DNA of 63,186 nucleotides, counting the filler, from Pelomyxa schiedti (lineage: Eukaryota > Protista > Evosea): the NCBI GenBank assembly GCA_020536535.1. It is 10 parts of 10 records of this genome, joined end to end, with 100 filler letters (N's around TTAATTAATTAA, not from the genome) between each part and the next. Parts side by side here need not be neighbours in the genome. Positions count along the whole stretch, not along the records: positions 1 to 14,896 come from JAHLWZ010000529.1; 9 more parts are not named here. One strand, written 5' to 3'. A program made the position numbers and the translations under genes. The notes beneath the pieces are model-generated. The model was not told the DNA's origin. It saw only the letters and a program-made list of their open reading frames with translations, and ran no database searches. Positions 1 through 63,186 of the stretch are shown here, in pieces. Each line of letters begins with the position of its first letter. The stretch's first letter is position 1.

Positions 1-2587
1 AGATGTCGTTGAGCCGGTGACAGGGGATGCAACGCGGTGACACATCGGAAGCGATAATGAATTAGAAACGTCGGTGAGTCGAAAACATCGGGAGTCCTCA
101 GCCACTGACTCCACATTTTACGAAATCATCCTTCCTTTCTTTAATACAAACCCTAAAATTTACATAGATCCACCAAAAATTGCACTCGATGGAAGAAAAA
201 AGACCCGGAGAGTATTTGAGAAGAACTGGCAACAAAGAGAAAAACCATGGCTGTTTCTTTTCTTTTTGGTAAGGTTTACTCTTCTGCAGACTTTGAATAA
301 TTGTATATGTGTGCGCATTGCCTACTTTGGCCACCAGCAATGCAAATAATATGATGATAATATAATATTACTCACCTTAACAAAAAAAAAAAACAGGCCA
401 GGTTGTGTGGTGGGCCTGAACCAGAAAGAGTGAGGGGGAAGTGACTTGTGGCGGGGGCTGCCGAAACCGCCAGAGATCCACCAAACGAAAAATTTGGATA
501 AAGAAGGGGACGCTTCCATGTGCGTACTACTAGTGGTTCACTGTTCCTTCCACTTGCCCATTTCCCCTCTCTTCACCTTTTGGAAACTGCCAAGAAAACA
601 AGGTGATTATTTTCCCAACTCACAATTTTCCTTATGTTTGCCTCTCATTCCTGTACCTGAAGCTCCCTTGGTTCCTTTAATGCCGTATTCGTTTTCTGGA
701 CTCCAGTGGCCCAGCATCATGGGACAAAGTGCTTGTTATGCTGAAAACTCCCTGAAAAATTCTCTCTCGCTCTTCTTGCTATGTACTGTGCCTCCCTGTG
801 GGATTCCACTATCGCCGCTTCTCTTACTTTGGGCTTTGGCTTCTTACAGCAAGTATGCTGAATATGGGTACACTGTATCCTTCTAAGCTGATTTTTAGGT
901 GTTTCCCTCTTGTATTAATATCAAAGCTCAACTTCGGGGTATCCCTTTTTGATGCCCATCATTTGCCATTGCCTTGTCAGTGTATTTAGTTGAGCTGTAT
1001 GTTTGGCTTTTCCCCATAGTATGTGCAATTGAAGGCATATACATATACAATTGCAGGGTTGAGAGTGTGTACAGATAATTGGAAATGATGCCTGGCCCCA
1101 CCTCTCAGTATTCTGCTTATGGCTGTCCTAGCAGAAGTTCTGGATTGCTCTGATTGCTGAGCTGAAGATGCTTGGCAACTGCAGGTCTATTTTACTTCCT
1201 CATAGTTTGCTTCTAACTCCAGCAAGGCCCAATTTGAAAACGCTTTGTAATTTCCTCTACTTGGCGAACTTATGCAAAGCTGTGTATCTTCTTGTATTGA
1301 TGTATTGCCACTATCTTGCTGGCATTTTCACATTTCCCTAAATATGAAAATACTTGTGCATGCAGTGGCTTTCTCTTTTTGTGCCCCACTCAGGAGATGG
1401 TTTCAGTGAAACAGTATTCCTTGTTGAATCTGTAATATGTTCGGTATATTTACAATATCCCATGTCGTTAATGCAGTACAAACTCTACATTTTACAGCAA
1501 ACCTTAGTCATCGTCTCCACCATTCTTCCTGCTGGATAGTCTCTGATTTCTATGTCACATGCTGGTAATGCAGGGCTCTTCTTCAAGCAGGTAACTCCTT
1601 AGCTAAGGAACTCTTAACCCTGATTACCCAAGAGTATTTGATTTCCACCTTGGGTTCAGAAATGTGAAAAGCAAATACACAACAAATATAGTTCTTTGTA
1701 TCCCTGTCCACCATCTTTGCCCAAGTTCTCTAGAGTAACCCACATTGCCAGCTTTCCCATAATTCTGGTGGGGAAAAAAAAAGGAGGTTCTTAAGATAAA
1801 AGCTGATATTCCAAACTGGGCTCCCCCCAAATGGGTTTCAACTACATTGCATTGGAGTGATGTAAGACCTCTCTTGGCTTGCAAACAATGTCTCAATGAC
1901 TCTTGACCTTATTTGGCTCCAAAAACATAACAAACAGGGTACTGGGTTTTTATTAGTGTTTTTTTGAGAAGGTAACAATTTCTGTACACATTGCCTTTTC
2001 ACACAGAGCCCCACATTCCATCTGTTCCTTCACACAGCTGCATTGGATGGTGGTGTTTGGTTGTTTTCTTCTGTACTGGAGCTTTTGCTCTATGGACACT
2101 ATGTGGACTCTGTATGAATCTTGACTCTTGAGATCCAATGTGGGCTTGATGGAATTACTGGAATAAGGCAGTGACAATCTTATGAGACACGGAACACACT
2201 AATGTGGACTGCAGTGGTGATTGATTCTGAGGTAATCTCAACTGAGAATTGGACAACAGCGTGTCTTCGAAGCTAACCACACCTAACCACACCAAAATAA
2301 TTATCCTTTGAACATGTGTGACCCAAGCATGAGAACAAGCAAGAGAACTTTTACACTCTTCTCTCTTTCGTTCTTTTTCCTGTGTGGGGCTCCAGTGTGA
2401 CACTCAGCCCAATGAACACGTCCACCCTTGCCAGATCAAAATAAATAGACAGTTTTGTTCCTGGTTGATCTCACTACACACACCACCTCCACACTGGCCA
2501 AACCAGAACAGCAGCAGAGCCCTTGGTTAATCCAAGAGCATGAAGAAAACACAACTGGTGAAGTGCCAGTTACAAGCTTATTTCTTA

Positions 2588-4264
2588 TTACATACACATT
2601 GAATTTTTCCAGAACTGAAAGTGGGAGGGATCGAAGGGCACAGGGAACTCACCAACATGGAACCCTGTGGAGCAATCATGCACCACGAACTTGATCTCAG
2701 TGGCACGGCCGTGACTCTCTGAACTGTGTGTTGTCGATACAATCAGCTGTGACTGATCCCTGAGGGAAGGAGCTGCCCAAGTGCAAGGCACACTGAGTGT
2801 GGGAGGAGTCGATGTGAGGCTTCCCCCATTGTGGAAAACCTCAAACTTGGGAGCATCTTTCCTCATCATGAAGACGTGGCTGCTCCCAATTGGAAGAACA
2901 GTTGCACCCTCTGGAAACTGAACAACTGGCTCTCCAGTTGCATTATCAACAATGAGGTATGGGTCATAGTGCATTGTGCACATGGAACCATCAGTTCTAC
3001 AGGAGGTGACGCAGCATGGTCTGTCTCTGCAGAGTAGCTTTCTTATCACAACCAGTTCCCCTTTGTTGACACTTGCTTGCAAGTCACAAAATGTCACAGA
3101 GCCTCCAGAGCCTCCTACGGTCTCACACGATTCAAACACCAGAAAAACGTCATCACTGAATGATGAAAAGCGAGCACAGACGATGTATCCAAGCAGAAGC
3201 CCGTCAAAATACCGCTCAGTCATCCCTGACGATGACGCATCACCAAGTCCGACTCCAGGAGCAACCTGCCACACATGCAACCTCCCACCGTTTATCCCCA
3301 CAATCCACTTCCTGTTGCAATACAATGGATGGCATCGGGTCTGGAGTGACGAAACCCTCTTCAGTGCCTCCCCATCACCGCCAACTTCTTCAATGACATG
3401 TTCGTTCAAAAAAGAAGCCCTGATGAAGCGCGACTGACGCAGTATCATCCTGTTGTTTCCCAGAGAGCCATTCACATCACCAGGGGTGTGGAACCAAGAG
3501 TGCCTGACGAGTCCCAGTGTCGGCGACACGCTCACAAACAAGAAGTGCTCCCTGATTGGGAGCCTGAACACAGCCTCGTCAGAAGGCCTGAGGACCCATT
3601 CCTCAGCCCACGCCCTGAACACGGCTGTGGACTGTATCCACTTCACCATCGACGACGGTGGCACACAGCAACGACGACCATCGCCGACAGAATGGATGAT
3701 GGGATGAGTGGCTGGTGGTGTTATTGTGCCGACATCGGCATTGGTGTCATTCCCTGAAAGCGACTCCTGTTCTTCTCTGTCCCCAATTTTGTTGTTGTTG
3801 CTTGTTCTTCTTCTTAATTCGGTTATTGGTGCGCAAATGATTGCCATCACCTGTGATTTTGCTGTTGTTGTTGTTTTTCTTTCTTGCGAGCGTTCAGACG
3901 ACTCGTTGTGTCCCATGGCCGATGGTGGTCCGTTGTTCTTGCCGGTGGATAGATTTCTCCGAATGTTTCTTTGATGGTTCCCACTATGCCCGGCGCTGCC
4001 TGTGCTTCCTAGACCGGCGGCCCGGCGCGGGGCCCGCGCGGTCAGCTTGGACACCAGCCACCTCCAGTCCACCGTCGTGGCCCGGCCGCGCTCGGCGGTC
4101 GACATCCCGCGCCACGCGGACTCGGCGGCCCGGTACCTGTCGTCGGGCACCCCGAACCGCGACGCCGACGCCTGTTGCTGCTGCTGCTGCTGCTGCGGTG
4201 TCACGGTTGTGTGGCTCCCACTCTTGTTCTCCACAACTGCCGCATTGTGGGACGTCTGTTGCAT
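2588..4264 (-). CDS. Expanded hypothetical family A member (N-terminal ARDQF-like motif, probable beta-propeller body)
   Basis: Long intronless ORF, first ATG at 4264. Shares FVSVSPTLGLV, CNRKWIV and C-terminal VHDCSTG motifs with the ORFs at 39.7-49.5 kb. Confidence 0.7.
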   Translation of the reverse strand: MQQTSHNAAVVENKSGSHTTVTPQQQQQQQQASASRFGVPDDRYRAAESAWRGMSTAERGRATTVDWRWLVSKLTARAPRRAAGLGSTGSAGHSGNHQRNIRRNLSTGKNNGPPSAMGHNESSERSQERKTTTTAKSQVMAIICAPITELRRRTSNNNKIGDREEQESLSGNDTNADVGTITPPATHPIIHSVGDGRRCCVPPSSMVKWIQSTAVFRAWAEEWVLRPSDEAVFRLPIREHFLFVSVSPTLGLVRHSWFHTPGDVNGSLGNNRMILRQSRFIRASFLNEHVIEEVGGDGEALKRVSSLQTRCHPLYCNRKWIVGINGGRLHVWQVAPGVGLGDASSSGMTERYFDGLLLGYIVCARFSSFSDDVFLVFESCETVGGSGGSVTFCDLQASVNKGELVVIRKLLCRDRPCCVTSCRTDGSMCTMHYDPYLIVDNATGEPVVQFPEGATVLPIGSSHVFMMRKDAPKFEVFHNGGSLTSTPPTLSVPCTWAAPSLRDQSQLIVSTTHSSESHGRATEIKFVVHDCSTGFHVGEFPVPFDPSHFQFWKNSMCM

Positions 4265-4575
4265 TGTGTGCAACAAAATGCCGTGTTTGATGTGTATGTT
4301 GATGCTTCCGGTGCGTCCTGAGGTGTTGGGGGTGTAGTTTGATATTCCATGCTTCTATCTTATGCTCTAGAAACGGCACTGAGCGCTGGAGGATCAGATG
4401 ACGGTATTGAAGCCTAAGGCGATCTGGTACTCTCCACAACTAACCCGCATCAAAAAGAAAAACAACAGACCGTCACTGAGCCCGAGCCAGTTCGCACTTT
4501 TTATTTTTTGATGGTATGAACCATGTGTATTTTTTTTTTGATCTAACACACAATGAACACAAAAGTTGGGGCACA

Positions 4576-4698
4576 AAAATGACTTGCCATACAGCGTGAG
4601 CAAGAGCGAACTTGCAGACATGCTTGAGATGAGCAACGTGAGGAACAAGTGGATGATTCAGCCCGCCTCTGCAATCACAGGAATGGGTTTTTCTGAAC
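4576..4698 (+). pseudogene. ARF/ARL GTPase C-terminal fragment
   Basis: KNDLPYSVSKSELADMLEMSNVRNKWMIQPASAITGMGF is a close copy of the C-terminus of the adjacent ARF-like gene; no N-terminal half upstream. Confidence 0.7.
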
Positions 4699-4833
4699 AC
4701 CCAACACAACAAAACATAAACACACCTTTTCTGACGAAAAGCATTTTGATCGGCGTTCCCTGAACGATCGGGTTATCGAAAACACTTTTCTTTCAAAGCG
4801 ACGACCACTCCGAGTACTATCAGTAATAAACAG

Positions 4834-5585
4834 ATGAGTACAGATCCAGGTATGCGTTCCCTTTTTCTCTCTATTCAAGCACAAATACACCGAAGCAACC
4901 AAGCAACAGCATGGAAGTGAGGATAACACCCATGTTCGTGTGGTAATGGTACGTGTTGTATTCAACACTTAACATAAAGTAAATAATAATATTCGAACAT
5001 CCAACCAACAAACACACGCAGGTGGGCTTGGATGACTCTGGAAAAAGCGCACTGCTTTACAGGCAACTGCGTGGTGAAGTCACCACCACTACTCCTACAG
5101 ATGGATTCAATGTGGAGACAATTCAACTCAGGAACCGCGATTTTGACATTTGGGATTTGGGTGGAGGGCCAGACATCCGGCGTCACTGGCCACATGTATG
5201 TCCATCCCACTATCTCTACAAGCAGAACCCACAACCAAAACCTAATGACACTTCCATCGGCAATTTGCCGATGGGCTCCCTCATGTAGTTTCTTCTCAAC
5301 ACTCGAGTTCTCATCTGGGTGGTTGATGCACACAACCACGGGCGAATCATTGAATCCTGCACCCTACTTCATGAGATTCTAACAGAGGCCAGGCTCCATG
5401 ACTCCCTTCTGTTGGTCCTGGCAAACAAACAAGACTTGCCAGGCAATGTGAGCAAGAGTGAACTCGCTGACATGCTTGAGTTGAACAACCTTGTGAACAG
5501 GAAGTGGTTCATTCAGCCCACCTCTGCCATTGATGGCACAGGATTTGTGGAGGGTTTGGAGTGGGCCTACTCAATCTTATCATGA
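4834..5585 (+). CDS. ARF/ARL-family small GTPase, multi-exon, divergent
   Basis: Spliced product contains VRVVMVGLDDSGKS (G1), PTDGFNVETI (G2), WDLGGG (G3), LANKQD (G4), TSAIDG (G5). First exon (ATG 4834) is tentative. Confidence 0.88.
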
Positions 5586-5619
5586 AACAAGTTTTTTTTT
5601 TCAAAAAGGTGTGCCTTTT

Positions 5620-6220
5620 TCATGAGGAAGAGGTTTTGAAGAGGTATACATACACCTGTCCGTTCTCCAGCTTTGTCCAGCTCTTCACCCTCCACGCACT
5701 GTGTGCCTCAATGTATGTTACCACATTGCCAATTCCTCCAGCACTCAGCTTCTGCAGTGGCATACTGCTCACAAGTTCATTCAAGTCACTGTTTGTTGGA
5801 GCAGTCCTGAGAGACACAGTTGTAACGGAAATGAAGTTGCCACTGCCACAGTACCCCGAATTCGTGCTCACTGCAAATTCAACATAGTCATGAAGACACG
5901 CAGGTGGCTGTGTTGGTTGTGGTGGTTGCCTGTCAGGAAGTTGTATCTGGTAATACTCAGCTTCGTTGTAAACTGCATCAGTGTTGACACTTGGTGGAAC
6001 AAAAAGCTTTCCAGTTCTCATGAAGTCGAGGATAGGTGCAAACAACTTCCCATTCCTGTCAATGAAGAATGCTCCTGTTTCATCCCTTTGTTGTGTGTGT
6101 TTTGGATGGAAGGTTATTTATATGATTCTGTGTTATGTTTGAATCGATTGTGGTGCCCTTGTGTGTTACACAAGTTACATTGTGCTCGTGAATTTCCCAG
6201 AGAGCAGGACAGTGAAGAAC
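5620..6220 (-). pseudogene. KCTD/T1-type BTB protein, 5'-truncated copy
   Basis: FFTVLLSGKFTST|DETGAFFIDRNGKLFAPILDFMRTG present. The VRLNVGG segment is absent and stops lie just upstream; nearly identical to the 11085-11568 copy. Confidence 0.8.
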
Positions 6221-6278
6221 TGGCTCTACTACTGTGTGCGATAACAGATTGTGGTCACCACTGCTGCAGCTGACTGGG

Positions 6279-9200
6279 ATGCCTGCTGACACTACATTGG
6301 CAAAGGTAATGCAGGTCTATCTGGGGATGTAATGCGTTTTGTTTTCTTATTGAACGAACATCCAGGATACGGAAGGGGGACCCGGGGCCTCTGCAGGGCC
6401 AACCACAATGAAGTGTCCCATTTGCAGTGATGATACAGTACTGAAAGTCACAAATGTAGCAGCTCTCATGGTTTGTTGTTTGCATTACGATTTTCCAACA
6501 TCAATTCATTGGTCCCCAGGGGTCAAATGCAACGTCAATTGCCTCTGGGAATTGTTGTCAACAACAGCAACAGATAGCAGAAGCAGGGGCTGACAGTTGC
6601 CCACTGTGTGATGAGGAACCAGCCACACACTCGTGCTCTCTTTGTGGATCGCTTGTTTGTGAGAAGCCCCAGTGTGTCAGAACAATAACAAGGCTCCACA
6701 CGAAGATGGGACACTCGGTTTGTGTACTTTGTGTCTTCCATTTTCTTGTGTTCTCACTCCATTTTCGTCAGTTCACTCCAATTGAAATCAAATCAGCCAA
6801 GACAATCATTCAGTGCCCAGAGCACAACAGACCATTGGAGCTGTTCTGCACACAAGACAACACTCCTGTGTGCTCTCTGTGTGTCCTCTCTGGTTGCCAC
6901 CAGGTTTCTCCCTTCTTGACATTTTAGTTGCTTTATGGTGACGCACAAAAAAGGACACAAGTTTGAAGGCAGTGCACCCAACCATCACAATTTCGGAAGC
7001 AGCCAAAGGAAGGCAGTTGGTCATCACAGAAAGGTCAAAAGAACTTGAGGAGAAGGTCAAAGTGGTGAAAGGTTCCCTTTTGGCAATCACTGAGACAATA
7101 TCTTCTGTCAAGAAGGTTTGTTGTTGGTTCTGCTCTGTGTGAGTGAAATTTAACTCACTCTCTGAATCCCATAAAAATAGAATTGCAGTGAAGCACTCAA
7201 GGCAATGGATGAAGAGTTCTTGCGATTGGAGACACTCCTCCAGAAGAGGCACAAGCAACTCGCTGTTGAATGCATGAACATTGCTGATTCAACTGGTTTC
7301 TGTGCCAAATGGCACTCCATTGTTATTATTCACCAACACACCAACAACACACCAAACAGAGAAAATAATGGACATTCAGCACGATCACCTTGAGAAGTTT
7401 GTTTTCATTGCAGAGGCTGCACTCAAGTCAGCATCAAAGGTGAGCCACACATCACATGACTTTGGTGTGATCAGGTGCTTTGATTCCACATCAAGGGTCA
7501 TCTCTGACTTGGTTTCTCAACTGGTTTGTTTGTCTTTCTCTTTTTTTGTTTGGTGGGAACTGGTTGTTGACTCACTCCAACATCTTTTCTTCAGCTTGAC
7601 CTTTTTGCAGATTCACTTGAAACCATGCTGCAGATCAGAGTTAAACTTCGTGGTCACAAACAACGTTTCGGAGGCAATCAACTCGTTTGGTGCACTCACT
7701 TTTGGTTTGTGTTTTCTCTCTTTTTTTATCTTTTTTTTTTTTAAATCACCAACCAAAAGGAGTTTCAACAACACTGAGCAAATTCAAAGTGACACCATGT
7801 GGTGCTGTTGATGCCGAAACCCATCAAGGAACACCGATCATTGCCGGGAATGAGTGGAAATGCACGGTTGAGTGCACATCTCTCGTGGATGCAACTGGAA
7901 CGCCCATTCCATCCAGTCTTCAAGTCCCATCGTTGACGAGTGCTGGTCTCACTGTTGTTGGTCCTCAGGATGATGGTTGCTCCTCCGCTCTCCTTTGGTT
8001 GTGTGCACAAAATTATTAACAACTCACTCAGTGAACCAACGCCGTTGCAGAATTGTTGATCAAGGTTGGAAGAATCATGGGAAAATGCCACCAAAGTGTG
8101 AAGTGAGTTTCATTCCCAAGCGTAGTGGGAAGCACTCCTTGTTGATTGGAGGTGACACTGAAATTTTCTCATTTGTTGTTGCGGGTTGGTTTTCTCTTCA
8201 TTTTCACCATCGTCGTTCTCAAAGAGTAAACCAACAGAGATCAATGCAAACAAAACGAGAATTTCAGGGTGCTTGAATGGCACTGTTGGAAAACCATTCA
8301 ACTTACACCTCACTGTGTGTATTTTGTTTTCAAATTCAAAATTGCAAAAACACAGTAAAATCATAAAATCATTTTCATTCACCCAGGTGAATCTTTCAGA
8401 TGGAACAATCATACCCACTGACGATGGCACAAGAAGAAGCTCCAGCAGCTGCGTTGGTGTTCTCACATCACAGGTGATTCAAACCAGATTCAGGGTTGTT
8501 TCCACTGATGCTGATGATGGTGCCATTGATTCAACCGATTGTGGTGGGTCAGCCAAATTCCATAATTTCACCAGGTGTGACAGGCCTGACGAAGTTGAGT
8601 TCACATTGCAACATTGTGGAAAGTATCACTTGATTGTTGAGAATGCTGTTTGGCCAAACATGGAATCGTGGGTTCCAATCCCCGGTTGCCCTTTCCTTGT
8701 CACTGTCACACAAGTGTTGTTGTGGGGTGAGATTTTCCGCTTCACTGGCACACACTCACCACCCCAACCACAGTTGATGAACACTGGTGGCCAGCCCGTC
8801 ACAGATGTTGATGTTGAGTCATGCTCACAGTGTCTTGAGTGGCGTGTGAGTGTCACACCACCGACTGCTGCAATCGTGTCAATTGGTTGTCCCACTGCTT
8901 CCTCTAAAACAAACAAACTCCTCCCAAACTCACTCATTATTGCAACAGGAGGAAGCAGTGGTCCTGTTGTTGTGGATGTGGAACCAAAGGTTGTGATGGA
9001 CAACGTGGTTTTGGGTGTTGAAGGTTCATTCTCATCACCACAAGCAGCACCACAAGCAGGTGGTGCTGTGGAGAAAAGTTGCAGTTCCAACAACAACAAC
9101 AAGGAGAAGGTGTGGCAGCACATCTCAGGGTCACCTTTCACTCTCAATTTCAGAGGTATTGTCTCGTTGCTCCTTTCTTCACACACACACCCACCTCCTA

Positions 9201-9649
9201 AATTCACACAAAAACAAAACAAAGTGCCACCACAGGCAAGGAAGATTGGGAGTGTGTTGGCATCATCTGCTGAACGAGGCTTCCGACCTGAGAGGGTGAT
9301 TGATTACTCCCACGATCACAACGCATTCTGGCTCAGCCAGTGGAACAACACGACAGGGCAGTTCCTCGTGTTTGACCTGACAGAGCCCTGTGTTGTGCCT
9401 GTTGTGTGCATCAGGACACGCACTGACCCAGCATCACCCAAGGACGTCACAGTGTCAGTTGGGCCCTCATCGACAGGGCCATGGACAACACTCTCCAAAT
9501 TCACTGCTCAGCAGATCCACGACTGGCAGAGGTTCCCTGTCACCATCAATGCATCGACAACACCACATCGGTGGGTGAGGCTCTTCTTTGACTCCAACCA
9601 TGGCAGTACTGAGTATGTTGTGGTGAGTGGTGTTAAGTTCTGGGACTGA
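6279..9649 (+). CDS. TRIM-like protein: partial RING, two B-boxes, coiled coil, filamin/Ig-like repeats, C-terminal discoidin (F5/8C)/DOC-like domain
   Basis: Multi-exon. Motifs: CPIC; CPLCDEEPATHSCSLC; CPEHNRPLELFCTQDNTPVCSLC..H..H; helical region; CEVSFIPKRSGKHSL; WLSQ..QFLVFDL..WVRLFFDSNHG. 5' end truncated relative to the paralog at 9745. Confidence 0.78.
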
Positions 9650-9744
9650 TCACCACTTTTATGGTGGTCCAATCCGTCTCGGCCGCCATCACACTATTGA
9701 CGGTTACCGTAACCAACAAAATTGATTGAATCAACTGCAACGAA

Positions 9745-10984
9745 ATGAGCCAACGCAACGCGTGCGAGGATGACATCATCGAGGACAGCCTGTCGTGGGA
9801 CACCTCGTGCGCCCTGTGCCTCTCCCCTCTCCCCCCTCCCCCACTCACCCATCACCAGCATCATCAGCAGCAACAGCAGGACCGAAACCGCTATCACCCA
9901 ACCACCGCCATCGCAGCCGCACCCACAGATCTTCCCCCGCTTCCTTTGACGCGGTACCTGCCCGACGTCGTCGTCGTCGAGCTCCACCCAGAGCCCAGCG
10001 TACCCCCGCCGTCACAGCCCGGGTCGTCATCAGTTGCCACAACAACAACACCACACCAACAAAAACAACAGGGCGCCACGGGTGGTGGCGGCGGCGGCTG
10101 CGGTTCTGATGGTGGTGGTTGCGGCGGCAACAACAACACAAGCGAGGTTGCGCGCAACAAACACAACGACCACGGCCACCACCGAGTGTGCGGTTGTTGC
10201 GCGCGCCTGTTGGCAAACAACGCTCTCGCCACCGCTTCGTTCTCGTCGTTGCTCACCCAAGCTGCGGATCGCCATGGTGATGGTCGTGGTGGTCGTGGCT
10301 GTGGTGGCACTGGCGAGGAAACACGGGAGCGAGAGGACGGTGCGGTGGCAACGAAACCAGGAAGAACGGGAGGGGGTGGAGTGGGTGAGGGTGGCGTGAC
10401 GACGCAGCCTGGTCACACTGCTTCTGGTGCTGCTGCTGTGGACACAACTGGCCCTACTGCTGTGAGTGATACCAGGTTGTGGTCACCACTGCTGTTGACA
10501 ACTTCAGCAAAGCTAAAGAAGGTCTGCGTGTGAGTGGTGTGATGTCTGCACCTTGTGTTTGAGTGGGGGGGCTTCTCACGCATGGATAACCAGCCAACTA
10601 GGTTTCAGCTGAAGAGTCAAAGTCATCCACAGAGCCACTGCAGCACTCAACACTTGCAATGAAGTGTCCAATTTGTGGTGATGATTCTCTGCTGAATGTC
10701 ACAAATGAAAGAATTGGAGTTCCCAAGGTTTCTCTTTTCCAGCTTCCCAGTTTCGAACATCAACTTACTTTTCCTCTTTTTCCAAGAACCAGCAGGAGTC
10801 AGAAGCTACTTCCAGTGATTCTAGCAGTCATTATCAACAGCAACTGACAGAACAAGATCACCAATGACGACTTGTGCCCACTGTGTGATGAAGAACTGGC
10901 CACACACTCGTGCTCTCTTTGTGGATTGCTTGTTTGTGAGAAGCCCCAGTGTGTCAGAACAATAACGAGGCAACATATAAAGAC
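9745..10984 (+). CDS. TRIM-like paralog, 5' part (split RING and B-box 1), cut by scaffold gap
   Basis: CALC...HRVCGCC...CPIC, then CPLCDEELATHSCSLC. Homologous to 6218-6710. Confidence 0.72.
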
Positions 10985-11084
10985 NNNNNNNNNNNNNNNN
11001 NNNNNNNNNNNNNNNNNNNNNNNNNNNNNNNNNNNNNNNNNNNNNNNNNNNNNNNNNNNNNNNNNNNNNNNNNNNNNNNNNNNN

Positions 11085-11568
11085 CATAGTCATGAAGACA
11101 CGCAGGTGGCTGTGTTGGTTGTGGTGGTTGCCTGTCAGGAAGTTGTATCTGGTAATACTCAGCTTCGTTGTAAACTGCATCAGTGTTGACACTTGGTGGA
11201 ACAAACAGCTTTCCAGTCCTCATGAAGTCGAGGATAGGTGCAAACAACTTCCCATTCCTGTCAATGAAGAATGCTCCTGTTTCATCCCTTTGTTGTGTGT
11301 AGTGTTTGTTTTGGATTGAATGTTATTTAAAATTATTTAAATTATTATGTTTGTCAATCAATTGTGGTGCTCTTGTGTGTTACACAAGTTACATTGTGCT
11401 CGTGAATTTCCCAGAGAGCAGGACAGTGAAGAACGACGACGGCCCGTGTCCCATCATCATCGTGAGTGTCGTCCTCGTGGTGGTGAACATACGCCCACCA
11501 ACGTTCAGTCTCACAATGTCACTCCTCCCCTGGCAACTCTCATCACGCGTTGCTGTTGAAGTGTCCAT
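11085..11568 (-). CDS. KCTD/T1-type BTB protein (3' end in gap)
   Basis: IVRLNVGGRMFTTTRTTL...FFTVLLSGKF|FFIDRNGKLFAPILDFMRTG; one intron. Confidence 0.88.
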
Positions 11569-11652
11569 CAAAAAGGGAACCAGAATTTGATTCCATCACG
11601 AATCTGAACAAAAGAGAAAACATAAACAAAGAAATAATAGCATTTGTGTTTT

Positions 11653-12361
11653 TCATGAGGATGTTTTGAAGAGGTATATTTGCACGTGTTTGTCACTTGG
11701 AAGAATCCAGTTCTTCACTCTCCAGGCACTGTGTGCCTCAATGTATGTTGCCACGTTGGCAAGGCCTGCAGTGCCCAGCTGCTGCAGGGGCATGCTGCTC
11801 ATAAGTTCCTTCAAGTCACTGTCGATTGGAGGAACTACAACAGACACGGTTGTCACACTGACCCATGTACCACTGCCACTCCAGCCCGAGTTTGTGTGCA
11901 CGGCAACTTCAAGATAGTCATGGATATTTGGTTGTTGTTGTGGCTGCGGTGGTGGCCTGTCAGGAAGGTGTATCTGGTAATACTCAGCCTCGTTGTAAAC
12001 TGCATCAGTGTTGACACTCGGCGGCACGAACAGCTTCCCAGTCCTCATGAAGTCAAGGATTGGTGCAAACAAGTCCCCGTTCCTGTCAATGAAGAACGCT
12101 CCTGTGTCATCCCTTTGTTCAAGGTGTTAGAGCAACAAAAGGAGGGGGAGGTAGGGCCTGTGTAGTTGCCAGAGTGGGGGAGAGAAAGTGTTGTTCCTTT
12201 TGTATTCGATACGTTGTGCTCGTGAATTTTCCAGAGAGCAGGACGGTGAAGAACGACGACTCAGAGCTCATCGAGAGTGTCGTCCTCGTTGTGATGAACA
12301 CACGACCTCCAACATTCAGTCTCACCATCTCTCTTCTCGCATCAGCCGTTGACGCAGTCAT
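11653..12361 (-). CDS. KCTD/T1-type BTB protein
   Basis: VRLNVGGRVFITTRTTL...FFIDRNGDLFAPILDFMRTG...EAEYYQI; same intron position as its neighbours. Confidence 0.9.
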
Positions 12362-12507
12362 CACAAATGCGTTTTGTAACAAAGATTCTTCTCAGAAGAC
12401 ACAGCACCTGAGACTACTTGGAACTGATTCTTGGAACAAGTAAATTAGTCTCACCACAAAATGCACTGCACTCCTTTTGTAAATAACAAGCTATGATGGA
12501 AATGGAC

Positions 12508-13212
12508 TCAGCTGGATGATGAGGGTTTGATGAGGTACAACCACGCTATGCATCTGTCATCTGGCTTTGTCCAGCTCTTCACTCTCCACCCACTGTGAGC
12601 CTCAATGTATGTCACCACGCTGGCAATGCCTGAGGCACCCACCTCCTTCAAGGGCATGCTGCTCATAAAGTCCTTCAAGTCACTGCTTGTGGGAGGTGTT
12701 TGGACCGACAGTTGGGTCTCTTCCGCGTAGGTACTGGCTTTGTACGCACAGATTCCAACGAAGTCATGTATAACCGGGGGTTTTGGTTGGTTCCGTGTTG
12801 GCTGTGGTGGTTGCCTGTCAGGAAGTTGTATCTGGTAATACTCAGCCTCGTTGTAAACTGCATCAGCGCTGACACTCGGTGGGACAAACAGCTTTCCAGT
12901 CCTCATGAAGTCAAGGATGGGTGCAAACAACTTCCCATTCCTGTCAATGAAGAATGCTCCTGTTTCATCCCTTTTTTGTGTGTGTTTTTTGTAGTGACAG
13001 ATGATATTTAGTATTACCCTGGGACGGTTGATTTTTGTTTGAGGTTAATACATTGTGCTCGTGAATTTCCCGGAGAGCAGGACAGTGAAGAACGACGATG
13101 ACGCCGGGTTCATTGTGAGTGTCGTCCTCGTCGTGGCGAACACGCAACCACCAACATTAAGTCTCACAACGTCACTCTCACTCCTCGTGGTGGTTGTTGA
13201 GGTACGGTCCAT
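12508..13212 (-). CDS. KCTD/T1-type BTB protein
   Basis: VVRLNVGGCVFATTRTTL...FFIDRNGKLFAPILDFMRTG; same intron position. Confidence 0.9.
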
Positions 13213-13286
13213 TCAAATCAGACAGATTGATTTGATTGATTCGGTTTCACATAAAACCAACAACAAGCAATAGTACAAAAGTAACA

Positions 13287-14896
13287 CTAACGCCAAGAGC
13301 ACACATTTGGGAAGTCGGGCCTGGACATGAGCCAGTCAACAACACGGTGTGTTCCCCAGAATGGCTCCTCAAACCCAGGGACTGTCATTCCCAGTGTGCA
13401 GCACACAACACCTCCCACAACAACACCACCACCCACCCCTTCTTCTGTTTCTGCTGTTGTGTGATGATTCCCACCGCCGCAGCTGTTGTTGTGGATACTG
13501 TTGTTGGCTGTGTGTTGTTGGTCTACTGAGGAGGAGGTTGTGGGTGATGGAGGAGGTGTTGATGCTGATGCGTTGGTTGGAATCACAACGATGTTGTAGA
13601 GGCATGTCACATGAGGGGATGGTGCTGCCTGGCTGAGAACGGTGGGGAGGCACCATGTGTCATTGACAAGGATTGGGTGGTCTGGTGTGATTTCAAGGAG
13701 AGGGGACTGGCTTCCGGTGGTGGTGCTTGTCATTTTCCAGTGGACAATCGGAACAGGGCATTTGAGAACACACCTGTGTGGTATTGGTTTGGGGGTATTT
13801 TTGGGGGAGGAAAAAGACCACCTCCAAATGCAATTAACAAAGGCAGTGTCATCGCAGTTGGTACCAGATATGACCTGATCTCCCACCTTAAGTTCCTTCA
13901 TTTTGCAAAGCTGTCCATTTGCCAGAGTGATTGTTGCATTTGGGCCAAAGCAGACACTCTCTGGCGGATTCTTCATTTTTTTTAGAATTAGGCAGAGTAG
14001 AATGTGCATGGGAGGGGAATGTAGTACATAATCAGGAAGAGGATCCAGTTCCAGTGGAATGTAACTGTGTTTGTTGTCAAAGGATAGCTTGCTGCTGTTA
14101 CTTATTCCGGAGCTGTTCCAATACCCTGTTCTGGCATTTGTCCACAGTGGTTCTGTCTTGCAAAGATGGTAAAACTTCTTGCAGGTGCGTGTCAGTCTTA
14201 TGAGTGTTACATAATCCAGGAAACTCAGGATTTCTTTGCTCTCGTTAGTGACAGTAAACGATAAAAACAAAACAGAAAACAAAAGCAAACCGAGCCAGAG
14301 GGCATTTGGTAGGACACCCAAACGAGTTTGCACCACGGTTTCTATTGAAATGTTCGGTTCAGGGGCAGTAGCTGCCCAAACCCTATAATGCTTTAAAATC
14401 CGGGGTTGATTTGGGGTTTTTCTACCTAGGCTTAGACTTCCCAGAAAAACTGAAAAAACTGAAAAAGCCCCCTTTTTTTGGTCTTCTTGTGGGACAGGTC
14501 AATCGGGCTCTTATTGCTGCAATGAATAAATCGTCACAGCCCTGACCTGTGTGAGAGCTAATTGACGCGTTCATTCAGAAAACAACAGCAGCAAGCAACG
14601 ACCGTTGCAAACCTGCACTGGAAATATCCAAATGTTCCCATGTTCAATGAAGCCTTTACTCCTTCCTCAAAGGTGACAATAGATCCCTTGTTCCAGGTTT
14701 TTTGGTTCATAGATGGCACTGAATTACCTCGGTTGCAGAGGTGCATTCACTCGAGGAAACAAGGTCTAATTTCAGCCCAACAAGGAGAACAGGCACCTCC
14801 ATTTCTATGCATTAGAAATAGGTGAGAGTTTTATTCAGGAAAGGCATACATTGGGGCTTTTTTCTTTGAATGTGGAATAGAATGTTCCAAGTTTTG
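13287..14896 (-). CDS. Rho-like small GTPase (C-terminal half) + F-box + Hint (Vint-type) fusion protein, 5'-partial
   Basis: Phase-compatible exons 14896-14850, 14796-14728, 14686-14613, 14557-14426, 14382-14291, 14233-13287. Product: SPNVPVLLVGLKLDL..IVTFEEG..YFQCSSHTGQGCDDLFIAAIRA, then LGVLPNALWLEILSFLDYVTLIRLTRTCKKFYHLC, then CFGPNATITLANG..LKVGDQV..ITPDHPI..LYNIV..VCCTLG..PFWGT. Confidence 0.8.
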
Positions 14897-14996
14897 NNNN
14901 NNNNNNNNNNNNNNNNNNNNNNNNNNNNNNNNNNNNNNNNTTAATTAATTAANNNNNNNNNNNNNNNNNNNNNNNNNNNNNNNNNNNNNNNNNNNN
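14897..14996. other. Artificial contig linker N44-TTAATTAATTAA-N44 (also at 22214, 39612, 40927, 46815, 49928, 57098, 58321, 61811)
   Basis: Identical 100-nt spacer with a six-frame stop 12-mer, nine occurrences. Confidence 0.97.
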
Positions 14997-15182
14997 GTTT
15001 CTAGAAACCCTGACCGGTGCTTTTCCCGCATCTTTTTCTGCATTTCTTCCTGCTTTTCCCGCTCCCTTTACCACAAACTCCCTCTCGTTTTCCCACCCCA
15101 ATCGCATTCCCCTGTATCTTCTAAAGAACTAAAAAAGTTCCAACAATCAATTTACTCGAAATGAACTGTGGGACCAAGACAA

Positions 15183-16834
15183 TCAATGAGGCCTGACACG
15201 GCACTCAAGAGAGAATGATGATTGTGAGGAGGAAGACTGGGATGACAACGAGGACGATTGTGAAGAGGATTGAGAGGATGATTGTGACGACGATTGCGAA
15301 GAGGATTCAGAGGAGGACTGTGAGGAGGACTCAGATGATGATTCCGATGAGGATTCAGAGGAGGATTGTGAGGAGGACTCTGATGATGATTCTGATGAGG
15401 ACTGGAGTGCAATGTCTGTTCAGATTGTTAGAGTAGAATCAAGGAACTTGTGCAAGCACACCACAATTGGTTCCCAATGCCGGTCTTGAGGAAGAATAGT
15501 CTTCACCACACACAGTGCCGGTTGTGAGGCTTCCAGCAGATGGGTAGGTGTGTGATGTGGTACCATCTTCGCTGAAGATGAAGTAATAGTTGTGGCATCC
15601 GGCCGATAGTGTGGTATTGTAATTGTATGCAGAGATTTGGGCTGAGGCTGAGATGCCTACCGTCATATCGTAGCATGTGCCGTCGATATTCACCTTGTGT
15701 GCAACCGCGGTGAGTGTGGCGTGGTACCAATTGGCCCAGAATTGTGCTGCGGTGCTTGTTCCAAGGTTGAGTCCACTTGGAAGGCTAAAATGGATATCAG
15801 TCATCAGAATCAAAAATTAAGGGAAAGAATACTTTATATCTTCTGAAGCGTCTGTTGCAGAACTCATATCAATAGTCAGCGTGCCTGCAGCCCCAACACC
15901 CATCCCAAACCCGTATTTAAGCAATGAATACCTGTGAATGAAATTAAGGTGGCACCGCAATAAATAATGTGCAGTCCAGAGAAATTACCTGTGACCATTA
16001 GATAAACTCCATTCGCAGGTCGTACTATCAGCAGTCTCAAACAGAAACAAGTTAAGGGCGGTGACTATATCATCAGTCCCTGCAATGTTCTCAGCACTCA
16101 CAGTGCCGCCAAACAGAGCAACTCTGCCCGAGGCATCGGTGCAGCCACTTCCGCAAGAAGCAGTGCCCCCAACACACGAGCACGAAGCAGCTGCTGTGGA
16201 ACACCCTCCCTCCAGGTACGCATCGGCAACAGTGGGTATAAGCTCACAGTTAGAATCGTGGGTGAAGTATGCACCTGTTGGGTGGTAATGGATTCGACTA
16301 TTGACACCCGGTGTATTGACTGATGGCAGGTTGTTTTACCTGTAGTCATGTGTTGAGAGTGAAAGCGAGAGGCATGTCCATTCAGAAGCGTGTAAGCCAA
16401 GGGCCGTTCGGGTGTGTAGCACCCATCTTTCTCCTAAGGTTTGTTCGATCAATCACATAGAGAAAGAAAGGAAATCCTTCTCCTCTAAGGAGAAGGAAGA
16501 GGTGATGAAAATAAAGAAGAGGTAGGTAGAACCTTGCAGGCACCTGAGGGTGGGCCTTCACAGGAAGCCAACGCTCTTTGTGGATCAGCTCTGGCATTGT
16601 TTACACGCACCAGGAACTTTTTTAAGAGAAGGAAGGTAGTAACAGAGTAAGGAAACACCGAGAGTCTTCTTAACTTAATGCCCAACAAGTACGGTATCTT
16701 TCTGTTTATACCTCCGTCTCTTTGATGCTCGGGAACCCGTAAGCATCGGGCACCCCGTTTGCTCCGCAGCAACAAAACAAGAAACCCGATAAAACAACGG
16801 CGACCGGTACGAAGCGACACTCAAGGGGCGACAT
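15183..16834 (-). CDS. Secreted CAP/SCP-domain protein, bacterial (myxobacterial)-type, with Ser-rich tail; multi-exon
   Basis: Signal peptide MSPLECRFVPVAVVLSGFLFCCCGA; GFPSIKETE|FLVRVNNARADP; ASRFHSQHM; AENIA; NGH|RYSLL; FWANWY; CHNYYFIF; YPSAGSL; terminal SSSE/SSSQ repeats. Confidence 0.72.
15212..15405 (-). repeat. Coding 12-nt-unit low-complexity repeat (SSSE/SSSQ)n
   Basis: Tandem gaggattgtga/gaggattcaga-type units. Confidence 0.8.
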
Positions 16835-17100
16835 CTTTTTCTTCCTCTTCGGTTGTTTGACAAGAAGAGGAAGGATACAGATCGAGAAACACCCTAAGGA
16901 GAGATCTCCTAAACTGACACAGATCCCAGGAATGGAGCCAGTAATTGGGCTCAGGGCTCAGTGTCACTGATGCCTCACCACCTCCTCACATCATACTGAA
17001 AACAAGCTCTTCGAGAGTTGAGGGTAACCATCTTTCTTCCTTGCTCTTCTTTCGTACTGTTCAGAGAATTGTCCTTTTTCTTCGCCTGTACGTGAACACC

Positions 17101-19225
17101 ATGGGGTTGGCCAAGGTGGTAGTTGTTGTGTGCTTAGTTAGCGCAATTAGCCTTGCTTCTTCACAGTGGTACGAATGCCCCCCATTTTTCACTCTGCAAA
17201 GAGTTGGCACCGCGGGGTCTGCGTCGAAGGTGCGTCGTCGTGGAATTGAACAACATCTTTGTCTCGTTTTTTTTTTTTTTGCTCTAAATTGGTTTGTAGT
17301 ATCTACTGGAGTGTTTGAACATTTCAGTTCCGCTGTCCTACCAAAATCCAGGTTGATTCCTCAACGTATGCAGTTAATTGCAACTACATTCTTAATTTTT
17401 TTTTGTTTTCCAGGAGGGCAGCAGATATTTGCGTTTGTTTCCAGACTAACAAACCCAAATGTGGCTACTGCAAAGAAAGGACAACTTTGGATGTTGCAAG
17501 GAGGGCCTGGTGACAGTGGGGAGAGTGGGTGGCCATTTGCTTACAGTGAACACCTCATGGACTTGCTGGGTGGCACTTTTGATTTAATGTTTCCTGACCA
17601 CAGGGGAGTGGGGTATGTTCTCTTTTTTTTCTTTGGCAACAAAGTGTGAACTTCTAATCAATAGGTTTTCGACGCCATTGTACTGCCCACATCCTGATTT
17701 ATTGTATGCACAAGAATGTGTTGACTATTTAGATTCGATATGGGGCGAAGGGCTGCACCAATTTACTTCCTCCAATGCTGCTAGAGATCTCCATTCACTT
17801 GTCATTGCAGCCACTGAGTCCAATGTTCCGGTATATCTTTATGGCGTTTCGTATGGTATGACACTTTAAATATTACTTCTGTAAGTACTGAATGCAAGGT
17901 ACCTACTGGCTTCAGAGATACCTTCAAATATATTCTTCAGGAGTAGATCGGCCCAGAGCTGCCATCCTTGATGGAATAGTTTCTCCGGATAAGCTTAAAT
18001 TATTGCAGTATGACTTCTATGTAAACCTCGTGGGTCATGAACTTATGGCATGGTACAACTTACTTTCAAACCTTGGTTATTAAGTTAAGAATGAGGTGCG
18101 AAGCTGATTTGTTCTGTAATTCTGCATTTAAGGGAGTCCCTCCTATTTCGGTAAGCCAAATTGCCTACGATCCCTCTTATTTGCCTATAAGGTCATGGCT
18201 GCACTGTTTGAAAAGCTTCTGAATAACGCAACGACTTGTTTTGATCAGCTTTCACAACCCCTTCCCCCACTGTTCTCTTCTCCATCAAGCATTAAGCAGG
18301 TCAGTTTTCTGAAATGTTGATAGAAATTTTGACATTAGCAAAAGGGTCTAAATGTGCTACTTCAACAATGGTTGGGAAGCCAGACAGACAGGATTCTAAT
18401 ACCACCAACCATATTCCGGTTGACAAGATGTTCTACTGCCGATATCTCTGCACTGACTTACCTTATGTCTACAATGTACCCCTTAACACCTCGCCGACCC
18501 CGTAAGAGGATAAAGTACTCTTTACAGCCTGACACTGGCTAGGTTATGCTTATGAAGATAAACCTTTAGCTTGGAATATTATTGAATCAGAAATGCTATC
18601 TCTGGAATTGCCACCTCCCACCCTTGAACAGATCATTACTGGAGAAAGCTCTCTATATTTTTCTGGTGCCTCTAGTGTCTCTGTAAGTGGCATAACCATT
18701 CCTGTTACTAACAACTCTGCCAAGGCGCGAAAGTGGTATGACTACTGGCACCCCTACACACCCGATGAGTATGAAAATAAGTTTCCGGATGTAAGTTACC
18801 GGCATGGTGTAATTTTTTAAATTTAACACATACAGGTTTCCGGACTTCCTCTCCTTATGCTAAATGGGAACCTTGATCCCCAAACTCCTTTGTTCTTTGC
18901 CGAGGAAGTCTATAACCACTATGCCGGTACACCAACCGTCACGGTATTTCCACTCCGCGGTTCTCTCCTCCTCTCTAATCGTTGCCCTCCCCAGTTTGAA
19001 ATTGTCAACGCGGCAGTTCACTGCACCATAGCCAACTCACCAGTGAATAACAGTGATACTCCCTGCGGCCTACAAATGCTTGTGAGCTGGCTTCTATCAG
19101 ACACAACAAGCATAGATACAACATGCATGGACCACCTTTTGCCAATTGACTGGGCCGGAACATCCCCTGATGACCAGCAACTAAGCTTTTCCAAGTTTGG
19201 TGTCTATGACATGTGGCAACTGTGA
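17101..19225 (+). CDS. Secreted alpha/beta hydrolase, peptidase S33/TAP-like; multi-exon
   Basis: Signal peptide; LWMLQGGPG, DHRGVG, nucleophile elbow YGVSYG|T, ILDG, MLNGNLDPQTP (Asp), AVHC (His). Confidence 0.88.
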
Positions 19226-19455
19226 AGAAGAAACAATACCAAACAGCGCCACCAAAGAAATCATCACAAAATCTTTTTGATCATCATGATGCTTCCACGA
19301 AAAGCGAAATGAGGCAAGTACTGCGTACCAGGCGTTTGGCGACTCTCACGAATTTACTATTGAAGAGAAAATAATGGTGCTCTGTTGATTTTGTTCTCAT
19401 ATCTGCCGGTCCTTGCATATCTATTGTTGGTTTTTATTCGTAAACATAGAGATCT

Positions 19456-20687
19456 ATGCAGGACCCACAGACAGAGACCGGCAACAAACGTGGTAGGAAC
19501 GATGAAGAGCAAATCAGCAGCGGAGACAATACTAGTAGTAGTAACTGCGAATCGCGCTCAAAGGAACCGCGTGTGGACTTACCTTGTGTTCACAAACATG
19601 ACGCGATGGCCCAGTCAACTGTATCGCTTGCCTTTGCTTACTTGGACAGTTTGGCATTCAAAGCGGAGCAGGTATTATGAATACTGTTGGAAATAATTCA
19701 TAACTTAGGTTCACTGCCAAAGAACACGAAGGTGATTACAAGCGAAATCGAGCAATTGACGGAACTTGAAGGCTATGTGACAAAAAAGATTAAAGACAAG
19801 ATAGCCGAATTGAAGGAGCAAGCACAGAGAAATCTAACGGTGGTTCCAATTTAGGCTTTGTTTGTAACACTCAACTTTTTCTCAGAACTCACTCGAGAAG
19901 CTCATAACCCTCAATGGCACTCAGTTTTCTGAAAAACAGACAGTAATTCATTCTAACTCCTTTGATGCCCTCATCACTCACTTCCTTGAAGCTCTTGTAC
20001 CCTAGAGGCTGGATCCTGGAGGAGTTAGATCGTACCTTGGAAAACACACTCAGTAACATTTCCATTGTCTCTGGTACGAGTGCCAAGCAAACCCTTTCTC
20101 AATTAACACAAATAGGAACACGCATTTTAGACCTTCCCCACCATATTTTGGTGCATATTGTGGAGTACTTACCCCCCAAATCTGTTCTGGCTGCTCGCTT
20201 GGTGTGCCTTGACTTCTGGACTGCTGTATGTGAAGGTTTGGGTTCCTTTAATGTCACTGAACAATTTAACCGTTCTTAAACAGCCACAAGAACTGAATGT
20301 ACATTGGAAACGTTGGTTGAGAGATATGGGGAAGTTTGGCAGCTCATGGATTGCTGCACTGTTAGTACCCCCACGGCAGACTTCTGGTTCCAGGTTACAG
20401 TGCAGTCAACCGGCTTCACTGTTAAGTATTGGGCTGAGGAAATGAAGCTCTATGCACAAGCCAAGCACTTCGCAATAGAGATAACGGACTCACGTCACAA
20501 GAAGACTCTGGCACAACAGGAGTTTGTGGCACCAGCCTCTGAGCAGGCGGAAACAGGCCACGGCACAGTAGATATGATACCCCTGAGTCTGGAGTCCTGG
20601 TGCAGCAAAGTACCCAGCAAGTTCCATCTCAGAATCGATGTTACAGACCACTTTGCTGAAAACTCCCGCCTCAGACCCCTTGATTGA
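19456..20687 (+). CDS. F-box protein, multi-exon
   Basis: ILDLPHHILVHIVEYLPPKSVLAARLVCLDFWTAV preceded by a coiled-coil-like region. Confidence 0.75.
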
Positions 20688-21004
20688 TTGATCGGTGGGA
20701 AAACACAAAACGGGAAAAACGAAAGATTGGAAGAAAGAACATTCTGGCAAAAACTGAAAACTGTCACCAGTTCCCAGCAAACTTACAAGTTGTAGTGAAG
20801 TGACCTGAATTTTGGATAGATTCTAATCACGCCGGAGTGTCACAAAAGTGGTATATTTTTTTGGCATTTAGTCATTCTGTAAGCAGCGAGATCTATGCGG
20901 GCCTCCAGAGCCAACACAGATCCTTTGCATACAAACCAAGCTGGAAACGACAATGAACAAGACAGCAGCCGCATAGTCACTACTACTAACAACAATCCCC
21001 CACG

Positions 21005-22177
21005 ATGGCTCCTGAACAGGCCCGTGAGCCGTGCCCCAAGAAACCACGTGAGGAAGTATCCTTCATTCACTGCCATGATGACGTGGCCAAGTCAACTGTA
21101 TCACGTGCCTTTGCTTACTTGGATAAACTTGCCTTTGAGGCCGAAACGGTTAATGGTCAACCTTGTAATTAAATCTAACATGACTTCTCACTTTTCAGAG
21201 CACAAGGATGGTTACTAGCGAAATTGAGGAGTTACATGAACTTAAATCACACGTGAATGAAGCTATAGACGTGAAGATAGCTGAATTGAAAAGTAAAGCA
21301 CAAGGAAATCCCAGGTATCATCAGAACTGGTTTTTTTTGGTTAACTCATGAGAAAATAGACCTCACTTGAGAAACTCAGGAACCTCAATGGCGTGTTTTC
21401 CGAAAAGCAAACAGTAATTCATTCAACTTTACCGCATTTTTTGCACTGATTTTATTTCCGAAGCTCTTTTACCGTAAAGACTGGATACTAAATCAGCTAC
21501 ATCATGCCTTGAAAAGCACCCTCAGTCACATTTTCATTGTCAGTGGTATGTGCTCAACAACCCTTTTGAAGTTAACAGAAAATAGGAACCCACATTTTGT
21601 CCGTTCCCCACCTCGTTTTGGTGCAAATTGTTGGGTATTTACCCCGAGAGTCAATATTGGCCGTCCGCTCCGTGTGCTTTGACTTTTGGAAGGCTGTCTG
21701 TGAAGGTTTTTTAACCCTATTAATTAACTGTGACTGTTAACTTGGTCAAAAACAGCGACAAGACGTGCCGTTACATTGTGTACTTCTGTTGCAAGGCAGG
21801 ACAACTCTTGGCTGCTCATTGATTACAACGGTGCATGTACTCCAACAGCTGACTTTGTATTCAGTATTAATGCGGAAACCACTCTCTTCACTCTCACTTT
21901 CTGCGTTGTGAAGATGAAGCTTCATGCACAAGCCAAGATTTTCGCAATCGAGATCACTGATTCACACAACTTTCTGTTGGCTCACGCAGAGTATGTGATC
22001 TCAAGTGCACGCCAGGCAGAGCTGGCCCTCAACGCAAGAAGTGAGTGCATACATCTAAAATATGTCAACACACCCAATATGCCATTGAACAACTTCACCC
22101 TCCGCATCGAGGTCACTGACTACTTTGACGCACACTCACGCCTATGCCCCTCTGACTTGCGTAAAAATACTCCTTGA
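21005..22177 (+). CDS. F-box protein, tandem paralog of 19456-20687
   Basis: Same exon layout; ILSVPHLVLVQIVGYLPRESILAVRSVCFDFWKAV; shared TPTADF, MKL.AQAK.FAIEITDS and LRI.VTD.F motifs. Start codon tentative. Confidence 0.72.
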
Positions 22178-22370
22178 ACCCACAAAAAATGCTTGGATAA
22201 CTAACTGGCTTGTNNNNNNNNNNNNNNNNNNNNNNNNNNNNNNNNNNNNNNNNNNNNTTAATTAATTAANNNNNNNNNNNNNNNNNNNNNNNNNNNNNNN
22301 NNNNNNNNNNNNNCTCAAAGTCCAAAAAAACACAAACTCCCACCAAGAGAGGGAAAAAAGGGTAACCATT

Positions 22371-22800
22371 TTAAAAATTGAAAAGCCTGATTCTTGGGCA
22401 AAGGCCTGACTGGGTTGGCAGGAGCTTATTTGCAGGAATTGTGTCTGGCTTATCCACTTTGTTGGCCAAAACTAAAACTACAATGGGTCTCTGAATACAG
22501 TCATCATTTAGAACACTGTGTAGTAAGCTATGGTCCTCAGTCAGTCTGTCATGGTCACTTGTGTCAACAACAAAAATCATTCCTTGATTGTGGTAGTACT
22601 GGAAAAAAAAAACGTCAGTTACATACACTGCATAGGGCAAAAGAAAGCAATTAATAATACAAAACAACAGAGACAGCATACATTGTGCCACTGACTGACT
22701 TGGTCAACACCAACACCACACAACTTGAAAGTTACATTGAGGAAGTCTATTGTTTCTACAGGCCCATTATGGGAACACTCAATGAGCTACGTCTCCAACA
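22371..22800 (-). pseudogene. ARF-like GTPase pseudogene with the P-loop deleted
   Basis: IMG is followed out of frame by VETIDF..., then GMIFVVDTSDHDRL...VLVLANKVD. Confidence 0.65.
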
Positions 22801-24232
22801 AATGCAACCTCCCATTCCTTTGGAGTGCTTGACTGATTTCTCGAAATCTGACAGTGCGGTCTCTTGTGACATGAACATCACCAAGCCAGCATAGAAACAG
22901 GGAGCATGCCCTTTGGCTGGGGGGAGGATCGGCCAAATGATTCTGGTAAGATCCAAAACTATTTTAAAAATTAAAAGTTGGGGATAGTACACGCAACACT
23001 CCCCCGAACAAAACCAAACCTACGATCTCCGATTGGACGTGAAACCTTGGGATTTTCCTGCAGTTTATAAGGGCTCCTCTCCCATGATTCAGTTTCGTAA
23101 AATTTTGCACATCCAACAACTACGCCATGTCATTTTTCTCCTTGGTGTCGCAATTGCATGGTGCATCCGAAGGTGGATCTCTAGCATTCAGTCACTGTCG
23201 CAGCCACAAACAAATTATGGGACTGTGCCTGCCTATGCGATGACCAACTTTGGTGGGGTTTCTGTGCCATTGAGGCAACGTACACTTATGGGATCCATTC
23301 TTCCTGTTTCTATGCCTAGAACCTTCTCATATCCGGATCCTTCTTTTCGTATTGGTACCTTCCCTTCTAATTATAATTTTTTTCTGGGTTAACCATAATA
23401 CTTTAGAGTTCACAGACCCTTTTGTGTACCAAGACGCTTGGAGCCTAGAACATCGCCGGGAGAGGTATAACAATTATTGACCCGGGGTTATTTTTTAACT
23501 TTTTTTAAGTGTACTGCCTACACCAGAGGTTGATTTTCCAACCTATGGTACATCCTTTCCTTCCGAATCGACTTTGAAAGACCTCTCGCTTGGGGAATTT
23601 CATTTACGGCATGAACCGTTCCGGGCTCTAAGGTACATTCAATTATTGGGTGCTTTTTGGTTTAATATTTTTCTAGTGCCCCGGCGACTTATGTTACCAC
23701 AACTTACGCACCAAGCCTTACATTCCTACCCTCACCAGAGGCCATACATCAATGGCTGCTTAGTGCTCCAGTAATGCCGTTACGGCCGAATGTGCAGAGG
23801 GAGAAATGCCCAACGGTGAAGGGGATATCGATAGTCCAATTCCGGACTATCTGCCATTTGTGGAAGACTGGGACATGAGTCCCCCCGACTTGGAAATGCA
23901 AGAAATAATCGATGAGATGTTGGAACCGTAACGCGGGACTCAAAGATTTGGAGCTTGGTAATCTCTTTGTTATTTCCATAATTCTTTTGTACTTATACAA
24001 ACTAATAGGTTGCCATGGCATGACACTTCATGATACTTCCTTATTATCCACTTTCCCCAAACCAGGGGGCCCACTGGTTTTGTGTGGAAAGGATTGTGGA
24101 AACAATGGAATTCAACATGTACAGCAACGCCAATAACCCCATCTCCAAAAACCTCTTTTTTGAAAACACATAAAAAAAACCCTGTTTTGCAAACCATGTT
24201 TTCACTTAATATTGTTTACGGCTGAACAACTG

Positions 24233-26106
24233 TTATAATATTGGCACTTCTTCATCATCAGCAGCACCAGGAGGTGGAGCCCCTGAGCCTGAGTGTGGGT
24301 GACCCCCTGACCCCGAGTGAGGTGGGAATCCTCCTCCACATTCAGCACCCACCTTCATGATGGATGTGGTGAGTGTGAATGTTGTTTCCAGGGTTCCAGC
24401 AGTGTACACTGATGTTGTTGGGTACACGCCGTCTGTTGGGGTGCCGGTGCAGGACCCGCCGTAGTACACAGAGTAGGATTCGCCAACGGCGAGTGCGGAG
24501 CTGGAGAATACCACTGATTGCCAGGTCTTGGCTGGTGCGTAGGTGACAATGTGGGTACCGGAAGTGGTTTGGATGTGGAACAGAGTTTTCGCAGCAAGGG
24601 TGCTGTTGAAATTGGCTAGAATAGAGCACTGTTTGCCGGCTGTTGGGGGCTCGGCCATGCCACATGATCCTTTTTTGCACAATGAGTTGGGGTGTAGAAA
24701 AAATGTAACGAGATATACCTGCTCCTATCACATATCCCGCATCGAGAGTAAAGCCTGTGTCAAAATCTATGGCAGCGTTGTCATTGGCAGTAGGTCCGTC
24801 AACTATAAGTGTTCCCGCTTCAAAGGTTATCGCTCCGTTGATGTCTACTCCGTCACCTTGACCATTGACGTAGATATACCCGCCAGTGACTCGAAGAGAT
24901 TGACTTTCACCAGTAGTGTCAGAAGCTGCGTTGATTCCATCGTCCGTGGAGTTGAGGTGAATAGTTCCCCCAGTAATGGTGATGACTGTGGATTCTATTC
25001 CTTCATAGCACGACAGGATATCAATCGTACCCCCGTTGATAGTAAGATAGACATCAGAGTGAATGGCATCATCGCCACTGGTAAGGGTGAACTGCCCGTC
25101 GTTAATCGTGAGATTTCCGGAAGTGTGAATGGCGTCATCCACAGACAGTATATCGAAAACTCCTCCAGAGAAAGTTGCCACGGATCCGGCTTTTATTCCT
25201 TTGCCTTTGCTTGTGAATTGGAAAGCTCCCCCAGTAATATCAACACTGTACTCAGCGTCAATTGCATCTCCAGTAGAGTCCACCACGAATGTACCGCCCT
25301 GAATCAGCACTGTGCCAGATTCGTTTTTGTCAGACTTGAGAGCAACACCCCCGGCTATAATTGTGATAACTGGGCTGCCTGATATTGTGATAGAGTCCTT
25401 GCCCCTTATTCCGTCGTCCACCGAGTCGACGGTTATCGTTCCGCCGGTGATGACAAGTTCATCCTTGCTAGTAATTCCATCAGCATAGTTGCCAGTCACA
25501 ATCAGCTTTCCTGATCCTGCAATAGTGAGACCGTCCTTGCTAAACAATGCAGCGTTTGGATCGTCGTCAGGATTAGCATAAGTAGACCCATCAGTAAGAC
25601 TGTTGGAGGTTCCAGCTGACAAGGTAATTTTGGTATCATGCTGGTTCACCAAAAGAGCACTTCCTGAAATATTAGTGAGTAACAAGGCCAAGTATAAGAG
25701 AGATGGGAAAACCTGTAGAACAAGTAATAGAAGCAGAATTCAGAATGATTTCCACAGAATCTTTGTCGTCGCAATCCACAATTAACTGACCGTCCTTCAA
25801 TGACCCAACCACAGTATAAGTTCCTGCAAACCATGTTATCACAAAAGTTTATTGCAAATACATTTGTGTTTAAGGATTATACATTATAACACATAACCAC
25901 AACCAAACAATTAGTATACAGTTCAAACGTTGACAGGAGTTACCTGCGGAGGTGATTGTAGCCACTGTGCCCGAAACGTCAACGCCGCTTCCGCTAACGC
26001 TGATGGCAGTTCCCTGCAACGAAATAGTCGTCGCTCCGTGAACCGTCACCAATAAACAACAACATACAAGCCCAAATACAATTGACACTACTCCCCTGCC
26101 CGTCAT
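24233..26106 (-). CDS. Secreted Cthe_2159/DUF4353-like carbohydrate-binding beta-helix protein (copy 1)
   Basis: Signal peptide; VATITSA|GTY, GSLKDGQLIVD, NAALFSKDGLTIAGSGKL, DGIRGKD, DDAIHS, DDGINAA, GDGVDING, GPTANDNAAIDFD; at least 2 introns. Confidence 0.88.
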
Positions 26107-26316
26107 TTCCCTCGTTTCGCTTTGTTTGTTTTAAATGTTTTGTTCTTTGTTCCTTTTTTTTTTGGGCTTTCGTGCCTCGGAATTTCAACACAAGTCGTAG
26201 CGAAAACCAGCGTTTTAGTGACGATGGTAATTTCTGAACTTGCGTGAATTTTGTGCACAAAGGACTTGCGTGGATTCTCTGCTTGTTTTTTTTCTTTTGG
26301 GTTCTGGGTTGTGGTT

Positions 26317-26662
26317 CTATATGAACAGCTGCACTGTGGAGAGTGTTATTATGAATGGTATAAGGAACTCCTTGGTGGCGCAGTAGAATATGAACCCAAG
26401 GGCAATGGATATTGGAAGTGCTGGGAGAGCCTTCTTGAAAACAGCAAGAAGCATAAGTGTGCAAAACAATCCCTATAAAAGATTGTAAGAAACGATGACA
26501 GGACTAGGAAAGGACTCACTGTTACAACAGCTACGAAGCATGTGAATACTGTCATGAGATCATACAATGCAGCGCGGCCAATGAGTACACTGTAGAATAT
26601 AAAGTCACCCAGACCAAGCTTTACCCCGCTCTTCTTGGCTTCTGGTTCTCTTGGTTTAACTT
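26317..26662 (-). CDS. PSEN: Presenilin, 3' part of second copy (cut by gap)
   Basis: [19 protein letters not shown] and [11 protein letters not shown] motifs. Confidence 0.88.
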
Positions 26663-27199
26663 NNNNNNNNNNNNNNNNNNNNNNNNNNNNNNNNNNNNNN
26701 NNNNNNNNNNNNNNNNNNNNNNNNNNNNNNNNNNNNNNNNNNNNNNNNNNNNNNNNNNNNNNCCATCATCAAACACTACTACAACCACTCCCTCTTCAGT
26801 ACCACCACCCTCCACACCAACCCAAACACACCCAACAACAAACACTGATTCAGCACCCCAAGCCACACCTCACCCTGATTCCACCTAAAACCTTTCAAAA
26901 TAACATTTCTTTACAATAATAATACACAACGGATTCGTCTGTGTCATTCCCTACATCACCTGACAGTGCACAGCACGGTTGTGTCATCTACTTGGCGTTG
27001 TTGTTTGATAATAAGGAATATGTTGCCAAAGAACTGTCCTTATTAATAAGAACAGTTCCCCCTGTTGCTGCTGTAGTCACCTCCCCCAGGGGGAACAATG
27101 GCGGTGTGTGTGGCGGCGATGGGTGCGAGTGATTCCAGGGGCAGCAACAGGTGCAGTGGTGGCCGGTGCAACAGCGACAGGCACAGCGGTGGCTGCCAT

Positions 27200-27230
<31 letters not shown>
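27200..27230 (+). repeat. G31 homopolymer
   Basis: 31 consecutive G. Confidence 0.9.
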
Positions 27231-27437
27231 CTACAACATTGGGATGACGGGTGTGGCTACGAGTGCGACGGGTGTGACGACGGGTGCGGGGATGGGTGTG
27301 ATTGATGCACCAATCATCAATGATGCACACAACACTTGGAGTGCTTATTGCAACAAATTGTGGCTTTAACCAGCCTGTCAGCACTGTTAAATATTGAGTT
27401 AGATTAAGAACAACTAAACAAATTTTTTTTTCTTTGG

Positions 27438-27720
27438 TTAAACCCAGGGCTGTGGTTTTACTGACTGGCTTATGTACTTGACCACCGCCCAGGCGGTGAT
27501 TTTTGGGCAGTGATGATACACTTTTTGATAGGGAAAAAAATCACCACTCACTGATCCGATCTGATATCTAGATATGCAGATCATTTCATGAAACTGGTTT
27601 TCAGTTTTTGTTGGTTGGGGTGACACATCTACTCTGTGTTTCAGCATGTACAAAGCAGTGGTCTTTCCAATAGCAAATGGGCCCATTATGGGAACACTCA
27701 ACGAGCTGCGTCTGGGTCTA
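27438..27720 (-). pseudogene. Degenerate ARF-like N-terminal fragment
   Basis: VPIMGPFAIGKTTALYMLK (G1-like); downstream motifs not recognisable. Confidence 0.5.
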
Positions 27721-29016
27721 ACTTTTTTTAAATTTAAAAGTTGGGGACGGTACACGCAACACTCCCCCGAACAAAACCAAACCTACGATCTCCGATTGGA
27801 CGTGAAACCTTGGGATTTTCCCAACCTGCTGTTTATACGGGCTCCTCTCCCATGATGCAGTTTCGCAAATTTTTTCGCATCCAACAACTACGCCATGTCA
27901 TACCGCGTTATCATTTCCCTCCTTGGTGTCGTAATTGCGTGGTGTATACGGAAGTGGATCTCGCATTCATTCCCCGTCACAAGCAAATTATGGGACTGTT
28001 CCCGCCTATGCAATGAACAACTTTGGTGGTGTTGCTGTGCCATTGAGGCACAGTACACTTATGGGACCCATGCTTAGAACCTCATTTCCGGATCCTCATT
28101 TTCGTATTGGTACCTTCCATTCTAATTATATTTTTTTTTCTGGGGTTCACCATAATACTTTAGAGTTCACAGACCCTTTTGTGTACCAAGATTCTTGGAG
28201 TTTAGAACATCGGGAGAGGTATTCTAATTATTGAACCGGGGGTTATTTTTTAACATTTTTTTAGTGTACTGCCTACACCAGAGGTTGATTTTCCAACCTA
28301 TGGTACATCCTTTCCTTCCGAATCGACTTCCTTTCCTGCCGAATCGACTTTGAAAGACCTCTCTCTTGGGGAATTTCATTCACGGCATGAACCGAGGCTC
28401 TAAGGTCCATTCCATTATTGGGTGCTTTTTGTTTTAATATTTTTCTAGTGCACCGGTGACTGATGTTACCACAACTTACGCACCAAGCCTTACATTCCTA
28501 CCCTCACCAGACGCCATACATCAATGGCTGCTTAGTGCTCCAGTAATGCCGGCACTGGAGCCAATGGCAGTCAATGGCGTGACGGCCGAAGAGGTAGAAA
28601 TGCCTAACTTGGAAGAGGATCTGGATGTACCAATCGCGGACTATCTGCCATTTGCGGAAGACTGGGACATGAGCCCCCCGACTTGGAAATGCAAGAAATA
28701 ATTGACGAGATGCCGGAACCATAACGCGGTGATTTGGAGCTTGGTAATCTCTTGTTGTTCCATAATTCCCTTTACTTATACAAACTAACAGGTTGCCATG
28801 GCATGACACTTCATTACACTTCCTTATTATCCACTTTTTCCAAACCCAAAACCAGGGGGCCCACTGGTTTTGTGTGGAAAGGATTGTGCTAAATGGGAAT
28901 GCAACGTGGTCAGCAACACCAAGAACCCCATCTTCAAAACTCTTTTGGAAAATCACATAAAAAACCTGTTTTCCCAACCATGTTTTCACTTTCTATTGTT
29001 TACGGCTGAACAACTG

Positions 29017-30884
29017 TTATAATATTGGCACTTCTTCATCATCAGCAGCACCAGGGGGAGGTGGAGCCCCTGAGCCTGAGTGTGGGTGACCCCCTGACCC
29101 CGAGTGAGGTGGGAATCCTCCTCCACATTCAGCACCCACCTTCATGATGGATGTGGTGAGTGTGAATGTTGTCTCCAGGGTTCCAGCAGTGTACACTGAT
29201 GTTGTTGGGTACACGCCGTCTGTTGGGGTGCCGGTGCAGGACCCGCCGTAGTACACAGAGTAGGATTCGCCGACGGCGAGTGCGGAGCTGGAGAATACCA
29301 CTGATTGCCAGGTCTTGGCGGGTGCGTAGGTGACAATGTGGGTACCGGAAGTGGTTTGGATGTGGAACAGAGTTTTCGCGGCAAGGGTGCTGTTGAAATT
29401 GGCTAGAATAGAGCACTGTTTGCCGGCTGTTGGGGGCTCGGCCATGCCACATGATCCTTTTTGGTACAATCAGTTGGGGTGTAGAAAAAAATGTAACGAG
29501 ATATACCTGCTCCTATCACATATCCCGCATCGAGAGTAAAGCCTGTGTCAAAATCTATGGCAGCGTTGTCATTGGCAGTAGGTCCATCAACTATAAGTGT
29601 TCCCGCTTCAAAGGTTATCGCTCCGTTGATGTCTACTCCGTCACCTTGACCATTGACGTATATATACCCGCCAGTGACTCGAAGGGATTGACTTTCACCG
29701 GTAGTGTCAGAAGCTGCGTTGATTCCATCGTCCGTGGAGTTAAGGTGAATAGTTCCCCCAGTAATTGTGATGACTGTGGATTCTATCCCTTCATAGCACG
29801 ACAGGATATCAATCGTACCCCCGTTGATAGTAAGATAGACATCAGAGTGAATGGCATCATCGCCACTGGTAAGGGTGAACTGCCCGTCGTTAATCGTGAG
29901 ATTTCCGGAAGTGTGAATGGCGTCATCCACAGACAGTATATCTATAACTCCTCCAGAGAAAGTTGCCACGGATCCGGCTTTTATTCCTTTGCCTTTGCTT
30001 GTGAATTGGAAAGCTCCACCAGTAATATCAACACTGTACTCAGCGTCAATTGCATCTCCAGTAGAGTCCACCACGAATGTACCGCCCTGAATCAGCACTG
30101 TGCCAGATTCGTTTTTGTCAGACTTGAGAGCATCACCCCCGGCTACAATTGTGATAACTGGGCTGCCTGAAATTGTGATAGAGTCCTTGCCCCTTATTCC
30201 GTCGTCCACCGCGTTGACGGTTATTGTTCCGCCGGTGATGACAAGTTCATCCTTGCTAGTAATACCATCAGCATAGTTGCCAGTCACAATCAGCTTTCCT
30301 GATCCAGCAATAGTGAGACCGTCTTTGCTGAACAATGCAGCGTTTGGATCGTCGTCAGGATTAGCATAAGTAGACCCATCAGTGAGGCTGTTGGAGGTTC
30401 CAGCCGACAAGGTAATTTTGGTATCATGCTGGTTCACCAAAAGAGCACTTCCTGAAGTATTAGTGAGTGACGAGGCCAAGTATAATAGAGATGGGAAAAA
30501 CCTGTAGAACAAGTAATAGAAGCAGAATTCAGAATGATTTCCACAGAATCCTTGTCGTTGCAGTCCACAATTAACTGACCGTCCTTCAATGACCCAACCA
30601 CAGTATAAGTTCCTGCAAACCATGTTATCACAAAAGTTAATTGCAAATAAAAATTTTTGAAGGGATATAGCATATAACAATCAAACAATTGGTATGCAGT
30701 TCAAACGTTGACATAAGTTACCTGCGGAAGTGATTGTAGCCACTGTGCCCGAAACGTCAACGCCGCTTCCGCTAACGCTGATGGCAGTTCCCTGCAACGA
30801 AATAGTCGTCGCTCCTTGAACCGTCACCGATAAACAACAACATACAAGCCCAAATACAATTGACACCACTCCCCTGCCCGTCAT
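29017..30884 (-). CDS. Secreted Cthe_2159/DUF4353-like carbohydrate-binding beta-helix protein (copy 2)
   Basis: Same motifs and introns as 24233-26106. Confidence 0.88.
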
Positions 30885-31080
30885 TTCCCTCGTTTTTAAA
30901 TTTTTTGTTCTTTGTGTTCTTTTTTTTGGGATTTCGTGCCTAGGAATTTCAACACAAGTCGCAGCGAAAACCAACGTTTTATTGACGATGGCAATTTCTG
31001 AACTTGCGTGAATTTTGTGCAGAAAGGATTTGCGTGGATTCTCTGCTTGTTTTTTTTGTTTTGGGTTCTGGGTTGTGGTT

Positions 31081-33240
31081 CTATATGAACAGCTGCACTG
31101 TGGAGAGTGTTATTATGAATGGTATAAGGAACTCCTTTGTGGCACAGTAGAATATGAACCCAAGGGCAATGGATATTGGAAGTGCTGGAAGAGCCTTCTT
31201 GAAAACAGCAAGAAGCATAAGTGTGCAAAACAATCCCTATAAAAAGATCGGTAAGAAACAGATCGAGAGGACTAGGAGAGAACTTACTGTTACAACAGCT
31301 ACGAAGCACGTGAATACTGTCATGAGATCATACAATGCAGCGCGGCCAATGAGTACACTGTAGAATATAAAGTCACCCAGACCAAGCTTTACCCCGCTCT
31401 TCTTGGCTTCTGGTTCTCTTGGTTTAACTTGGGATTTCTTTTTAATGACCTTCTTGCGGATTACGTTGCCACCTTTCTTGCGGGTTCCTAGCTTAACGGT
31501 TAGTCGGGAGAATTGATTGGTGTTTTAGAATTATTCCGGTACATAATTATCATTACCTTGTTGGTCCGCTGAAGAATCAACGGAGGTTGCTGTTTCTCCT
31601 ATGCTGGGATTTGTGGGAGCAATTTGTGGCGTTGTTTCAGTTTCATCATTTGCCATTCCCATGAATACAAACGCTAAGGATAAAGTGAGCAAGGGGAAGA
31701 AAGTCTGAAGATACCATTGTACAACAATGCAGGAAGGGGTTCTTGTCGTTTTTGTGCCGTTTCAACCAGAATTTTCAGTGGTCCCTTTGGGCACAATACA
31801 GCAAAAAGATCTCAAAGAACTGTTGAGTAGTAGATATTGTTGATGAAACTCACCATAAATTGCAATTAGAATAAGGATGCACCAAGTTGTCCACTCCGGA
31901 AGTCTAGTAAAAAAGGTGGCCTACTTCACTGTTTAGGTGGTATTCACCGTAAAATGCATACCATAAGGAAACTGATTGTAATAAGGTACGCTACAGAGAT
32001 GTTAAAATGAATTCATCGTTTAGGAGCCTCACCTTGATTTAACAGAACAGGGGCGGCCCAAAAAATGGCAATTATTCCAACAGCCCCAAAGTTCCAGAGT
32101 ATAATAAAAAATGTAATCAAGTCCAGAGGCAGGTTAAAGGCGTCCAACAGCAAACTGATAACAGTTATATGGAAGGGAGAAAGAGGATAACCTACTAGAA
32201 GAGAAATCCACCAAACATGGCTAACATTAAACCCGATGAGAGAACCAGCCATCCGATTATTATCTAGCTATAAGTTGGGTTGAGATTTCCAAATCACAAC
32301 ACACCTTTATACAGTTGTACTTGTACAGAATTACAAAGATGACAGTCGTGACAAGAATCATGCCGAGGAATATTACAGCATTTAGCAAGGAACCCAGGAA
32401 CTTCATGGAGGTGGAATCTGATGCCGTCTCTTGATATACAAAAACACCACTTTTTTACTCAGAGTTATTCCATAGTTTACGATAGGGAAGAGAGAAAGAG
32501 AGCGCACCCAACAGTGTTTTGCCCCGGGATGTTCAGTGACCGAATAATGATAATAACAATGAGCATTGTAATAGACACCGGCTACCCAAACCCAAACCCA
32601 GTAAGTAAACTCGATGCCACATAACATCACATCACATCACAAAATCCCATAACCACAAACATAGCAGTAGTAGCACAAGTGAAGATATACCTTGAGTATA
32701 GCAAGAACCACGCCGGCATATTCCTCCACAGTCATTTCTTCCTCTTCGATCTGCGGCCCATCGTCTTCCTGAGTCCTCCTCTTAGTGCCCCCATCACCAG
32801 TAACACTGGGAATCGGCTCACTGTCATCTGTCGAATAAACTAACAAGGCAGTAACTAAGCTTCCCATAATCGCACCAGAGAGACCCTAACAAGCACGAAA
32901 AACAGGGCGAGGAGCGGACATGCATACCTACGGCAAGTTCGATATTCTTGGATCTGTCCTTTTCCTTGCTCCCCAACAACGGCGCCTTGTCCTTGTTGTT
33001 GTTGGCGTCTCGTCCCCCCGAGTCGTCTTCGCCCATCCCCCCGTCGTCGTCCGGGAGAGTCGCCACCGTCCCATAATACTCGTGGGGCTCCACGGTCACT
33101 CCCGCCGCCGACGACGAGCCGCCGGCCGCGGTCGTTGCCGCCGTGGGGCTGACGTCGGCTCCTGTCACCCCAGCCACCACGACCAGCCTCCCATCGTCCA
33201 CGTCGGCTTCCTGGCTGCCTGCTGCTGTCGAGGAGGACAT
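31081..33240 (-). CDS. PSEN: Presenilin (GxGD aspartyl intramembrane protease, A22A), multi-exon
   Basis: [37 protein letters not shown]|[37 protein letters not shown]. Confidence 0.95.
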
Positions 33241-33586
33241 CCTGTTGATGAGGTGTCCAAGTTGGGTCCAACTGGTTGATTTGAGGATGCACCATGTAAT
33301 GAATGGTACCAAGTACAAAGGGTTGTTAGGGTGCTGGTCCGGAGGGTTAATCTTCATTCTCCCATTTTGTGCATAAGATCAGTGAAAGTGCCTTTAATTG
33401 GCTGAAGAAAAAAAACACCAGACCGCCGAACCTGAGCGACGATAAGGAAAATGACAGCGTTCCGGTCCGTTGATTATTTTAATCAGCCAATTGAAGTTAC
33501 GGAACACGTTGAACGTTTGTGGCACGCCAAACATTCTACACGCCACGCCGCTTCTGGTTACTATTATTATTGCGCAATTAAATTAA

Positions 33587-34645
33587 ATGGCGCTACAGAA
33601 CTTTCACATTGTACTTGTGGGAGGTTGGTGCGGGACCATTATTTTTTTTGACACCTAACTTGTTCCAATGTCTCGTTCAGATTTTGACGTCGGGAAAACC
33701 TCCATTTTTGAGCGTTTCGATGTAAGTAAACACCTGAGTACCTTCTTGCATAACAATGATTCCTTTCACTTAGCGGAATGCATTCAATGGGGTGCATATG
33801 GTTACGGACCAACAGGTGAACGAACCTACACTCTAACTATTCCTTTTTGACTCTTTCCCATTCCTCTTTAAGTCTGTGAAAGACTTCCCTGATTTCAATT
33901 GCCGCATAACTTTGGTACCCTATCCTCCTTTTTTTCCCGTTCCCTCTCACCATTCTTTTCCAGTGTGACACTGCCGGCGAGGAGCGGGCAGCCCCTGTTT
34001 CCAGTTCCTCTCCCCCCTTTTCCCCTGTTTCTCCCTAATACTCTCAGGCAACTTCTTCCGGAATGCTTCTGGCGCCATTGTTGTGTATGATGTTAGCACT
34101 CCTTCTACGTCTGATTCTATAGAAAAGTACCTACATGCTCTTGAAAAGTATGTCTTGTTACGTTGTGTGGGAAACCAACCAGTGCAAAGGAGTGCCCCAC
34201 CAAATATTCCAGTAGTTATAGTCGGCAACAAATTGGACCTTGGTAATAACTGTGATCAGGAAACCATTGAAGCCTTGGTATCCTACGCAGTTCCTTCCAC
34301 CACTAATCATTGAATAAATAGGAGCACAAGGCCAAACATATGTAAGTTGTTAGTAACTTCTAATCCAGTAATTGACAACAATGCATGCAAAGGCTATGCA
34401 GCTGCCGCTCTGGAGAAGGCATAGAGGAATTGTTCCAATTCATTGCCAAGGAAGCCCATGATGCGTTTGTTTCCCTTATTTCTTGCAAGTTCCTTACTAT
34501 GTTCAGGTCACTGAGGGATTCAAATAAAATTGAAGCAGCGCCGATAGCAGCACCAGCTCCAACCCCAGCAACTACAGCTCCAACTCCAGCAACTCCAGTC
34601 CCTGGAGGAAAACACCCCAAAGGGCACAAGTGTACTCTCCTATAA
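33587..34645 (+). CDS. Ras-superfamily (Rab/Ras-like) small GTPase with CaaX, multi-exon (copy 1)
   Basis: IVLVG|DFDVGKTS, DTAGEE, FFRNASGAIVVYDV, IVGNKLD, CSCRSGEGIEELF, C-terminal CTLL*. Confidence 0.88.
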
Positions 34646-34709
34646 GACAATTCAGACTGTATCTCATACCTAGCTTGTCCAAACATAGCTAAAACTGAAA
34701 ATTTTATTG

Positions 34710-35295
34710 ATGTTCCTAAGGGTGTTGGGTGCGGTTTTTGTTGCCGTTGTTTTATCCGGGGATAGGTACTGGAGAGACGGAATACCAGATGGATGCCAAC
34801 ACTGGGAAAGTTCTCACATCCTTTTTAATGCACACTGGGGATTCCAATTGGGGGTGTGCCGCATGGGACAGCCAGAAATCAGCCGTGTAAGCTTGCTCTC
34901 ACATTTATGTATCTAAATATGAATGATAGGATAGCGCAGAGGCATCAGACAACTGACCCGTACGAGACAACTGTGTATAACTTATGTTACCTGGATAATA
35001 ATGGAACTTGCCCGATTTTCATGTCTCTTCCTTATTGCGAAGCCTATGGCTACAATGCTGCGTAATTTCTAGCCTATCTTTCAATTGCGGTTAATCACAA
35101 CAGATTCGACTCTAATAGGAGATACTATATGGGCCTATTCAACTTGAAAAAGGCCCCAGTTTTTGAAGAGGGTATAGTTGTAGTCGACGTTCAGAACCAA
35201 GTTGTCGTCAGTGCGGTAGGTTTTCATTTAGCTATGTATATTTAATGTATTGGGTAATTCTTTAGTTTTTATTCGAATTCGTTCTTTCCTCATAG
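34710..35295 (+). pseudogene. Internally deleted copy of the secreted protein at 38076-39337
   Basis: Deletions of about 240 bp and about 365 bp relative to the other copy. Confidence 0.7.
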
Positions 35296-35410
35296 CCATT
35301 AAACTTTAATTTAATTAGTTTAATTATGTGGCGTGAATAAGGAGGAATGGAAGAAAAAGTTCTGAGTCCCTTCTCGTAAACCATCAAATTAAGGTGTTAG
35401 AAAAAATTCC

Positions 35411-35597
35411 ATGCACGCAGGTGTGGCGTTCTTCGATTTCGACTGGTACAACAAAAACTTAAAAAAGATAGTACCACACAACCATGTTTTAATTTTTACA
35501 ATTACTAGTACGTTGATTGAGGACAACAGTGACTTTATTGTGTTTGACCGTCTCAATGAGCCTGACTTGGCTCATGATGCTGTTTCACTATGGAGAC
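35411..35597 (+). CDS. HAD phosphatase, PHOSPHO1/2-like, 5' part (copy 1)
   Basis: Spliced MHAGVAFFDFDC|TLIEDNSD (DxDxT motif I). Confidence 0.72.
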
Positions 35598-35697
35598 NNN
35601 NNNNNNNNNNNNNNNNNNNNNNNNNNNNNNNNNNNNNNNNNNNNNNNNNNNNNNNNNNNNNNNNNNNNNNNNNNNNNNNNNNNNNNNNNNNNNNNNN

Positions 35698-36595
35698 GAA
35701 TTACAAAGATGACAGTCGTGACAAGAATCATGCCGAGGAATATTACAGCATTTAGCAAGGAACCCAGGAACTTCATGGAGGTGGAATCTGATGCCGTCTC
35801 TTGATATACAAAAACACCGCTTTTTTACTCAGAGTTATGCCATAGTTTGCGATAGAGAAGAGAGCAAGAGAGCGCACCCAACAGTGTTTTGCCCCGGGAT
35901 GTTCAGTGACCGAATAATGATAATAACAATGAGCATTGTAATAGACACTGGCTACCCAAACCCAAACCCAGTAAGTAACACATTACATCACATCACAAAC
36001 TCCCATAACCACAAACATAGAAGTAGTAGCACAAGTGAAGATATACCTTGAGTATAGCCAGAACCACGCCGGCATATTCCTCCACAGTCATTTCTTCCTC
36101 TTCGATCTGCGGCCCCTCGTCTTCCTGAGTCCTCCTCTTAGTGCCCCCATCACCAGTAACACTGGGAATGGGCTCACTGTCATCTGTCGAATAAACTAAC
36201 ATGGCAGTAACTAAGCTTCCCATAATCGCACCAGAGAAACCCTAGCAAGCACGAAAAACGGAGCGGACATACATACCGACGGCAAGTTCGATATTCTTGG
36301 ATCTGTCCTTGTCCTTGTCCCCCAACAACGGTGCTTTGTCCTTGTTGCTGTCGGAGGCGTCTCGTCCCCCAGAGTCGTCGTCGCCCAGCCCCCCGTCGTC
36401 GCCCTCGTCCGGGAGAGTCGCCACCGTCCCATAATACTCGTGGGGCTCCACGGTCACTCCCCCCGCCGCCGACCCCCCGCCGGCCGCCGTCGTTGCCGCT
36501 GTGGGGATGACGTTGGCCCCTGTCACCCCAGCCACCACGACCAGCCTCCCATCGTCCACGTCTGCTTCCTGGCTGCCTGTTGCTGACGAGGACAT
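35698..36595 (-). CDS. PSEN: Presenilin, 5' part of second copy (cut by gap)
   Basis: Near-identical to 32328-33240. Confidence 0.85.
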
Positions 36596-36878
36596 CCTGG
36601 TGACACACGCCCGTTCGGTGAACTGTATCCAAGTTGGGTTTCAGTGGTCATAGGATGAAAAGTTACCAGAGGAGGAACTGCATCAACATGAATGGTATTA
36701 AGTACAAATGTGGTTGTTAGGGTGCTGGTAGGGAAAGGTAAAGCCTCATTCTCCCAGTTTTGTGCACAAGATCAGTTGGAAAACTTTCGTTGACGTTACG
36801 GAACACGTTGAACGTTTGGCCAAACGTCTACACGCCACGCCGCTTCTGGTTACTATTATTATTGCGCAACTAAATTAA

Positions 36879-37970
36879 ATGGCGCAACGGAACTTACACA
36901 TTGTACTTGTGGGAGGTTGGTGCGATCATTTCTTTTTTGCCCCCTAACTTGTTCCCCAATGTCTCGTTCAGATTTTGACGTCGGGAAAACCTCCATTTTT
37001 GAGCGTTTCGATGTAAGTAAACACCCAAGATATATGTATGTTCTCACCTAACTATGATTCCTTTCACTTAGCGGGATGAATTCAACGGTGTGCATATGGT
37101 TAAGGAGCAACAGGTGAACGAACCCTACGCTCTAACTATTCCTTTTTGACTCTTTCCCATTCCCCTTTAAGTCTGTGAAAGACTTCCCTGATTTAAATTG
37201 CCGCATAACTTTGGTACTGGCCTATCCTCCTTTTTTTCCCCCCGTTCCCTCTCACCATTCTTTTCCAGTGTGACACTGCCGGCGAGGAGCGGGCAGCCCC
37301 TGTTTCCAGTTCCTCTTCCCTCTTTTCCCCCTGTTTCTCCCTAATACTCTCAGGCAACTTCTTCCGGAATGCTTCTGGCGCCATTGTTGTGTATGATGTT
37401 AGCACTCCATCTACGTTTGATTCTATAGAAGCAACTCACCTACCTGCTCTTGAAAAGTACGTCTTGTTACGTTGTGTGGGAAACCAACCAGTGCAAAAGG
37501 AGTGCCCCACAAAATATTCCAGTAGTTATAGTCGGCAACAAATTGGACCTTGGTAATAACTGTGATCAAGAAACCATTGAAGCCTTGGTATACTACGCAG
37601 TTTCTCTTCCACCACTAATCATTGGATAAATAGGAGCACAAGAGATCTGTGGCCAAGCATATGTAAGTTGTTAGTTAGTCCATTCTAATCCAGTAATTGA
37701 CAACAATGCATGCAAAGGCTATGCAGCTGCCGCTCTGGAAAAGGCATAGAAGAACTGTTCCAATTCATTGCCAAGGAAGCCCATGATGCGTTTGTTTTCC
37801 TTATTTCTTGCGAGTTCCTTACTATGTTCAGGTCACTGAGGGATTCAAATAAAATTGCAGCAGCGCCGATAGCAGCACCAGCTCCAACCCCAGCAACTCC
37901 AGCTCCAACTTCGGCAACTCCAGTCCCTGGAGGAAAACACCCCAAAGGGCACAAGTGTACTCTCCTATAA
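36879..37970 (+). CDS. Ras-superfamily small GTPase with CaaX (copy 2)
   Basis: Same motifs as copy 1, with two small in-frame indels. Confidence 0.86.
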
Positions 37971-38075
37971 GCAATACAGACTGTGTCTCACACAGCTTCC
38001 AAGATAGCTGTTCCAAACATAGAGCTCTAAAACGGAAAGATGAAATTTTATTATTATAATTTCAAAATTGTGTTG

Positions 38076-39337
38076 ATGTTCTTCCGGGTGTTGGGTGCGG
38101 TTTTTGTTGCCGTTGTTTTATCCGGGGAGTACTGCAAAGGTGACAGCACGATTCTTGTTGGTGGCGTTTCTTACCAAGGAATCGTGCATATCGAAGCCGC
38201 TACTGGCCAAGTCACAATTGTGGGAGGGCTGCATGAATTCAAGGACAGAGTATTGGGAATGAACTTTGTGGATAGGAAATCAAATGTGCACCACCCAACT
38301 AATTTTTTTTTCCCCTATGTAATTCCACCCTCTTATGCATTGAAAGACGTATTATGTATGGACAATAGGTACTGGAGAGACGGAATACCAGATGGATGCC
38401 AACACTGGGAAAGTTCTCACATCCTTTTTAATGCACACTGGGGATTCCAATTGGGGGTGTGCTGCATGGGACAGCCAGAAATCAGCCGTGTAAGTCTGCC
38501 CTCACATTTATGTATCTAAATATGAATAATAGGATAGCACAGAGGCATCAGGCAACTGACCCGTACGAGACAACTGTGTATAACTTATGTTACCTGGATA
38601 ATAATGGAACTTGCCCTATTTTCATGACTCTTCCTTATTGCGAAGCCTATGGCTACAATGCTGCGTAATTTCTAGCCTATCTTTCAATTGCAGTTAATCA
38701 CAACAGATTCGACTCTGATAGGAGATACTATATGGGCCTATTCAACTTGAAAAAGGCCCCAGTTTTTGAAGAGGGTATAGTTGTAGTCGATGTTCAGAAC
38801 CAAGTTGTCGTCAGTGCGGTAATTTTATTCTGTTATGTATATTTATTTATTGGTATTTGTGGCGGGGAGCCGCGGAGGGGTGGTTAGAATTTCTAACCGA
38901 GGTACCTTTGCCACAGTATTTATTGGTTAACTCTTTAGTTTTTTTATTCGATAATTCTCTCTTTTATCTATTTGTTCTGCCAACTATAAATTTTTCTAGG
39001 CTCCAATCTCTTCTGCTGCTCCCGGCTGGATATTTTGGGATTATAATCACCAGAGACTGTTGTACTACGGCGGTGATGTTGGTTACATTAGCCTCACCAC
39101 AGGTATTTTCAACTAACTCCAAATACTTTCGTTTAACAGCTGAATTTCAAAGGAGAAATGGTTCACCTGTGTGACCTGCCAGTGTATGATGACTTTGTTA
39201 CAGTAAACGATGCCGGTGACATGATGTACATAACCTCAGGGGCCACGTTTGTTGCCTTCAACATCACCACCTGCCAAACACAAGTGTCAGTAACCAACAA
39301 AATCTGGGTGGATGCCATGGCCGTTCTTTCCTCATAG
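38076..39337 (+). CDS. Secreted hypothetical protein, multi-exon, beta-rich
   Basis: Signal peptide MFFRVLGAVFVAVVLSG; several short GT-AG introns; ends DAMAVLSS*. Confidence 0.6.
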
Positions 39338-39422
39338 CTAACGTTTAATTATGTGGGGTGAATAAGGAGGAAAGTTCTCAGTCCCTTCTCTTAAACCATC
39401 AAAACAATTGTTTTAAAATTCC

Positions 39423-39611
39423 ATGCACGCAGGTGTGGCGTTCTTCGATTTCGACTGGTACAACAAAAACTTAAAAAAAAAAGATAGTACCACAACCATG
39501 TTTTAATTTTTACAATTACTAGTACGTTGATTGAGGACAACAGTGACTTTATTGTGTTTGACCGTCTCAATGAGCCTGACTTGGCTCATGATGCTGTTTC
39601 ACTATGGAGAC
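39423..39611 (+). CDS. HAD phosphatase, PHOSPHO1/2-like, 5' part (copy 2)
   Basis: FFDFDC|TLIEDNSD; cut by contig end. Confidence 0.72.
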
Positions 39612-39711
39612 NNNNNNNNNNNNNNNNNNNNNNNNNNNNNNNNNNNNNNNNNNNNTTAATTAATTAANNNNNNNNNNNNNNNNNNNNNNNNNNNNNNNNN
39701 NNNNNNNNNNN

Positions 39712-40642
39712 CTGGTGAGGTGCTTGGAAGTGAACTGTGGAATCCAACGCCGAGTGATGGAGGCCCTGTGTACAGTGTGCACTGCAATAGGCACTGGATT
39801 GTGGTTCATGGCACAAACCTGAGTCTGTGGAAGGTCGTGGATGGAGCTGTCCTGGAGGAACCGCACATGAGAACTCTCAGCGTTCCATTTGGGAAGAGTT
39901 CTGGGTTCTGGGGAAAGAATGAATCTGTTCTCATTTTTTTACAGTACAGCAACAAACTGTTGATGCACATCGACTTGGAATCAACCTGGAAGAAGAATTA
40001 CGTGGTTCTGTGCAAAGAGCAATTTGTTCCATGTGTTCAGCCCCCAACAATACTTACTCTTTCTGAGCCAGTGTGCTCAATCTCCGGTCGCACAGTGTGC
40101 AATAGTGTGAGTTCAGAGGTGACAACATTCTCCAATTCGGTGGGAATATACCCCCTTGGCACAGACCACATTTGTGTGAAACGGAGCCACAGCAGCCTTG
40201 ATGTGTTTACCACAAAAAACCTACGCACACCCATCAAGAGCATCCATCAGCCAAACATGGAAATACTNNNNNNNNNNNNNNNNNNNNNNNNNNNNNNNNN
40301 NNNNNNNNNNNNNNNNNNNNNNNNNNNNNNNNNNNNNNNNNNNNNNNNNNNNNNNNNNNNNNNNNNNTATACCCCCTTGGCACAGACCACATTTGTGTGA
40401 AACGGAGCCACAGCAGCCTTGATGTGTTTACCACAAAAAACCTACGCACACCCATCAAGAGCATCCATCAGCCAAACATGGAAATACTACAGGTGTACAC
40501 CAAACCGTGTATTGTCGTGTGGATGCAGAAGAAAGCGAAAACCGATGCTGTGCAACCACCACCAGCAACTGAACGAGTGTTTGTGGTAGCTGATGGTCCC
40601 ACTGGTGATATCTTGGCCACTCTGTCAGTGTTATACCAATGA
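39712..40642 (+). CDS. Family A member, 5'-partial, spans a scaffold gap
   Basis: CNRHWIV, HIDLESTW, C-terminal VADGPTGDILATL. Confidence 0.65.
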
Positions 40643-41026
40643 AAGTTGCCAAGCTGAAACGATTCTTGTGACATTGGCTAATGGAAACCAAGTGAGGATT
40701 AACCCCATCATTCTCAATACAGTTGCCCTCCTGTGTCCACTGCTGCAAGAAGACCACGCAGGAAGGATGATTACATCCCGATTATGAACCATGTGGTTTT
40801 TGTATTAGACTTACCCTAAAAATCATTAATCAGCGTTTTCTCAGCCATCTGGCAGACATCAGCTTTCATCCCCAGCTTTTGAGAAATCGAAAGCTTGTGA
40901 GAAAATGGAAGTGGGTTGTGTTCACANNNNNNNNNNNNNNNNNNNNNNNNNNNNNNNNNNNNNNNNNNNNTTAATTAATTAANNNNNNNNNNNNNNNNNN
41001 NNNNNNNNNNNNNNNNNNNNNNNNNN

Positions 41027-41280
41027 ATTCCAAGGACATTGTGGAGATCTGGGACTGCAATCACACCACCAGTTTCAAGCAACACACGCCACTGAGGACA
41101 ATCAGGTCATCAACTGAGGGCTCCACAATCCTTGTTGGGTGTGGATTGATCTTCCACATTGAGGACAGGAAACTGCAGGTGACTGAAGCAACCTCCGGCG
41201 CTGTTGTTGCTTCCATTGAATATAAACACACGTGGTGTGTTATGAGGCAGATCATTCCCTGCCAGTCATTCCTGTGGTAA
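41027..41280 (+). CDS. Family A member, C-terminal fragment
   Basis: EIWDCN..PLRTI..GCGLIFH..LQVTEATSG..SFLW*, the same ending as the next two copies. Confidence 0.7.
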
Positions 41281-41363
41281 CAAAGAATAGATTTTGTAAA
41301 GCCAGAGGAAATACTTTAGGAACCAAACACCAAACCTTGGAAATTCCCCGAAATCAAAATCGA

Positions 41364-42524
41364 ATGCAAAACGACACAACCAAGAGCAACGACGAATATG
41401 AATGGCTTGGGGAGATCGTGTGGACACGGGGTGTTCGCGCCAGAGACCATCGTTACTTTTGGCGTCGCAGCGTTGCCGGTGTGGGAGGAACTCGCTCGCG
41501 AGGGTGTTGGACTTGTTGCCAGTGCTTGTGAGGCAATTGTGGGACACCTGGGTGGTTGGAACACAGAGGAAAGTGGTGGTCGCGGCTGTTTTGGCCCATA
41601 ATGATCGGGGCATGGTGTGTGGTGTTGTTATTAGGTTTGGTGTGTCACTCATTCTGTTGGGGATTACAACCGACGTGAGCGTTTCGAGGGATTACGGGCG
41701 TTGGGTGGATGATAGGCAATACATCACACTGTGGAGAATTGATTCTCCTGCGGCTTTGGTGATGGACACTATAAGTGGTACCAAGAGGCGTATGGAGACT
41801 GAGAAGATCCTCTTCCTCCACGACGTGTGCATTAATGGGAAGTGGTGGTTGCAGATGAGAAAAGAAGGCAACTTGCTCGTTGTCACCAATATTCAGGCTC
41901 GCAATGATTCCTCTGTTGCTGTTCCCCTCCCTGAGAATTTCCATGTTGTCCACTCAATGAGATTCAACAAATTGAGCTCATCACAAGCACTGATTCTGAT
42001 TACTACAGTGAGTGATCATCCACCAAATAAATCAATGTTGGTTGTTGTGGATGTCTCCGCCACATACTCCACCAAAAGTCTGAAGATTTTGAGCTCCACT
42101 CAATGCCCATTTCCTGATGGTTACCTGATAGGCAACTGTGTGAAACACCTTTTTCTGATGAAGAATAAAGCTGGCCACAACGTGTTCATTGTTCAGATTG
42201 GTGAAGCTGTGTTTGTGGTTCAATCAAATGGAGAGATGTGCACTCTCTGCCACCAGTCTGAGGGTGACGAAACTTTCGTCTACCAATTGGATTCCTGCCT
42301 TTTCTCTCTTTCCCACTCCGCAGCAGTCATCACCACTGAGGTCATTCCATCAAGAAAAAGCCTTCCAAGTGCTATTAGGAGGTGGGTTTATATTCCAGAT
42401 TGCCAATGGAAATCAGCTTCAAGTGATCGAGGCATCATCAAGCAACATTGTTTCTTCCCTTAATTGTGTGAAACCTGGTTGGTGTCTCACAACCCTAGTT
42501 GCACGGTACTCATTCTTGTGGTAA
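41364..42524 (+). pseudogene. Family A member with frameshifting deletions
   Basis: ARDH in one frame and LLLASQRCRCG in another; C-terminal GGGFIF..SFLW out of frame after a deletion near 42320. Confidence 0.7.
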
Positions 42525-43831
42525 CTTATTTCACATCAGAATCCACCAAATACGAATCAACCCCAAATGAACTTAAAAAAAAACCCTTCTCGGAAATTAT
42601 CAAGAACAAGGATGGCGCTGTACGAACACTTGTCACAATCTACAACGAGGACAACAACAGAAAAATTGCAGTTGCTCTGAGACAGGGGTTTAAAGCGAGA
42701 GACCAGTTCGCGGCGTTACTTTTGGCGACGTCGCAGTGTTGTCGGTGCGCGAGCAACTCGCCCGCGAGGGTGTTGGGGCCAGCGCTTGCGAGGCAATTGT
42801 GGGACACCTGGGTCATTGGAACTCAGCGGATCGCTTGCGTGGTAATGCAGGACAAAGAGGAGACGACGATCAGATTTGGGTTGTCACTTGCGTTGTTGGG
42901 AATAACTGAGGATCTGCAGATCTTGCCTGTCACTGGGCATTGGGTAGGTGAGAATCTGTGCATCACCCCACTAGAACGAGACCGGTCTGGAAAAAGTGGT
43001 TGCGTATTGCTGAGGGACACAAGGGTTAGTGGGGAGCAGAAGTTGGTTCTAGAGAAGGCAAATTGGATGCACTTCTTGTGCACGAGTGAGAAGTGGTGGT
43101 TGCAGACCAGAGACGAAGGTCACTCGCTCGTAATCAACAGTGTGCAGACCCACAATGAGGTCGCACAACCTTCTGTTGTTGTGCCTGTGCCTGAGAACTA
43201 CCACGTCGTTGACTCCATGAAATTCAACAAGATGAGTTCGTCACAAGCACTGATTCTGATGACCACAGCGAGCAGTCGTCAACCAAACACGATGGTGGTT
43301 GTTGTCGATGTTCCTGCCACCTATTCCACCGAAAGTCTGCAGATTGTTAGCTCCACTCACTGTGAATTTCGACAGGATTACTTCGACGCTTTCTGTGTGC
43401 AATCCCTGTTCCTGTTGAAGAACAAAGCAAGTGAAAATGTATTCATGGTTGAGATCTGCCGACCACCAGATTTCCCAAGCATGCGATGCGTTGTGTTTGC
43501 CATCCAATCAAATGGCGTTAAAACCAAGCTCTTCAGTGAATTTCATGTTAAAGGAATACTGGATCAACTGAGTGGCTCCCTTTTTGCAGTTTCTCGCAGT
43601 CACAAGAAATTTTTGGATATCTGGGACTGCAATAGCACAGTGCACCTAAAGGGATCAGCACCACTGAGGACAGTCCAAAGTGGAACTCTATCAGGGGGTG
43701 GCTTGGTCTACTTTCTGCATGGAAGACAATTGCATGTGATGGAGGCTGCATCAGGCCTCATTGTGGCTTCCATTGAAGTACTTGAACATGGATGGTTCAG
43801 TCCCTGCCCTGTGAGATCTTTCTTGTGGTGA
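42464..43831 (+). CDS. Family A member (start codon uncertain)
   Basis: KARDQFAALLLA..CRCASNSPARVLGPALARQLWDTWV...DIWDCN...SFLW*. Nearest upstream ATG (42612) is out of frame. Confidence 0.7.
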   Translation: MCETWLVSHNPSCTVLILVVTYFTSESTKYESTPNELKKKPFSEIIKNKDGAVRTLVTIYNEDNNRKIAVALRQGFKARDQFAALLLATSQCCRCASNSPARVLGPALARQLWDTWVIGTQRIACVVMQDKEETTIRFGLSLALLGITEDLQILPVTGHWVGENLCITPLERDRSGKSGCVLLRDTRVSGEQKLVLEKANWMHFLCTSEKWWLQTRDEGHSLVINSVQTHNEVAQPSVVVPVPENYHVVDSMKFNKMSSSQALILMTTASSRQPNTMVVVVDVPATYSTESLQIVSSTHCEFRQDYFDAFCVQSLFLLKNKASENVFMVEICRPPDFPSMRCVVFAIQSNGVKTKLFSEFHVKGILDQLSGSLFAVSRSHKKFLDIWDCNSTVHLKGSAPLRTVQSGTLSGGGLVYFLHGRQLHVMEAASGLIVASIEVLEHGWFSPCPVRSFLW

Positions 43832-44010
43832 AAGGAAAATGTTGCTACATTTACCATTTGCCCCTACTCATTCTTACCATACAGCATCAACAAAAATGAT
43901 GGTTCCTCGAATTATGAACTTTGTTTATTATTATTGCTTGCTTCTGCTTGGTATCAGTGTCGTCAATCAATTGGTGATATTTTAGTGTTGGAACACAGAA
44001 GAGGGAGCAA

Positions 44011-45290
44011 ATGTACGAGGCCCCTTCGACAACCCAAAGCACAAAACGGCAAACGGTAAAAGCAAACCCAAACACCAAAACAATCAACAACAACTAACAG
44101 AGGCGTTGTGATACACACACACAGGGAGTTGTGGCCGTTGCGAGCCTTTACTCACAGTTCTTGGCCCTGTGCATGGTCACACACCCAAGGTGCGGTTGTA
44201 AATGGAATAGAATGCTGCTGATGAGATCCTCGTCTGTATCTGCTGAAAACTTGGGGTTGGTTGTGAGGCTGGTGTGGGGGTGTTGATGGTGGTGGGCCTG
44301 TCAGGTTCTTCAGTGTGAGTGTGCGTGATGTTGTTGCAAATGGTAAGTCCACTTTGTTCACATTTGGCATGTCAATGCTCACTCTTGGTGTTGTGTCAAA
44401 GTTCTCTCGGTGGTGGCAAACAAATGAACAAGGGTCTGGCTGTGTTGAAACCATTCCTGCAGCAAATCAGACATATGTGATTTACCAGATGAGTGATGAG
44501 AATGATGACGCCGTCACGTATAGTAGGAGGAGTGTGGGCTTGGAAACAGTTCAGTGTGCTGGTGGATTGAGACGTTCTGAAGTGTGGTCTGGGTATAGTA
44601 TTGCTGAGTGTGTGAATCACAAGTGGCTCGTTTTCACGCATTTGTTTATGAAGAGGAAAGAGTTTGCTGTTGCAAACCTACTCTTGGAGCAACAGCATCA
44701 AACTAGAGTGCTGCCATGCCCAGTGTTCACGCCTATTAACATCTTCATGAATAAGATGAAAGAAGATGAAGCTGTTCTTGTGAAAAAACGAAGGAGATAC
44801 TAACAAGTTAAGAATTGCAGTTGTCAATATTCAGGATGTTTGGTCTGGGAGAACCTGCAGTCCAATCTTTCAGGCAGAGTATTGCTTTCCATCAAGCATT
44901 CCTGAGGTTTACTGTTACTACATTCCAACGGTGCTGATTCTTCAGGCACACTCAGAACGCTGCTTCATTGTTCAAACTAGAGCAGCAATTATTCAGTACA
45001 ATGAGTCTGCAGGCCCACATGAGGTTCACTCAGCCAACTACACAGGGGGCCTAGCCCTGACACAGCTGAGTGAGAGGCTCTATTGCGTGACAAGCACTCC
45101 AAACACACTCGAGATATGGGATTGCAACAACCCCACCAATGCCCTCAGGATTGTTGACAACCATTGTGTATGCCCACTGTGGTCTGCTGTTCCACGTTGG
45201 TGGAAATCGAGTCACAGTGACTGATTACTCCTCAGGTTCCAAGGTTGCCACTCTTCACGTGAACACACTGTGTGAAGGCAACAACCACCC
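44011..45290 (+). pseudogene. Family A member with about 3 frameshifts
   Basis: SQFLALCMVTHPRCG, FGMSMLTLGVV, CVNHKW, EIWDCN, VTDYSSG lie in different frames; breaks near 44283, 44790 and 45165. Confidence 0.68.
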
Positions 45291-45324
45291 CAAAATAGAC
45301 CTCAGAAAAAAATTGACGAGAAGA

Positions 45325-45555
45325 GCGCCGCAGGCTGCGAGAGCGTCGCAGACGGCGCGGGAAGAAAATAGCGCCGCCGAGAGCCGGGATCTCGCAACGG
45401 GTCTCGGCAGCGCGGGATGCTGCCGACACCGCCGCGTCGGCGGGAGACCCTCTCGGCAGCGCGGCGATGTCACCGACACCTGATAGGTCTTCCCGCGCCG
45501 CCGACATCGCCGCGTCGCCGAGATACTCTGTCGGCGGCGCGGCGATGTTGTCTAG
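45325..45555. repeat. Cassette of four related GC-rich hairpins
   Basis: Stems at 45325-45358, 45371-45413, 45425-45471, 45503-45549. Confidence 0.8.
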
Positions 45556-45589
45556 ACTGGTGTAACCAGGATACTGGTTGGGGTAACGG

Positions 45590-46786
45590 AAAAGTTTATG
45601 TATTCTTTAGGAAATGTGTTTGTGGTGTTGTTGGTCAATGCCTTGCTGTTTTGGTATTTGTAAAGTGAGTGGGGTGGTGAGAGATGGGGAAGTTGGCCAT
45701 GAGTGAGTGAGTTGCGGGAACAGAAGTATGGTGACAACATACCAATGTGAAAGCCCCAAGGTGTAACCAGAGGGGCAGGATGCGGTACTTCAGAACCTGT
45801 TCAGGGAGTCAGTGGGGGAAAAAAAGGGAAAACACAAACTCATTCAGAATGTGCAATATCTCCAGGGTGAAGAAAAAAACCCTAGATCAGAGTGAACTCG
45901 ATGGACAATGAAGGAGGGAGGTGAAAACCTGTGCAATGCCGAGCATAGCCGGGTCTCAAGGTGCCAACAAAACAGAAGTGTGGTATGACGTAGATGGAAC
46001 CCTGTGTATGAGGGGGAATGAAATTTTTAATTTTTTAAAAAAAAAAAAAAGGGGAAGCAGGGAGCACCTGCGCCCACTTGGTCTGTTGCACAGTATCGTT
46101 GACCAGGCTGATGGAGTGGTTAGGAAAACACCAGAAACAAACAGAAACGCACTGTAGAGTTGAGCTTGTGGTAACCGCTGCTCATGTTGTGTGCCCATCC
46201 GGTGCTAATGTGATGAGAATGATATTGCCCAAATAACAAAAAACTATATTTATAAATATAATATTATTTTATAATATTTGATATAACATAATAAAACCAC
46301 GTCGAAACAAAAATAAATACAGAGGTAAGTAAACACCTAACAAAGCGGTGTGTTGCAACCGCGAAACAAAAGAACGACCACAACCAACCACACCACTGAG
46401 TCTACTTCCAACAGTACGGCCTCGCCGGGTCATCACCTGGAGCCCTACGTACGGTGCCTGGCCGACGCACTCGACTTAGCCTTTTTTTTTTTTTTAATGT
46501 TCAATTCTGACGAAATGCTCCAACGATCAAAAAACAAAAAAAAACCAAGTCTACGTGGATGTGCAGTGTCGTGTTTGGGGTGCGTGAGGTAAAGGTGTCG
46601 CTATTTTTTTTCCCCTTTTGTTGTCCGCTACGCTAACCCCCGCTACGCTAACCATTTACTAAAACCTACAGTGACTACAAAGGATGACTTTGGATCCCAC
46701 CACCGCAAGTGACTCCTCGGAAACACCAAAACGGGCACAGACACCACCTCTTCTCCCAATTGCGTTTAAAGAATACATAAACTTTT
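45590..46786. repeat. 20-bp perfect inverted repeat pair bounding 1.2 kb (possible non-autonomous element)
   Basis: aaaagtttatgtattcttta (45590-45609) and taaagaatacataaactttt (46767-46786). Confidence 0.6.
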
Positions 46787-47022
46787 AACCATCCCTTTCT
46801 TTTTTTGGCCCAACNNNNNNNNNNNNNNNNNNNNNNNNNNNNNNNNNNNNNNNNNNNNTTAATTAATTAANNNNNNNNNNNNNNNNNNNNNNNNNNNNNN
46901 NNNNNNNNNNNNNNACTCTAGACAGTGTTCTACCATTGTGTTGAAACAATACAATTATTTGGGTTATTTTGTTTTGAACAAATAACGGGTTTTTTTGTTT
47001 TCCCAATTGATTGATTCCGAGA

Positions 47023-48243
47023 ATGGACTTGTTACACACAAAAGCACACTTCACCTCGTGCAGGGCCGTGTACCTTGGGGTCAAGGCACCCCAGAGTGAC
47101 GTGCCCGCTCCCCACCACGTTTTGTGGGCCCGCGACCAATTTGTGGCGCTGTGTGCCGGCGGCATTGTGGGACGGTGCGGCTCGCGGTCGCCGCTTCGCG
47201 TGCTGCCGCCAGAAGTGCTGTGCCACGAGATCGGCAGAAACTGGATCATGGGATCCCGCTGCCGCGGCAGGGTCGCCCTCAGTAGCGACACCAAGGTGAC
47301 AAAACTATTATGGGAAGACACGCAGACAACAACGTGGTTCGTTACAGTGTCACACACACTGGGTGTCATTTCAATCGATTCCGTTGGTATGACAGGTCGC
47401 AGCAGAGAGAGGGCACGCTGGTGGGCAGATAGGTCCCACGTTATAGTCAGCAAGTGGAACAAAGGGCTGATTTGTGACTGCGAGGACGGCAGGGTGGTGG
47501 CCAGGCTGCAGCTCGTGACTGAACAAGAAACAAAGTGGGTGTGCAGTGATTCGTGGGGGGTGGTGTACCACCCTGGATGCTATGCCGTGGAAATGTGGCC
47601 GCGGGGTGGTCTGGAGAACAGTGCGAATGCGAATGTTCTGAATGAAATGTGTGTGAGGAATGTGGAGACTCGTGCGGCCCGTAGCGAGGAAGTAATGTGG
47701 ATGGACTTACTTGGCGGGAACCAGGGAGTGGTGTCTATCTATAAAGAGGGTCAGTGGAAGCGTTTCCTGCTGTGGTTTGTTGACTTGGACAAATCATACC
47801 AGCTGGGGGTGCTTTCAGTCACCGAGGAGTTCACACTAGACTCTGTGTGCAAGGGTGTCTACTGGTCTGAGAAGCGCGGCTTCATGGCAACACAGAAATA
47901 CAAACTGGAGGGAAACTTTGGGAGCACCTATCAACTGGTGGCCCTGAAAACCCGTCTATGTGTGTGGAGCAGCTTTCTTGGCAAACCTGTCAAAGTTGAT
48001 GAGCGCCATTTCGTAGCCTACAGCAACTTGGATGACACGCTGAGGGTTTTCTCCACTGATGACTTTGACACACCGTGCCGTGTGTTCTGCTACGACGACA
48101 CTGACACAGAGTACACAGTTCGGAACGGTATGATTGCGTTTCGGAGTAAAGAACACATTGACCTTGTCGATGCCGTCACTGGCCTGTGGTTGTGGCGGCT
48201 GCCTGTCAGTTCCCCACTGGACTTCAGCCTTTCTTCGTTCTGA
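47023..48243 (+). CDS. Family A member
   Basis: WARDQFVALCAGGIVGRCGSRSPLRVLPPEVLCHEIGRNWI; VSHTLGV; LVDAVTG; intronless. Confidence 0.8.
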   Translation: MDLLHTKAHFTSCRAVYLGVKAPQSDVPAPHHVLWARDQFVALCAGGIVGRCGSRSPLRVLPPEVLCHEIGRNWIMGSRCRGRVALSSDTKVTKLLWEDTQTTTWFVTVSHTLGVISIDSVGMTGRSRERARWWADRSHVIVSKWNKGLICDCEDGRVVARLQLVTEQETKWVCSDSWGVVYHPGCYAVEMWPRGGLENSANANVLNEMCVRNVETRAARSEEVMWMDLLGGNQGVVSIYKEGQWKRFLLWFVDLDKSYQLGVLSVTEEFTLDSVCKGVYWSEKRGFMATQKYKLEGNFGSTYQLVALKTRLCVWSSFLGKPVKVDERHFVAYSNLDDTLRVFSTDDFDTPCRVFCYDDTDTEYTVRNGMIAFRSKEHIDLVDAVTGLWLWRLPVSSPLDFSLSSF

Positions 48244-48300
48244 CGATCTTGGTCTAAACCTTAAAGAGAAAAAAAACAGCTCATTTAATTGTCGTACAAA

Positions 48301-49467
48301 ATGATGCAGGAACTGTTTCATGGTCGGGGTGTCACGATGGCGCCACCCGACCACGTTGCGTGGGCAGAGCACCAATTCGTGGCGGTGTGCGTGGGCGGAA
48401 TTGTGGGACGTTGCGCGTCGGCGTCCCCGTTGCGCGTTCTGCCCCACCACGTGCTGTGCCACGAAATCGGCAGAAACTGGATCATGGGTGTGGCAAAGAG
48501 CGTGCTTGTGACCTTGCGAGATTCCTCCAAGGGGCACAATGAGGCACTTTGGTTTGTTTGCATCTCGCACACCCTGGGCGTAGTTTCAATCGAATGCGAC
48601 TTCAGAAAGATCAGTGCGTGCATTTATGGGTGGGTTGGCCGCCACCACGTGGCTACCCCCCAAGGGTTCTGGGCCACTGCCACCACATCCGCGATTGTGG
48701 AGACAACAAAAATGCAGAAGGTGGCTGAGTGGGATGGTACCTTTCTCTTCTCGTACACAGTGGTGGTGAGTAACAGGCGGTGGCAGTTGGTGTACAACTC
48801 TGTAGGTACGAAAACGGTCGCAATCTGGCCAAAGCCACTGCCACCGGCAACCAACAGCACAATTTCAGGGAGAGCAGATTTTGTGAGAAGTGTGTTTATC
48901 AGAGAGGCGGAACACGTGCAGTGGATCGACGCAACTCTGGGTGGCAGTGATGCTAACATTGTGGCATTTGCAGTGTGGACGGTACACAAGCAGGCACTGT
49001 GGATTGTTGACTTGGAGAAAACATACCAGCAGAGTGTGCTTTCAATCCTTCAAGAGGTACTTCTGAGGAGTTATGATATTTTTTGGGGTGCCAAGTACGG
49101 AGTCATTGGTGCACCGCATACACAACCACTACTCAACTGCCCCTCACAACCAAACTTCATGATTGACATTGACACAAAACAAGCTGTGAGGTGTTTCAAG
49201 TGGTTGGGTGGAAAGATTGATGAGAGCCACATCTATGAGGTTTCTTCCACAGGGGCTCTGTGCATTTTTTCAGCAACCAATACCTACACCCCCTGCCATG
49301 TTTACCAGTGGAGCTCAGATTGTAGGTGTATTATGGACAATGGGTTGATTGCATTCCAAGGATTCCATCACGTCAACCTCATTGATGCTGTAACAGGCTG
49401 TAGCTTGTGGAGTCAGCCTGTGCCAACTCTGACTCCCCAGCATGTTCTCACACTCCAGTCTCTTTGA
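48301..49467 (+). CDS. Family A member, tandem paralog
   Basis: WAEHQFVAVCVGGIVGRCASASPLRVLPHHVLCHEIGRNWI; ISHTLGV; LIDAVTG. Confidence 0.8.
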   Translation: MMQELFHGRGVTMAPPDHVAWAEHQFVAVCVGGIVGRCASASPLRVLPHHVLCHEIGRNWIMGVAKSVLVTLRDSSKGHNEALWFVCISHTLGVVSIECDFRKISACIYGWVGRHHVATPQGFWATATTSAIVETTKMQKVAEWDGTFLFSYTVVVSNRRWQLVYNSVGTKTVAIWPKPLPPATNSTISGRADFVRSVFIREAEHVQWIDATLGGSDANIVAFAVWTVHKQALWIVDLEKTYQQSVLSILQEVLLRSYDIFWGAKYGVIGAPHTQPLLNCPSQPNFMIDIDTKQAVRCFKWLGGKIDESHIYEVSSTGALCIFSATNTYTPCHVYQWSSDCRCIMDNGLIAFQGFHHVNLIDAVTGCSLWSQPVPTLTPQHVLTLQSL

Positions 49468-49817
49468 AGAGCTGCCTGTAACTATTTGGTTTTCTTTTCG
49501 GATGAGAGGGGTGCCCCTCTCGATACAAAAATACGTGATCAAAGCGCATTTAGACGACCAGGAGCACGGTTGCTCATTAGTAAAAGGCGAATGACAAAAA
49601 CGTGATGCGCCTGGCCCTGCGCCGGTGATTTCTTTTTCTATTGGCCATTCGCTCTTTAACCCCCTCTCGACAAAGCCACATTATGGGTAGTTCCAGCCAT
49701 TCACAGAAAATCTCGAGAAACGAAAAGGAAAGAAAAAAACAGAGGTGCCGACGTACGCAACGACTTGTTCGAAGTAACTCACCGCACTGCACTGACTGGC
49801 CATAGTAACTAGCTACT

Positions 49818-49927
49818 ATGTCGTACCAAGCTGCAGTTGCGCTGCACCGGCTCCTGCAAGAGGCCTGCGAGGCGCGCGACGTCAGCAAGGCCGCGTCGCT
49901 CCTCCGCACGACGCTGCCCGCCAACCT
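49818..49927 (+). CDS. 5' fragment, probably ankyrin-like family B
   Basis: MSYQAAVALHRLLQEACEARDVSKAASLL; cut by contig end. Confidence 0.45.
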
Positions 49928-50027
49928 NNNNNNNNNNNNNNNNNNNNNNNNNNNNNNNNNNNNNNNNNNNNTTAATTAATTAANNNNNNNNNNNNNNNNN
50001 NNNNNNNNNNNNNNNNNNNNNNNNNNN

Positions 50028-51796
50028 ACGAAGGGGCGCCCTGGGGCTCGTTGCTGTGGCCTCGCGACAGGGCTGCCACCTGTGATTCCCCATGGGGCAC
50101 CACAACGACAACGAGCAGTGGAGGCGGAAGGCGGTTTGTGTTTTATCCACTTCCCACTTGTTATCACAAGTATGATAACGCTGGTGGTGACTTTACTGTT
50201 GGGAGGCTGGAGAGCGAATTCTGGGGTGAAAAGGGTCTCCTACAGCTCCTGGACATTGTGGCAAAACGAGGGCACCTCGACACGCTCAAGTGGGCATTCT
50301 CTCGCTTCGGCGGGACTGATGAGTCTTGGTTTCTGCTGAGACGATTTCTAGCTGCAGTCGAAGGGTTCCAGGTTGACACAGTCGTGTGGCTGGCAAACAC
50401 AATCAATTCCACAGAGAGGTTGGACCGGCAGCTTTATCATCATTTTTGGCCGTGGGGAGTGCCTCACCGTGCGTCTGACATACCGAGGATCATTGAAGCG
50501 TTTCCAAAGTGGTCATTTGATGCCAGAACACTGGCACAGAGGGCAGTGGACTGCAAGGGACCATCAGACGAGATCATAAAAGTCTGTGAGTGGCTGGTGA
50601 AGCGGTTTCCCTCAGAGGAAATGGATTTCACCAACTCCAGGAACTGCGAAGTGGTCAAGTGGGCACTGGAAGGTGTGAACTCTTCCCTTCTCAAAGGCAC
50701 ATTGTGGAGTCTCCTTCAGAATACAGATGATGTTCAGTTCGCACAGTGGTTGTTGGAGAGAGTAATCCCAACCAAATTAGATTTGAATGTATGCAGACAC
50801 AGAAAGGACAACGTGGCCATTGTCAAATTGGTATGTGAAAAGCTCCCTTTAAGCTCAGAGGATATCCTCAGAGCTCTCCACATGTCACTCGCACGAGGCA
50901 ACACGCGAATTGCACAGTTTCTTGAGGAGCGCTTCTTCAATCTCACCAAAACAACGCCAAATCTTTCCCTGAACCCTCTTTTGGAGTACAACTACATCCT
51001 TGGAACAGCGTTCCACTGGAAACATGCAGGAATCGTTGACGCCCCGGAGAGCGAAGTTGTTGGTGCATGGAAGGACATCATCACCCTTGGGTACACCTAC
51101 GCCTCTAGACAGCTGCCTTTGTTTCTGATTGAAAAGTTCAGACCAGCTTTGGGGGAGTGGTTCTCATCCCTGGAATTTCTAACGGATGCAATTGAAAATG
51201 GCGACCTCCTTCAAGTCAAAAAGGTTGTGCACCTTGCTGAAGCTCATGTTGGTGGGCTGGTCCCCTCCGATGTTCTGAGGCTATTGAGGCATTATGCCGA
51301 CTCCAGCAAAGTGCTCAAGTGGCTGATTTCACATTTCAACTTGGAAACGGAAATGAGCTCCAAACAGAAGGGGAAGATTCTGATTTCCTTGATTTCCAGA
51401 AACAAGTGCAGTTGCGCACAGTGGTTTGCCCACAAGTTCTCTGTGACAGCCAATGATGTATGTTCATGCTTCAAAAAACCTGGCCACTAACCTCGGAACC
51501 CCAAAAAGGTTTTCCACCTGCGACGGTTTGATCCCATAGGAGCTGATTTTGCAGGCTGGAGTTTGATGTTAACATTGTTCCCCACCATCACCCAACAAGC
51601 TGTCATTGACCACTTCCTGTTCACTGTTGTCTGTTCACCACTCCTGCTGCTGTGGCCTGATATCAGGGATGGTGTCAGCGCCGAACAATATCTTGCAGCC
51701 ACAAACAGTGAAGAAACCATTTGGTGGTTGGAGGACCAAGGACTCTCAAAACCAACGACAACGACAGACCCAGGACCATATGGCCTCTTTGACTAA
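50028..51796 (+). CDS. Degenerate ankyrin-repeat-like helical protein (family B), 5'-partial
   Basis: AKRGHLDTLKWAF, VVKWAL, ARGNTRIAQFL, ENGDLLQVK, SSKVLKWLI; one GT-AG intron at about 51458-51508. Confidence 0.7.
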
Positions 51797-52060
51797 AAAG
51801 GAGAAAAAAAGAGAACACAACGTATTACACAAGTGCACCCTGATTCCAAAGTGTGCACACATTCCCCAATTTGGATGGATTGGGGGGATTTAAAACCATT
51901 GTCTCCTCTCAGTCTGCGCAGACGGCAGAAAGACGAGAAGGGGCACAGCGGGCAGTATGTTTCCATTCTCTTCTCCGTATTTCTTTTTTCACTTCAAGTT
52001 ACGGTACTTCGTAACAACAAAAAAACTTGGAGCCACGAGACTCATCGACGGCAGTGAGAC

Positions 52061-54173
52061 ATGCTTTCTTTGGGCTCAGAACCGGCCGCACTTACGACGA
52101 ATACAGCTCAATCAGGGATGGTGTCAGCGCCGTTGAGTACAAAAGGTCGAACGAACAACAGCAACGGCACCTGCAACTGCGCGTATGAAGTATTGGAGCC
52201 GATTGTCCAAACGGAAACCACAGTGACACTTGATGTTCAACCAGCGCAACTCCACGTGGGGGGGAGTGCTGGGACATCCCCAACAAATTCACAGGCATCC
52301 ACAATGCCCCTGCAACAAACGGCAGCTGCTGATACGACGGCAAAGCCAAGTGCAACGGCGACTGCCTTGGTTGGAGACAAAGCCACAAGTGGCACAGAGC
52401 CGGCGCCTTCCGAACTTGCCGAGGGACCACCACTTGCAGTCCCTGTCACAACCGAACGCCCTGGGGCAAGCACCCTTCACAGCTCTGCGCTTACCGGTAT
52501 GGACTGGCCTTGGTGGCTTGTATTCTCGGCGATTGTGCACCTGGAAAAGGAGAAGAACGCGAAATACAAGAGCATCTCCCCGGACAACATCCACAGGTGC
52601 TACGCGTATCCCACGTACGGCCGAGACAAGAAACGCATCTCCAAGGCCATAACTGGGTGTATACTCGATTCCATGGTCTCACATGGCTTTCTGAAACGCG
52701 TTGGAAGTAAGACTAGTGTCTATCGGGAATTTGCCATCTGTGATCCTGGAGGAACCGAGTGGGTGGAGCTGAGCCAAGCCTCACTCAAGTGTTTCCAAAA
52801 GTGGAAGACCAAAACGAAGAAAGACAAGATAAAGGAAAAAACCCTCAAAAAGCCAAAAGAGCTGGACACTGGTGTCAGGTGCTTTTGCAGCCAATCGCAT
52901 TTGCAGATTCCACCAGAAAAACAAGGTTAATCATAATTGATGTGGTGATGCAGTTCTTTTCTTTTCTTTTCTTGTTTTGTTTTTTTGTTTTGTTTCTTGT
53001 TTTGTTTTTTGTTTTGTTTTGTTTCTTGTTTTGTTTTGTTTGTGTATGTATGTATGTGTTGCCACTCTCGCTCTTTTATTGAGACTCGTATTATTATTGC
53101 CAAGTTCCTTGGACGATCCTGGTTCTGGAAATGAGAAAAAAGACTTGGGGTGACGATCTGAGGTTGTTTTTTGAGCCTCTCAGGCAAGTGACCATCTTCT
53201 CACTTCCAATAACGAGTGAGAACGATTTGAGCGGGTATTGTTGAACGCTCTCCCCTTTTTTCACCTCCTCAGCCAGCCGACGAACATTTCTTTCTCCCTC
53301 AGGGCGAACTTCCGCAAGAAGTTGGACGACGCCGGAATCCCATTTTGTGCTGTGGATGCGGTTATTATCAACTGCCATGGAAAATGCTTGTACTGGGGAG
53401 AACAAAAAACCAAGAGCGACACGAAACTTGTCACTCGAGATTGGAGGGACAGAGACGGCACGAAATGGGATGGAGAGCCCGAGATGGTGATTTCCTTTCC
53501 CCATTCGAGATGCCACGCCGTGGCCATCTACGAGGTTTACGGGACCCTGGCGTCGGTGCTCGTGCACGCGGACCTCTTCATCTTCTCGTGCTGCTTCCTT
53601 TTCTACACCCAAAGTCGAATTGACCACTTCAGGCAGCACATCATCCCAGGCCACACCGTTGCCAGCTGGGATTACGGCTACAAATGGAAGGATTCCTCCT
53701 GGGTGGAACGTGCATTCTTGCAGCAGTGGTACCTCAAAAAGTGCCAACCCGACTCCAAGACACTCAGCGTAACATGGCCGGAACAGGGACTCAAAACCGC
53801 AACCTATTGGGTTCCAAGGCCCTTCCTTCCTTTGCAACCACCCGGTTTGCCCCCGTCACCTTGTCCACCCGCAAAAGACACCCGAAATAACGATTGTCCA
53901 AGTTCAGCCACAACCACAACCACAGCAGCAGAAACAGGAACAGCCACAACCCCAAAGAACACCCAAAATAACAATAGTCCAAGTTCCACCCCACCCACAA
54001 CACCAACAGCAAAAACAGGAACAACCACAACCCCAAAATCAAACCCAACAACAAGGAAACGCCCCCCAAATCGCACTAATAACACGAAAAGCACCAAGAG
54101 CCACCAGGGGGCGTTGTCCTCACCAGCAGGACCACCCCCCAAACACCCCCGCTCGGCCACGAATTTAACTTAA
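52061..54173 (+). CDS. Spliced ~621-aa protein: low-complexity N-terminus, putative winged helix, caspase/CHAT-like (clan CD) peptidase domain, Pro/Thr tail
   Basis: Phase-compatible exons 52061-52925, 53105-53234, 53303-54173. Motifs: ILDSMVSHGFLKRVG; WTILVLE; VDAVIINCHG (His 53376); ADLFIFSCC (Cys 53589). Confidence 0.62.
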
Positions 54174-54387
54174 TTATTCTTAAGCAATAATTAAGCGTCA
54201 TGTTTACTTTCACCAAGTAAAAAAGTATTCTCTTATTTTCCCTAAAAACAAAAAGAAACATAGATAGCCTTCCTCTGTGGTTTTCCATTCACTCATTGTT
54301 TCCAAGTTTAGCTTCGAAATAGGATACACAAGCCTCACATAGTCTGGTAACACGACTCTCAACCACATCATGCCAAGGGAACATGTT

Positions 54388-54616
54388 ATTGGATACGTAT
54401 CCAATGTTGGGACTCACACTTCTTGCATCAACGCGGCAGAAAAGGGCCTGGTTCTCTGTACCCTGTGAAGGGAAAATTCTGAAATGTCTGGACCACATCT
54501 GGACCAGACACGTTCTACAGTTTCGTGGTCTTTCCAGCCTCTTAGGAGCATCACATGGCAAGATCCAAAGACCCAAAAAATTATACGTGTGAGTCCCAAC
54601 ATAGGATACGTAATCC
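54388..54616. repeat. Pair of ~29-bp inverted repeats, each with a palindromic core
   Basis: 54391-54419 versus 54587-54616; perfect 18-bp palindrome attggatacgtatccaat at 54388-54405. Confidence 0.8.
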
Positions 54617-56843
54617 CCAAATGTTGCTCGCAAAAAAACGGCAACCCATAATTGCACCCCAGGAGGGTTTTTTGCTTTTACAAGTTCCCAAAAAACAGCA
54701 GTACACTTGACGCTTCTCACTGTGTACTTTATGGTGCCACTGGGGAGGTCAGCCTGATTTGCTTTGTTGGTGTTAGGGCCCTGTGATTGCCACCGGAGTT
54801 ATCAACCCCGGTGGCTCTAACCTCGGCCCTTCCCGCTGCCCAGGGGTCGGATACAGGTTCCGGCGGTGGTGGTTGTCGTGGGGGGCTCGTGTGCGAGCAC
54901 GGGTCTCCCAGGATGGCTGCCGCCTGCTGGGGGCTGCCCGATGACGGGGCGGATGTGGCCCAGACGACGCGAGATTTGTCGCCGGGGTCGGCAGCTCTTG
55001 GGATAACCTGGCTCTGCGGTGGTGGGGCGACTCGTCCTTCCCTATTTCGGGGAGGGGTGGGTTGCCTTGCTGCTCCGGGGTTGGGCCCAGGGGTGCGCCC
55101 TCTCCACCATGGCTGTGCTTGTGTCGGTTGCAGCAGGTTTTTTTGCTTCATGTGTTGTGGCGTAGGCCTCTGTTTTGGTGTATGTTTGTGTGTGAAAAAA
55201 CTGAAAACGGCAAGACTCACCTACAGAGAATGATGAAGCATAATATACATGTATCATTGAAAATGACAGAATTGCCTCTAAGATTAACAGATATTGGGAA
55301 CAGAGAATTATTTGCGGTTGTGGGATGGTTGTTCTCAATCGTGCTCTGACAGATCTAAATTTGGCTCACAAAGATTGTACAAGACTATCCAATGACATAG
55401 AGACAAGTGAAAACTCTTGAGACCTTAAACATATTTTAGTAACTAAGGCACGAATTTCAGCAGCATGAATTTTGCGTGAGAAAGGAACTGCATGAAGCTC
55501 AACAAAAGACAAGAGATAACAAATTCCTAGATTTGAAGGAGAATATCAAAGTATATTTCACCCTTACCTTCAATTTTTATGGAACCTCACTATGTCCAAG
55601 AATCACTTTTCATTATCTGGACCAACTAGTTGTATGCATGCACCAATTCAAATGCCGCACCCATGTTGAAGCAGATGTTAAGTTCAAGGCATACAGAGAG
55701 AATGGATTCCAAAAAGTTGGTGAAGTTCTGAATCTCCCTTTTCAGCACATCAGAAATAAACACGAAGTATAGAATAATACAGATATTTGAATAGTCATAG
55801 GCCACAGTATTCTGTTAAACGAGGCCGTGACTGGGCTTGACTACTGGTAACAAATATATAAATGAGAATAATCATGATAATTTACATATATAATAACAAT
55901 TTGAACTTTTTATACAAGTCAAAGAAACATTCCGCAACAGTGGAGTTCTCCTTATCTGAAAGTGAGTAACATGACAGAAAGCGAGGGTGTTCTAGACAAC
56001 AATAGAGGTGGGTGTGTCTGAAATTCCGTTAAAAGTACTAAAGCAATCGCCCATTGGGACCAACCATAACGCATACGGAGCTTCTGGAATACTGTGGGGT
56101 GTCTCCAGGATGTACTCCTCAATACAAAAAAAAGTACTGCAGAGTCCAAACTCCAAAGAAACGTTCATTTGGGTACTTGACCATAACACTAGAGGGAACA
56201 TACCGGAACTTGGCTCATGGCACCAGCAGCAAAAGAAGCCCTGAAACTGACATTTCACTATTGTAATAGTCCGAATCAGAGCAGAAACCACTGTTTGAGC
56301 ATTAGGGAGTGTTTCAGGATCAACTGGCACCATACCGATCAGTACAATCGATTATGATAAAAGTTGCTCATAATAATCTCTACTCAGTGTTATAATGAAT
56401 AAAAAAACAACCAACTTCATATGTTGAAGCTGCCCAAGAGAGAATAGTGTCTTTGAAAAAATATGAAATGAAATGTGAATGTGTACCAATAGTCCTGAGT
56501 GAATCGATGAAGGTCAAACGCACAGAATAGACAAGCTTCACATGCTCCAGCACATCGGTACTCAGTTCACCCACATCGGTCTGGGAACTTCTGGCCCTAT
56601 TTGAGTTGCAGCCGATCCCGGCAAATTGCGGCCATTCGGGCACCCTGTGGCCATCACAATGACCAAGGTGCCCCCGCTCAAGTTCTTGCACTAGGAGCGA
56701 GCAGCGGGGCACGTGCCCGAGCCAACTGCGCTGACTATCATTAATTGGCTGATAAAAACACCAGACCGCCTAACCGGAGCTACGATAACGAAAATGACCG
56801 TTGATTATTTTATCAGAACAGACAGTTCTCCTAATGATGTTCA

Positions 56844-57097
56844 TCAAACTAAACTTCTTTTTGGGTCGGTGGTGATGCCAAGCCACACCATGAGTTCATC
56901 TGTGAGCCGTGGTTTGTATTTTGACATGGTTGGGATCATGCCAGGATCATCAAACTGATGGCGAATCTCCTCCATGGTGATCCCGAATTTGCTCATTGTG
57001 AACGTGGCAATGGATGGAGAGTGGACGGCGACAGGCATCAGGTGCCTGCGTATCAGATCCGCGTCAATCTTGGGGAACTTGCGCACAATCACCTTCC
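56844..57097 (-). CDS. Family B member, C-terminal fragment
   Basis: IVRKFPKIDADLIRRHLMPVAVHSP resembles LTLFPTITQQAVIDHF..VCSP and LRLFPSEITRDVL..ATP. Confidence 0.6.
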
Positions 57098-57197
57098 NNN
57101 NNNNNNNNNNNNNNNNNNNNNNNNNNNNNNNNNNNNNNNNNTTAATTAATTAANNNNNNNNNNNNNNNNNNNNNNNNNNNNNNNNNNNNNNNNNNNN

Positions 57198-57297
<100 letters not shown>

Positions 57298-57422
57298 TTC
57301 AACCAACTCATGACACTATGGGGGGTGTGGGCTGGTGGTGGGGGGAGTTTTTTAAAACCAACAAACAAAACAAAACAGAGATTGGTTTCGAGGTGAAGTG
57401 CATTGGGTTGGGGCACCCCAAG

Positions 57423-58320
57423 TTGTTCATGCATCAGTCATATGTACTCAAGGCCCTTTTCCATTATGGTTTCACTGCCACAGCAACAAGTGTTGATAAT
57501 GACTTTGAGGTATTGTGTCTTCTTCTGGTTTTTATTTTGGTACGTGTTTTCATTTGTTTTTGTATTGAACTGCTTTTTATTTACCCCACCACCCCCACCT
57601 TTTTTTTTCTGTGTCTGTGTCCTCCTGACTTCTTTTTTCCTCCTCTCTCCATCTCATCAGAATGAGAACATTGTTGCTTCAGTTTTGGATGCACACCAAC
57701 CAAACCGATATCTTTGCCACTTCACAGACCGCATCCCACAAGAGTATTTCAACCACCTTCCACCAGCCGCAAAGGAGCTGGCATTTGACCCAGTGCACAA
57801 CAGGATGCGTGCGTGTGTGTGGGTTGTCCTTGAGCATCATCACTCTGAGACATGGGACCAATTTCTTACTCACATTGATGATGCCCAGGACATGCATGAC
57901 CTTGGAGTGTGTTACCAAAATGGTGATGGTGTGGGCAAGGACATTCACATGGCAGTGTCACTGTTCCAGAGGGCTTATGAAGTTGGCCATTCCAAGGCAA
58001 TGCGCAACCCTGGGGTGTGTTCTGAAAGAGGCAATGGTGTTGAGAACGATGTTCACAAGGAAGTGTCACTGTATCAGCGGGCTGCTGATGCTGGTGATGC
58101 CATTGCAATGTACAACCTTGGTTTGTGTTATGAACTGGACAATGGTGTTGACAAGGACGTTCACAAGGTAGTCACACTGTATCAGAGGGCTGCTGATGCT
58201 GGTGACACCAACGCAATGCGCAACCTTGCTGCATGTTATTACAATGGTGATGGTGTTACCAAGGACATTCACAAGGCAGTGGCACTGTGGCAGAGGGCTG
58301 CTGGTTCTGGCGATGCCAAA
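57423..58320 (+). CDS. SEL1-like repeat protein, partial
   Basis: Four 36-aa repeats such as AMYNLGLCYELDNGVDKDVHKVVTLYQRAADAG; intron at 57510-57660. Confidence 0.88.
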
Positions 58321-58420
58321 NNNNNNNNNNNNNNNNNNNNNNNNNNNNNNNNNNNNNNNNNNNNTTAATTAATTAANNNNNNNNNNNNNNNNNNNNNNNN
58401 NNNNNNNNNNNNNNNNNNNN

Positions 58421-59109
58421 ATGAATCAGAGCGTTCACAGCAGCTCCCCGTTCCAGCTGCATGTTGCCGTTTCTGCTTGGAAAAAGTTTCCGTTGTTGTC
58501 ACCGACTACTCACCATGAGTGGCTTGTGGACCTGCTGCATGAGGTTCTTTTCTATGGTTCATTGGCACAGGCTAAGCAAGTTGTCTCCCTCGGTGAATTC
58601 TCTCCCACTGAAATGCAAGAGTGCATGAGCCACTATTATCCATACTCCAGCAAGGTTGGAAAATGGCTGGTCCAGCAGTGCTGCTTCAGTGATCCTCATG
58701 CCGAAGTGACAGTCAAGAACTTCCCATCTTCTTGCAGGTTGTTTGTGGAATCAATTCGCCTCAACAAGCGGGGTTTTGTCAAGTGGCTCTCCAACACCTT
58801 CCACTTTACACTGAATGAGGTATGACTGCAATTCTATTTGCTCCCTCCCCCCACCCTTCACAGGTCCTTTATGAAATGCAAGGATGCGAGCTTGGAACAG
58901 AGGTGGACCTTGCCACATGGAAGCTTCTTCTGAGGCTCTTCCCATCCGAAATCACCAGGGATGTGCTCATCACACACCCGAACTTGATGATGGTTGCCAC
59001 AGCAACGCCCCTGCACACCGACGTGACAATGAACAGAGTCCCAGGAGTCACCACTGATGACATTGAACAATGCTCCTCTGCCCTCACAATGCATTGGATG
59101 ATTGATTGA
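58421..59109 (+). CDS. Family B member, C-terminal part
   Basis: YSSKVGKWLV, NKRGFVKWLSNTF; intron 58820-58863 at the same position as in 50028-51796. Confidence 0.68.
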
Positions 59110-59318
59110 CATTTGGACAGGGCAGTGGGAGTTAACCGACGCCAATTAAAAACACAACCTTGACCCACATGCATGTGGGTGTTGTTGCACTTATTGATTT
59201 GCCTGCATTTCCCACCAAAGGAGCTAACAACTTGGTTATTTTAGTGTTGTTGTGTTGACACCAACACTATAATCAACAGACCGGAAGGGGTGATTTTCTT
59301 TGTTTTAGTGGCTGTGTA

Positions 59319-61075
59319 ATGATGGGAGGGACCTTGTCGTGGGCGTGGGGGGCAGGGGAGTCGCCATCACCATCAACTACCTTACCCAATGGTACTGCTG
59401 CACCCACAATGGAGTCTACTGCAGAAAGCACGGCCACCACGCCAGCGCCCGCCGCCGCTTCTACGCCTGATACAAGCAGCGGCGGGGCCCGCGAGCGGCA
59501 ACATTGTGGGAGCGCGAGCACCGACACTCAGCGATACATGTTTGGGGGCTATGAATATAATTTGCCCAGGAATTGCCCTCGTGTGAGTTACGACCAACTC
59601 GCTGACGAGACCATGTGTGTAGTAGTATTAGATTAGTTAGATTGGTTTGGCTGTTCTGTTCTGTTCTATTGTATTCTATTACATTCTTCCTGATTGATTG
59701 GGATTAGGGTTGGTTGTGTTTGGGTGTTGACTTAACCTGTTTGCTCAGAGTAACTATGAGTAAAAATGGGCCAATTAAAGTAAGTCTAAAAAAGCTCACT
59801 TTTTATAGCTTGTAAGCTAAGTTACTTTCTCCTTTTTTTTTTCTTTTTTTATCCACAGAGTGTAGTGTATAATGGGGAGAGACTAGTACTAAAACCGGAT
59901 TTGGCTGATGCCTACATTCTCTGGTAATCTCTCGGTCCCTATTCTTTAATAACCGGTAGGTAGCACTCTCGCTCCACATCCACGGGTTGTCAAATTTCAT
60001 GGAATTGTGGAAAGACAGGGGATTTTGTTGTCTTATTTTCCACTTGGATCTCTGGAATCGCTTGTTTCGAGGCGAGTTGAAATAAATTCAAGCAATCCTC
60101 ATCGAATACAGGAATACAATCCTATCAGCAAAGGAAATTGCCAGGTTGGCATGGGATGTAGCCTTGGCAATGGAGCATCTCCACTCACAACGCATTGTAT
60201 ATAGGTTTCATTTCTATTTCTTCGCCACCNNNNNNNNNNNNNNNNNNNNNNNNNNNNNNNNNNNNNNNNNNNNNNNNNNNNNNNNNNNNNNNNNNNNNNN
60301 NNNNNNNNNNNNNNNNNNNNNNNNNNNNNCAGGAATACAATCCTATCAGCAAAGGAAATTGCCAGGTTGGCATGGGATGTAGCCTTGGCAATGGAGCATC
60401 TCCACTCACAACGCATTGTATATAGGTTTCATTTCTATTTCTTCGCCACCATTAACATCAACTAGGGATTTAGCCCTGAGGAATATTTTACTTGTATTGT
60501 TTTTACAGCACTGATTTTTAAATTCTAACAAAAAAAAAAAGAGTCAGGAGGAAGATACAGGGCATGAATTTCGGGCTACGATAACTGATTTCGGTTGGTC
60601 TTTGCGACTTGAAGAAAATGAAACTCAAATTGTACAGCAAATTGTTTCCGCTCCCTGGAAGATTCTATGTTTATCCCCTTTTTTTCTGCAATTTCTAACC
60701 CCTCAAACTATATTAATCAGCTCCCGAGGCAGTAAACGAGTTTATCTTCACATTTTCTGGTGATGTATGGAGCTTTGGAATCTTCCTATATTCTCTTCTC
60801 AGTCACACCCGTGTGCCTTCGTTTTCCTTGTCTACCACTCCGTGAATTCACCTCTGATTGGTGTAGGACCTTTTGATGGAAAATCCATATCCGAAACCAG
60901 GACTCTTCTATCACAAGGCTATCACCCTGACATTGATACACAACAGACAACATCACATGCCCCGCACCCTGGCCTTGTGTCACTCATGAGAGAGTGTTTA
61001 CAGCATCAGGCCTCACTGAGGCCTTCATTCCACTCCCTAGTACCTAAACTATCATCACTGTACTACACTCTTTAG
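59319..61075 (+). CDS. Protein kinase, tyrosine-kinase/TKL-like, multi-exon, spans a gap
   Basis: HPRVVKFHG, GSLES, AMEHLHSQRIVYRDLALRNILL, TDFG, APE, DVWSFGI, CLQ...RPSF. N-lobe exons unresolved. Confidence 0.85.
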
Positions 61076-61155
61076 AAAAAGTACATCAAAAAGAAGGGAC
61101 AAAAATCCCTTGTTTCTTAAAGATATAAATTACATCGGTACAACATGCACGGTTC

Positions 61156-61810
61156 TTACATCAAAGAACAATCATCAGAGGTACTACTACTAGTTGTTCT
61201 TGTTGTAGTGCTTTCCGGGATTTTGGGATCAAAGAACAATGTGACTAATGATGGTTCTGTTGTGGAAGCCGGAAATTAGCTGTGGAATATACAATTGAAT
61301 GAAGTAGGGAGTTACCTTCTTTTAGGACTTGCATAAAATCTGTTTCAGTTATTTTCCCGTCTCTATCAGTGTCCAAGGACGCAAATATACTGTCAACATA
61401 TTCTTCTATAGTACTGGTGGTGTAAGAAAAAAAAAGATAATTTCGTTTATTATCTATGTACTTACATAGCTCGTTTCTGTTTTATCAGCTTGAATAAACC
61501 ACCAACACCAAGGATGCGTTTCAATCGTTCTTTCTCTATTGAGCCAGATCGACCCTGTAAATTTGCGTTAGTAAGCTAATTAGGAAGGAACTGTACCGAG
61601 GCAAAGATTCTAAAAATGAAGTGTAGTTTATCTTTATCTGTTCCCTTGAGCATTACGGAGAGGCCAATCATCATTTCCTCCAAATCAATGTCTTCCAAAG
61701 GAAATTATTATTCTTGTAACAAAGGTAGAGGCTTTCATACAGTTGTTCTTATCTCTGTCAAAGACATCAAAGATTGCGCGTAATACTATCTTGTTAGTGC
61801 TCCAGTGAGG
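61156..61810 (-). CDS. EF-hand protein, calcineurin B/NCS-like, 5'-partial
   Basis: IFDVFDRDKNN, IDLEEMMIGLSVMLKGTDKDKL, VDSIFASLDTDRDGKITETDF; last exon ends DDCSLM*. Confidence 0.8.
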
Positions 61811-61910
61811 NNNNNNNNNNNNNNNNNNNNNNNNNNNNNNNNNNNNNNNNNNNNTTAATTAATTAANNNNNNNNNNNNNNNNNNNNNNNNNNNNNNNNNN
61901 NNNNNNNNNN

Positions 61911-62211
61911 TGACTCTGTGGTCATTGACAAATACAACGCCGAGGACTTGCTGAACCGGACCGTTACATCGTCAAGGGGCAGAATAACACCACCGAAGCC
62001 GGTATATGTAACAACTGCCAGTACCAGTACCAGTACAGCAACGGCATCACCAATAATGACAATCCAGTGCCACCTGGGTCTGTCTGTGAATGGCAAGGAA
62101 ATCGTCTTCGTATCTGTACAACATCCCTCCAGATCTGATGCCAAGAAGGACTCAGCAGTGAGGGCATGCACCTGGCTCAAGGACCAGAACATGCTTGTAC
62201 TTGGTTCGTAG
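61911..62211 (+). CDS. C-terminal fragment with dsRBD-like fold
   Basis: PKPVY...IQCHLGL...SRSDAKKDSAVRACTWL matches the alpha-beta-beta-beta-alpha pattern of dsRBD/Dicer dimerisation domains. Confidence 0.55.
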
Positions 62212-62382
62212 CCCTCAAGGCCACCTGAGTGATTAAAGCCACCTCACATGCGGAATTCTTCATCCGATCGGTTGCATGTTTTCTTCTACAAAAAATTTGG
62301 CGACCCCGAAGTGGCGGATCGTCCCTTGGTGGAAGATCCTTCCTTTTAAAAGGACACACAGTCTTTTTTCGCTCACAGAAAA

Positions 62383-63186
62383 ATGCGCCAAAGGAGGGAA
62401 CGCAGTTGGGACCAACCAGAGGAGGCCTCAACGACCGGGAACAACAACAACAACAGCAGCAGCCGCAGCGAGGAGCGGAGGGAGGGCGTGGACCCGAGGA
62501 CAGGGGCTGTGGGGGTGCTGGCGCGGCGGTGCCTGGAGGGCAGCGACCTGGGGGGCGACGTGCTCGCCGCCACCGCCGACCTCAGGAAGCTGCTGTCTGC
62601 TGGTGCGTGTCGACGGTTTTTTGTTTTGTGTTCCGTTTTTCCTTTCTTCTGATTTCCTTGATTGAATCATGATGATGTGAACAGAGGGAAACCCGCCAAT
62701 AGGGATTGTTGTGAACAGTGGGGTGATTCCTCGGCTGATCCAGTTCATGGGGATGGTGTGCTACTCTTTTCTCTTCACTTTTTATTTTCAAATGATTTCT
62801 GTGGACCGCAGTTGGATTACCCAAAACTCCAATACGAGGCAGCATGGGCAATCACCAACGGTGACCCTTATTCTTCTTATTCTCTGATGACCTCACAACT
62901 CTGACAGTTTCCAGTGGAACAACTGCTGAAACCGAGGAAGTGATCAAAAATGGTGGCGTTAGTGCCTTATTGTCACTGCTTGCATCCCATGATCTTGAGT
63001 TGTGTGAACAGGTTTTTCTTCGTCTTATTTCCAACTATTGGTACCAACTGGACCCTTTTCCCTTCTTTTTTTCCTCCCTCTTTCATAGGCTATTTGGGGG
63101 CTTGGAAACATTGCCGGTGACTCCACTGCGAATCGTGATCTCATACTTTCACTGCATGCCATCCCTTTGATCCTCGCACTCATTTC
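62383..63186 (+). CDS. KPNA: Importin alpha (karyopherin alpha), 3'-partial
   Basis: LRKLLSA|EGNPPI, GVIPRLIQF, LQYEAAWAITN|VSSG, EQ|AIWGLGNIAGDS. Confidence 0.92.

Follow-up and report, generated by a model that had tools for sequence, protein, structure and literature searches.

A probably Rac-derived GTPase joined to an F-box and a Vint-type Hint domain: a conserved and expanded gene family of Pelomyxa schiedti with predicted autoprocessing

We wanted to know whether a small GTPase, an F-box and a Hint domain that lie side by side in the genome of Pelomyxa schiedti form one protein, and what a domain of the autoprocessing type might do there. The locus belongs to the window, by which we mean the whole stretch of 63,186 nucleotides of DNA that was analysed. 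The initial annotation had described it as a candidate self-cleaving, GTPase-coupled SCF adaptor. We found that positions 13287-14896 of contig JAHLWZ010000529.1 encode, on the minus strand, a small GTPase of probable Rac descent followed by an F-box and by a Hint domain of Vint type, and that the gene continues past the contig end at 14896.

The window holds eight exons of this gene, which are open, phase-compatible and separated by GT-AG introns of 41-57 nt. The exons listed in the initial annotation were all recovered; up to the F-box they are open, have GT-AG ends and show the compatible phases described there. Its count of six was too low, as it had missed the introns 14027-13971 and 13821-13774, which are in frame and contain no stop. 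The first stretch of coding sequence is the 3' part of GTPase exon 5 (14850..14896), which is cut by the contig end and starts on the stretches C1954 and C473 described below. It is followed by an exon with the G4 motif GLKLD (exon 14728..14796, motif 14778-14764), both flanking introns of which are common to paralogues, by an exon for the shortened Rho-insert region, helix alpha4 and the start of G5 (QC; 14613..14686), and by an exon for helix alpha5 and a basic-aromatic motif, KKGGFFSFF (exon 14426..14557, motif 14478-14452). The last of these is represented in RNA contig L031 and has no CaaX. A linker intron of 43 nt in phase 2 (14383..14425) separates the GTPase from the F-box and is retained in this sole RNA contig. 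The next exon (14291..14382) contains a linker and the start of the F-box and is similar to the end of the final Kelch exon in the long paralogues. The remainder of the F-box, matched by Pfam, and the linker to Vint lie in 14028..14233. The F-box domain spans 14312-14142 and is interrupted by the intron 14290-14234.

The Vint domain is divided over two exons. The N-terminal one (13822..13970) carries block A and the predicted scissile Val/Cys1 bond (Cys codon 13952-13950). The C-terminal one (13287..13773) carries TPDH (13688-13677), block F with YN, a disordered insert, CCTLG (13403-13389), which occupies the place of the intein His-Asn, and a Vint-specific tail preceding the stop codon (13289-13287). 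Every motif named before was found at its position, including QC/SS of G5, AIRA, LYNIV and PFWGT. Summed exon lengths gave a full gene of approximately 515 aa, in which Vint counted from Cys1 takes 205 aa. The NCBI model Pelo_6742 (P0008) is wrong, as it omits the exon 14557-14426 and begins within the GTPase. A pseudogene was ruled out by the open exons and a dN/dS of approximately 0.2.

Over its last 121 nt, up to 14896, the contig is identical to the ends of two allelic stretches, C1954 and C473, and DNA contigs from two runs reach 643 nt past 14896. The initial annotation had expected G1-G3 beyond the contig end. They were found there, on GTPase exons 1-4 and the start of exon 5 (G000:C1954:1935-2496, plus strand; allele C473), which include the ATG, the G1 motif, switch I and a degenerate G3. 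The exons on C1954/C473 sit at paralogue intron positions; one on C1954 matches Pfam Ras (E 3.8e-4), and the short GTPase exons of the window gave no match when searched singly against Pfam. Our searches were run per exon or through reference proteins (the RNA-derived P0001 and database paralogues), and the intron maps are protein-to-genome alignments of database proteins, whose gene models are predictions.

The G1 P-loop GPPGVGKT is intact on C1954/C473, and G4 GLKLD and G5 QCSS are present in the window. The predicted G3 exon is the sole candidate that has no stop, a suitable length and phase 2 at both ends, and in both alleles it gives WDACD. Because the G3 Gly and the catalytic Gln are lost in this predicted exon, a normal GTP cycle is doubtful, and the GTPase of the window gene is, judging from its sequence, probably GTPase-deficient; the earlier description as "GTPase-coupled" is weakened for this copy. 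Altered G motifs occur in RhoBTB as well. In the long paralogues G3 is canonical (DTAGQ). One of them, P0179, shares introns with the window gene, and its GTPase is a canonical Rac that matches Rac1 (E 1e-56). For the short paralogue P0004, R-Ras and Rac1 tied, and the GTPase tree is unrooted and contains no reference subfamilies. A C-terminal CaaX was absent in both the fused and the intron-retained reading, which agrees with the initial annotation, and the basic-aromatic motif after the GTPase is conserved in the family.

Further, we asked whether the three domains are made together. RNA contig L031, with a depth of 6.6, spans the gene from the final GTPase exon to beyond the stop codon, therefore the locus is a single transcription unit. 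In this contig the introns 14290-14234, 14027-13971 and 13821-13774 are spliced, yet intron 14425-14383 is kept and places a TAG (14427-14425) in frame with the GTPase. On this observation one may build the view that a stand-alone GTPase, produced through the retained linker intron, is the main product of the locus and that the fusion is rare or absent. We consider it very unlikely. L031 is a single contig of low depth, derived from the sequencing of a single-cell library, and assembled contigs drop variants. The linker intron appears genuine, because a phase-2 intron is found at the equivalent place in 14 short paralogues, among 11 shared intron positions; its splice sites are ordinary (31st and 65th percentile of 97 paralogue introns, similar to RNA-verified introns); in paralogue C442, which lacks the linker intron, one exon holds both the end of the GTPase and the start of the F-box; the open frame upstream of the F-box contains no Met; and the F-box/Vint exons, which have no start codon of their own, show dN/dS of approximately 0.2 against the nearest paralogue (other pairs 0.18-0.27; Vint of one close pair 0.46). 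The F-box and Vint exons are under purifying selection.

On the evidence of gene structure, the GTPase, F-box and Vint are very probably made as one fused protein. The initial annotation had placed them in one gene, had noticed the missing start codon and had proposed splicing at 14426/14382; the first two points stood, and the third is made likely by the conservation of the intron in the paralogues, whereas L031 retains it. Regulated retention of the linker intron, yielding a GTPase-only form, is possible. A search for RNA contigs of short-form paralogues found none. We rejected two separate genes, one for the GTPase and one for F-box-Vint, since one RNA contig covers both, the second would have no start codon and the introns are conserved. 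An annotation artefact was also rejected, as a second organism, joins inside single exons and a spliced paralogue mRNA speak against it.

The Hint domain of the window is a true Vint by profile, motifs, modelled fold and a C-terminal extension of Vint type. It matched Pfam Vint (PF14623) with 38.1 bits against a curated cut-off of 27 (E 1.7e-9), and the family profile matched 8R2C, the Tetrahymena Vint structure, with E 1.9e-23. The Vint model had a pLDDT of 85.8 and superposed on 8R2C with Z 21.6 (1.7 A over 148 residues); the next structural matches, namely BIL2, inteins and Hedgehog, reached Z of 12.5 at most. Conservation extends into the tail beyond the Hint horseshoe, which can be aligned with 8R2C up to its end. 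In an alignment of 26 Vints with a mean column identity of 23%, Cys1, Thr and His of block B and Asn of block F never vary, and Cys1 is present in the short-form loci. Position 4 of block F is Asn, not Asp. The N-S shift is driven by Cys1 and block-B residues (PMC4031507), and both Cys1 and TxxH are preserved as the initial annotation had stated.

Block-G His-Asn, a +1 nucleophile and a C-extein are absent, and intein alignments stop at model residue 170, the Thr of CCTLG. Intein-type splicing was excluded, because His-Asn and the +1 nucleophile are missing and inteins align only up to this Thr; the earlier expectation of cleavage or adduction rather than splicing is in line with this. Hedgehog-type sterol transfer was also rejected. 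The position of Hedgehog Asp46 holds Arg or Lys (by profile alignment only), we found no sterol-recognition region, the Pfam Hint score was under the cut-off, and the N-terminal part is a GTPase and not a secreted domain. Pfam searches of the exons of the window gene and of P0001 detected neither vWA nor Vwaint. Canonical Vwaint-Vint genes are present at other loci in the genome, and none of them belongs to the Rac-F-box-Vint family.

The F-box was detected as F-box-like by Pfam on the window (E 5.3e-7, above the curated cut-off) and on the RNA-derived protein P0001 (E 3.4e-10; PF12937 40 bits, PF00646 38 bits). With these values and those for Vint, the profile and structure checks proposed in the initial annotation gave matches for the F-box and for Vint, respectively for the F-box by profile and for Vint by both. 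The genome contains five Skp1 loci. The window protein has no BTB domain; neighbouring BTB_2 genes are separate. Small BTB_2 (KCTD-like) genes with introns, at least four in number, stand in tandem directly downstream on the minus strand (5620-6270, ~10950-11250, 11653-12382 and 12508-13210), three of them with a Pfam BTB_2 match, and they are possible Cul3 adaptors adjoining the F-box gene. Other neighbours are an Arf-family GTPase gene with at least two exons (5022-5585, plus strand), a 487-aa intronless ORF (8186-9649, plus strand) with a C-terminal Sad1/F5-8 type C-like domain, and a 562-aa ORF (2588-4276, minus strand) with no Pfam match. A paralogue of the latter (74% nucleotide identity; L033 3-901) is located just upstream of the gene start on C1954/C473, and the region is therefore flanked by related genes.

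The gene is not alone in the genome. We counted 15 loci of the short form, GTPase-F-box-Vint, a few of which may be alleles or decaying copies, and four loci of a long form, Rac-Kelch-F-box-Vint, with the GTPase-Kelch and Kelch-F-box joins inside exons. A fully spliced Kelch-F-box-Vint RNA contig of a long paralogue is present. Another long subfamily comprises six annotated members, together with approximately 12 contigs showing Kelch, F-box and Vint matches in this order. By sequence, P. schiedti, an anaerobic amoeba, carries dozens of genes of the Rac-F-box-Vint family; in NCBI the proteins are labelled only 'hypothetical protein' or 'rac gtpase'. The NCBI models of the family are often mis-spliced: P0005 is without Cys1, P0032 is without Vint, and in P0010 the Vint end is swapped for a DUF4403 stretch.

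We also found an intact Rac-Kelch-F-box-Vint gene in a second, environmental eukaryote (ENA ERZ21831265, ctg80510l; L066 2350-5330). It has introns in common with the Pelomyxa copies and no DNA match to them. The contig has a GC content of 39% and introns mostly of 35-45 nt, and its source is possibly an unsampled pelobiont. In a profile search of 1.84 billion representatives, all proteins among the best 150 matches that combine F-box and Vint were Pelomyxa entries. In two Vint proteins, which begin with WWE or WD40, Vint is preceded by an F-box that is interrupted and scores weakly (Pfam E 0.0097 and 2.4e-4; HHalign 84%). Across the family the F-box and Vint thus form the constant cassette, and the variable modules, Rac, Rac with Kelch and probably WWE and WD40, stand N-terminal to it.

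Vint-less relatives that end in the linker after the F-box were found in Pelomyxa (C442; L058 1001-2270) and in the second organism (a Rho-Kelch-F-box gene; L065 3022-5453). Since the Kelch block is flanked by phase-2 introns and the long forms retain canonical G motifs, the structure suggests that the short form was derived by loss of the Kelch exons; the trees did not distinguish loss of Kelch from its gain.

Vint was also observed in other contexts. There are ankyrin-Vint genes (L046 on G000:C672, P0011 and P0021), and in the tree the Vint domains of P0011 and short-form P0007 are sisters (100/96), the outcome of a recent domain swap that did not include the F-box. Vint proteins with an unannotated N-terminal region (P0018, P0020, P0025, P0027, P0028, P0030 and P0034) come from Pelomyxa, a cryptophyte, a haptophyte and metagenomes. 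Several of them have a short helical motif which by eye is like a cullin-adaptor box; neither Pfam nor the Atlas gave a match to this motif, and the Atlas gave none for the N-terminal domain of the cryptophyte P0027.

We propose, tentatively and with a probability of approximately 0.45, that the protein is a self-processing SCF adaptor, targeted by its N-terminal part, from which Vint releases itself at the Val/Cys bond as a maturation or on/off step. The F-box would bind Skp1. The Rac-derived domain and the basic-aromatic motif would target the adaptor to membranes, partners or substrates, and the Kelch propeller would add to this targeting in the long paralogues. Cys1 with the block-B Thr and His would turn the Val-Cys peptide bond into a thioester, and an outside nucleophile would resolve it, so that the 205-aa Vint is freed and a GTPase-F-box protein of approximately 310 aa is left. 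The simplest form of such a step would be hydrolysis triggered by a ligand or partner. We argue from the gene structures that the Vint-less copies resemble the predicted cleavage product and that Vint is a removable tail, not a receptor. The placement of Hint as substrate-binding domain, put forward in the initial annotation, is weakened by these copies in two organisms and by the N-terminal position of the variable modules. Several points count against this proposal: the sole RNA contig of the gene retains the linker intron, the conserved Vint tail may serve to bring an adduct rather than water, and the Vint-less copies could be in decay. The full-length AlphaFold model of paralogue P0004 had a pLDDT of 54, therefore contact between the domains is unsupported.

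The same thioester may have other fates. If the Vint tail holds a small molecule or a lipid, this could attack the thioester and leave a Hedgehog-like modified C-terminus in place of prenylation, as the initial annotation had considered. The tail that is conserved and aligned with 8R2C to its end would fit this, as would the absence of CaaX and the fact that Vint was set beside Hog domains (PMC2362128). We regard such an adduct as unlikely, since Arg or Lys stands at the Hedgehog Asp46 position in the profile alignment, the sterol-recognition region is lacking, the stretch after the GTPase already carries a conserved basic-aromatic motif, and the new C-terminus would come after the F-box, approximately 100 residues from the GTPase. 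Alternatively, a lysine or N-terminus of a partner protein could be the nucleophile, which would fix the F-box to its target and pull the target to SCF. For the Tetrahymena BIL2 Hint such joining is documented: its N-flank becomes attached to lysines on other proteins, one of them a Ras GTPase (PMC8616854). In the Pelomyxa protein the predicted scissile bond is approximately 45 residues past the F-box, at the usual substrate site, and a large diverging family is compatible with many targets. However, BIL2 belongs to a different Hint class, which has a terminal Asn, capture would be single turnover, the variable, receptor-like modules of the family are N-terminal, and Vint-less copies occur, which makes covalent capture distinctly unlikely in our opinion. 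Finally, Vint may not cleave in vivo at all; the F-box protein would then stay intact, with Vint as a folded module for binding or redox sensing. Vint does occupy the usual position of a substrate receptor, its cleavage in all family members is a prediction from sequence, and block F has Asn, not Asp, at position 4. The invariance of Cys1, Thr and His across deep divergence would be hard to explain without catalysis, and we find this option quite improbable.

We compared the family with known systems. Vint genes were defined as vWA-Vwaint-Vint, some with a U-box (Burglin 2008, PMC2362128). These proteins likewise have a C-terminal Vint with Cys1 and TxxH, the same fold and the same tail, and the U-box-vWA-Vint proteins (a 62-member U-box cluster in the Atlas) also tie Vint to a ubiquitin-ligase module. 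The Pelomyxa family differs in having no vWA or Vwaint, in that its E3 module is an F-box near Vint, and in its N-terminal Rac-type GTPase with or without Kelch. Among the Atlas Vint clusters, those most similar in shape, U-box-vWA-Vint included, are for the most part assigned to giant viruses (Nucleocytoviricota). A GTPase-Hog fusion, GmGIN1, is cited in PMC2362128, and its family is expanded in Glomeromycotina (PMC8778642). In these AIG1-Hint proteins (MEROPS C46), too, a GTPase precedes a Hint autoprocessing domain, a signal peptide is absent and the expansion is lineage-specific, but their GTPase is of AIG1/IAN type, their Hint is of Hog type and they lack an F-box. Because the Hint class differs, the two fusions are most likely of separate origin. 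Neither this GTPase-Hint precedent nor the E3-Vint one was cited in the initial annotation.

Small GTPases fused to cullin adaptors are also known from RhoBTB, which combines Rho with BTB and acts as a Cul3 adaptor (PMC1257465), and from Rab40, which combines Rab with a SOCS box (PMC6088270). The adaptor of the Pelomyxa family is instead an F-box (Skp1-Cul1), and neither RhoBTB nor Rab40 has an autoprocessing domain; the window protein contains no tandem BTB of RhoBTB type after the GTPase. Naegleria lovaniensis P0181 (C9374_001827) has the same three non-Hint modules in another order, Kelch-F-box-Rac, with the GTPase last, a CaaX-like end and no Vint; the comparison is one of modules, not of descent. 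Another amoebal fusion of a small GTPase and an F-box is Nematostelium gracile P0127 (F-box-FYVE-Ras). Tetrahymena BUBL/BIL2 (PMC8616854), the second-best structural match (Z 12.5), also links a eukaryotic Hint to the ubiquitin system, but it belongs to the BIL class with a terminal Asn and has ubiquitin-like domains on its flanks. We found no GTPase-F-box-Vint or F-box-Vint protein in the literature outside subscription papers, nor as an Atlas cluster, which bears out the earlier impression that the architecture is undescribed. The window protein has a true Vint, yet it is not a vWA-Vint protein, an intein, a Hog protein or a RhoBTB.

In summary, each pairwise link has a precedent, and the whole appears from sequence to be a conserved, expanded and undescribed Vint autoprocessing design, the activity of which is predicted. 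Vint is found across protists, fungi and giant viruses, and we found no account of its cellular job. Here a Vint that keeps its catalytic residues stands on a compact protein, the other domains of which are biochemically known, with natural Vint-less controls, which makes Vint function directly testable. It is rather unlikely that F-box and Vint are a mobile cassette, with a thioester through which the GTPase-F-box fragment becomes covalently bound to a small molecule or a target protein; if true, the cassette would be a self-installing, Rac-switched SCF degron or anchor with dozens of specificities in pelobiont amoebae. With its F-box as predicted adaptor, the family adds a third design of small GTPase with cullin adaptor, beside RhoBTB (Cul3) and Rab40 (Cul5), and together with U-box-vWA-Vint it suggests that Vint self-processing has been tied to ubiquitin ligases more than once.
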